Part shown: positions 1-32,000 of the stretch, in pieces | How positions within the stretch are numbered: position 1 is the stretch's first letter | Layout of the letters: each line of letters opens with the position of its first letter | NCBI RefSeq assembly: GCF_900079115.1 | Contig: NZ_LT549890.1 | Coordinates: 1,470,001-1,502,000, forward strand | DNA from: Saccharolobus solfataricus | Lineage (GTDB): Archaea > Thermoproteota > Thermoprotei_A > Sulfolobales > Sulfolobaceae | Length of the DNA stretch: 32,000 bases | Direction of reading: 5' to 3' | Position numbers and translations under genes: made by a program | Notes under the pieces: model-generated | The model's input: only the letters and a program-made list of their open reading frames with translations | Told to the model about the DNA's origin: nothing | The model's database searches: none

Positions 1-588
1 GATCGTGTAGCTGTGGCATTTATTGGAGATGGGGCTATGAATCAAGGTGTGGTTTTGGAGTCTTTAAATCTCTCTGCTATATGGAAACTTCCAGTAATAT
101 TTGTAGTAGAAGATAACATGTATGCGATGTCAACTAGAAGTTTAGTACCTGGTAAATTACAGCCTAGGCATTCAGCTGCTAAAAGTTATGTTGAGAGGGC
201 CTTAGGTTTTGGAATACCAGCTGTAGAAGTGGATGGGATGGACGTACTAGCAGTTTATGAGGTGGCTAAAGAAGCTGTTGATAGGGCTAGAAGAGGAGGA
301 GGCCCATCCTTATTACATTGTAAGACTTACAGATTCTTTGGACACTTTGAGGGAGATCCTTTAGTTTATAGAGATAAAGAGGAGGAAGAGATGTGGAGAA
401 AGAGGGATCCTATTACTCTATTTAGAGATAAACTTGTTTCAAATAATATTATAAATTCAGAGGAATTGGATAAGATAGACAGAGAGGCTAAAGCGGAAAT
501 AGAGCAAGCATTGAAATTTGCTGAGGAAAGTCCATATCCAGAAGTAGAAGAAGCTCTCACTGACGTTTTTACAGACAACTCGTATTAG
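1..588 (+). CDS. 2-oxoacid (acetoin/pyruvate-type) dehydrogenase E1 alpha subunit, C-terminal part; 5' end lies outside the window
   Basis: Frame 1 is open from nt 1 (DRVAVAFIGDGAMNQG...). ThDP-binding GDG...(~27 aa)...EDN motif with LPVIFVVEDNMYAMST. Directly followed by E1 beta. Confidence 0.9.
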   Translation, partial: DRVAVAFIGDGAMNQGVVLESLNLSAIWKLPVIFVVEDNMYAMSTRSLVPGKLQPRHSAAKSYVERALGFGIPAVEVDGMDVLAVYEVAKEAVDRARRGGGPSLLHCKTYRFFGHFEGDPLVYRDKEEEEMWRKRDPITLFRDKLVSNNIINSEELDKIDREAKAEIEQALKFAEESPYPEVEEALTDVFTDNSY

Positions 589-599
589 GGTGCATGTAA

Positions 600-1574
600 A
601 TGAGGCAGATAACGTTTACTGAAGCAATAAATGAGGCCTTAAGGCAAGAAATGGAAAGAGATCCCTCAGTCATATTAATAGGGGAAGATATAGGTGTTTA
701 TGGCGGAGCTTTTGGAGTAACTAAGGGTTTAATTGAGAAATTTGGCTCCGATAGAGTTATTGATACTCCAATATCTGAGGCTGGGTTCATAGGTGCAGCA
801 GTAGGTGCTGCATTAGCTGGCTTAAGACCAGTAGTGGAGTTAATGTTTGTAGATTTCTTTGGAGTTGCAATGGATCAGATCTATAATCAAATGGCTAAAT
901 TAAGGTATATGTCTGGAGGGCAATTGAAAGTACCCCTTACTTTAAGAGCACCAATAGGTGCGGGAATAAGTGCTGCAGCTCAACATTCGCAAACCCTTTA
1001 CTCAATTTTCGCTCACGTACCTGGTTTAAAGGTAGTTGTACCCTCTACTCCTCACGATGCTAAAGGTTTGTTAATCTCATCGATACGTGATGATAACCCA
1101 GTAGTATTCTTAGAACATAAGGTGTTATATGGGATAAAAGGTGAAGTACCGGAAGAAGAGTACACTATACCTCTAGGTAAGGCAGAGATAAGAAGAGAAG
1201 GAGATGACGTAACAGTAATTGGAATAGCCAGAACAGTATGGCATAGTTTAGAGGCTGCGGAACAACTGTCTAAGGAAAGTATAAGTGTGGAGGTTATTGA
1301 TGTGAGATCAATAGTTCCTTTCGATAAGGAGACCGTTATTAAATCGGTTAAGAAAACGGGGAGGGTTGTAATTGTGGATGAGGATTATGACAGATGTGGC
1401 TTCGCCTCATGGGTTTCTTCCATAATCGCAGACGAAGCCTTTGAATACTTGGATGCGCCAATAAAGAGAATAACTACTCCTAACGTCCCTATACCCTTCA
1501 GTCCTCCCTTAGAGCAATATATATTACCAGATTCTAAAAAGATTGTTAATACAGTTAAATCAATATTGGGGTAA
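600..1574 (+). CDS. 2-oxoacid dehydrogenase E1 beta subunit (transketolase-like pyrimidine-binding and C-terminal domains)
   Basis: 324 aa with typical E1beta N-terminus (TEAINEALRQEMERDPSVILIGEDIGVYGGAFGVTKGL..RVIDTPISE). GGTG lies 8 nt upstream of the ATG. 11-nt gap after E1 alpha. Confidence 0.92.
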   Translation: MRQITFTEAINEALRQEMERDPSVILIGEDIGVYGGAFGVTKGLIEKFGSDRVIDTPISEAGFIGAAVGAALAGLRPVVELMFVDFFGVAMDQIYNQMAKLRYMSGGQLKVPLTLRAPIGAGISAAAQHSQTLYSIFAHVPGLKVVVPSTPHDAKGLLISSIRDDNPVVFLEHKVLYGIKGEVPEEEYTIPLGKAEIRREGDDVTVIGIARTVWHSLEAAEQLSKESISVEVIDVRSIVPFDKETVIKSVKKTGRVVIVDEDYDRCGFASWVSSIIADEAFEYLDAPIKRITTPNVPIPFSPPLEQYILPDSKKIVNTVKSILG

Positions 1575-1581
1575 ATTTTGA

Positions 1582-2601
1582 TTGCCGGCTGTAGGAATTA
1601 TTGTTAACCCTGAATCTGGAAGGGATATTAGAAGGCTAGTTGCAAAAGCTACCTTTGTCTCTAACTACGCTAAGATAGATACAATAAAGCGTTTTCTTTA
1701 TGGGCTAAACATAACTAACTCTGTCGATGAGGTCGTATTTATGCCAGACTTTTACGGAATTTCCTTAGATATAATAAGTGATATTAAGGATGATGTTAAG
1801 TTTAAGTTAAGTACTCTAGATATGAGGGTAGAGAATACCGCAGATGATACTATTAACGCTTCAAAATACATGATAGAGAGTGGAGTAGATGTCATAGTAA
1901 GCGCTGGTGGGGATGGCACTCTACGGGCAGTATACAAAGGGGCAGGGGACAAGGTACCAATACTTGGTCTCTCCTTAGGAACAAATAACGTCTTAGGTGC
2001 CTTATACGAACCAACAGTTTTAGGGATGATGTTGGGGTTCCTCCTTAAGGAGAATAAGGCTATCTCAAATGTAGTTGAAAGAATAAAGACCATAAAGCTT
2101 TTTGTTAATAATGAATTTAAAAATCTGGCATTAGTGGATTTAACTTTTATGAGCGGTTGGTATGTAGGGGCTAGAGCGATATGGGATGAGTACTCATTAA
2201 GGTATGCTTTTATATCCAAGGGTGAATTAGGTGATATTGGAATACCTTCAATAGCCAGTCTCATTAGACCCATAACTTTTCAAGATGATTTAGGTCTAAT
2301 GGTGAAATTCGGGTTAGGTAAGATTAAGGTCGCTGCAACACTTGCGCCAGGGTTGGTAAAAGAGGTATTCATAGACGGAATTAGTATACTTAAACTGGGA
2401 CAAGAGGTACACTTACCTAGTGGTAGCTACGTTATTGCATTTGACGGTGAAAAGGAAATGGTAGTGAATTCCAAAGATGAGGCAATGGTTAGAATTGATA
2501 GAGATGGTCCTCTCTTAGTTAGTATACCTAAGTCTTTAAATTATATAAATAGTTATTATAGAGAGGAGATGGGTGAACTAAGATGGGCAAAGAAGTATTA
2601 A
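1582..2601 (+). CDS. ATP-NAD kinase / diacylglycerol-kinase-fold protein, AcoX-like
   Basis: 339 aa, TTG start. N-terminal VGIIVNPESG and SAGGDGTLRAV (GGDGT) motifs of the NAD-kinase fold. Embedded between E1beta and E2, overlapping E2 by 19 nt. Confidence 0.72.
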   Translation: MPAVGIIVNPESGRDIRRLVAKATFVSNYAKIDTIKRFLYGLNITNSVDEVVFMPDFYGISLDIISDIKDDVKFKLSTLDMRVENTADDTINASKYMIESGVDVIVSAGGDGTLRAVYKGAGDKVPILGLSLGTNNVLGALYEPTVLGMMLGFLLKENKAISNVVERIKTIKLFVNNEFKNLALVDLTFMSGWYVGARAIWDEYSLRYAFISKGELGDIGIPSIASLIRPITFQDDLGLMVKFGLGKIKVAATLAPGLVKEVFIDGISILKLGQEVHLPSGSYVIAFDGEKEMVVNSKDEAMVRIDRDGPLLVSIPKSLNYINSYYREEMGELRWAKKY

Positions 2602-3767
2602 TGCCTAAGTTAGGCTTAACCATGACAAAAGGGAAAATAGTTCAATGGAAGAAAAAGGAAGGTGACAGAGTTCAAGAAGGAGAGGACTTAGTAATAATAG
2701 AAACTGAGAAAATAACAACTACAGTAAAATCACCAGTTAGTGGTATCCTACTTAAGATTTACGCTAAGGAAGGTGAAGAGGTACCCGTTGGTCAAATAAT
2801 AGCGTACATAGGCGAAATTGGAGAACAACCTCCACCCTCACCTACTAAACCCGCTTTAGCTACTCAACAACAACAAGCGCAACCAATTCGAACCGAAGAG
2901 GTAAAGGTAATAGGCGAAGTAAGAGCTTCACCTAGGGCTAGAAGACTTGCCAAAGAAAAAGGAATAGATCTAAGTAAAATTAGGGGGACAGGACCAGGCG
3001 GTATGATAACGGAAGATGATGTAATTAGAGAGCTGGAAAATATCGAAAAAGGAATGAAATTCACCGCAACTGGTCTTAGGGTTAAAGAAGTGATACCAAT
3101 GAGTGTAATAAGACAAGAAATAAGTAGAAGAATGGTTCAGAGCCTTCAGACAATGGCCCAAGTAACACTAAGTATTGAGATTAATGCAAATTCGTTAGTT
3201 AAAATGAAAAATGAAATAGAGTCTAAGTATAGCATGAAAATTACCTATACAGATATTCTAGTTAAGGTAGTAGCTAAACTCCTCAGGGACCATCCATATT
3301 TAAACGCAACATTAGAGGGAGATCAAATAAAGATAATTGAAGAGGTTAATATAGGAATAGCTGTGGCTTTGGATCAAGGATTAATAGTACCAGTAATAAG
3401 GAACGCAGATACTAAGCCAATTACTGAAATAGCGAAAGAAAGTCATGAACTCGCTGATAAGGCCAGAGAGAATAAGTTAAACCCTGATGAAGTATCTGGA
3501 GGCACGTTTACGATAAGTAATTTAGGAATGTACGATATAGACTCATTTACACCAATTATAAATCCTCCTCAAACTGCCATATTGGGAGTAGGTAGGATAA
3601 GAAGGGCACCAGTAGTAGTAGGCGATAACATCTCAATTGGTTATATTATGTGGCTGAGTTTAACGTTCGATCATAGAGTGATGGATGGACATACTGCAGC
3701 CAAGTTCCTAAAAGAGCTTACTGAAATATTAGAGGATGAAAACAAATTGAGAACGTTTCTAAGTTAG
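2583..3767 (+). CDS. Dihydrolipoamide acyltransferase E2 (lipoyl domain, peripheral-subunit-binding domain, catalytic domain)
   Basis: Lipoyl-lysine context IIETEKITTTV. Pro/Gln-rich linker. PSBD-like ASPRARRLAKEKGIDLSKIRGTGPGGMITEDDV. Catalytic DHRVMDG motif. GGTGA at 2572-2576 lies 6 nt upstream of ATG 2583. Confidence 0.92.
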   Translation: MGKEVLMPKLGLTMTKGKIVQWKKKEGDRVQEGEDLVIIETEKITTTVKSPVSGILLKIYAKEGEEVPVGQIIAYIGEIGEQPPPSPTKPALATQQQQAQPIRTEEVKVIGEVRASPRARRLAKEKGIDLSKIRGTGPGGMITEDDVIRELENIEKGMKFTATGLRVKEVIPMSVIRQEISRRMVQSLQTMAQVTLSIEINANSLVKMKNEIESKYSMKITYTDILVKVVAKLLRDHPYLNATLEGDQIKIIEEVNIGIAVALDQGLIVPVIRNADTKPITEIAKESHELADKARENKLNPDEVSGGTFTISNLGMYDIDSFTPIINPPQTAILGVGRIRRAPVVVGDNISIGYIMWLSLTFDHRVMDGHTAAKFLKELTEILEDENKLRTFLS

Positions 3768-3992
3768 GGGAGATTCAGTTATCCATTGTATATTCACTTT
3801 ATTTTAAAGAAACTACGAAATTAACTAAATGAAGGCGACTGATTAGCAGAGATACATGATTACTGATATTGACATTTTTATAAGCACATTATTTACAAAT
3901 TACAATTCGCAAAGGAGAATTGAGTAGCACAATCATTAACTAAAACGAAAATAATAGTGGCTCAGCACAGAAATATTCAATAGATCAACTAT
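3766..3992 (+). repeat. ~225-bp intergenic repeat, full-length copy 1 (MITE-like), ending in the conserved ~60-bp core shared by six loci
   Basis: By-eye alignment of roughly 80-85% identity with the reverse complement of 29133-29352. Starts on the E2 stop codon. Core ...AATAATAGTGG...AATATTCAATAGATCAACTATG. Confidence 0.75.
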
Positions 3993-4040
3993 GAATCACT
4001 GGCCGAAAAAATTATTAATGTTCTTCAAGATTATGTTTTA

Positions 4041-5396
4041 ATGCAGGAGTTTATAAATGAAATTCAGAGGAATTTTTCAAATTGCGTAGTGGAAGACTTA
4101 GATAAGTATAAAAGGGACTGGACACCACTCTTAATTCTAGAAGAACATTTAGGAAAAAATTTAGGAAAACCGTTGTTAGTTCTCTCTCCATCAACTACCG
4201 AGGAGGTTTCAAATATTGTTAAGTTGGCTAATAAGTATTATGTCTGCATCGTTCCTTACGGAGGAGGTTCTAGCGTAGTGGGTGGGTCTTATCATAATAA
4301 TTGCGTAATCCTTGATTTATCTAAACTAAACAGAATAATAGAGTTCAATGAGGAAGACCTAAGCGTAACAGTTGAGGTAGGAATAAAAATTAAGGATCTT
4401 GAAGAATGGTTAAATAAAAGAGGATATACTCTGGATTATCATCCTCAATCCTTTTATCTAGCTACCATAGGTGGGGCTATAGCTCATAAAGGATCTGGAT
4501 CACATAGTAGTAGTAACATAGAGAATTTAATATTGTGGTTAGAAGTGATTTTGCCTAACGGTAAAGCAGTTAAAGTCGGTAGTTCCATAAGAACTTCCAT
4601 GAGTCCAGATCTTGTAAGGTTATTTATAGGCTCCGAGGGAACTTTAGGAGTAATAACTAAGGCTAAACTGAGAATATTCCCTCTTGCACCATATCATACT
4701 GACCTTTCCTTTCTCTTTCCTAATTTTCATAATGCAATAAAGTTTACTAGGGAATATGTTTTGAGGACCTCTCCTCCACATAGGATAGTAGTTCACGATA
4801 AGGAAAGCAGTGAAATGATGTTGAATATCCCTTATAATATTGCATTAATAAGAGTTAGGGGATATGACGAAGATTTAGTTAACGTGAATGAGAAGATAAT
4901 TAGACAGCTTGCTATGAGACATAACGCAAATGAGGGCGACAGAAGTCTGATAAGAAGCTGGAGAGAGGTCTTTGCTAGAAAGTATGAAGAGCAAATGACT
5001 AAGATAATTTCACAAGGTTTATGGAATGACACATTAGATTTAGGTGCTACTTGGAGTGCGATGCCTAAGCTTTATGATAAGCTAAAGGAATCCTTAAACT
5101 CCATGAAAGGTATTAAAAATGTTCTGTCCAGAGTGACTCATGTCTATACTAACGGTGCCTCACTATATAACGTGGTGGTTATGGAACAAGACCTTGAGTT
5201 ATTAAAAAGAGTTTGGGAGACTGCTGCTAGAGTTATAATGCAATTAGGTGGTACAATTTCCCACCATCATGGAGTTGGCATTTTAAAGAAAAATTGGGTT
5301 AAGGAAGAATTAGGCGAGCAATACGACTTATTGCTTCTAATTAAAAGAATGATTGATAGTAATAACATAATGAATCCAGGTAAAGTGTTTTCATAA
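4041..5396 (+). CDS. FAD-linked oxidase (GlcD / D-lactate dehydrogenase / alkyl-DHAP-synthase-like, PCMH-type FAD-binding domain)
   Basis: 451 aa. FAD-binding PYGGGSSVVGG and GSEGTLGVITKAKL motifs. C-terminal HHHGVG...MNPGK typical of the family. Confidence 0.8.
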   Translation: MQEFINEIQRNFSNCVVEDLDKYKRDWTPLLILEEHLGKNLGKPLLVLSPSTTEEVSNIVKLANKYYVCIVPYGGGSSVVGGSYHNNCVILDLSKLNRIIEFNEEDLSVTVEVGIKIKDLEEWLNKRGYTLDYHPQSFYLATIGGAIAHKGSGSHSSSNIENLILWLEVILPNGKAVKVGSSIRTSMSPDLVRLFIGSEGTLGVITKAKLRIFPLAPYHTDLSFLFPNFHNAIKFTREYVLRTSPPHRIVVHDKESSEMMLNIPYNIALIRVRGYDEDLVNVNEKIIRQLAMRHNANEGDRSLIRSWREVFARKYEEQMTKIISQGLWNDTLDLGATWSAMPKLYDKLKESLNSMKGIKNVLSRVTHVYTNGASLYNVVVMEQDLELLKRVWETAARVIMQLGGTISHHHGVGILKKNWVKEELGEQYDLLLLIKRMIDSNNIMNPGKVFS

Positions 5397-5720
5397 ATTT
5401 CTTTTTCTCTAAATCATTATTTTATTAGCCTTAATATTAACATCCATAACTGCGATACCTTTCATATTTTTTTAAATTATATTAATTTTAGATATTCTAG
5501 TATTTGAGAACGTTTATAATGTACAAATTTCTAACAATATACATCTATTATCCTTAAGAAAAGCTCATAACTTTATACTGGTATTATATTAAAACTAGAA
5601 ATGAAGTTGTAGCTAAAAGAAATGCGTTATAAGCTATTACAGAGCTATGCTACTTTATTGACCCATTAAATTTTTGCGGGAAATATAAGAATTATTTCGA
5701 ACTTAATTTATACATCTTTA

Positions 5721-5790
5721 CATTAATAGGAAATGCAAAGATAATAGCGGTTATGTTCAGAAATATCCAATTAGATCAACTATGAATCAC
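5721..5790 (+). repeat. Short copy (core only) of the intergenic repeat family
   Basis: cattaataggaaatgcaaAGATAATAGcggttatgttcagAAATATCCAATTAGATCAACTATGAATCAC. Last ~30 nt nearly identical to 3968-4000. Confidence 0.7.
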
Positions 5791-6072
5791 ATACTACTTT
5801 CTTTAAATTTGCATGATATTTACATTATTCTACACTTTAGCTCTCCAAAAATCAGACAGTTATTGGAAAATTGTTTTTTTTTTTATTTAAAGATTATAAT
5901 GAATAGTTATGACAAACTCTATACTTCCTATAAGTCAATAATAGCAAATATTGGGATAGGATTAAATACTTTAAAATCCATATGTTATTTTCAGAAATAT
6001 TATTGATTCCTTGAAATATCCTAAAAATACTAATCTAGGAGTATAACGATTACACTAAATCGCTATCTAAAT

Positions 6073-7098
6073 TTACGTTATAAAGTCAAGCTCTATACCT
6101 CTCTCTTCAAGAAGTTTAGCTACTTTCTCTCTAATATTAATAAGGATATCTTGTATCAAAGCTAACGGCTTCATACCGTAATCTACTAGGAACATTAATC
6201 TATTAACCTCTGTTAATTTCCATATTTTATAGATCTGATTTGCGACATCCTCTGGACCTCCGAGTAATAGTAGTCCACTGTTATAAAGGTCGTCTAACGT
6301 TCTCCTTTTTGCATAAAGCCTAGAGAATACATATCTATGTAAATATTCTTTACTCTCCTCTACTGCATCGTGAAATGACTTAGAAATGTGTGTATGAAAG
6401 GCTAAAGAGATCTCGGCATTAGTGTTTTCTTTCAGCCCTTGTTTATACGAATCTGTTACTGGTTTTACATCATCGATTTTATCTACTGTAGCATAGGGTA
6501 TCATCATTAAATTAAATCCCTTCTTTCCAACGTGATATGCAGCCTCAGCCCTTAGTACGGCAATCCAAATTGGTGGATAGGGTTTCTGCAAGGGCAGAAC
6601 ATTTATTTTTATATTCTCATATTTGAAATATTTACCATTAACTGATACACTTTCTCCACTCATCAGCTTCAGAATTATGTCTAACGCCTCGTCGAAAATC
6701 TCCCTCTTAGCCTCTTGAGGTATGTTAAATCCCGCGAACTCATGCTTTAAATACCCGCTTCCCATGGCTAGATTAAGTCTCCCATTTGATAGCGTATCAA
6801 GTAGTGAATATTCTTCAGCAACTTGTATGGGATTCTTAAATACTATTGTTGCGACTGCAGGGCCAATTCTAATATTCTTTGTCCTAGATGCTATGTGAGA
6901 TAAGTATACTGATGTCGATGGGACTATACCATAGTCAATAAAATGATGTTCTGCAATCCATACTCCCCTATATCCTAACTTTTCCGCAAATTCTATTTCT
7001 TTTGCGACTTGTTCATAATACTCCCTTTTAGTAAGTCCAGATTCTGAGTAATAATCCATAACCCAGAACAGTTCAGGTTTTATCTTATTTTCGACCAT
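6073..7098 (-). CDS. Luciferase-like (LLM-class) flavin-dependent oxidoreductase
   Basis: 341 aa. LGYRGVWIAEHHF, IRIGPAV, GRLNLAMGSGY signatures of bacterial-luciferase-fold enzymes. Confidence 0.8.
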   Translation of the reverse strand: MVENKIKPELFWVMDYYSESGLTKREYYEQVAKEIEFAEKLGYRGVWIAEHHFIDYGIVPSTSVYLSHIASRTKNIRIGPAVATIVFKNPIQVAEEYSLLDTLSNGRLNLAMGSGYLKHEFAGFNIPQEAKREIFDEALDIILKLMSGESVSVNGKYFKYENIKINVLPLQKPYPPIWIAVLRAEAAYHVGKKGFNLMMIPYATVDKIDDVKPVTDSYKQGLKENTNAEISLAFHTHISKSFHDAVEESKEYLHRYVFSRLYAKRRTLDDLYNSGLLLLGGPEDVANQIYKIWKLTEVNRLMFLVDYGMKPLALIQDILINIREKVAKLLEERGIELDFIT

Positions 7099-7197
7099 AT
7101 ATATTCCTAGCTGAATTCCATAAAATAAACTTTACATGGAAACTTTTCCATTATACGCTTAAATATTTCTTTTACCCTTTTATATTATTGATAGAGT

Positions 7198-8352
7198 ATG
7201 GTATTTTATCATAGACAAGGTGAATTGCCTAAGAAGAGGCATACTGTATTCATGAAAGATGGGAAGTTAATGAGGGAGGAAGTATTTGGGCTTAATGGGT
7301 TTAATGGGAGATATTCCCTTCTCTATCATTTAAATCCCCCCACAAGGATAATGAAATTAGGGGAGTGGAAAAGTAATACAATAGGGGAGTGGAAGGACGC
7401 TGAGTATAGACACCATAAACTCTCAACCTCAAAATTAAGGAAAAGTAGCGATGTTTTCCTAGATCGTATAGCTCTAATATTTAATGATAATCTCATCATA
7501 TCCTTTTCAAAAGTAGACGAGGGAGATACTAAATTGTTTTACAGAAACGCCGATTTTGATGAGATATATTACGTACACTCAGGGGAAATATTATTTAAAA
7601 GCGTATTTGGGGAAATAGAGGTAAAAGAGGGAGATTATTTAGTAATTCCCAGGGGAACTACTTATACACTCTCCTTTAAGAAGAACGCAGAGCTTTTTAT
7701 TATCGAAGGCAAGCAGATAGAAGTGCCTAAAGACTACAGAAATGAATATGGACAATTAGTTGAGGGCTCCTTCTATTATAATAGAGATCTAAAATTACCT
7801 GTTTTAAGAACTTATGACGAAAATGGTAATTACAAGCTAGTTATCAAAACAGTTAATGGTTTTCAACTGGTAGAGTTAGATACGCATCCTTTTGACGTTG
7901 TTGGTTGGGATGGTTATCTTTATCCTTTTGCCTTAAGTGTTTACGATTTAGAACCCATTACCGGTAAACTACATCAACCACCAACAGCCTATACTACTTT
8001 TGCAGCTGACGATTTTGTTGTATGTACGTTTGTGCCTAGATTATTCGATTATCACCCCCAGTCTGTTCCGATATCTTATTATCATAATAATATTGATGCT
8101 GAAGAGATAATCTTCTATTCCTCTGGACAATTTATGAGTAGAAGAGGAATAAATAAGGGTGACATAACCCTACATAGGGGAGGCCATATACATGGACCAC
8201 AGCCAAGTGCAGTTGAGGCAAGCCTTAACAAGAGAGGTACATATAACGATGAGGTAGCCATTATGGTAGAGACACAGAAAAGAGTGAAAGTGTCTATTTA
8301 CGCAAAAGAGATAGATGATCCAACATATCCATTATCATGGTATACCTCATAG
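7198..8352 (+). CDS. Homogentisate 1,2-dioxygenase (short cupin-type form)
   Basis: 384 aa. N-terminal YHRQGELPKKRHT and C-terminal YYHNN.DAEE...HRGGHIHGP pattern recognised from short HGD proteins. Divergent from the LLM gene across a 99-bp spacer. Confidence 0.72.
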   Translation: MVFYHRQGELPKKRHTVFMKDGKLMREEVFGLNGFNGRYSLLYHLNPPTRIMKLGEWKSNTIGEWKDAEYRHHKLSTSKLRKSSDVFLDRIALIFNDNLIISFSKVDEGDTKLFYRNADFDEIYYVHSGEILFKSVFGEIEVKEGDYLVIPRGTTYTLSFKKNAELFIIEGKQIEVPKDYRNEYGQLVEGSFYYNRDLKLPVLRTYDENGNYKLVIKTVNGFQLVELDTHPFDVVGWDGYLYPFALSVYDLEPITGKLHQPPTAYTTFAADDFVVCTFVPRLFDYHPQSVPISYYHNNIDAEEIIFYSSGQFMSRRGINKGDITLHRGGHIHGPQPSAVEASLNKRGTYNDEVAIMVETQKRVKVSIYAKEIDDPTYPLSWYTS

Positions 8353-8682
8353 GGACATTTTGTGGAATTCATCAGATAATAATATTTCATTTAGCTTAGA
8401 TCTATTTTATTGTTTTTAATTTTAATAAGTAAGAATGTGAAGGGATTTGGGCTTCATAGGATTTCACGATATTTAATCCTCAATCTTTTGACTTCACCAA
8501 AGCCAAACCCGTTCATCTTTCTTCGCCTCATTAGCGGAAAGTCCCGAGTAAGATAAACTCCCTTTTACTAGTCATGAAAAACTTTATAGACTTTACTGTT
8601 CGTCTGAAACTGCTGACCACAGCTTAAAAACTAAAAAATGAAAAGTTAATTTTCGTCTCAAATTCAGTCTAGCTTTCATTAC

Positions 8683-10107
8683 TTAAGCATAGGTTGTAGT
8701 AGAGGGTCTTTCCCTTATCCTAGTCGCTAAGATAGTCACTAAAACAGTTGTAGCCATAGAGATTAAAAATGCATATTCAAAGGCCAATCTGGAAGGAACA
8801 AATGCAAATATCGGTATATTATTTAAATACCCCTCAAATATTGGAGTCTTAAATGTATCCTCTAATGACCCAACAACTATTGGACCTAAAGTATTACCCA
8901 TTAACCTCATTGAAGTATTAGTTCCAGTTAAGGTGCTCATCCTTTCTCTTTTTGATGAAGCGATTAGCAAAGTTACCCTTGTCACATTCATTCCAGAGAT
9001 AAAAAACAAGATTAATGACAAGAAGCCCATTAATTCTAAAACGGAAATTCTAAGGGAAATTATATATGCGAGGAAAAGTAAAAGGAAAGATGAGACTGAA
9101 GACGAGGTAAGGATTACTTTCATATAGCCAATCTTTGTGACTAATCTTCCAAAGAAGGGACCAGCAATTAGAATTATTAAAGCAATTGGTGCCATTGTCT
9201 CTCCCGTCTGTAAAATAGTCATACCGTAACCTATTGGAGACGGGAGTTCAAAAATGAAGACTAAAGACTGGAAAGTTAAGAATAAGCCAAAACCAGTAAT
9301 AAACGAGGAAATAAGTGGGACAGCAACATTAGGATTCTTAAAATCATAAGGGTCAATTATCGGGTTTCTACTTTTGCTTATATGAAGTGCAAAGAGGTAA
9401 AACAGAAGAATTGAGAGAAGTAAAGAGGTGAAGAACTGTAAAGATGTCCATCCCCATGTAGGAGCTTCGGTTAAACCAATACCAAGGATTAGGAAAGATA
9501 GGGAAAGAAGAATAACTCCCACATCGTCTATTTTCCTATCACTACCCTTTGACTCGGATGAAGGTAATATCACATAGATAATTATAGTAGAAAGAATTAA
9601 GAGTGGTATTGCTGTTTCGTAAGCGAATTCCCATGAGAAATATTGTGAAATGTAACTACCAATAGGAAGTGCTACAGCTGCACCTATCGCAAATGTTGAT
9701 GCAATTATACCTTGGGCTATTGGTAGTTCTCTATCCGGTATTCTTTCCCTTAGTATCGTATAAGCTATTGGATTTATACTTAAACCTATCCCTTGTATGC
9801 TCCTTGAAATTAAAAGGATGGAATAGTTTGGTGAGATCGCAGTTAAGAATACACTTAGTATATATACAACTAGGATCGAAATTAAGACCTTTTTCCTTCC
9901 ATAACTATCAGCTAATTTTCCTAAGAAGGGAGCTAAGGTCATACCAGCTAATGTTTCAGAAGACAAGACCCATGATGCTTCTGATGATGTTATTGAGAAT
10001 TGGTTTTCTATTTCTGGTAAAGAAGGCAAAATTACCATTTCTACATACATTGTCATTATTGTTATAAATGCTAGGATAGGGACATATCTCAGAAATGCTC
10101 TCTCCAT
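8683..10107 (-). CDS. MFS transporter (probably 14-TMS drug:H+ antiporter-like)
   Basis: 474 aa, hydrophobic throughout. MFS motif A GKLADSYGRKKVLI between the second and third predicted helices. Confidence 0.85.
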   Translation of the reverse strand: MERAFLRYVPILAFITIMTMYVEMVILPSLPEIENQFSITSSEASWVLSSETLAGMTLAPFLGKLADSYGRKKVLISILVVYILSVFLTAISPNYSILLISRSIQGIGLSINPIAYTILRERIPDRELPIAQGIIASTFAIGAAVALPIGSYISQYFSWEFAYETAIPLLILSTIIIYVILPSSESKGSDRKIDDVGVILLSLSFLILGIGLTEAPTWGWTSLQFFTSLLLSILLFYLFALHISKSRNPIIDPYDFKNPNVAVPLISSFITGFGLFLTFQSLVFIFELPSPIGYGMTILQTGETMAPIALIILIAGPFFGRLVTKIGYMKVILTSSSVSSFLLLFLAYIISLRISVLELMGFLSLILFFISGMNVTRVTLLIASSKRERMSTLTGTNTSMRLMGNTLGPIVVGSLEDTFKTPIFEGYLNNIPIFAFVPSRLAFEYAFLISMATTVLVTILATRIRERPSTTTYA

Positions 10108-10417
10108 AATAGATATATCTACTTGATGATACTAAACTTTTACTCCTCAAATAGAGTACTTTTACGATCATTAATCGTACAGTATAAACGAAAAGTGAAA
10201 TATTATTCATCTACTACGTAGAGTTAACATCATATTGTAAAATATTACCTCGTAAGTTAATAAAAACCACCAAGCACATCAGTGATGTTTCACCAATTTT
10301 ACTAGAAATGATATATTTTATTGAAGAGAAAAAGGCGGAGAAAGAGGAAGTGGAAAATCAGAGAAGACGATTAGAGAAACTAATGGGCATATGGTAAGAA
10401 TTGATTGATGTATGCTT

Positions 10418-10475
10418 AGTTGATATATTGAATATATTTTACGTTAAACTGGTATTATATTCCTTTCAATTAATG
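10418..10475 (-). repeat. Short copy (core only) of the intergenic repeat family, inverted orientation
   Basis: Reverse complement reads cattaaTTGAAAGGAATATAATAccagtttaacgtaaaATATATTCAATATATCAACTAag. Confidence 0.65.
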
Positions 10476-10590
10476 ATAAGATACGCTATTTAGACTTATG
10501 ATGTCTCTTAACTCATTTGCGGAAACTCGACATATCCACAAACCATCATATAGAAGAATATTTTTATTCTTTAATCTATTAAAGTAATTT

Positions 10591-11238
10591 ATGGAAAAGC
10601 TGTCATTAATATCTGCAGATCTCGTACATCCTGATTGTTGGACTGAACGTACTGAAAAATACCTCGTCAATGTCAAACTATTATCTCAGCAATTCAGTGA
10701 CGATAAGTTTTTCGTCTCCAAAGTTTTGATTTTAGGCAAAGATTCCAGAAACCTAATTGACGAGCTTAAGAATTTTAAAGGGGTTAAAATAAATAAATTA
10801 TATTGCTTGGATGAAGATTCTTTTGTAATGGACTTCATTTATCCTAGATACAATTCTGTTTCTAGCTTATTTTATGATACCAATTCCATAGTTATATCTC
10901 ATAGAATAGTTGATGGTATAGAAAAATGGAAGATAATTGCTAGCTCCTCAATGGTAAGTCACATATTGGAGAAATTAGAGAATACCACTAATTTGATAGA
11001 TTTTAAAGAAATAAATCTAAAGAAATTGGAAAGACTATTGGATAAGTTAACGGATAGGAATTTAAGTTTTCTTAAAATTGCCCATAAGCAAGGTTTATTT
11101 GATTATCCTAAGCGTAAAACTCTATTATCCTTGAGTAAGGAGCTAGGAATCAAACCTAATACGCTTCTCTATCATATAAGAAAGTCTGAAAGTTCGTTGT
11201 TGGAGATCTTGATAGATGAGTACTATAGTTTATTATAG
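10591..11238 (+). CDS. HTH_10 (bacterio-opsin-activator-type) transcriptional regulator
   Basis: 215 aa. C-terminal LTDRNLSFLKIAHKQGLFDYPKRKTLLSLSKELGIKPNTLLYHIRKSESSLL matches the Bat-type HTH pattern (LT.rq...L..A...GYfd.PR...l.eLA..LGis..t...HLR.ae.kl). Confidence 0.65.
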   Translation: MEKLSLISADLVHPDCWTERTEKYLVNVKLLSQQFSDDKFFVSKVLILGKDSRNLIDELKNFKGVKINKLYCLDEDSFVMDFIYPRYNSVSSLFYDTNSIVISHRIVDGIEKWKIIASSSMVSHILEKLENTTNLIDFKEINLKKLERLLDKLTDRNLSFLKIAHKQGLFDYPKRKTLLSLSKELGIKPNTLLYHIRKSESSLLEILIDEYYSLL

Positions 11239-11273
11239 TAAATTTTTTAAATAACAAGAAACTTGTTTATGAT

Positions 11274-12083
11274 ATGAGTGTAAGTAAAATTTACCTTTTA
11301 GATCACGGAAAAATTAGCGCAGATCTAGCGTGGTTCCTTCCGAATCCAATGACAATAGAGGACATGAAGAATCCTAAACCTCGAAATTGGGTTGACGTAA
11401 GTGTAATGAGTGCAGTAATTGAACATAAGGATGGCGTAATACTCTTCGATACTGGAATACCAGATAATGTAAGTGGGAAATGGCCTCAGATTGCGTTGAG
11501 TGTATTTCCAGTTACTAAATATTCAGAAGAAAATAAAATGGAAAATCAGTTAAAGAAAATTGGGTATAAACCAGAAGATATACACTTTATAATACTTTCT
11601 CATTTACATTTGGATCATACTGGAAGTCTAGAGCTATTTAAGAACTCTAAACCTGATGTAATTGTTCACGAGAAAGAATTAAAGTACGCATTACTAAATT
11701 TGTGGTTAAATAAACCTGTTCCTTATCTATTAAGAGATTTAGAGATCTTACGAGAAATGAACATTGTCCCAATGTCTACCGAGTATTTGGAAATACTGCC
11801 CGGCGTTGAATTGCTCTTGATTGGGGGACATACACCTGGGTCAATATTGCTAAAGGTAAGAACGCAAAATGATAACAATTATATATTTACTGGAGATTTC
11901 ATACATGTCCCAGAAGAATTAAGCTTTGAAAGTAAAGGCTGGTTATTGGGCAATGCAGAAGAATACTATACTAGAATAAGGCTTCTTAAATCAATGCAAA
12001 AGTTACCTAGAACGAATATAATAATCTCACATGATCCGAAACTATGGGAGAAGTATCCAAAAGCTCCAAAAGAACTAAAATAG
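11274..12083 (+). CDS. Metallo-beta-lactamase-fold hydrolase, N-acyl-homoserine-lactonase-like
   Basis: 269 aa. HLHLDHTG (HxHxDH), GGHTPGS, TGDFIH and ISHD metal-ligand motifs in canonical order. Confidence 0.75.
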   Translation: MSVSKIYLLDHGKISADLAWFLPNPMTIEDMKNPKPRNWVDVSVMSAVIEHKDGVILFDTGIPDNVSGKWPQIALSVFPVTKYSEENKMENQLKKIGYKPEDIHFIILSHLHLDHTGSLELFKNSKPDVIVHEKELKYALLNLWLNKPVPYLLRDLEILREMNIVPMSTEYLEILPGVELLLIGGHTPGSILLKVRTQNDNNYIFTGDFIHVPEELSFESKGWLLGNAEEYYTRIRLLKSMQKLPRTNIIISHDPKLWEKYPKAPKELK

Positions 12084-12139
12084 TTCATAAATTAGACTAG
12101 AGGATTATGGAATTTCCAGAGAAAATGAAAGAGGAAATT

Positions 12140-12270
12140 TAAGCCTTGTGAATCTATTGAATATTTTTTACAGAATTTCTATTATCTCCTTTTCAATTAA
12201 TCTCAGAATTTACAATTGGTGTTTGTAATACCCCTCAATTCTTTGTAAAAATTCGATAAGTATATAAAGT
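12140..12270 (-). repeat. Degenerate, internally deleted copy of the intergenic repeat family, inverted orientation
   Basis: Reverse complement contains TTGAAAAGGAGATAATAGaaattctgtaaaaAATATTCAATAGATTCAC. The adjacent ctcaattc...tttgtaaaaatt resembles the internal part of the 225-bp copies. Confidence 0.5.
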
Positions 12271-12316
12271 TAGAAATTTACTAATTTTTAAAAATCTTCA
12301 AACACGTTTGCAGTAT

Positions 12317-13549
12317 TTATTTCGTCTTATTGGATAGTTCTAATACTAATAGTCCTAAAACCTTGATGGAATCCAGTAGGTCCTTCACATATATGTACTC
12401 ATCATTAGCATGAGCTAGCTCAATTCTTCCTGGACCGTAATTAATACTTTTTATCCCTTCATTAATAGTGAATCTAATATCAAATGTCCCTGCTGATAAT
12501 ACGGTTCTAGCCTCAACTCCTCTTACCTCTCTAATCTTTTCCCTCAATGCACTTATTAATCTCTCATCATCGCAACGCATAGTATTTACCGCATAAAATT
12601 CGTCATATTCGTACCTTACTCCAGTACTTTTACTTATGTTATCCAAAACCCTAATTATGCTATGTCTCACCTCCTCTAAATTTTCCTCTGGGATTAGCCT
12701 TCTTACTATACTAAATTCACAATAGTCCGCTACCGTATTTACCCATGTTCCGCATTTAACCACGCCAACTAATATGGTAGGCTTTTTACCCGACTCTGGA
12801 GATATCTCGTATTTAGATACAATATCGGGAATTGCCTTATAAAGCTCTTCTATCATTAGGGAGGTAGCTTTAACCGCATCGATTCCCAACTGTGGAAACC
12901 CACCATGACTTTTCTTACCATAAACCCTTACAATAGCCCATATTGCACCCCTATGACCATTACACACATTATCTGGCCCAGTAGGCTCAGTGAATATGAC
13001 GTAATTTACATTCTTAAATATACCCTTTTGGACCAAATAATAAGTTCCTGCATTCCTATTACCGACAGTTTCCTCATCTGGAACAATTGTTTGAATCACT
13101 TGGATATTTGATGGTAACAGTTTAGCTCTCCTTAACATCTCTATTGCGTAAATTTGCGCAACTATACCAGACTTCATATCTGAGGCACCTCTCCCGTAAA
13201 TTTTACCGTCCTTCTCTATTCCTTTATAGGGATCTACACTCCATCCCTCTCCTGCAGGGACTACATCGTAATGAGCGTTAAAGGCTATTCTATTGTTACC
13301 ATTACCTAAATATCCAACTAGATTAGGTCTTTTACCATAACCAAATCTAATCAGACTTTTCAACTCTTCATCAGTGGGCTCTATTACTTGAGTTTTATAA
13401 CCAAATTCATCCAATTTATTTTTTATAACATTAACAATTTTCTCATAATTCAATCCAGGGGGATTCTCAGTGGGGATTCTTATCAACTCCTTTAAAAAAT
13501 CGACTATCTCCCCTCTTAGTTCTTCAATAATCTCATCAATTTTTGACAT
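12317..13549 (-). CDS. M20-family metallopeptidase (ArgE/DapE/carboxypeptidase-G2-like deacylase)
   Basis: 410 aa. AHYDVVPAGEGW, GRGASDMKSG and PDEETVG motifs. Confidence 0.85.
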   Translation of the reverse strand: MSKIDEIIEELRGEIVDFLKELIRIPTENPPGLNYEKIVNVIKNKLDEFGYKTQVIEPTDEELKSLIRFGYGKRPNLVGYLGNGNNRIAFNAHYDVVPAGEGWSVDPYKGIEKDGKIYGRGASDMKSGIVAQIYAIEMLRRAKLLPSNIQVIQTIVPDEETVGNRNAGTYYLVQKGIFKNVNYVIFTEPTGPDNVCNGHRGAIWAIVRVYGKKSHGGFPQLGIDAVKATSLMIEELYKAIPDIVSKYEISPESGKKPTILVGVVKCGTWVNTVADYCEFSIVRRLIPEENLEEVRHSIIRVLDNISKSTGVRYEYDEFYAVNTMRCDDERLISALREKIREVRGVEARTVLSAGTFDIRFTINEGIKSINYGPGRIELAHANDEYIYVKDLLDSIKVLGLLVLELSNKTK

Positions 13550-13627
13550 ATATTTAATTAAAAATTTCCCCTTAATAATGTTTTGCGGGCAAAACTTTAG
13601 AAGTATACAGAAATTTATAATTAATCA

Positions 13628-13708
13628 TTAGTATTTTGGAAAAGTTCTTAGACTATGATCTAGTGGTATATCCTTTGCCTAAAGCTATAAACTTTCTGAA
13701 AGCACTAA
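13628..13708 (-). mobile_element. ~80-bp MITE, copy A (inverted relative to copies B and C)
   Basis: Reverse complement is near-identical to 20582-20663 and 30836-30916. Short terminal inverted repeat TTAGT...ACTAA. Confidence 0.8.
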
Positions 13709-13749
13709 CGTTAAGGATGCTCTGTGAACTTGTTGATTTTTCTTGAGCC

Positions 13750-13846
13750 TTTGAAGGTATTTTTAAACATAAATTGCACATCTGATCATTAGTTGAAAGG
13801 AAGATAATAGTAATTTAGTGGAAAATGTTCAACAGATCAACTAGGC
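13750..13846 (+). repeat. Partial copy of the intergenic repeat family (core plus short internal remnant)
   Basis: cattagTTGAAAGGAAGATAATAGtaatttagtggaaAATGTTCAACAGATCAACTAgg. Confidence 0.65.
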
Positions 13847-14040
13847 GTTAAAAACATGCTTTGTGGACTATTTCAAATTTTATAGGGATCAACGCTAAAC
13901 CCATTTTCAAATCGACGTCGAATTTTGAATTTAGGAGTATACAATGAGTTTAACATATTATAAAATTGAAGTGATCCACAAAGTTTTAAAAACAGAAAAA
14001 TTTTTAAATTGTTTATATTAGTATATATTGAAGATACAAA

Positions 14041-15333
14041 GTGGTATACGGCCTAAATAAACAACAATGGCTAGCAGTGTTCTCTACATGGTTAGGATGG
14101 TTAATGGATGGTTATACTTCTATAGCTTATGCTCTAGTTGCAGTTACTATTTCGAAAATATTTTTCCCTTCAACCATAGGAATTCTAGGTTTAATAGCCA
14201 CTTTTGGAGGATTCGCAGTTGGTGCATTAGCTAGGCCCGTAGGATCTTTAGTGTTTGGAAATTTCATAGGAGATAAGATAGGTAGGAAAAATATGTTAGT
14301 TCTAACGATTTTAGGTTTTTCCTTAATAGCCTCTTCTAAAGCCCTATTACCTTCATACGAAACCGCGGGAATTTTAGCTCCACTATTTCTTTACATCATA
14401 TTATTTGCTGAGGGCATGTTTGCAGGTGCAGAATATGGAGGAGGAACCACATTGGCGTTAGAGTCTGTACCTGTAGGCAAGAGAGGATTTATTGGCTCTT
14501 TTGTGCAAAGTGGTTTTGGTACAGGTTATTTCGTAATATCGTTAGTATACTCAGCTCTGTATAGTATGTTTGGGAATGAAGGATTCCAAACTTTAGGATG
14601 GAGAGTCCTTTTTGCAACTTGCATATTGCCTGGATTAATTACGTTAATAATTAGAAAAATGACAGACGAAAGTCCAATCTTTAAGGATATGAAAAGTGGG
14701 AATGAAGTGGTCAAGATACCTATAAAGGAGTTGTTCAAAATGTCTTATTCCTCAGTATTAATAGGGTTAATGATAACAAGTGGATTGTTATACATAAACA
14801 CTGCTACCTTTTCTTTCTATCCTACAGTGTTGACTATTCAAGGAATACCAGGGACAATTGTGGGATTAAGCGTTGCTATAATAAATTTGGTTTCCCTTTT
14901 TGGAGTTTGGTTTGGCGGATTTCTAGCTGATGTCATTAAAAGGGGAAGAAAAGTTCCAATGCTAATTTATTCAATAATATTCATTTTCACCGTATACCCA
15001 GTTTTGTATCTGGGATTGCTAAAGAACGTGTATTTATCCACTATCGTATTTAGCTTACAAGCATTTTTAGAAGCTATGATATTCTCCACTTTACCTGCAT
15101 TTCTTGCAGAACAGTTTAGTAAAAAATATAGAACTACGGGAGTAGGATTTACATATAATGGGGGAGCAATAGGAGGTGGTTTTGCTATATCTGCTACTTT
15201 AGCGTTATCAACGTACTTAGGCTTACTTTACTCATGGTCGATAAACATTATTATAGCTGGGATAATAATGATAATGGGTATTGTCTTAGCAAAAGAAACT
15301 TATACTGGAAAAGAAGATCCAATTTTGAGGTGA
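14041..15333 (+). CDS. MFS transporter (metabolite:H+ symporter-like)
   Basis: 430 aa, GTG start. Motif A GNFIGDKIGRKNMLVL. About 12 hydrophobic segments. TATA-like tttatatta lies ~25-30 nt upstream of the start. Confidence 0.85.
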   Translation: MVYGLNKQQWLAVFSTWLGWLMDGYTSIAYALVAVTISKIFFPSTIGILGLIATFGGFAVGALARPVGSLVFGNFIGDKIGRKNMLVLTILGFSLIASSKALLPSYETAGILAPLFLYIILFAEGMFAGAEYGGGTTLALESVPVGKRGFIGSFVQSGFGTGYFVISLVYSALYSMFGNEGFQTLGWRVLFATCILPGLITLIIRKMTDESPIFKDMKSGNEVVKIPIKELFKMSYSSVLIGLMITSGLLYINTATFSFYPTVLTIQGIPGTIVGLSVAIINLVSLFGVWFGGFLADVIKRGRKVPMLIYSIIFIFTVYPVLYLGLLKNVYLSTIVFSLQAFLEAMIFSTLPAFLAEQFSKKYRTTGVGFTYNGGAIGGGFAISATLALSTYLGLLYSWSINIIIAGIIMIMGIVLAKETYTGKEDPILR

Positions 15334-15337
15334 GATT

Positions 15338-16186
15338 TTGAAAATAGGTATAAATGGAATAAAAGTAGGTGGATATACTGATGAGAAGTCCAAGTCTGGA
15401 GTTACAGTAATATTAAGCGAGATTGAAAATAATACTGCAGGGATTTCTCAAAGAGGAGGGTCACCTGCAACTTTGGGTACAGATTTGCTAAGACCGAAAC
15501 ATAGAGGTAATCAATCAGTAAATGCAATAGTGTTAACTGGAAGAAGTGTTTTCGGAATAAGAGTAGTTGATGCGGTTTTAATGAAGTTGTTTGAATTGGG
15601 AGTAGGGTTTAAAATATCTCAAAACCTAAAAATTCCAATCGTGGTCTCGGCATCTATATTTGACTTTTACGATAACACTATTATGCCTACTCCGGATTGG
15701 GGATATAACGCCATGAGCAATTTAGGCTATGACATACCGATAGGTAGATATTGGGCTGGTAGAGGTGCAACAGTCGGAAAGCTTAAGGGAATAAAATATG
15801 CTAAACCATCTGGACAAGGCTATTATGAGATAGAAAACAACAACTTAAAAATAGGTGTTATTTCGGTGGTGAATAGTATAGGTAATATATACGATGAAAA
15901 GGGGGAATTATTAGTAGGAGAAGAAACCGAAGAGTTCAAAATCAATACTCCGGGAACTACGTTAGGCGTTGTAATAACTAACTCAAAGTTAAATAACTCA
16001 GACGCTTGTAGAGTTGCCAGCAGTGCAGAAAATGGATTTTCCTCAGTGATAAAACCATATAACCTTTCTCTTGATGGAGATACAGTATTCACTATAGCAA
16101 CTAATGAAATGGAGGTCCCAGTGGACAAAGTAATAGCACTAACCTACGAAGCATCTAGGGAATCAGTACTCTCCATTTTCAAGTGA
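15338..16186 (+). CDS. DmpA/S58 (P1-family) peptidase-like protein (L-aminopeptidase/D-esterase family)
   Basis: 282 aa, TTG start 4 nt after the MFS stop, with GGTGA at 15328-15332 upstream. N-terminus IKVGGYTDEKSKSGVTVIL is typical of the family. Confidence 0.68.
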   Translation: MKIGINGIKVGGYTDEKSKSGVTVILSEIENNTAGISQRGGSPATLGTDLLRPKHRGNQSVNAIVLTGRSVFGIRVVDAVLMKLFELGVGFKISQNLKIPIVVSASIFDFYDNTIMPTPDWGYNAMSNLGYDIPIGRYWAGRGATVGKLKGIKYAKPSGQGYYEIENNNLKIGVISVVNSIGNIYDEKGELLVGEETEEFKINTPGTTLGVVITNSKLNNSDACRVASSAENGFSSVIKPYNLSLDGDTVFTIATNEMEVPVDKVIALTYEASRESVLSIFK

Positions 16187-16950
16187 TAAGAATGGAACTA
16201 TTTTCACTGAAAGGTAGAACTGCTGTAGTAATAGGAGCTGGAAGCGGAATTGGGAAGGCTATAGCCAAACTATTTACAGATTTAGGAGGAAAAGTAGTCG
16301 CTAGTGACGTAAAAGGCTTAGAGGATCTCCAAAGCACATATGACACATTCAAGGCAGATATAACTAATGTTAATGATGTGAGACAATTAGTAGAATTTAG
16401 TCTAAACAAACTAGGTGAAATTTACGCTCTATATATAACCCCTTCCATTAACATTAGGAAACGAATAGAGAATTACACATTGGATGAGTTCGATAGAGTT
16501 GTCAATCTAAACCTTAGAGGAAACTTCATAGTATTAAAGGAATTTCTAAAAGTTATGAAGGAAAACAAAAACGGAGGCAGCATCGTACTCTTTTCATCGA
16601 TAAGACATCTAGTTACGGAACCTGGACAAGCAGTATATGCATCAACTAAAGCTGCAATAGTCCAGTTAGCCAAAACAGCAGCTGCAGAATATGGTAAATA
16701 CGGGTTAAGAGTTAACGTTATAGCACCAGGGGTTGTCGATACTCCATTTACACAACAGATAAAGAATAATCCTGAATGGTATAGAGCATATACTGAGAAA
16801 ACAATTCTCAAGAGATGGGCTGATCCGATGGAAATAGCAAGTGTCGCAGTGTTCCTAGCTATGCCAGCCTCATCTTACATAACGGGTACAGTCATTTATG
16901 TAGATGGAGGATGGACCGCCATAGATGGAAGATATGAACCAGATATCTAA
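16183..16950 (+). CDS. Short-chain dehydrogenase/reductase (SDR)
   Basis: GAGSGIGKA Rossmann motif and YASTKAA catalytic motif. The GTG at 16183 overlaps the upstream stop (GTGA). The ATG at 16192 is an alternative start. Confidence 0.9.
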   Translation: MIRMELFSLKGRTAVVIGAGSGIGKAIAKLFTDLGGKVVASDVKGLEDLQSTYDTFKADITNVNDVRQLVEFSLNKLGEIYALYITPSINIRKRIENYTLDEFDRVVNLNLRGNFIVLKEFLKVMKENKNGGSIVLFSSIRHLVTEPGQAVYASTKAAIVQLAKTAAAEYGKYGLRVNVIAPGVVDTPFTQQIKNNPEWYRAYTEKTILKRWADPMEIASVAVFLAMPASSYITGTVIYVDGGWTAIDGRYEPDI

Positions 16951-17047
16951 AATCACAGTAGAAATATTATTTTAACGTAGTTTAAAGATTTCCATCAGCC
17001 CGCTACCGGTCATTTTACAAAATGTTGAAAGCCTCGTCCCTTCTCAA

Positions 17048-18180
17048 TAGACCCAAAATCACATCCCTAAAAATAAATCTATAGTATTAATAAGCGTTTT
17101 CTCTGGCTTAAATAGAGAATTTTCCAGATTGAATAAATCATCAGGAAACAAAAGGATAAGCAATAACCTAAACTCCTCCCTCCTCACCACACCCTTAAAT
17201 AAGGAGTAAAGAACCATAGCACGAAGATCAACACGCGGAAGACGAACCTAGTGGAACTGGTGAAGGGAAGGAAAGCCTTTATGTCCCTGTAAGAGGTCCC
17301 TATCGTACTCCTTACCTTGTTGTACAACACCTCATTCTTCGGTAGGTCAAGATTAGTCCTCCTAGCGAAGTAAACAACCTCCTTCTTTCTCCTCTTGATC
17401 TCCCTACTATAGACCAGAAGCCTGAACTTAACTTACTCATCCTCACTATGCCTCTTACTATTCGTAACATATTCACCATCAAACTCCTCATAGATCTTGA
17501 CATCGCCAACGGGAACTCCAAATTATATAATTGAACCTAAATGAAGTTGAGCACATCAACTGTGTAGAAGCCATCAAGAGTTATCAACCTTATCTTGAAC
17601 CCCATTGCAATTGCTCCACGAGGATCTTCACGATATTATCCTTGGTCATCCCGTTCACTTGTGTGACGAAAGCCAGTAGGCCATCATGTGTAGTAGTATA
17701 GTTCCACGAGTTTCCCTTTTCTGAGTCCTTTCACCGGTTTTCCGTACCAAGTTTTAGTGGTCCAGTCTATTTCCTTTTCTCCTTTCATCGTCTCCAAGGA
17801 TTCCTCACTTGTTTCAAGAGTTTCTCAACTATCCACTCCTTGCTCCTCCGCGTAGTTTCTCACGGTTTGTGGTGATATGTTGTACGCGCTTGACTTGCTC
17901 TCTATGGAGTCGTTCCATAAACATGCTGAGATTAATGTTTTTCTAGGTTTTCTGCCTTTTTCCCTTGGAAGTTTAACATGGAAAGTAATTTATATCTTGC
18001 TTGTTGACTATTTAATGAGGGAATTGGTATTCTCATGAACCCTCATGGTAATACCGATTTCCTCGCTTTAAACCTTTTTTCCAATTTATTGGATTCTTAA
18101 TGTTGTTATAAACTTGATTATGTTAAATAGATCTAATATTATTCAATCCAAATTATTTTTATAAAATGATTTTGGGTCTA
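17048..18180 (-). mobile_element. Degenerate ~1.13-kb insertion sequence with perfect 14-bp terminal inverted repeats; DDE-type transposase reduced to frameshifted fragments
   Basis: TAGACCCAAAATCA at 17048-17061 and its exact reverse complement at 18167-18180. Minus-strand fragments in several frames: ...SAYNISPQTVRNYAEEQG (HTH-like), LITLDGFYTVDVLNF, YFARRTNLDLPKNEVLYNKVRSTIGTSYRDIKAFLPFT. Visibly GC-richer than its flanks. Confidence 0.75.
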
Positions 18181-18212
18181 CCGTTTAGGGCAGGCAGGAG
18201 TCAGAAAAACGA

Positions 18213-19283
18213 TTAAGAAAAGGCTAAACTAATTAGAGGCTCTGAAGGGCAATATTTTTCACCCTCCTTAATTATCCATGAGTGTTTTGTTAATTGTGTT
18301 AAATAGTTATAAATTTCTGAGTCAGATATTTCTATTCCCTCTTCCAATTCCAAAGCCCTCTTGACATCACTCCATTTACCGCATTTTGATAAGGTCCTCA
18401 TTATATTTAAATACCTCTTTCTAGCGATTTCTCTGCCATGTAGAAAATTCTCAAATTCCTTTAAGATAAGCTTTTTAGCGTACTCCAATGTTTGATTTAT
18501 TGCAAAATCTAAATTCTTATTATCTAAATAGATAAAACCAAAGTAGGTTAGCCAACCTGGTATTCCTCCAATTTTCTCATAAACGACTTCGTAATCCTTA
18601 AAATCAATATCTGCCTCTTGAAAACCTCTCCTCAAAAACTCTATAGCTTCTTCTCTAGAAAAGGGCTTTAATTCAACCGTTGAAAAGGCTCTCCCGAAAA
18701 GCGGACTTTCTGGATCTTCAACTCTTAAGTAATCGTAAAGCAAACCCATCTCTGAACCACTCATAATAAATTTAATTCGCTTTAAATTATCATACGCATA
18801 AGCTAGTGCTGGTAAAAGATTAACTCCTCTTAACTTAACCAGCTCCTGAGCCTCATCAAGGACAATAATCACATTATCCTTTGATGCCTGCTCAAAGCTC
18901 TCCAATAAATTCGCAAAACTTAACCTATCCTTCCTATTCCAATTGAACTTAATTTCATTTCCCATTATCACAATCCCTTGAATGTTTTTTAGCGCCTTCA
19001 GTAATGAAGGAAGTCTTTTTACCAACTTGTTAATCTCCTTTTGAAGTTCAAGTAGGAAATCCTTATAGGAAATGTAATTTCTCTCTTCGAATTTTCTTAG
19101 ATCCAGATAGATGTAAGGGAGATTTAACTCATTTATTCCTATCTTTATTATGGATGATTTCCCTGTTCTTCTCAATCCTAAAACTAAGGTTATTGGCGCC
19201 CTCAATCCTTTCAACTTCTCAATTTCTTTTTCTCTATCAAAGAAATCTTTTCTGTTATCCTTAGGTGAAGTATCGAATAGCAC
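18213..19283 (-). CDS. Archaeal ATPase (Arch_ATPase/PF01637-like P-loop protein)
   Basis: 356 aa. N-terminal MLFD...FFDREKEIEKL, Walker A GLRRTGKSS, Walker B IIVLDEAQ. GTG start. Confidence 0.8.
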   Translation of the reverse strand: MLFDTSPKDNRKDFFDREKEIEKLKGLRAPITLVLGLRRTGKSSIIKIGINELNLPYIYLDLRKFEERNYISYKDFLLELQKEINKLVKRLPSLLKALKNIQGIVIMGNEIKFNWNRKDRLSFANLLESFEQASKDNVIIVLDEAQELVKLRGVNLLPALAYAYDNLKRIKFIMSGSEMGLLYDYLRVEDPESPLFGRAFSTVELKPFSREEAIEFLRRGFQEADIDFKDYEVVYEKIGGIPGWLTYFGFIYLDNKNLDFAINQTLEYAKKLILKEFENFLHGREIARKRYLNIMRTLSKCGKWSDVKRALELEEGIEISDSEIYNYLTQLTKHSWIIKEGEKYCPSEPLISLAFS

Positions 19284-19318
19284 TTCTACCCCCAGAAGTA
19301 ACTTCTACCCCCAGAAGT
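19282..19318. promoter_or_regulatory. Two tandem 19-bp-spaced copies of the palindromic unit ACTTCT-ACCCCC-AGAAGT, abutting the ATPase start codon
   Basis: 19282-19299 and 19301-19318 are identical. Each has 6-bp inverted arms. A TTTTTTAA tract on the gene strand follows immediately upstream. Confidence 0.45.
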
Positions 19319-19761
19319 TAAAAAACTTCCCTCGACTTTTTTGGCTTTACCAGCAACTCGTTAAGTTGGTTAATCGGTTTCCCAGAAGATACTCGAATAG
19401 CATTTATAGGAAAATCGTTACACTTTTACGTTACATTAAAAATATATAACGAATCTTTCCTGATTAGATGAGAAATGCTTATTGATAAGCTATAATATTA
19501 AGAAGTACAGTTGTGTTTCACCAATTTTACTAGAAATGATGTAATTTCTATGGTAGGGGAAAATATCGAGTTATGGTTGTGAAAATCGGCTTATTTCAAC
19601 ATGATTATCAAAAAATTTTTAGATTAAACGAGAAGCATGGTTAAAAAGGAGTTTGTATATAGAGGGTAATATCATCTGTTTAGCATTATCAAGCGGGGAG
19701 GGGAGGTCTAGGGAGGAGGTGAACAGGAAAGGGTTAAAGCGAGGGACTCCATGACTCCGTT

Positions 19762-20581
19762 ATGCAAGTTTATGAAACGGGATTCAAAACGGAGTTGAAG
19801 TCCCTCGCTAGTTATTTCATCGTCAATAATCTTAACGTTATCTCCCAAGAGTTGGACACGAGGATCGCGGACGCAGCTCCGTTCCTGTTGACAGGGAACA
19901 GGGAAAAGGAGTACTTGAAGGTCGTTAGGGAAGGAGAGAAGGTGATGAGTCAAGGGGAGAGGAGCTTCAAGTTCTACCCTCACGTGAAAGTTGAGGGAAA
20001 GACTACAATCGTTGCAGTGGACGAGACCGCGATAACCGTGGGAGAGAAGGAGTCGAGGAAGGTGGAAGGATTTCAACTCTACAACGGGAAGAGGAAGGGA
20101 GTTAAGTTGAGGTCCGTGGACTTGGTGTTCCCCTTGAGGTTGTCCCTCCTCGAGGAGATAGCTGACTTGAGAAGCGATACTCCCTCCCAGTTCCTGATGA
20201 GGGCCGTGAGCGAAGTTGCTCAGCACCTCAAGATAGACTACGTTGTTGCTGACGCGGGTTTCCTGAACTTGAAGGTAATCAAGGAGATGCCTGTGAAGAC
20301 CGTGGTAGGAGGTAAGACCAACCTGAAGGGCTTCAAGGAACTCTCCAACGTCTCTCTAACCGAGAAGAAATGCGAGGTAAATGACAGGGTTTACGTTGCG
20401 TATAGGGTCCTGAAGTACAATGACCTTTACTACTATGAAGTGATATACGTCAAGGAGAAACCCAGGCACTTCATCTTCGTTACCAACTTCAATGGAGATC
20501 CCTACAAGCTAGCTGAGCTCTACAGGTTGAGATGGCAGAGCGAAGAGGGCTTCAAGGTCAGGAAGGCCAGGATAAGATACG
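19762..20581 (+). pseudogene. DDE transposase (IS4/ISH3-like), C-terminally truncated at a MITE insertion
   Basis: VAVDETAI (D), YVVADAGF (D), YRLRWQSEEGFK (Y-R-E-K region). The reading frame runs into the MITE and picks up the tail SAFRKFMAYRQRIYH. GC content is visibly well above the surroundings. Confidence 0.75.
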
Positions 20582-20663
20582 TTAGTGCTTTCAGAAAGTT
20601 TATGGCTTATAGGCAAAGGATATACCACTAGATCATAGTCTAAGAACTTTTCCAAAATACTAA
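20582..20663 (+). mobile_element. ~80-bp MITE, copy B
   Basis: ttagtgctttcagaaagtttatggcttataggcaaaggatataccactagatcatagtctaagaacttttccaaaatactaa, identical or nearly so to copy C. Confidence 0.8.
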
Positions 20664-20685
20664 CGAATATAGGTGTGACACAAGG

Positions 20686-21646
20686 GTAGGGGTAATTGGA
20701 ATAGACGTATCAAAAGAACACTTGGTAACAAGTAAGGGGAGGGTGAGGAAATTCACAAACAACGAGAAGGGCTACGAAGAAATACTAACCATGAAGCCAA
20801 ACATCATCGTAATAGAACCCACAGGAGTATACTCAACAAGACCTTGCCAATACTTCAAAGAAAGAGGAGTGAAAGTCCTACTAGTCAGCCTTGTTATGGA
20901 AAGAAAAGGACGTAAGGGGAAAGAAAACAGATTTTTACGACGCAGAAAAACTTGAAAACATGGTAAATAAGGCTAGAGAATACGTTAACAACCCCTTAAA
21001 AGAATTAGTATCACTCTACCTCTTCATGAAGGATGTGCAAACGAAACAAGAGAACAGGTTAAGGAGAGCTCTCTTCCTCGTGAGCGACGAGGAGAAGTTG
21101 AGCGAGGAGAGATTGGAGAAGTTCTCTAAGGGAGACTTCTCTGACGTAAAACTGTATCAACTGGAATACACTGGTACAGTACTACGTGAGATTCAAGTCC
21201 TAGCGAGAACACTACTTCAAACGCGAGAAGAGTTGAAGGAGGTGAGGAAAATGATAGAGGGTAATGTGCCTCAAGACCACGTGTTACTCACGATTCCCGG
21301 AATAGGGAAACTGGCAGCTGGGATTATAATTGGGATTGTGGGTGATATTAAGCGCTTCCCAAGACCTGAATCCTTCGTTGCTTATTGCGGTTTAGACCCG
21401 GTAGTTGAGAGGAGTGGTAGGATTGAGGTTAGAAAGGGTATCTCTAAGAGGGGTAACAAGTATTTGCGTAGCTTGTTTTATTTCCTCGCCGAGACTCAAT
21501 ATTCGCGTAACCCAACTCTCCTTAAGTTCTACGAAGCTCACAAGGATAAACTGAAGGGTAGGAAACTGTACACTGCCTTAGCTAGGAAGTTGGCTAGGAT
21601 AGTGTGGAGTGTTTGGTATAATAATAAGCCTTATGAGGTGAAGTGA
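20686..21646 (+). pseudogene. IS110-family (DEDD) recombinase/transposase, copy 1; no start codon before the conserved N-terminus and at least one frameshift
   Basis: VGVIGIDVSKEH, VIEPTGVY, GKKTDFYDAEKL (shifted frame from ~20900), C-terminal TIPGIGKLAAGIIIGIVGDIKRF...GISKRGNKYLRS. Confidence 0.85.
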
Positions 21647-21659
21647 CCCTCCCCTAATC

Positions 21660-21688
21660 GCCACGCGGATTGAAAGAGTCCGCGTGGC
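21660..21688 (+). other. Perfect 10-bp GC-rich stem-loop 14 nt downstream of the IS110 copy-1 stop codon
   Basis: GCCACGCGGA-ttgaaagag-TCCGCGTGGC. Confidence 0.6.
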
Positions 21689-21741
21689 AATAGTAGCTGA
21701 TACTATGCTCAAAATTTGACCGAAAGATTTATTACTGAACG

Positions 21742-21888
21742 CCCTCGCACATAAGCTTTTTCAGAGGCTGTTTTCATGTTCTAATTCATTGGCTGCATCT
21801 CGATCGAAACGATTAATTGTGGAAATTTCTAGCCTAATTTAATTTTACTATATGATATCGAATAAGATGACTGCATGAGAACACTCCC
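21742..21888 (+). repeat. 147-bp dispersed repeat, copy 1
   Basis: ccctcgcacataagc...gatgactgcatgagaacactccc aligns end to end with 29450-29596 (about 90% identity by eye, same orientation). Confidence 0.8.
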
Positions 21889-22009
21889 CAAATGATATTA
21901 GAACGTTTTCTAAGTGTAGTCAGCGATATTTAGCTTAGCGGGTACACTATGGACATACTCAAAGTAAAAAGCTAACATGAAGTAAATTGTCTGAGAGGCT
22001 ACGCAGTTT

Positions 22010-23194
22010 TTATTGCTTAAACACATTCTTAAACACCCACAAGGCGAGGACAATATAACCAAGTAAGAGTTCTGAGACGACTATCACAACGTCCTTTTGT
22101 CCTACCAATAAATCCAGAAAAGACAACAAAATATTCCCCAAAGCACCGAAAATACTGCCTAAGGTCGCGAGTAGGCCGTTATAAGACGCAATAATTTCTT
22201 TAGGTAACTTCATCTGGAAAATAGGACTTGCAAATGAGCTGTAAAGGGTCAAGGAAAGCCAATAAAACACTATAAGGATTAAAGAAAACTGAGGCTGGAC
22301 AAAAGCCAGAGAAACCAAAAGTATCGCGGGGATAAGACCCCTGAAAAATATAAAGATATAATATAGATTATTTCTGTATTTTTCTACCTTAATTTTAGTA
22401 AAAATTAGAAGTGAAATACTACTGTACGCGATTGTCATCGAGTAGTAGATCATGTAGTTGAGGACGAAATAGGACTGTGGAAAAAACACTAGAAAGGTCG
22501 GAAATAGACCGCCTATAAAGTTTGCGAAAAGTGTATCTATGAGGAAGAACGTTATCGCCCGATCCTTTTTAAACGCTGAAATTGAAAGGGAGAAGAGGAG
22601 TTTAGCATTACCAGTGCCTTTAGGGTATTTAATCTTGAAAATTAAAGGAGTATGTATTAACAACATGAATAAGCCGAGGACTAAAAGCAGTGATCTTAAG
22701 CCGATTATGAAAAAGGTTAGGTACAAGAATACGATCGCCGAAGCCGTTCTTACAATGTTTACAGTAATCCACACCACTCTGTACTCTGATGCAGAATTTA
22801 CCAAATTCCTTAATACCTTTACGTGGTTTGTCCCCTTAAAAGAGTGTATGGTGACAATCACAGTATAAGCTAGGAAAATAAAACCTAGTTCAAAACGGTA
22901 AAGGAAATAAAATAGTAAAAAAGAAGTCCCGCTTAACAGTGAAAGTATTAGATCGTACCTCCTAGTGTTTACTATATAATCTGTTAGGAAACCTGATATA
23001 CCGCTCAAATGCCCCAGAACGTAAGAAATGCTGAGTAAAGCTCCTACCAGTAACGGGTTTTTAGTCTGTAAGAAAAGGTAAGCCGGAAATACTGCCGAGA
23101 TGATTATTACAGGCTGTAGAAAGTGCTGTAAAAGGTAAAACTTGACGTTAGTATTAGATAGTATTTTACTCGGCTTCGACTCCAACAACTTCAC
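22010..23194 (-). CDS. Polytopic membrane protein, weakly MFS-like; candidate exporter of the operon product
   Basis: 394 aa, about 10-12 hydrophobic segments. GFLTDYIVNTRRYDLIL is loosely reminiscent of MFS motif A. The start overlaps the radical-SAM gene end by 29 nt. Oligo-T tract after the stop. Confidence 0.7.
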   Translation of the reverse strand: MKLLESKPSKILSNTNVKFYLLQHFLQPVIIISAVFPAYLFLQTKNPLLVGALLSISYVLGHLSGISGFLTDYIVNTRRYDLILSLLSGTSFLLFYFLYRFELGFIFLAYTVIVTIHSFKGTNHVKVLRNLVNSASEYRVVWITVNIVRTASAIVFLYLTFFIIGLRSLLLVLGLFMLLIHTPLIFKIKYPKGTGNAKLLFSLSISAFKKDRAITFFLIDTLFANFIGGLFPTFLVFFPQSYFVLNYMIYYSMTIAYSSISLLIFTKIKVEKYRNNLYYIFIFFRGLIPAILLVSLAFVQPQFSLILIVFYWLSLTLYSSFASPIFQMKLPKEIIASYNGLLATLGSIFGALGNILLSFLDLLVGQKDVVIVVSELLLGYIVLALWVFKNVFKQ

Positions 23195-24185
23195 CTAACT
23201 CATGTAATCTAGGACACCCCCTACTCAACGGTGAAAGGATATATTTAGCCCATCTGTTGATTTTACTTTCATCAAGTACTATGCTTCCATCTTCTTCTAT
23301 GTGGCCTACTGACTCATCATCTATCATTACAGTTAGAGGACATTTAAATAATTTACCATCATTTCTTATAATTATAGAAAACGGATACAGCGCTTGACAT
23401 AAATCATCCATCGCTGGAACACCATCAATTTGAAGTAACGTGTCTTTATCTGGAATATTCAAGCCTAGTTGCGTAGCATACATATATAATTCTTGAATTA
23501 TTTCCATTCTTTTTTTAGGTTCTATGACTTTTAGGTTTTTATCGTTGTCCCCACCAGATCTAGTCACGGGGAAAAAAGTAAAGTAATATCTTCTATCTCT
23601 GCTAAAGTAATTCGACGCTAAGTCTAAGAATTTCTTAATTGAGTCTAAATTATCTGGCATTACGTTTGATCTTATAAACATAAAGAAATTATCAGTTACA
23701 TTTCTTGTTTGAATAAGATTTTCGAATATTTTATCAAACGTAGGCTTACCATTTAATAATGGTCTAAGCTTATCATGAGCATCTTTATAACCATCTATTG
23801 TCACCTGAAATATCTTTACACCTTTTTCTAATAAGATCTTGAATTTTACTATATCTAAGAGGTAACCATTAGTTATAATCTCACCAATTATATCCGTTTT
23901 ATACGTTTTTCCTATCGAATTAGTGAAATCCATAATATCTATAATAGTTTTAAAATCTAGTAACGGCTCTCCTCCATACCATCTGATGTGAACTTTTCTG
24001 AAAAAGCCAGTTTTAATATTATTTTCTAAAAATAATTTTATTCTTTTTGTCATTTCTGATGTAGTTATCATATTTTTAATTTTATAATGGTCATTCTCGT
24101 AGCAGTACACACATCTAAAATTACACCAACTAGATGGAATGATAGTTATCGAAAAAATTTTCTTATCTTGTATTTTTCCTATCAT
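23166..24185 (-). CDS. Radical SAM enzyme with partial SPASM/twitch auxiliary-cluster signature (anSME/peptide-maturase-like)
   Basis: CNFRCVYC (CX3CX2C). GGEPLL SAM-binding motif. C-terminal CQALYPFSIIIRNDGKLFKC equals CX13GX4C. The track start is GTG 24194, but ATG 24185 is preferred because GGTGA (complement of 24191-24195) sits 5 nt upstream. Confidence 0.85.
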   Translation of the reverse strand: MIGKIQDKKIFSITIIPSSWCNFRCVYCYENDHYKIKNMITTSEMTKRIKLFLENNIKTGFFRKVHIRWYGGEPLLDFKTIIDIMDFTNSIGKTYKTDIIGEIITNGYLLDIVKFKILLEKGVKIFQVTIDGYKDAHDKLRPLLNGKPTFDKIFENLIQTRNVTDNFFMFIRSNVMPDNLDSIKKFLDLASNYFSRDRRYYFTFFPVTRSGGDNDKNLKVIEPKKRMEIIQELYMYATQLGLNIPDKDTLLQIDGVPAMDDLCQALYPFSIIIRNDGKLFKCPLTVMIDDESVGHIEEDGSIVLDESKINRWAKYILSPLSRGCPRLHELGEVVGVEAE

Positions 24186-24247
24186 CCCACTCACCTAACT
24201 TACATATATGTATTATTAGGTTTCGGAATTTCGAAATCTTGTATGTG

Positions 24248-24397
24248 TCAGCATGCACTATATAAATCTGAACCTCCTCCTGGCCCAGCTTCACACACTA
24301 TTTCATTCGCTGCTCTTATTTCTGGATGGCGATATATTTCTTCATATATTGGCTCTATTTGTAGTACATTCTCCATAGATTTTATTCTTTTAGCCAT
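24248..24397 (-). CDS. Unlisted 49-aa ORF, candidate RiPP precursor peptide: MAKRIKSMENVLQIEPIYEEIYRHPEIRAANEIVCEAGPGGGSDLYSAC
   Basis: Hand translation of the minus strand. ATG at 24397, TGA at 24250-24248, in-frame stop 3 codons upstream of the ATG. 62 nt upstream of the radical-SAM ATG on the same strand. Below the size cutoff of the ORF track. Confidence 0.5.
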   Translation of the reverse strand: MAKRIKSMENVLQIEPIYEEIYRHPEIRAANEIVCEAGPGGGSDLYSAC

Positions 24398-24419
24398 CGT
24401 TATTTAACTTAGAATTCGT

Positions 24420-24450
24420 CCTTTTTATTTTTTACTATTATAATACCTTA
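24420..24450 (-). promoter_or_regulatory. Possible BRE/TATA region for the small ORF-radical SAM operon
   Basis: The gene strand reads ...ATTATAATAGTAAAAAATAAAAAGgacgaattctaagttaaataacgATG. The A/T box ends ~23 nt before the ATG, compatible with a leaderless or short-leader transcript. Confidence 0.3.
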
Positions 24451-24683
24451 TATGTTTTTAGAAATAATAATGATATAAATTTTAAGTATCTTATATAAAG
24501 CTGGTTTATGATCTGATAAAAATAAAAAAAAGTTTTTATCGTTTCCTATCTACTGTAATCAGGGCTATTCACGGATCCATCGCGATTTCAATTTGTTTCT
24601 CTAAATATAGTACTGCTTCTTAAGTAATACATAAATATTAAAGTATTTAGTAAGATTTTTACTTTAAATTTTAGCTAGTTGTC

Positions 24684-24763
24684 AGATAGTTATAAACTTT
24701 AATTGCTTAATTTCTATAATATTTCGAAGTGGATTATTTCTGGAAATAGATTTTGGGTCTACC
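24684..24763 (+). mobile_element. Solo right-end fragment of the same IS type as 17048-18180
   Basis: GATTTTGGGTCTACCG at 24749-24764 is identical to 18168-18183. The preceding ~65 nt align loosely (gttataaactt, ataatatt, attattt) with 18100-18167. Confidence 0.5.
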
Positions 24764-24803
24764 GATATACAACTGATAACGGGATTGAATGTATGAGGAG
24801 TAC

Positions 24804-25340
24804 CTAGAGTAAAATTCCTCTTTCGTTAGACCTACCCTCTCTAATGTCCTTTAACGAGGCAATTCCCATGGGATTTTTAACTTCCTCAAACACCTTATCG
24901 AAATCTATCTCTATGGATTGGCCTAACTTTTGAAGAATAATGTCCAATTTTTTATTAATCTCTTTCAGTAGTGATGTAATTTCTGAACTATCACTTTTCC
25001 CCTTCTCTTCTTCAGACTGCTGCGCACTATTGGTGCTATTTCTTTCCTGAATACCTTTATCTAATAGTTGGATACTACTACCATTTGACCTTCTTATAAC
25101 ACTTATTATCCCTTCTTTTTCTAGCTCATTTAGTAGTTCCTCAGAAGCCCATTTAACTTTAGATCTCGCTATTTTTCCTCCATGATCCCTTAAATACTTA
25201 ATTAGTTTCTCCTTACTATTCACAATATAATAAATATAAATGGAGATTTTTAACTTAATGGGGTTTGCCTTTAGGAGACTAAGATGGCGAAAGTCCATTC
25301 TTGGAACTGCTATCTTCATTACCTTCATTTCAATTAACAC
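24804..25340 (-). CDS. Hypothetical protein with probable winged-helix DNA-binding domain and coiled-coil tail
   Basis: 178-aa ORF. LIKYLRDHGGKIARSKVKWASEELLNELEKEGIISVIRR is wHTH-like. The true start may be an internal Met (MKIAVPRM / MDFRHL). Flanked by IS remnants on both sides. Confidence 0.45.
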   Translation of the reverse strand: MLIEMKVMKIAVPRMDFRHLSLLKANPIKLKISIYIYYIVNSKEKLIKYLRDHGGKIARSKVKWASEELLNELEKEGIISVIRRSNGSSIQLLDKGIQERNSTNSAQQSEEEKGKSDSSEITSLLKEINKKLDIILQKLGQSIEIDFDKVFEEVKNPMGIASLKDIREGRSNERGILL

Positions 25341-25547
25341 TACATGGAGTTAAGGGGGTGAAAGTCCACTTCCGTGAGAGATGAATAACCCCTTATAGAA
25401 ACGTTTTTACATAGTCTTTTTCATATTAGGCACTACATGCTCCGCCTCTAACAAAGTGACCGTAGCAGATCGGGATTCTCTGCCACCGTAGGAGATGCGA
25501 AGGGGGACTGGAAGGGATTATTAAACTTAGTGGGGAGATGCTGGAAA

Positions 25548-26510
25548 ATGGACGTGCTTAGAACACTAAAAAGGAGGATCAGAAAGCTGATCGAAAAGAA
25601 GCCCAAGAACCTAAACGAAACCAAAGCAAGAGGAATATTACTATACTTGAAATGAAAACTAAAAAATAGCCGAGATACTACAAGTACACTTGAGCACAGT
25701 TTACAGATGGATCAACCAATTCGAGAAAGAAGGAGAGAAATGCCTATTCTACAAAGAGAGAAAAGGAAGAAACAAGAAGATAGACGAAAAGGAGATAAAA
25801 GTAGAAGAACTTCAAGGTAAAACCATATGGGAAGCAAAGGCTTATATAGAGGAGAAGTTTCACGTTAAATTAAGCTACGTAACAGCTTGGAGAATAGCTA
25901 GGAAAAGATTGAAAATCCCCTACATATAACAAGAAGAGGCCCTTTAACGCAGATAACATCTTGAGGGATAGACTAAAGGGTGTTATTAAGAAGGGTGTTA
26001 AGGTGTTTTTCACGGATGAGTCCGGTATTCATCACGATCCTTCCAGGAGATTGGGGTTGTATAATGTTCCCGTTGATTATCCCAGTAGGAAGCTTAATGT
26101 TCTCGCTTCTATTCCCTTGTTTGGCGGTGTTCCTTGTTTCATGTTCACCTATTCCAATGTTAATTCCGAGATCTTTGCTGAGTTTCTTCGCTTGTTTAGG
26201 AATTCCGGTCCTATTGTGTTGATCCTTGATAATGCTAAGTTTCACAAGAATGCTTATGTTTTCTCCGTTGCTTCTCAGCTCGGCATTATCTTGCTTTTCT
26301 TGCCTCCGTATTCTCCGGATTTAAACCCTATTGAGTTTGGAAGGACTTGAAGCGTTGGGTTAATACTTATTATAATCTTGAATACACTCTTGATTCGATG
26401 GAGGAGGAGTTCTATTATTTGTTTTTGACGCGTGATTATACAAGCTATTGGGTTAATAAGTTTCGCGACGTGCTCGAGAAACTGGAGGAAGAGGTTAGTA
26501 TGAAACAATT
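25548..26510 (+). pseudogene. IS630/Tc1-mariner-family transposase, interrupted by several frameshifts and stops
   Basis: HTH part ...STVYRWINQFEKEGE. DDE part FFTDESGI, LILDNAKFHKN, LPPYSPDLNPIEF followed in another frame by WKDLKRWVN. Pieces correspond to track ORFs 25690-25929, 25961-26350 and the start of 26347-26820. Confidence 0.85.
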
Positions 26511-26654
26511 TTTATCGATTCTCCTTTATTATTTGTTCTCAAGTTCTATCAAGTTTAATTCATTAACTATTCAGACTTATTCGAGTGTTCTTCTATATTT
26601 TGTATTGGGAAATATTAATTTCTCCTTCGCATCTCCTACGGGGAATTCACGCAA

Positions 26655-26929
26655 AACTAGAGAACGAGTAAAACCAAGTATTACAAGAGAAAAACAAATA
26701 AGCAAGGAAGGAGAAAAACAACATAAGCCCAGTCGCAACATGGGGATAAAAACCCCAGCTAATAGGCTGGCTGTGAAGCCCCTAGAACGATCTAACAAGA
26801 GGGGACAAAACCCCGAGTAGGAGTGCGCAAGTAAATTTTTCTAGGGGCTGAAGGTAGTTAATATTATGCGAGAAAAACGTGGTATTATGATAGTAAAGAA
26901 TATCTCGCATACACGAGCAATATTCTATC
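26655..26929 (+). ncRNA. Structured non-coding leader of IS110 copy 2; candidate bridge/seek-type guide RNA region
   Basis: 9-bp long-range pairing AGCCCCTAG (26777-26785) with CTAGGGGCT (26841-26849). Hairpins GGGGataaaaaCCCC (26742-26756), CCAGCtaatagGCTGG (26755-26770), GGGGacaaaaCCCC (26801-14) and GCGAGA...TCTCGC. The only ORF here is low-complexity. Confidence 0.3.
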
Positions 26930-28073
26930 ATGGAAAGTGAGATTAAGACAAGGGGTTTCGCAATAGACGTTTCAAGGGACAAGTTGACGGTAGCGAAAGC
27001 TGAACTTGTAATAACGCAAGAGAAAAGGGAAGTAGAGGTCAACGAGGTGAGGGAATTCAAGTACGACAACGAGGGAATAGAAGAACTAATCAAATTCCTT
27101 GGCGAATATAAGGAAGGGATAATGGAGTCAACCGGACCGTACTTCTTCTACCTACACGAAGAACTAACAGAAAAGGGATATAAGGTAACATTAATAAATC
27201 CCTTACACTTGAAGGAAGTATTCGGAAAGAAGACCGACAAGCTAGACGCGCAAAGACTGGCAAAAGCCTTCATCCTGGGAGCAGTTAAGGGGTCATACAT
27301 ACCGACCGGGGAAATAAGGGAATTGAGGGAGTTAACGAGGTATAGGGAGAGTTTGATGAGGAAGATAACACAAGTAAAGAACGAGATAAGGAAGTTTCTA
27401 GAAATGGCGGGATACAAGATAGAGCCCTTTGATAAGAGGGGAATAGCGTTGCTGGAGAAGTTAAGTAGGGGAGAAGGGCTGAGCAAGGAGGAAAGGGACG
27501 AGTTGAAGGAGAAGTTAGGGAGAAGTTTGAATGATGCTGAGAAGCTAGCTTTGAAGCAGCTGGTAGACTTACTGAAGAGCTTGGAGGCTATGGTTAAGGA
27601 AGTTGAGGACATGATAATTTCTAAGATTCCTCAGCCTGTGGTCGAGTTGAGCCGGGAGTTGGTTTGATCAGTGCTGCAACCATTTACGCTGAGTTCGGTG
27701 ATGTTTCTCGTTTTTCCAGTTCTAAGGCTGCAAGGGCTTATGCTGGTTTTGCTCCCAGGACTAAGCAGAGTGGTGAGAGCGAGTCTCACTCTGGTATGGG
27801 TAATAAGTATTTGCGTAGGGCTTTTTTCTTGGTTGCTAGGGTTGCTAGGAAGTCTGAACGTTTTAAGGAGTATTACGATAGGCTTGTCTCCAAGTGGAAG
27901 AGTGCTACTAAACTTGTGCTCTTGGTGGGAAGCTTGCTTGTATTTGTTATCACGTTATAAAGGATGGTGTTTACAAGGGCGATGTTAAGAAGAGTTTTAG
28001 GGCACCTAGGGGGAAGGACGTTAACGTTCAAGATGTTGATGTGGGTGATGTGCTGGACTCGTTGTCCCAGTAG
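26930..28073 (+). pseudogene. IS110-family (DEDD) recombinase/transposase, copy 2; two frameshifts
   Basis: FAIDVSRDK, MESTGPYF, GKKTDKLDAQRLAKA. After a frameshift near 27655: PGVGLISAATIYAEFGDVSRF...GMGNKYLRRAF. After a second shift near 27900-27960: KDGVYKGD...SQ*. The stop at 28071-28073 abuts the outer right TIR. Confidence 0.85.
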
Positions 28074-28260
28074 GTTTGTTAGAGGCGGAGCATGTAGTGC
28101 CTATTAAGAAAAAGACTATATATAAAGGCTTAAATTTTTAACCTATAAGTGGAACATATTGTCTTTTATGATTGAGGGGCGGTTTAGGGTAAAATATTGA
28201 ATAAGCCAATTTAACATATAATAAGCTAAGCTTTATATTCCTATTTTCGCTCTCTGTAAT

Positions 28261-29130
28261 ATGAAAGTGGGTTTCATTGGCTTAGGAATAATGGGTTTCC
28301 CAATGGCAAGTAATCTACTAAAAGCTGGATACGATTTAACGGTTTATAATAGAACAATTGAAAAAGCGGAAAAATTAGGAAAAATGGGTGCAAAAGTTGC
28401 TCACTCACCAAAAGAAGTTGCTGAAGTCTCGGAAATTGTCATATCAATGGTAACCGACGCTCCAGATGTCGAGGAGGTGCTATTTGGAGAAAACGGAGTT
28501 GTGAAAAGTAATAAGAGGGGTTTAATTTTCGTTGATATGAGTACGAATTCACCGGAGTTTGCCAAGAAGGTAACTAAAAGGTTAAGCGAATATGGAATGG
28601 AATTCTTGGATGCTCCAGTTACTGGAGGGGATAAGGGGGCTAGAGAGGGAACATTAACCATAATGGTGGGAGGAAAGGAAGACGTATTCAAACGAGTCGA
28701 ACCCATATTTAAGGCAATGGGTAAGAATATAATTCACGTAGGAGATGTGGGATCTGGGCAGGCGTTAAAACTATGTAACCAGGTCGTTGTAGCATTAAAT
28801 ATGGTATCAGTAGTGGAGGGTCTATTGTTGGCTAGATCATTGGGGATAGATGATGATAAATTATTTTCTGTACTTTCTACCGGAGCAGCTAATTCATTTA
28901 CAGTACAGTATTATTTACCTAAGATAATGAAGGGCGATCTAAATCCTGGATTTAAGGCTGCACATTTAAAGAAGGATCTGAAATACGCAATGGAAATCGC
29001 TAACTCGAAATCACTTCCACTTCTAGGGACTTCCCTAGCGCTACAGTTATACAATGCAATGGTGTCCTTAGGAATTGGCGAATTGGGTACTCAAGGTTTA
29101 GTAAAGGTTTATGAAAAATTGGTTAAATGA
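28261..29130 (+). CDS. NAD(P)-dependent 3-hydroxyisobutyrate / 6-phosphogluconate-dehydrogenase-like oxidoreductase (HIBADH family)
   Basis: 289 aa. VGFIGLGIMGFPMASNLLKAGYDLTVYNRT Rossmann N-terminus, DAPVTGG, and the family-typical GxGQALKLCNQ segment. Confidence 0.85.
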   Translation: MKVGFIGLGIMGFPMASNLLKAGYDLTVYNRTIEKAEKLGKMGAKVAHSPKEVAEVSEIVISMVTDAPDVEEVLFGENGVVKSNKRGLIFVDMSTNSPEFAKKVTKRLSEYGMEFLDAPVTGGDKGAREGTLTIMVGGKEDVFKRVEPIFKAMGKNIIHVGDVGSGQALKLCNQVVVALNMVSVVEGLLLARSLGIDDDKLFSVLSTGAANSFTVQYYLPKIMKGDLNPGFKAAHLKKDLKYAMEIANSKSLPLLGTSLALQLYNAMVSLGIGELGTQGLVKVYEKLVK

Positions 29131-29132
29131 TG

Positions 29133-29352
29133 TTTTATTGATCTATTTTACACTAAACTGCTATTATCTTCCCTTCAACCAACGTTAGGGTGATTCAGGT
29201 CTCCTTTGTGAATTGTAATTTGTAAATATGTGTTTATAAAAAATGTTAATACTGGTAATCATGCATCTTTGCCAGTTAATCGTCTTTGTTTAGTTAATTT
29301 CGTAGAAATATTCGAAATAAAGTGAATTCACAATTGATAACTGAATTGCCCT
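29133..29352 (-). repeat. ~225-bp intergenic repeat, full-length copy 2 (inverted relative to copy 1)
   Basis: The reverse complement aligns with 3766-3992 along its whole length. Begins 3 nt after the HIBADH-like stop codon. Confidence 0.75.
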
Positions 29353-29449
29353 TTAATCTGAAGATAGTTACGGGATTAGAAAGTGAAAGGACTGACAGAA
29401 AAACTCATGTGAGAGGTTTTTGTGAGGGTTAGCAAGACGGATCTAGTAA

Positions 29450-29596
29450 CCCTCGCACATAAACCTTTTTCAGAGGCTGTTTTCATGTTCTAATACCTTA
29501 GCTACATCTCGATCGAGACGATTAATTGTGAAAATTTCTAGTCTGATTTAATTTTACTATATGATATCAAATGAGATGACTGCATGAGAACACTCC
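29450..29596 (+). repeat. 147-bp dispersed repeat, copy 2
   Basis: Aligns with 21742-21888. Preceded by inverted repeat tgtgagggtta (29421-29431) / taaccctcgcaca (29447-29459). Confidence 0.8.
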
Positions 29597-30056
29597 CGTC
29601 AAATTCCAATCATTTACTATAAGTTTGTACACAAAATTAAATGTAAAATAAAAATTTTAAAGTTTGACGCAAGATAATTAAGAGCGATAATTTTTGGGCA
29701 TTGAATTAGAGGACATAAGAGAAGCAATTGAGAGGGCTATCGTTAAAGAGTGAATAGCATTTATATTAGAAAATTATTGCACTTGATAATTTTTAATGAG
29801 CACTTTCCTTAAGATTCAGACTTATTTCAAGATGGACAATATGTACTAACAGTCTTACTATAAAAATATTATGATTTTAAACATAATTTTATTAAAAACT
29901 ATCTAATCCTAGGATTTTACGTAAAATGCTAAGTGAAACATTTGACTTTCCTGGAATCTCGCTTTTTCTGTCAATTCTTCCGGAAAAGTTGATAGCATAC
30001 TGTCAAAATTTATTTAAATCTTGACACTAACTATTGTTGTGTCATACATTTCACAG

Positions 30057-31404
30057 ATGAGCTTCCAAAACCCTTGGTGGGTTGATAAGAACAGGATACT
30101 TGAAGATGAACACGTGAAAAGGGCAAGGGTCATAGTACCACCAATCGATGAGAGTGCTTTGATATTAGGACCTAGGCAAGTGGGTAAAACTACTTACCTA
30201 AAGACTACCATAAAGACCTTGCTTGAGAGGGTAGACTCTAGGTCAATTCTCTTCTTCTCTTGTGATGCGTTTTCCAAGAAGGAGGAGTTAATAGGTTTAG
30301 TTAACGAGTACAGAACGTTAGTCAATAGGGAGGAAAGTGCGTACATATTTTTAGATGAAATAACTTCAGTGAGCGATTGGAATACAGCTTTGTTACACTT
30401 GTTCAATGCTGGTTACTTTAACAACTCATTGGTTTACGTCACTGGTTCTTCCTCTATAAATTTGAGGAAAGAGATGCTACCGGGGAGACCCATAAAGAAG
30501 TACGTGTTTTATCCCTTGAATTTTAGAGTTTATTTCGACAGTTTTTATAAAAAATTAATACAAGATCACGTGAAAGTTGACGAAAAGGATGAGCTTTACG
30601 AAAACGCTTTGAAGCTTTTACCATATATTTCAGAATTAAACAAGGCCTTATTGGAATACGTTAGGCGAGGGGGTTTCTTCGCGACTTCATTTTCCGAAAA
30701 CCCATTATCGCTTTACGAGACTTATAAGGACGCTATACTTTCAGAGTTTTTAAAAACTGAGAGAAAGGAGAGCGTGTTTAAGGTAATTATTAGGAAAATA
30801 ATTGAGAGCTATGGTAGTAGGATTTCTGAAAACACTAGTGCTTTCAGAAAGTTTATGGCTTATAGGCAAAGGATATACCACTAGATCATAGTCTAAGAAC
30901 TTTTCCAAAATACTAACTATTGCTAAAGACGTTAATGTTTCCCACACCACTGTTGGCGACTATTTAGACGTTTTGGAGAAGTTGTTCATTATAAGGACTT
31001 TTAGGAAGAGAGAGAAAGGGGGAAAGACTAATTATAGGAGTTTGAAGAAGGTGTATTTCATAGACCCCTTCTTCTTTAGGGTAATGAAGATTTATAGTGT
31101 TGGCAAAGACGTAGATGACAATGAGATACCTTTGATCATTGAGGGAATTGTTGGTGAGCATTTGGCAAGGGAATACAAAGAGGTTGGCTATTTACACTTC
31201 AAGAGCGGAAAGGAGGTTGACTTCTCTGTTGGTAATGTAAAAGTTGAGGTTAAGTGGAGAGAGAAAGAGAGGAAGAGATATAACAACGTTAACTACGTTT
31301 TAACTATTGATGAGTTTAAGAAAAGCGATGAGCAACTAACTTTGCCAGTCTCAATTTTCCTCTATTTAATCTCCTCTAACAAGACCTTTTATGAGTTAAC
31401 GTAA
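30057..31404 (+). pseudogene. AAA_14/DUF4143-type archaeal ATPase gene split by a MITE insertion
   Basis: N-half has NPWW, Walker A GPRQVGKTT, Walker B IFLDEITS. C-half, open from 30892 in a different frame, reads ...IAKDVNVSHTTVGDYLDVLEKLFIIR (wHTH) and DUF4143-like EVDF. The N-half ends in the MITE-encoded tail SAFRKFMAYRQRIYH. ATG 30057 is preferred over TTG 30021. Confidence 0.8.
30836..30916 (+). mobile_element. ~80-bp MITE, copy C, inside the ATPase gene
   Basis: Same sequence as 20582-20663. Flanked by ACTA on both sides (30834-30837 and 30916-30919). Confidence 0.8.
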
Positions 31405-31818
31405 TATCTTCGCAATACTTTCCTTTTTATCCAATTCTTTATGGCGTTCCATATAACGTGATACTGCTGTCCTAATGGCGTATGCTTCATTTCTGGAATT
31501 ATGTATAGCTTACAATCACCACCGTGGTTCTTTATCATTTCACAATTCTCTAATTAACTCTTTACTCTTCTCCCTCTCACTATTCTTGATGGAGTACGTC
31601 AAGTGCACGTTACTACTTCCAGTAAGTCTATAGTCTAGTATTATTTTATAAAATATTATTGAAAATAATTCCATTGTATTGGCCTTAATGAATACATAAA
31701 GCTTATCAACTTGATTAATTGATTCCTTGTTATCACTATTTATAAGAAACTTATTAATGAATTATAAAGTATAACAAATTTCTGGAAACAGTAGTGTTCT
31801 TCATCTGGTTCAAATTTT

Positions 31819-32000
31819 CTAATTCTTAAGTTCTTCAGCACATTTCTTCACCTTTTCGTATTCATGACTCCTCATTCCGTGTAGTTTCTCGCTGAACGAG
31901 ACTAGTACTGATATTAGGTCTTCAACTAGTTCTTCCTCTTTCTCCTCTTGGTTTAGTACTACTATTTCACAGCCATGTGCTTTACAAGTCTCCTCTAGGA
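31819..32000 (-). CDS. IS607-type serine recombinase (resolvase-like TnpA), C-terminal 59 codons; 5' part lies beyond the window end
   Basis: Hand translation of the minus strand: LEETCKAHGCEIVVLNQEEKEEELVEDLISVLVSFSEKLHGMRSHEYEKVKKCAEELKN*. The ELVEDLIS..SF..K.YGMRSH tail is characteristic of orfA of IS607/ISC19xx-type elements. Confidence 0.65.
   Translation of the reverse strand, partial: LEETCKAHGCEIVVLNQEEKEEELVEDLISVLVSFSEKLHGMRSHEYEKVKKCAEELKN

What the first reader, a model, noticed from the sequence alone, without database searches (positions are those of the whole stretch)
22010..24450. Candidate crenarchaeal RiPP operon: unlisted 49-aa peptide, radical-SAM maturase, membrane exporter
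Three co-directional minus-strand genes are tightly packed. A 49-aa ORF (24397-24248), invisible in the ORF track because of its size, is followed after 62 nt by a radical-SAM enzyme whose ATG is preceded by a well-spaced GGTGA. The 3' end of that enzyme overlaps by 29 nt the start of a 394-aa polytopic membrane protein. Short precursor, rSAM enzyme with auxiliary-cluster signature and transporter together form the canonical architecture of radical-SAM-modified peptide clusters (sactipeptide, ranthipeptide, mycofactocin and PQQ-like logic). To my knowledge such systems are essentially uncharacterised in Sulfolobales, so the product could be a new archaeal peptide natural product, cofactor or signal.
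Basis: partly seen in the sequence, partly recalled or inferred. Interest (0 to 1): 0.9.

Follow-up and report, generated by a model that had tools for sequence, protein, structure and literature searches.

The report
Sulfolobales radical-SAM modified-peptide operon
A small gene next to a radical-SAM enzyme and a membrane protein in Saccharolobus solfataricus is a real, conserved peptide gene that looks like the precursor of an enzyme-modified peptide, but the peptide is truncated here and the operon is decaying in most relatives.

Summary
The window is Saccharolobus solfataricus (membrane protein SSO1550, radical-SAM Q97Y04, peptide WP_009992855).

- **The 49-aa ORF is a real gene.** Against Sulfolobus sp. 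S-194, dN/dS is 0.15 and 22 of 38 differences fall at third codon positions. The leader is conserved. The loop between two invariant Cys varies in length. A Cys-rich 73-aa counterpart sits upstream of the enzyme in an Acidianus-like contig.
- **The enzyme belongs with peptide maturases.** Its best family match is TIGR04463 (below cut-off) and its best structural match is CteB. It is a short form with no N-terminal recognition (RRE) domain and only the first-auxiliary-cluster cysteines, so it is Twitch-like rather than SPASM. Its closest relatives sit beside Cys-rich or Nif11-like small ORFs.

- The S. solfataricus stop (TGA, 24250-24248) is derived. Relatives read on for 15 selected codons, so the "62-nt spacer" is former coding sequence.
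- The enzyme is a pseudogene in Stygiolobus, S-194, Acidianus hospitalis and several metagenome contigs, while the orphan membrane protein often stays intact.

Verdict: a RiPP-type operon, a new variant of a known kind. Chemistry, product and present activity are untested.

The parts
24248..24397 (-). Precursor-peptide gene, 49 aa in S. solfataricus: MAKRIKSMENVLQIEPIYEEIYRHPEIRAANEIVCEAGPGGGSDLYSAC. Residues about 1-34 form a conserved leader. The core is a variable loop bounded by invariant Cys35 and Cys49.
   Evidence: Searches give the ORF. One search gives tblastn 71% identity, E 2e-19, in L004. One search gives dN/dS 0.15. One search gives third-position excess, p = 0.0016. Searches give variants P0088, P0089, P0090 and P0095. 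One search shows it annotated as WP_009992855.1.
24248..24250 (-). Derived premature stop codon TGA. Relatives have TGG (Trp), or Leu in L006, at this position.
   Evidence: P0088, P0090 and P0095 all read ...SACWHIQDF..., and L006 reads ...SACLSIPDPKKR.
24200..24247 (-). Former C-terminal tail of the peptide (HIQDFEIPKPNNTYM plus TAA at 24202-24200). It now lies downstream of the TGA and was read as a 62-nt spacer.
   Evidence: 4 synonymous against 1 non-synonymous difference versus L004 (omega about 0.02); identical translation in L017, where the frame is open and ends 17 nt before the enzyme's ATG; the last ~35 nt or so are still recognisable in Stygiolobus L001.
24420..24435 (-). A-rich BRE/TATA-like box (GTAAAAAATAAAAAGG), about 23-38 nt upstream of the peptide ATG. 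It is a candidate promoter for a leaderless or short-leader transcript. This is inferred only.
   Evidence: The sequence is read directly. The A-rich block and the following TAAGTTAAATAACGATGG are conserved in L004 and L017. No transcript data were available.
24191..24195 (-). GGTGA Shine-Dalgarno-like motif, 5 nt upstream of the radical-SAM ATG.
   Evidence: It is conserved in L001, L004 and L017.
23166..24185 (-). Radical-SAM peptide-maturase-like enzyme, 339 aa (UniProt Q97Y04). It has CX3CX2C at residues 21/25/28 and no RRE domain. The C-terminal domain is Twitch-like: C263-X13-G-X4-C282 plus one further Cys (GCPRL).
   Evidence: PF04055, 1.2e-16. TIGR04463, CefB, FlmE/OhkG, geopeptide and PapB are the top families, all below cut-off; alignment. 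AlphaFold2 pLDDT 90.5. CteB is the top hit by sequence and by fold.
22010..23194 (-). Polytopic membrane protein SSO1550, 394 aa, from an orphan Sulfolobales-only family. Start uncertain (GTG 23194, TTG 23188 or TTG 23185). It overlaps the 3' end of the enzyme gene. Export or immunity role is inferred.
   Evidence: only 5 hits among 1.84 billion representatives. MFS_1 E = 3.7 and 0.065; helical, about 6+6 segments around a basic central loop, but pLDDT only 46.

Best explanation
This is a three-gene operon for a ribosomally made, post-translationally modified peptide (RiPP), specific to Sulfolobales.

**Precursor.** The small gene encodes a precursor with three parts: a conserved N-terminal leader of about 34 residues, a core in which a length-variable loop is bounded by two invariant cysteines (C35...C49), and, ancestrally, a 15-residue C-terminal tail.

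**Enzyme.** The second gene encodes a compact radical-SAM enzyme. It cleaves S-adenosylmethionine at its CX3CX2C [4Fe-4S] cluster and abstracts a hydrogen from the peptide.

**Proposed chemistry (inferred).** The enzyme uses a single auxiliary cluster held by only three protein cysteines, and it installs a cysteine-derived thioether crosslink of the sactipeptide or ranthipeptide type across the variable loop. The open iron site could bind a substrate cysteine, as seen in CteB.

**Membrane protein (inferred).** The overlapping third gene encodes a 12-helix-like membrane protein. It most likely exports the product, protects the producer, or both.

**Present state in S. solfataricus.** The enzyme and the membrane protein are intact, but a TGG-to-TGA change has cut 15 residues off the precursor. 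In most relatives the enzyme, the precursor or both have decayed.

**Shown versus inferred.**
- Shown: gene reality, synteny, selection, the enzyme's family and fold, and the decay pattern.
- Inferred: the crosslink chemistry, cluster content, transport or immunity role, and current activity.
For: **The peptide is a real gene.**
- dN/dS is 0.15 for the ORF and 0.02 for the tail against S-194.
- Differences at codon positions 1/2/3 are 9/7/22, p = 0.0016.
- Indels in the loop are in frame, and five variants share an almost invariant leader with loops of 11-15 residues.

**Synteny holds across lineages.**
- A peptide gene lies directly upstream of the enzyme in S. solfataricus strains, L017, S-194 and the Acidianus-like L006.
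- In L006 the enzyme is about 58% identical. Its 73-aa Cys-rich ORF shares I(R/S)AAN and C-x-x-PGG...Y..SAC with the window peptide. Only 18 of 20,000 shuffles reach the observed semi-global score.

**The enzyme sits in the peptide-maturase clade.**
- The best NCBIfam matches are all RiPP maturases: TIGR04463 at 3.7e-42, then CefB, FlmE/OhkG, geopeptide and PapB.
- The best solved structure by sequence and by fold is the thioether synthase CteB, followed by anSME, ChlB, SkfB and EpeE. The model has pLDDT 90.5.
- All family-wide conserved residues are kept.

**The short architecture is a real subfamily.** P0001 and P0004 share it.
- P0001 follows five tandem 71-78-aa ORFs; the three that could be read end in Cys-rich tails.
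- P0004 follows an ORF ending ...KTCGGHCGDSNCG.
- P0002 precedes a 53-aa ORF and a Nif11-like ORF.

**Auxiliary cluster.** The three remaining cysteines are the CX13GX4C pair plus a Cys that aligns with the last Cys of CX2CX5CX3C. From my own recollection of the anSME structure, these positions all belong to the first auxiliary cluster. The motif and Twitch definitions and CteB's open site come from PMC6231123.

**Operon signals.** GGTGA motifs precede the second and third genes, the genes overlap, and the ancestral peptide stop lies 17 nt before the enzyme's ATG.
Against: - No transcript, peptide or mass-spectrometry data could be reached. Nothing was found on SSO1550 or SSO1551.
- The enzyme scores far below every curated equivalog cut-off (144.6 against 525 bits), so its reaction cannot be transferred by homology.
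- It lacks an RRE and no separate RRE protein was identified, so leader recognition is unexplained.
- No leader peptidase is encoded nearby.
- The S. solfataricus precursor is truncated relative to all relatives.
- The enzyme is a pseudogene in at least five other lineages. The product is therefore dispensable and the S. solfataricus copy may be on the way out.
- The membrane protein stays intact without enzyme or peptide in A. hospitalis, the Stygiolobus type and L005/L022/L023. Its job therefore does not strictly depend on the peptide.
- The similarity between the L006 and S. solfataricus peptides is only marginal by BLASTP (E = 0.013).
Confidence: 0.68

Rival explanations
1. Relic operon. 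The unit was a RiPP operon in an ancestor but no longer works in S. solfataricus. The TGA at codon 50 removed a tail needed for recognition or activity, and the still-intact enzyme and membrane genes have simply not decayed yet, as they already have in relatives.
For: - The stop is derived and the lost tail was under strong purifying selection.
- The enzyme is a pseudogene in the Stygiolobus type, S-194, L006 and A. hospitalis.
- The membrane gene is frameshifted in one S. solfataricus contig (L013).
- The locus lies among IS elements.
Against: - The enzyme is intact and 100% identical in the three S. solfataricus loci re-checked by tblastn. It was called as a full 339-aa gene in all eight loci shown.
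- It keeps every family-conserved residue.
- Both invariant cysteines and the whole leader survive the truncation.
- Many RiPP precursors end at or near the last modified residue.
Confidence: 0.3
2. The enzyme acts on something other than the small ORF product, such as a protein, the membrane protein itself or a small molecule. The conserved small ORF would then be a regulatory upstream ORF or an unrelated small protein.
For: - The enzyme is below all equivalog cut-offs.
- It has no RRE domain.
- Twitch-type radical-SAM enzymes include non-peptide enzymes such as MoaA and BtrN (PMC6231123), and MoaA appears among the fold matches.
Against: - The top sequence and fold neighbours are peptide- or protein-modifying enzymes.
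- The anSME and MoaA models score only 61 and 45 bits, against cut-offs of 349 and 284.
- No sulfatase or cofactor genes are nearby.
- The three nearest relatives examined, in unrelated organisms, each sit next to small Cys-rich or Nif11-like ORFs.
- In the Stygiolobus-type loci the peptide gene is deleted to its last ~11 codons or so and the enzyme is a pseudogene, so the two were lost together.
Confidence: 0.1
3. The peptide is the precursor of an intracellular redox cofactor (PQQ- or mycofactocin-like logic), not of a secreted peptide.
For: A short peptide plus a SPASM/Twitch-type radical-SAM enzyme is also the first step of the PQQ and mycofactocin pathways.
Against: - The core loop varies in length and sequence between close relatives. 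That is typical of secreted RiPPs and unlike cofactor precursors, whose reacting residues are fixed.
- None of the accompanying genes of those pathways is present, such as a PqqD/MftB chaperone, peptidase or oxidase.
- No PqqE or MftC model appears among the 25 best NCBIfam matches shown.
- Frequent pseudogenisation argues against a core metabolic role.
Confidence: 0.07
4. The 49-aa ORF is a chance open frame in AT-rich intergenic DNA.
For: It has no Pfam or NCBIfam match, no Shine-Dalgarno motif of its own, and it is absent upstream of the Stygiolobus pseudogene.
Against: - dN/dS is 0.15 with a third-position excess.
- Loop indels are in frame.
- It is conserved in position and orientation across four lineages.
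Confidence: 0.03

Closest known systems
CteB / SCIFF-type thioether synthases (sactipeptide and ranthipeptide maturases; PDB 5WGG, 5WHY)
   Same: - Best solved-structure match by sequence (4.6e-14) and by fold (E 3.6e-15, TM 0.68-0.70 on the query).
- Radical-SAM core followed by the CX9-15GX4C hairpin.
- Acts next to a short Cys-containing precursor.
- A first auxiliary cluster with fewer than four protein cysteines is plausible, as in CteB (PMC6231123).
   Different: - No N-terminal RRE domain: 20 residues precede CX3CX2C, against about 100.
- No CX2CX5CX3C...C block, so no second auxiliary cluster.
- Only about 19% identity.
- The SCIFF maturase model TIGR03974 scores 74 bits against a cut-off of 425.
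TIGR04463 (rSAM_vs_C_rich), CefB (NF038107), FlmE/OhkG (NF052473), geopeptide (TIGR04280) and PapB (NF047865) maturase families
   Same: These are the highest-scoring curated families (E 3.7e-42 to 6.9e-27). They align across the radical-SAM core and the first half of the SPASM region. All are maturases of Cys-containing short peptides.
   Different: All scores are far below the curated cut-offs (for example 144.6 against 525). The alignment to TIGR04463 covers profile positions 78-373 of 438, so both the N-terminal domain and the C-terminal cluster-binding part are missing.
SkfB (Twitch-domain sactisynthase, PDB 6EFN)
   Same: It is a precedent for a thioether-forming RiPP maturase with a Twitch domain and a single auxiliary cluster that has an apparent open site (PMC6231123). 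It is a fold match with E 1.4e-10.
   Different: SkfB has an RRE domain and ligates its cluster with a CX33CXC pattern. Sequence relationship is weak: SkfB was not among the phmmer hits at E <= 0.001.
Short RRE-less homologues P0001 and P0004 (uncharacterised, metagenomic)
   Same: - Same length (331-334 aa).
- Same lack of an RRE.
- The same conserved auxiliary Cys positions (C-X13-G-X4-C ... C-P), 32-35% identity.
- Each sits immediately downstream of small ORFs with Cys-rich C-termini.
   Different: - They come from unidentified, probably non-Sulfolobales organisms.
- Their precursors are unrelated in sequence.
- No SSO1550-like membrane protein is adjacent.
- None has been studied experimentally.
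Major facilitator superfamily transporters (for the third gene)
   Same: About 390 aa, all-helical, roughly 6+6 hydrophobic segments separated by a basic central loop. UniRef calls the protein 'MFS transporter'.
   Different: - PF07690 scores 6.8 bits (E 3.7) for the window protein. The best member reaches E 0.065, against a cut-off of 33.4 bits.
- No PDB sequence hit.
- Only five relatives exist among 1.84 billion representatives.
- The structure model is too poor (pLDDT 46) for a fold comparison.

Membership tests
Radical SAM superfamily (PF04055) | CX3CX2C cluster motif and a partial TIM-barrel core with a GGE SAM-binding motif | tested here: met
   PF04055 scores 61.8 bits against a cut-off of 29.5. 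C21/C25/C28 and G71-G72-E73 fall in invariant or near-invariant columns. The model has pLDDT 90.5 with alternating strand/helix elements.
SPASM domain radical-SAM enzymes | Seven-cysteine motif CX9-15GX4C - gap - CX2CX5CX3C - gap - C, binding two auxiliary clusters (definition from PMC6231123) | tested here: not met
   Only C263-X13-G-X4-C282 and one further Cys are present. The CX2CX5CX3C block and the final Cys are absent. There is no PF13186 hit.
Twitch-domain radical-SAM enzymes | Truncated SPASM domain (beta-hairpin plus helix) that binds one auxiliary cluster | tested here: inconclusive
   Sequence and model fit. The hairpin is E270-273/E278-280. Three Cys are conserved in the Sulfolobales orthologues examined and in P0001 and P0004. 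Twitch enzymes SkfB and MoaA, and the peptide epimerase EpeE, are among the fold matches. Whether a cluster is bound, and of what type, cannot be tested here.
RRE-dependent RiPP maturases | N-terminal PqqD-like RiPP recognition element of about 80-100 residues | tested here: not met
   20 residues precede CX3CX2C, against 90-135 in most homologues. The TIGR04463 alignment starts at profile position 78. The upstream DNA encodes the peptide, not a lost domain.
NCBIfam equivalogs TIGR04463, NF038107 (CefB), NF052473, TIGR04280, NF047865 (PapB), TIGR03974 (SCIFF) | Whole-protein score at or above the curated cut-off | tested here: not met
   Scores against cut-offs: 144.6/525, 119/600, 112.7/500, 110.2/400, 94.5/340, 74.3/425 bits.
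Anaerobic sulfatase-maturating enzymes (TIGR03942) | Score above cut-off, and linkage to a sulfatase substrate | tested here: not met
   61.4 bits against a cut-off of 349. No sulfatase appears among the neighbours that were scanned or carried Pfam labels, in the window or in related loci.
RiPP biosynthetic gene cluster (general) | A short precursor gene adjacent to and co-oriented with the modifying enzyme, conserved across orthologous loci | tested here: met
   Seen in S. solfataricus strains, L017, S-194 and L006. An analogous arrangement occurs beside P0001, P0004 and P0002.
RiPP biosynthetic gene cluster (general) | Precursor with a conserved leader and a variable core | tested here: met
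   Residues 1-34 are nearly identical among P0087, P0090 and P0095. The loop between the two Cys is 13, 11 or 15 residues and differs in sequence.
RiPP biosynthetic gene cluster (general) | The peptide is actually modified by the enzyme | not testable with these tools
   This requires co-expression or in vitro reconstitution with mass spectrometry.
Sactipeptides / ranthipeptides | Thioether bond from a Cys sulfur to the alpha-carbon (sacti-) or a beta/gamma-carbon (ranthi-) of an acceptor residue | not testable with these tools
   Only indirect support. Two Cys are invariant in all five variants, and the nearest families and structure are thioether synthases.
Major facilitator superfamily (PF07690) | Significant match to the MFS profile, or a 12-helix MFS fold | tested here: not met
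   E = 3.7 (6.8 bits, cut-off 33.4) for the window protein, and the best of five homologues reaches E 0.065. No PDB sequence hit. The AlphaFold2 model has pLDDT 45.8, too low for a fold search.

The most novel reading that the evidence does not exclude
The trio encodes a previously unrecognised archaeal peptide antimicrobial or signal.

- The enzyme lacks both the RRE and the second auxiliary cluster, so it would recognise its leader and close a Cys-bounded macrocycle by a mode not yet described for radical-SAM maturases, and it would do so at about 80 °C in an aerobe.
- The orphan 12-helix membrane protein would be the immunity or export determinant.
- That would explain why the membrane protein outlives the producer genes in Stygiolobus and Acidianus, and in a third group of metagenome contigs where it sits next to an ABC exporter. 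These lineages would be non-producers that stay resistant.
Probability: 0.15. Interest if true: 0.8.

Novelty: new variant of a known kind. Interest (0 to 1): 0.58.

Why it matters
**Gap in the field.** No radical-SAM-modified peptide has been characterised from Sulfolobales or any other crenarchaeon as far as I could find. [quoted passage not shown] Nothing was found on SSO1550 or SSO1551.

**Tractability.** This candidate sits in a much-studied laboratory archaeon, so it can be tested directly.

**A likely blind spot for genome mining.** The enzyme is a minimal form, with no recognition domain and one auxiliary cluster. Mining rules that rely on SPASM or RRE signatures would probably miss it. 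The same short form occurs elsewhere next to tandem precursors. Defining it could therefore widen RiPP mining.

**A natural experiment.** The decay series runs from intact, to truncated precursor, to pseudogene, to lone membrane gene. It bears on how such accessory systems are lost and on whether a resistance function is retained.

**Caveat.** If the S. solfataricus copy is inactive, the practical value drops to that of a template for resurrecting the ancestral 65-aa precursor.

Tried and rejected
- **Is the 49-aa ORF a frameshifted remnant of a lost N-terminal RRE domain?** Rejected. The frame is under purifying selection as its own gene, ends in a Cys-bounded variable loop, and has its own stop in relatives. 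The closest homologues P0001 and P0004 are also naturally short.
- **Is the truncated SPASM a recent decay in S. solfataricus?** Rejected. The same three-Cys pattern occurs in L004, L006, P0001 and P0004.
- **Remote homologues of the membrane protein.**
  - The word-indexed search found 5 hits and the exhaustive profile search found 5 hits, all close relatives.
  - Pfam gave only MFS_1 at E 3.7 and 0.065, and PDB sequences gave nothing.
  - The AlphaFold2 model was too poor (pLDDT 45.8), so no fold search was run on it.
- **Transcript evidence.** The S. solfataricus transcriptome-map paper is not held, by PMC id or by DOI. SSO1550 and SSO1551 are in no held paper.
- **Exact look-ups.** The 342-aa GTG-start enzyme and Stygiolobus caldivivus P0083 were not on record. 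The enzyme's 90% cluster is represented by a 113-aa pseudogene fragment, which is why the first homologue search showed nothing above 35% identity.
- **Is the upstream 178-aa ORF (24804-25340) a stand-alone RRE or regulator?** It has no Pfam hit and occurs only in S. solfataricus loci, so it is not treated as part of the unit.
- **Rfam over the whole window:** no matches.
- **Repeat search around the locus:** only IS-related and AT-rich chance repeats.
- **Other copies of the peptide in the window:** none.

Full report
**1. Observation**

The three co-directional minus-strand ORFs exist as described.
- The small ORF is 24397-24248 (49 aa).
- The radical-SAM ORF ends at 23166.
- The membrane ORF is 23194-22010 (394 aa).

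The enzyme's most likely start is ATG 24185 (339 aa). That is the form called in public genomes. GGTGA at 24195-24191 lies 5 nt upstream of it. The GTG at 24194 listed mechanically lies inside that motif.

The enzyme and membrane genes overlap by 29 nt if GTG 23194 is used, or by 20-23 nt with the neighbouring TTG codons.

Exact look-ups identify the window as Saccharolobus solfataricus.
- The membrane protein is SSO1550 (AAK41766).
- The enzyme is AAK41767 / UniProt Q97Y04.
- The small ORF is already annotated as hypothetical protein WP_009992855.1.

**2. The small ORF is a real gene**

Conservation in Sulfolobus sp. S-194 (locus L004):
- tblastn finds the ORF upstream of the orthologous enzyme at 71% identity, E 2e-19.
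- The stretches AKRIKS and CEAGPGGG differ from the window only by synonymous changes.
- Nei-Gojobori counts give dN/dS = 0.15.
- Differences at codon positions 1/2/3 are 9/7/22 over 60 codons, binomial p = 0.0016.

A profile search of 5.8 billion proteins returned only this family. One further variant came from the cluster look-up.

| Variant | Length | Loop between the two invariant Cys |
|---|---|---|
| S. solfataricus (P0087) | 49 aa | EAGPGGGSDLYSA (13) |
| L017 (P0090) | 63 aa | EAGPIAGLYSA (11) |
| P0095 | 67 aa | EAGPIGKGNPDLYSA (15) |
| S-194 (P0088) | 63 aa | EAGPGGGGLYSS (12) |
| Acidianus-like L006 (P0089) | 72-73 aa | ADPGGPNCGYPTSA (14) |

Among the close variants the first 34 residues or so are nearly invariant. 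The loop indels are all in frame. A conserved leader with a variable core is the usual pattern for RiPP precursors.

In L006 the enzyme is only about 58% identical to the window enzyme. Its ORF ends 38 nt before the enzyme and shares I(R/S)AAN and C-x-x-PGG...Y..SAC with the window peptide.
- BLASTP for this pair is marginal, E = 0.013.
- Only 18 of 20,000 shuffles reach the observed semi-global score.
- With the positional conservation, I accept this as homology at moderate confidence.

**3. The S. solfataricus stop is derived**

Every other variant has a sense codon where S. solfataricus has TGA (24250-24248). It is TGG in P0088, P0090 and P0095, and Leu in L006. All read on: WHIQDF(E/K)IPKPNN(TYM), or LSIPDPKKR in L006.

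In the window the same frame continues, HIQDFEIPKPNNTYM, to TAA at 24202-24200.

Against S-194 this tail shows 4 synonymous and 1 non-synonymous difference, omega about 0.02. It was therefore coding and constrained.

Ancestrally the peptide stop lay 17 nt before the enzyme's ATG. S. solfataricus makes, at best, a precursor lacking 15 C-terminal residues. Both invariant cysteines and the leader remain.

**4. The enzyme**

Sequence-family evidence:
- Pfam finds the radical-SAM core.
- The 25 best NCBIfam matches are dominated by peptide maturases: TIGR04463 at 3.7e-42, then CefB, FlmE/OhkG, geopeptide, Clo7bot, PapB and SCIFF.
- All are far below their curated cut-offs, and anSME scores 61 bits against 349. 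No family membership can be claimed.

Domain architecture, from an alignment with 77 homologues:
- Most homologues carry 90-135 residues before CX3CX2C, which is the RRE region. They also carry the full SPASM cysteine set.
- The window enzyme has 20 residues before CX3CX2C.
- After the core it has only C263-X13-G-X4-C282 plus one Cys (GCPRL). That Cys aligns with the last Cys of CX2CX5CX3C.
- From my recollection of the anSME structure, these three positions all ligate the first auxiliary cluster, and all ligands of the second are missing. The motif and the Twitch definition are taken from PMC6231123. By that definition this is a Twitch-like domain.
- With only three protein cysteines, it may have an open iron site, as described for CteB, SkfB and MoaA in the same paper.

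This is not local decay.
- The two closest homologues, P0001 (331 aa) and P0004 (334 aa), have the same architecture.
- The S-194 and L006 orthologues keep the same three cysteines.

Structural evidence:
- The AlphaFold2 model is confident (pLDDT 90.5, pTM 0.90).
- Its best PDB matches are CteB, anSME, ChlB, SkfB, EpeE and MoaA.
- CteB is also the best match by sequence.

**5. Context of the nearest homologues**

- P0001 is preceded by five tandem ORFs of 71-78 aa. The three that could be read end ...NVNC(S/T/N)(T/K/S)CATN(V/L/F)YCPPKA.
- P0004 is preceded by an ORF ending ...LKTCGGHCGDSNCG.
- P0002 is followed by a 53-aa ORF and a Nif11-like ORF.

The nearest relatives examined therefore behave as maturases of Cys-rich short peptides. 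No sulfatase or cofactor-pathway genes appear among the scanned or annotated neighbours, in the window or in related loci.

**6. The membrane protein**

This is an orphan family.
- There are five hits in the word-indexed search and five in an exhaustive profile search of 1.84 billion representatives, all close Sulfolobales relatives or fragments.
- Pfam MFS_1 reaches only E = 3.7, with 0.065 for the best member.
- There is no PDB sequence match.
- The structure model is unreliable at pLDDT 46.
- Hydropathy and the model suggest roughly 6+6 helices around a basic loop.

"Exporter" is a reasonable guess but not a finding.

**7. Decay map**

Anchoring on the membrane gene gives the following picture.

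| Lineage | Peptide | Enzyme | Membrane gene |
|---|---|---|---|
| S. solfataricus strains | 49 aa | Intact | Intact (one contig, L013, frameshifted) |
| L017 | 63 aa | Intact over the 230 residues available | Not on contig |
| Sulfolobus sp. S-194 | +1 nt just after the ATG | At least 3 frameshifts | Broken |
| Stygiolobus sp. CP850M and four JGI hot-spring contigs | Deleted to its last ~11 codons or so; homology with the window ends near 24235 | Several frameshifting indels in every copy; a radical-SAM cluster Cys changed to Phe in L001; in-frame stops in L001 and L019 | Intact in three, broken in two |
| Acidianus-like L006 | 73 aa | One frameshift | Intact |
| A. hospitalis | Absent | Only the last 48 codons left | Intact |
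| L005, L022, L023 | Absent | Absent | Intact, beside an ABC-type exporter |

The system is therefore accessory and often lost. The membrane protein outlives the other two genes. That pattern fits an independent or protective role for it, but does not prove one.

**8. Mechanism proposed**

- Shown: a conserved precursor gene, an enzyme of the peptide-maturase clade with a Twitch-like C-terminus, and a translationally coupled membrane protein.
- Inferred: the enzyme generates a 5'-deoxyadenosyl radical and abstracts a hydrogen from a residue in or near the variable loop. It then joins that carbon to the sulfur of Cys35 or Cys49, giving a thioether macrocycle. The single auxiliary cluster would accept the electron and possibly hold the substrate thiolate. 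The membrane protein would export the product or protect the cell.

My confidence that this is a RiPP-type operon is about 0.7. My confidence that the chemistry is a Cys thioether is about 0.4-0.5. My confidence that the S. solfataricus copy still yields a product is about 0.5.

**9. Comparison with what is known, and novelty**

It works like sactipeptide and ranthipeptide systems. It fails the membership tests for SPASM, for RRE-dependent maturases and for every curated equivalog.

The closest analogues are CteB by fold, SkfB as the Twitch precedent, and the uncharacterised short homologues P0001 and P0004.

Literature checks:
- Searches found no paper on SSO1550 or SSO1551.
- None on a Sulfolobales radical-SAM RiPP.

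I rate it a new variant of a known kind. It is interesting mainly because it sits in a much-studied laboratory archaeon and defines a minimal maturase architecture. The interest is tempered by the truncated precursor and the widespread decay.

**10. Limits**

- No expression or chemical data could be reached.
- The promoter assignment (A-rich box at 24435-24420) is by eye only.
- The L006 contig is a single-run assembly, so its one frameshift may be an assembly error.
- Stygiolobus caldivivus KN1 could not be examined.

Noticed in passing
window 19762-21646 and 25690-27667: The trio is embedded in insertion-sequence debris.
- A DDE_Tnp_1 transposase lies at 19762-20631.
- An IS110-family C-terminal fragment (Transposase_20) lies at 20891-21646.
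- A split IS630-like element (HTH_32 at 25690-25929, DDE_3 at 25961-26350) lies upstream.
- An IS110-family N-terminal domain lies at 26930-27667.
- A 30-nt direct repeat, 83% identical, links 21442-21471 and 27789-27818. IS110-type sequences therefore bracket the locus.
   Followed up: partly
window 24804-25340 (-): A 178-aa ORF lies directly upstream of and co-directional with the peptide gene. It has no Pfam match and a helix-rich middle part. It is found only in S. solfataricus loci, not next to the operon in other lineages. It could be a regulator, but this is unresolved.
   Followed up: partly
window 24087-24407 (+): A 106-aa ORF lies antisense to the peptide gene and to the start of the enzyme gene. 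The codon-position pattern supports the minus-strand frame, so this one is probably spurious.
   Followed up: partly
L005 202-2470; L022 1165-3490; L023 658-3037: In one environmental lineage the SSO1550-like membrane gene (58-62% identical) has no enzyme or peptide beside it. It lies about 530 nt downstream of an ABC ATPase plus two hydrophobic permease-like proteins. The pairing with an exporter may hint at the membrane protein's role.
   Followed up: partly
L008 227-978 (and the longer JGI contig): Five tandem ORFs of 71-78 aa precede the closest homologue of the enzyme (P0001). The three that could be read are near-identical and end in NVNC..CATN.YCPPKA. This looks like an uncharacterised multi-precursor RiPP cluster with the same minimal maturase.
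   Followed up: no
protein collection, cluster of the window enzyme: The 90%-identity cluster holding the intact 339-aa enzyme is represented by a 113-aa pseudogene fragment from Stygiolobus sp. CP850M. Many members are 70-113-aa fragments from hot-spring metagenomes. This hid the true orthologues from the first homologue search. It also shows that the broken form is common in nature.
   Followed up: yes
window 18213-19283 (-) and 30021-30884 (+): Two archaeal ATPase-family genes. The first has ATPase_2 with an MCM_C winged-helix domain and the second has AAA_14. They are of the kind often associated with mobile or defence regions in Sulfolobales. Not examined further.
   Followed up: no
window 14041-15333 (+): A bona fide MFS transporter (PF07690, E 4.1e-28). 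It is a useful contrast to SSO1550, which fails the same model.
   Followed up: no
window 22892-22925 / 24425-24458: An AT-rich 34-nt inverted repeat, 76% complementary. One arm lies inside the membrane gene and the other upstream of the peptide gene. It is probably chance in AT-rich DNA.
   Followed up: no

What the first reader, a model, noticed from the sequence alone, without database searches (positions are those of the whole stretch)
24248..24397. Sequence logic of the 49-aa ORF: charged/aromatic leader, Gly-rich hinge, two-Cys C-terminal core ending in Cys
The hand-translated peptide is MAKRIKSMENVLQIEPIYEEIYRHPEIRAANEIVCEAGPGGGSDLYSAC. The N-terminal ~33 residues are charged and helical-looking with repeated IYEE/IYRH, which resembles a leader. 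A GPGGG hinge could act as a double-glycine-type cleavage or flexibility site. It separates Cys35 from a short tail SDLYSAC that ends in a C-terminal Cys49. The residues most often touched by rSAM maturases (Cys thioethers, Tyr/aromatic crosslinks, C-terminal processing) are concentrated in the last 15 residues. CEAGP also matches the first three positions of the anSME substrate motif (C/S-x-P/A-x-R) but lacks the Arg.
Basis: seen in the sequence. Interest (0 to 1): 0.75.

Follow-up and report, generated by a model that had tools for sequence, protein, structure and literature searches.

The report
Candidate radical-SAM peptide precursor in Saccharolobus
The 49-codon reading frame is real and is most likely the substrate peptide of the stripped-down radical-SAM enzyme encoded right after it in Saccharolobus solfataricus, an uncharacterised archaeal modified-peptide cassette that is decaying in related species.

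Summary
The ORF exists exactly as translated, but on the minus strand (24397 to 24248). Its length alone is not beyond chance. Three things support translation: GC by codon position of 52/42/18 %, three close alleles whose indels are all in frame, and a diverged 73-aa positional homologue.

The leader (residues 1-29) and the anchors EIVCEAGP and LYSAC are conserved. Positions 30-31 and the loop after Gly-Pro are hypervariable.

It opens a three-gene cassette: peptide, then a 339-aa radical-SAM enzyme behind a GGTGAG Shine-Dalgarno, then an overlapping 394-aa membrane protein (SSO1550). The enzyme lacks the N-terminal peptide-recognition domain. It keeps only three C-terminal Cys, the Aux I ligands of a SPASM domain. 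Its nearest structures are CteB, anSME and SkfB.

All five other short-form relatives whose loci I opened also have a small Cys-tailed ORF immediately upstream.

- GPGGG is not a conserved double-glycine site.
- The C-terminal Cys is a S. solfataricus-specific TGG-to-TGA truncation. Other alleles carry a 9-16-residue tail.
- The anSME motif is not supported.

Where the peptide is absent (Stygiolobus- and Acidianus-type loci) the enzyme is a pseudogene or a remnant, while the membrane protein persists. Thioether chemistry is inferred, not shown.

The parts
24398..24561 (-). Conserved A/T-rich upstream block of the cassette. It probably holds the promoter; an AAAAAATAAAAA box lies at -36 to -25 from the ATG.
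   Evidence: Homology between the window and the metagenome alleles L012/L013 starts here and is near-perfect. Further upstream their contexts differ: SSO1553 in the window, PIN and HEPN/NTase genes in L013. Promoter function is inferred, not tested.
24311..24397 (-). Leader part of the precursor ORF (codons 1-29, MAKRIKSMENVLQIEPIYEEIYRHPEIRA).
   Evidence: Only K3I, M8I and one synonymous change occur among the three close alleles. M8I in L012 rules out Met8 as the start. The diverged allele in L030 shares M..KIK and I.AAN by eye; BLASTP of the two peptides gives E = 0.008.
24251..24310 (-). Core part (codons 30-49, ANEIVCEAGPGGGSDLYSAC). The anchors EIVCEAGP and LYSAC are conserved; positions 30-31 and the loop 40-44 are hypervariable.
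   Evidence: Codon table. All changes in alignment columns 30-46 are non-synonymous or in-frame indels (-2 and +2 codons). Synonymous changes occur at G38 and A48. Cys35 and Cys49 are invariant in the close alleles, and the SAC Cys is also present in L030.
24248..24250 (-). TGA stop specific to S. solfataricus; TGG (Trp) in alleles L012 and L013-L015.
24200..24247 (-). Former follower tail (HIQDFEIPKPNNTYM*), now the peptide-enzyme spacer. It has no run of five or more T.
   Evidence: It is translated in frame in the 63- and 67-aa alleles P0083 and P0084. Its only two substitutions are synonymous in that frame. The homology breakpoint with the peptide-less Stygiolobus-type loci is at 24232.
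24190..24195 (-). GGTGAG Shine-Dalgarno-like box, 4 nt before the enzyme's ATG (24185).
   Evidence: Read directly from the sequence. NCBI calls the 339-aa form that starts at this ATG. I know this box as typical of operon-internal genes in Sulfolobales; it was not tested here.
23166..24185 (-). Short radical-SAM enzyme (339 aa; AAK41767 / Q97Y04). It has CNFRCVYC plus an Aux I-only Twitch-like C-terminus (C263, C282, C324 in the 339-aa numbering) and no RRE.
   Evidence: Pfam Radical_SAM and Fer4_12 only, no SPASM hit. The best NCBIfam models are RiPP maturases, all far below cut-off and aligned from profile position ~80. Alignments A4 and A6. AF2 model pLDDT 88.8. Foldseek top hits are CteB, anSME, ChlB and SkfB.
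22010..23194 (-). 394-aa polytopic membrane protein SSO1550 (about 11-12 helices, MFS-like). It overlaps the enzyme gene by 29 nt and is a candidate exporter and/or immunity protein.
   Evidence: No Pfam hit at E <= 0.01; MFS_1 only at E 0.065-2.9. UniRef labels it 'MFS transporter'. Homologues were found only in Sulfolobaceae. It is retained under pN/pS 0.16-0.22 where the enzyme is dead. The structure model is unusable (pLDDT 42).
21966..21970 (-). T5 run about 40 nt after the membrane-protein stop; a possible archaeal terminator of the operon.
   Evidence: Read from the sequence. The function is inferred.

Best explanation
The ORF is a genuine, translated precursor peptide and the first gene of a three-gene cassette in Saccharolobus solfataricus: precursor, short radical-SAM enzyme, membrane protein.

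Proposed mechanism:
1. The N-terminal ~29 residues act as a leader. They dock directly on the enzyme, which has no RRE domain.
2. The enzyme's radical-SAM cluster generates 5'-deoxyadenosyl radical, which abstracts a hydrogen from a residue in or next to the variable loop between Cys35 and Cys49.
3. A Cys thiol, possibly held on the open iron of a three-Cys auxiliary cluster as in CteB, captures the radical and forms a thioether macrocycle.
4. The membrane protein exports the product and/or protects the producer.

Shown: the ORF, the gene order, the allele pattern, the enzyme's architecture and the co-decay pattern. Inferred: translation in vivo, enzyme-peptide pairing, leader binding, thioether chemistry and export or immunity.
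For: Position and operon signals:
- The ORF ends 62 nt before the enzyme's ATG on the same strand, with a GGTGAG box and no T-run between them.
- The membrane gene overlaps the enzyme gene by 29 nt.

Coding signature:
- GC1/2/3 is 52/42/18 %.
- Three close alleles differ by -2 and +2 codon indels.
- Outside the variable columns there are 5 synonymous against 2 non-synonymous changes.

Diverged homologue:
- A 72/73-aa ORF occupies the same position in L030, next to an orthologous enzyme (56-62 % identity) and membrane protein (48 %).
- It shares M..KIK, I.AAN, Y..SAC and IP.P with the window peptide.

Co-occurrence:
- Peptide plus intact enzyme: S. solfataricus and L012, with enzyme pN/pS 0.27.
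- Peptide absent: the enzyme is frameshifted and its CVYC motif is mutated to CVYF (L001, L017, L018), frameshifted in the part that survives on the contig (L019, L020), or reduced to a 28-84-aa remnant (L003, L022, L028).

Enzyme family:
- The best models are Cys-peptide thioether maturases: TIGR04463, CefB, geopeptide, Clo7bot, PapB and SCIFF.
- The best structures are CteB, then anSME, ChlB and SkfB.

Family habit:
- The short form is widespread. About half of the top 150 representatives are 300-365 aa and match end to end.
- All five other short-form loci I opened have a small upstream ORF with a Cys-bearing C-terminus: L010, L011, L031, L032 and L034.
Against: - There is no transcript, ribosome-profiling or peptide evidence, and no paper mentions SSO1550-SSO1553 or the accessions.
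- ORF length is not significant by itself (P = 0.18).
- Only four alleles are known and three are close, so the substitution counts are small.
- An HMM of the bacterial short-family precursors does not score the Sulfolobales peptides above shuffles (300 of 2000). The pairing therefore rests on position rather than on peptide homology.
- The window peptide has two Cys. Three of the bacterial precursors (L010, L011, L031) have three, L032 has four and L034 has two.
- The S. solfataricus allele is truncated relative to the others, and the cassette decays repeatedly in relatives, so it may be non-functional here.
- L030 keeps its peptide although its enzyme has two frameshifts.
- No leader peptidase is in the cassette.
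- S. solfataricus is an aerobe, which is unusual but not exclusive for radical-SAM peptide chemistry.
Confidence: 0.62

Rival explanations
1. It was a precursor gene, but the S. solfataricus copy is a relic. The TGG-to-TGA change removed the follower tail, and the cassette is on the same path to loss seen in Stygiolobus- and Acidianus-type loci, so no mature product is made today.
For: - Two close alleles and the diverged allele all extend beyond the SAC Cys.
- The enzyme has been lost independently at least three times: by frameshifts plus CVYC to CVYF, by deletion to a remnant, and by frameshifts in L030.
- One S. solfataricus sample has the membrane gene frameshifted (L008). In another, the first 7 codons of the peptide are replaced (L016).
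Against: - The enzyme is intact and identical on 49 contigs, apparently all S. solfataricus, the only organism the cluster names for the full-length form.
- Enzyme pN/pS against L012 is 0.27.
- Both Cys and the whole leader are intact.
- One bacterial family member (L032) also ends in Cys, so a terminal Cys is compatible with the family.
Confidence: 0.18
2. It is a real small protein, but not the enzyme's substrate. For example it could be a small regulator or a partner subunit, and the radical-SAM enzyme acts on something else.
For: - The peptide has no significant similarity to the precursors of related enzymes.
- It has only two Cys.
- No family model hits it.
Against: - A hypervariable loop between invariant Cys-containing anchors, together with a conserved N-terminus, is the pattern of a modified-peptide precursor rather than of a folded partner.
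- Every short-form relative inspected has such an ORF.
- Peptide and enzyme are lost together in the Stygiolobus-type loci.
Confidence: 0.1
3. It is not translated. The stretch is only the promoter and 5' leader of the enzyme's mRNA, and the ORF is a chance frame.
For: - An ORF of this length arises in 18 % of random sequences of this size and composition.
- The upstream non-coding block is about as conserved as the leader codons.
- There are no expression data.
Against: - Two indels are both multiples of three.
- The frame stays open in four alleles, including one with almost no nucleotide similarity.
- Codon-position GC periodicity is present.
- Synonymous changes are in excess outside the variable loop.
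Confidence: 0.08
4. It is an anSME-type system. The enzyme would oxidise the Cys of CEAGP to formylglycine as in sulfatase maturation, or act on a sulfatase elsewhere.
For: - anSME is the second-best structural neighbour.
- C-E-A matches the first three motif positions.
Against: - The motif's Arg is absent.
- The sulfatase maturase model scores 61 bits against a 349-bit cut-off, below six peptide-maturase models.
- All four Aux II ligands of anSME-type SPASM domains are missing.
- There is no sulfatase among the 29 window ORFs scanned.
- The Cys contexts in L030 do not fit the motif.
Confidence: 0.02

Closest known systems
CteB/CteA (thermocellin, SCIFF-type ranthipeptide) and PapB/PapA (freyrasin) thioether maturases
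   Same: A radical-SAM enzyme is encoded next to a small Cys-bearing precursor. CteB is the best PDB match by sequence (5WGG, E 4e-14) and by fold (5WHY, E 2e-15, TM 0.71). In CteB, Aux I has three Cys ligands and an open site that takes a substrate Cys (PMC6231123). The window enzyme likewise keeps only three Aux I-type Cys.
   Different: CteB has an N-terminal RRE and a full SPASM domain with Aux II. The window enzyme has neither. Scores are far below the curated cut-offs: SCIFF maturase 74 of 425 bits, PapB 94.5 of 340 bits. SCIFF precursors have six Cys and PapA has CX3D repeats; here there are two Cys around a variable loop. Those systems are bacterial and anaerobic, whereas this one is in an aerobic thermoacidophilic crenarchaeon.
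SkfB/SkfA (sporulation killing factor) and other radical-SAM Twitch peptide enzymes (TqqB)
   Same: It is a peptide maturase with a truncated SPASM (Twitch) domain that carries a single auxiliary cluster with apparently three ligands (PMC6231123, PMC10114670). SkfB is among the fold matches (6EFN, E 2e-10).
   Different: SkfB has an RRE and five C-terminal Cys, and its operon has dedicated processing and ABC export genes. There is no significant sequence relationship beyond the radical-SAM core.
Unnamed clade of short (300-365 aa) radical-SAM enzymes in metagenomes (P0001, P0004, P0126-P0142 and others)
   Same: End-to-end alignment at 30-39 % identity. They share the CNFRCxYC motif, the CYAAxPNSxxIRxDGxxxKC motif and a terminal CP, and they have no RRE. 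A small Cys-tailed ORF lies directly upstream in every locus opened.
   Different: Their precursors share a leader motif (F/V-x-x-D-x-x-G-R/K-x-x-I) and, except for L011, a P-G-G/A motif. Three of them carry three Cys close together, L032 four and L034 two. The Sulfolobales peptides do not score against that profile. Partner genes also differ: a C39 ABC transporter or an S8 peptidase there, and an MFS-like protein here. No NCBIfam model names the two short-form enzymes scanned (P0001, P0004) or the precursors of L010 and L011.
Anaerobic sulfatase-maturating enzyme (anSME)
   Same: The fold class is the same (4K36-4K39, E ~1e-13), and it is a Cys-targeting radical-SAM enzyme.
   Different: anSME has a full SPASM domain with two fully ligated auxiliary clusters and acts on the C/S-x-P/A-x-R motif of a sulfatase protein. 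Neither the Arg nor a sulfatase is present here.

Membership tests
RiPP precursor peptide (generic) | A small ORF adjacent to, and co-oriented with, its modifying enzyme | tested here: met
   The ORF ends 62 nt upstream of the radical-SAM ATG on the same strand, with a GGTGAG box before the enzyme. The same arrangement is seen in L012 and L030.
RiPP precursor peptide (generic) | A conserved leader with a variable core carrying invariant modification sites | tested here: met
   Codons 1-29 are nearly invariant. Positions 30-31 and 40-46 are hypervariable with in-frame indels. Cys35, Gly38-Pro39 and LYSAC are invariant in the close alleles. Only four alleles were available.
RiPP precursor peptide (generic) | The peptide is made and post-translationally modified | not testable with these tools
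   No expression or mass-spectrometry data were found.
Radical SAM/SPASM peptide maturases (TIGR04463, CefB, PapB, SCIFF maturase, etc.) | A score at or above the curated NCBIfam cut-off | tested here: not met
   The best score is 144.6 bits against a 525-bit cut-off (TIGR04463). PapB scores 94.5 of 340 and the SCIFF maturase 74.3 of 425.
Radical SAM/SPASM peptide maturases | A CX3CX2C radical-SAM cluster motif | tested here: met
   CNFRCVYC at residues 24-31 of the 342-aa form. It is invariant or nearly invariant in alignments A4 and A6.
Radical SAM/SPASM peptide maturases | The seven-Cys SPASM motif (CX9-15GX4C ... CX2CX5CX3C ... C) for two auxiliary clusters | tested here: not met
   Only CX13GX4C and one later Cys (GCP) remain. 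The segment carrying the first three Cys of CX2CX5CX3C, and the last Cys, are absent. There is no Pfam SPASM hit at E <= 0.01.
Radical SAM/SPASM peptide maturases | An N-terminal RiPP recognition element (RRE) | tested here: not met
   All long-form profiles align from position ~75-90 onward. The protein starts about 20 residues before the cluster motif.
Twitch-domain radical-SAM enzymes | A truncated SPASM domain binding one auxiliary Fe-S cluster | tested here: inconclusive
   The sequence pattern fits: three conserved Cys at Aux I positions, and a beta-hairpin plus helix in a confident model.
Double-glycine (C39/PCAT-processed) leader peptides | A conserved GG/GA/GS at -2/-1 and a C39 peptidase-ABC transporter partner | tested here: not met
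   GGG is replaced by IAG or IGKG in the close alleles. There is no Peptidase_C39 among the window ORFs scanned.
anSME substrates | The C/S-x-P/A-x-R motif in a sulfatase | tested here: not met
   CEAGP lacks the Arg, and the host is a 49-aa peptide rather than a sulfatase. No sulfatase domain was found in the window ORFs scanned.
Major facilitator superfamily (the membrane protein SSO1550) | A Pfam MFS_1 match at the gathering score and a 12-helix MFS fold | tested here: inconclusive
   MFS_1 matches only at E 0.065-2.9 in 3 of 6 homologues. About 11-12 helices are predicted but the model has pLDDT 42. A motif-A-like GFLTDYIVNTRR follows helix 2, read from the sequence.

The most novel reading that the evidence does not exclude
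The cassette encodes a cross-linked peptide toxin of Sulfolobaceae (an 'archaeocin' made by a minimal, RRE-less, single-auxiliary-cluster radical-SAM enzyme). SSO1550 would be its exporter and immunity protein. Hot-spring populations would then be polymorphic: producers (S. solfataricus, L012) alongside lineages that lost the peptide and enzyme but keep the membrane protein as orphan immunity (Stygiolobus- and Acidianus-type loci). The hypervariable loop would be evolving under an arms race. If true, this would be the first radical-SAM-modified peptide natural product from a crenarchaeon, and an enzyme that recognises its leader without an RRE.
Probability: 0.15. Interest if true: 0.78.

Novelty: new variant of a known kind. 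Interest (0 to 1): 0.55.

Why it matters

This cassette is small (three genes, about 2.6 kb) and lies in a cultivable model species. The enzyme lacks both the RRE and the second auxiliary cluster, which most mining approaches appear to rely on, so such loci may go unnoticed. It could show how a minimal radical-SAM core recognises a leader peptide, and whether one three-Cys auxiliary cluster is enough for thioether formation.

The natural series of alleles gives ready-made comparisons for testing function: a variable loop, presence or absence of the follower tail, dead enzymes, and a retained membrane protein.

Tried and rejected
- **Plus-strand reading of the coordinates:** it gives only stops. 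The 106-aa plus-strand ORF 24087-24407 is an antisense artefact over the peptide and the enzyme's start.
- **Family searches for the peptide:** Pfam, NCBIfam, PADLOC and PHROGs gave nothing.
- **Degenerate DNA pattern for YEEIYRHPEIR in JGI metagenomes:** 0 hits.
- **Mobile-element carriage:** there was no relative of the enzyme in the viral contigs and no match of the cassette in the plasmid or phage collections.
- **Defence-system reading:** only weak viperin hits limited to the radical-SAM core (40 bits).
- **Shared leader or PGG motif with the bacterial short-family precursors:** MAFFT aligns them plausibly. However, a profile built from the bacterial precursors scores the window peptide no better than 15 % of shuffles. 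I keep it only as a lead.
- **Structure of the membrane protein:** the model is unusable (pLDDT 42), so no fold search was run on it.
- **GC-richer segment that replaces the peptide gene in Stygiolobus-type loci:** no Rfam hit and no unusual RNA folding (z = -1.5).
- **Literature:** searches for the locus tags and accessions found nothing.
Full report
**1. Observation**

The coordinates hold a 49-codon ORF, but on the minus strand. The plus strand is full of stops.

Length alone does not make it a gene. An ATG ORF of at least 49 aa turns up in 18 % of Markov-1 random versions of the 609-nt intergenic region. The ORF is richer in G+C than the spacer upstream of it (37 % against 25 %). It also shows the codon-position gradient of coding DNA in an A+T-rich genome, with GC1/2/3 of 52/42/18 %.

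The window comes from Saccharolobus solfataricus. The identical peptide is called as a hypothetical protein (WP_009992855.1, HFC64_01615) on CP033235, CP050869 and many read-run assemblies.

**2. Surroundings**

On the same strand, after a 62-nt spacer with no T-run and a GGTGAG box four bases before the ATG, lies a 339-aa radical-SAM protein (23166-24185; AAK41767/Q97Y04). A 394-aa polytopic membrane protein follows and overlaps it by 29 nt (22010-23194; SSO1550). A T5 run lies about 40 nt after that gene.

The upstream gene SSO1553 (24804-25340) has no family hit and is not part of the unit. In two metagenome alleles, homology with the window begins only 164 nt upstream of the peptide ATG, and different genes (PIN, HEPN/NTase) lie beyond it.

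IS-element transposase genes and fragments lie on both sides of the cassette. None of the 29 window ORFs I scanned is a C39 peptidase, ABC exporter or sulfatase.

**3. The enzyme**

Pfam sees only Radical_SAM and Fer4_12, with no SPASM hit. The best NCBIfam models are all peptide maturases for Cys-containing peptides: TIGR04463, CefB, FlmE/OhkG, geopeptide, Clo7bot, PapB and the SCIFF maturase. Every score is far below its curated cut-off, and every long model aligns only from position ~75-90.

Alignment with long and short relatives shows two deletions relative to the canonical architecture:
- The ~90-residue N-terminal RRE is absent.
- Of the SPASM motif, only CX13GX4C and one later Cys (GCP) survive.

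From my knowledge of the anSME structure, these three Cys are Aux I ligands and all four Aux II ligands are gone.

An AlphaFold model built on 55 homologues is confident (pLDDT 88.8). Its nearest solved structures are CteB (E 2e-15), anSME, ChlB, SkfB and SuiB. CteB is also the best sequence match in the PDB.

In CteB, Aux I has three Cys ligands and its open iron binds a substrate Cys. SkfB is a Twitch-type sactisynthase with an apparently open site. SuiB binds its leader without using its RRE (all from PMC6231123). These are precedents, not tests, for how a protein like this could work.

**4. A widespread unnamed short-form clade**

An exhaustive HMMER search found 17,670 relatives at E <= 0.001. 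About half of the top 150 representatives are 300-365 aa and match end to end at 30-39 % identity. The twelve I read share the following:
- CNFRCxYC
- CYAAxPNSxxIRxDGxxxKC
- a terminal CP

In every short-form locus I opened, a small ORF with a Cys-bearing C-terminus sits immediately upstream:

| Locus | Precursor ORF(s) | Partner gene |
|---|---|---|
| L010 | three to five tandem 71-78-aa ORFs; the three read end ...NVNCSTCATNVYCPPKATK or a close variant | none seen |
| L011 | ...LKTCGGHCGDSNCG | none seen |
| L031 | 35 aa, ...LLCNIGCSNGSCKTII | none seen |
| L032 | 56 aa, ...EINGAAGIFQIPGGTCGNRCGTGCC | C39 ABC transporter |
| L034 | 107 aa, ...FGPGGLGDTNVVGCPKANIYKCSGIAVEEA | S8 peptidase |

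No NCBIfam model names the two short-form enzymes (P0001, P0004) or the two precursors (L010, L011) I scanned.

The Sulfolobales peptide looks similar by eye, with a P-G-G motif and a comparable leader pattern. A profile of the bacterial precursors does not score it above shuffled controls (300 of 2000). I therefore treat this family habit as support by analogy only.

**5. Alleles of the peptide**

Besides the S. solfataricus form I found three others:
- a 63-aa allele (P0083, locus L012)
- a 67-aa allele (P0084, loci L013-L015)
- a diverged 72/73-aa ORF in the same position in L030

The L030 ORF reads MMTTKIKYIDEITNLSIYYKNVDNVISAANCPRYYPCYLTGEGDPSFQCADPGGPNCGYPTSACLSIPDPKKR. It lies next to an enzyme that is 56-62 % identical and a membrane protein that is 48 % identical to those of the window.

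The codon table of the three close alleles shows:
- Outside alignment columns 30-46 there are five synonymous changes and two non-synonymous changes (K3I, M8I).
- Inside those columns every change is non-synonymous (A30 to L or M, N31I, G40I and others).
- The loop after Gly-Pro differs in length by -2 and +2 codons (GPGGGSD, GPIAG, GPIGKGNPD).
- EIVCEAGP and LYSAC are invariant.
- M8I excludes Met8 as the start.

The numbers are small.

**6. What does not hold**

- **The GPGGG 'hinge'.** It is not a conserved double-glycine site; only G38-P39 is conserved. In the bacterial relative that has a C39 exporter, PGG lies within the core, downstream of a canonical ...L-x-x-I-x-G-A site. If there is a leader/core junction here, the AAN/ALI/AMI position, where variability begins, is the better candidate. 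That is my inference.
- **The terminal Cys.** It is specific to S. solfataricus. The two close alleles have TGG where the window has TGA and continue WHIQDFEIPKPNNTYM, and the L030 peptide continues LSIPDPKKR. The only two substitutions in that tail are synonymous in frame, so a follower tail is probably ancestral.
- **The anSME motif.** It lacks its Arg, there is no sulfatase, and the sulfatase maturase model scores 61 of 349 bits.

**7. Co-occurrence and decay**

| Loci | Peptide | Enzyme | Membrane protein |
|---|---|---|---|
| S. solfataricus | present | intact; identical 339-aa protein on 49 contigs | intact (frameshifted in sample L008) |
| L012 | present | intact over the 230 codons available; pN/pS 0.27 against the window | contig ends before it |
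| L001, L017-L020 (L001 is Stygiolobus sp. CP850M) | replaced from window position 24232 upstream by unrelated DNA where the contig reaches that far (L001, L017, L018) | frameshifted; cluster motif reads CVYF where that region is present (L001, L017, L018) | full length in L001, L017, L020 (95-97 % identical; pN/pS 0.16-0.22); frameshifted in L018 and L019 |
| L003, L022, L028 (L003 is an Acidianus hospitalis MAG) | absent | only a 28-84-aa C-terminal remnant | full length in L003 and L022; frameshifted in L028 |
| L029 | absent | absent | present, beside ABC-transporter genes |
| L030 | intact | two frameshifts | intact |

Peptide and enzyme are thus linked in presence and in loss, with L030 as a partial exception. 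The membrane protein has a value of its own. Its fold could not be established (pLDDT 42; MFS_1 only at E 0.065-2.9). Homologues were found only in Sulfolobaceae.

**8. Most likely mechanism and status of each step**

- **Shown:** the ORF and its allele pattern, the operon-like arrangement, the enzyme's radical-SAM motif, the missing RRE and Aux II, the fold neighbours, and the family habit of adjacent Cys peptides.
- **Inferred, step 1:** the leader (residues 1-29) docks directly on the enzyme.
- **Inferred, step 2:** 5'-deoxyadenosyl radical abstracts a hydrogen from a residue in or beside the loop.
- **Inferred, step 3:** a Cys thiol, perhaps bound to the open iron of the three-Cys auxiliary cluster, closes a thioether ring.
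- **Inferred, step 4:** SSO1550 exports the product and/or confers immunity.

I put the probability that the ORF is, or recently was, the enzyme's substrate at about 0.8 (0.62 functional plus 0.18 relic). Thioether chemistry, given that, I put at roughly one half. Tyr46 is conserved in the Sulfolobales alleles, but not in the bacterial precursors of L011, L031 and L032, which argues for Cys rather than Tyr as the common target.

**9. Comparison with what is known, and novelty**

It works most like the ranthipeptide/sactipeptide systems (CteB, PapB, SkfB). It fails their membership tests: curated scores, RRE and the seven-Cys SPASM motif. It belongs to an unnamed short-form clade.

Neither the locus tags SSO1550-SSO1553 nor the protein accessions I searched appear in the searchable literature. 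[quoted passage not shown]

I rate it a new variant of a known kind: the familiar radical-SAM peptide logic, in a crenarchaeal aerobe, with a minimal enzyme and a two-Cys variable-loop core.

Interest is moderate. The candidate is clean and testable, but its chemistry and expression are unproven, and the S. solfataricus copy may be a truncated allele of a cassette that is being lost across the family.

Noticed in passing
L001:5701-5925 (also L017:1159-1383; partial in L018:1-90): In the Stygiolobus-type loci, the peptide gene and its promoter block are replaced by a segment of unrelated sequence with higher G+C (43 %). It carries a same-strand ORF with three Cys (MRVYKFCSYVLSCKREPYSELDEQCEGEDG...). 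It has no Rfam hit and no unusual RNA folding (z = -1.5). Its origin is unknown, and I cannot say whether it is an alternative precursor.
   Followed up: partly
window 19762-20631, 20891-21646, 25961-26350, 26930-27667: IS-element transposase genes and fragments lie on both sides of the cassette: DDE_Tnp_1, the C-terminal domain of an IS110-family transposase, a DDE_3 fragment, and an IS110 N-terminal DEDD domain. The two IS110 halves lie about 5 kb apart, on either side of the cassette and in the wrong order for a single gene, which suggests rearrangements around this locus.
   Followed up: no
L016:1-160 (Logan SRR10582084): In one S. solfataricus read-run assembly, the first 7 codons of the peptide are replaced by other sequence and the contig ends 31 nt upstream. 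This is the 42-aa annotation WP_283849778.1. It may be an IS insertion into the peptide gene in that strain.
   Followed up: no
L008:1442-2621: One S. solfataricus sample has a frameshift in the membrane-protein gene SSO1550 (two pieces of 187 and 218 aa), while its peptide and enzyme are intact.
   Followed up: no
L010, L011, L032, L034 (bacterial metagenome loci): The precursors of the bacterial short-form enzymes share a leader motif (F/V-x-x-D-x-x-G-R/K-x-x-I, followed by a short helix-like stretch). Except in L011, a P-G-G/A also precedes the Cys cluster. This looks like an undescribed precursor family paired with an undescribed RRE-less radical-SAM clade.
   Followed up: partly
window 18213-19283 (-): An archaeal ATPase_2/AAA protein with a C-terminal MCM-type winged helix matches the PADLOC candidate defence families PDC-S27 and PDC-S01 (E 7e-12 and 8e-08). 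Together with the PIN and HEPN/NTase genes next to the cassette in L013, this suggests a variable, defence-rich neighbourhood.
   Followed up: no
window 24087-24407 (+): A 106-aa plus-strand ORF lies antisense to the peptide gene and to the start of the enzyme gene. I treated it as a mechanical by-product of the coding strand opposite and did not examine it further.
   Followed up: no
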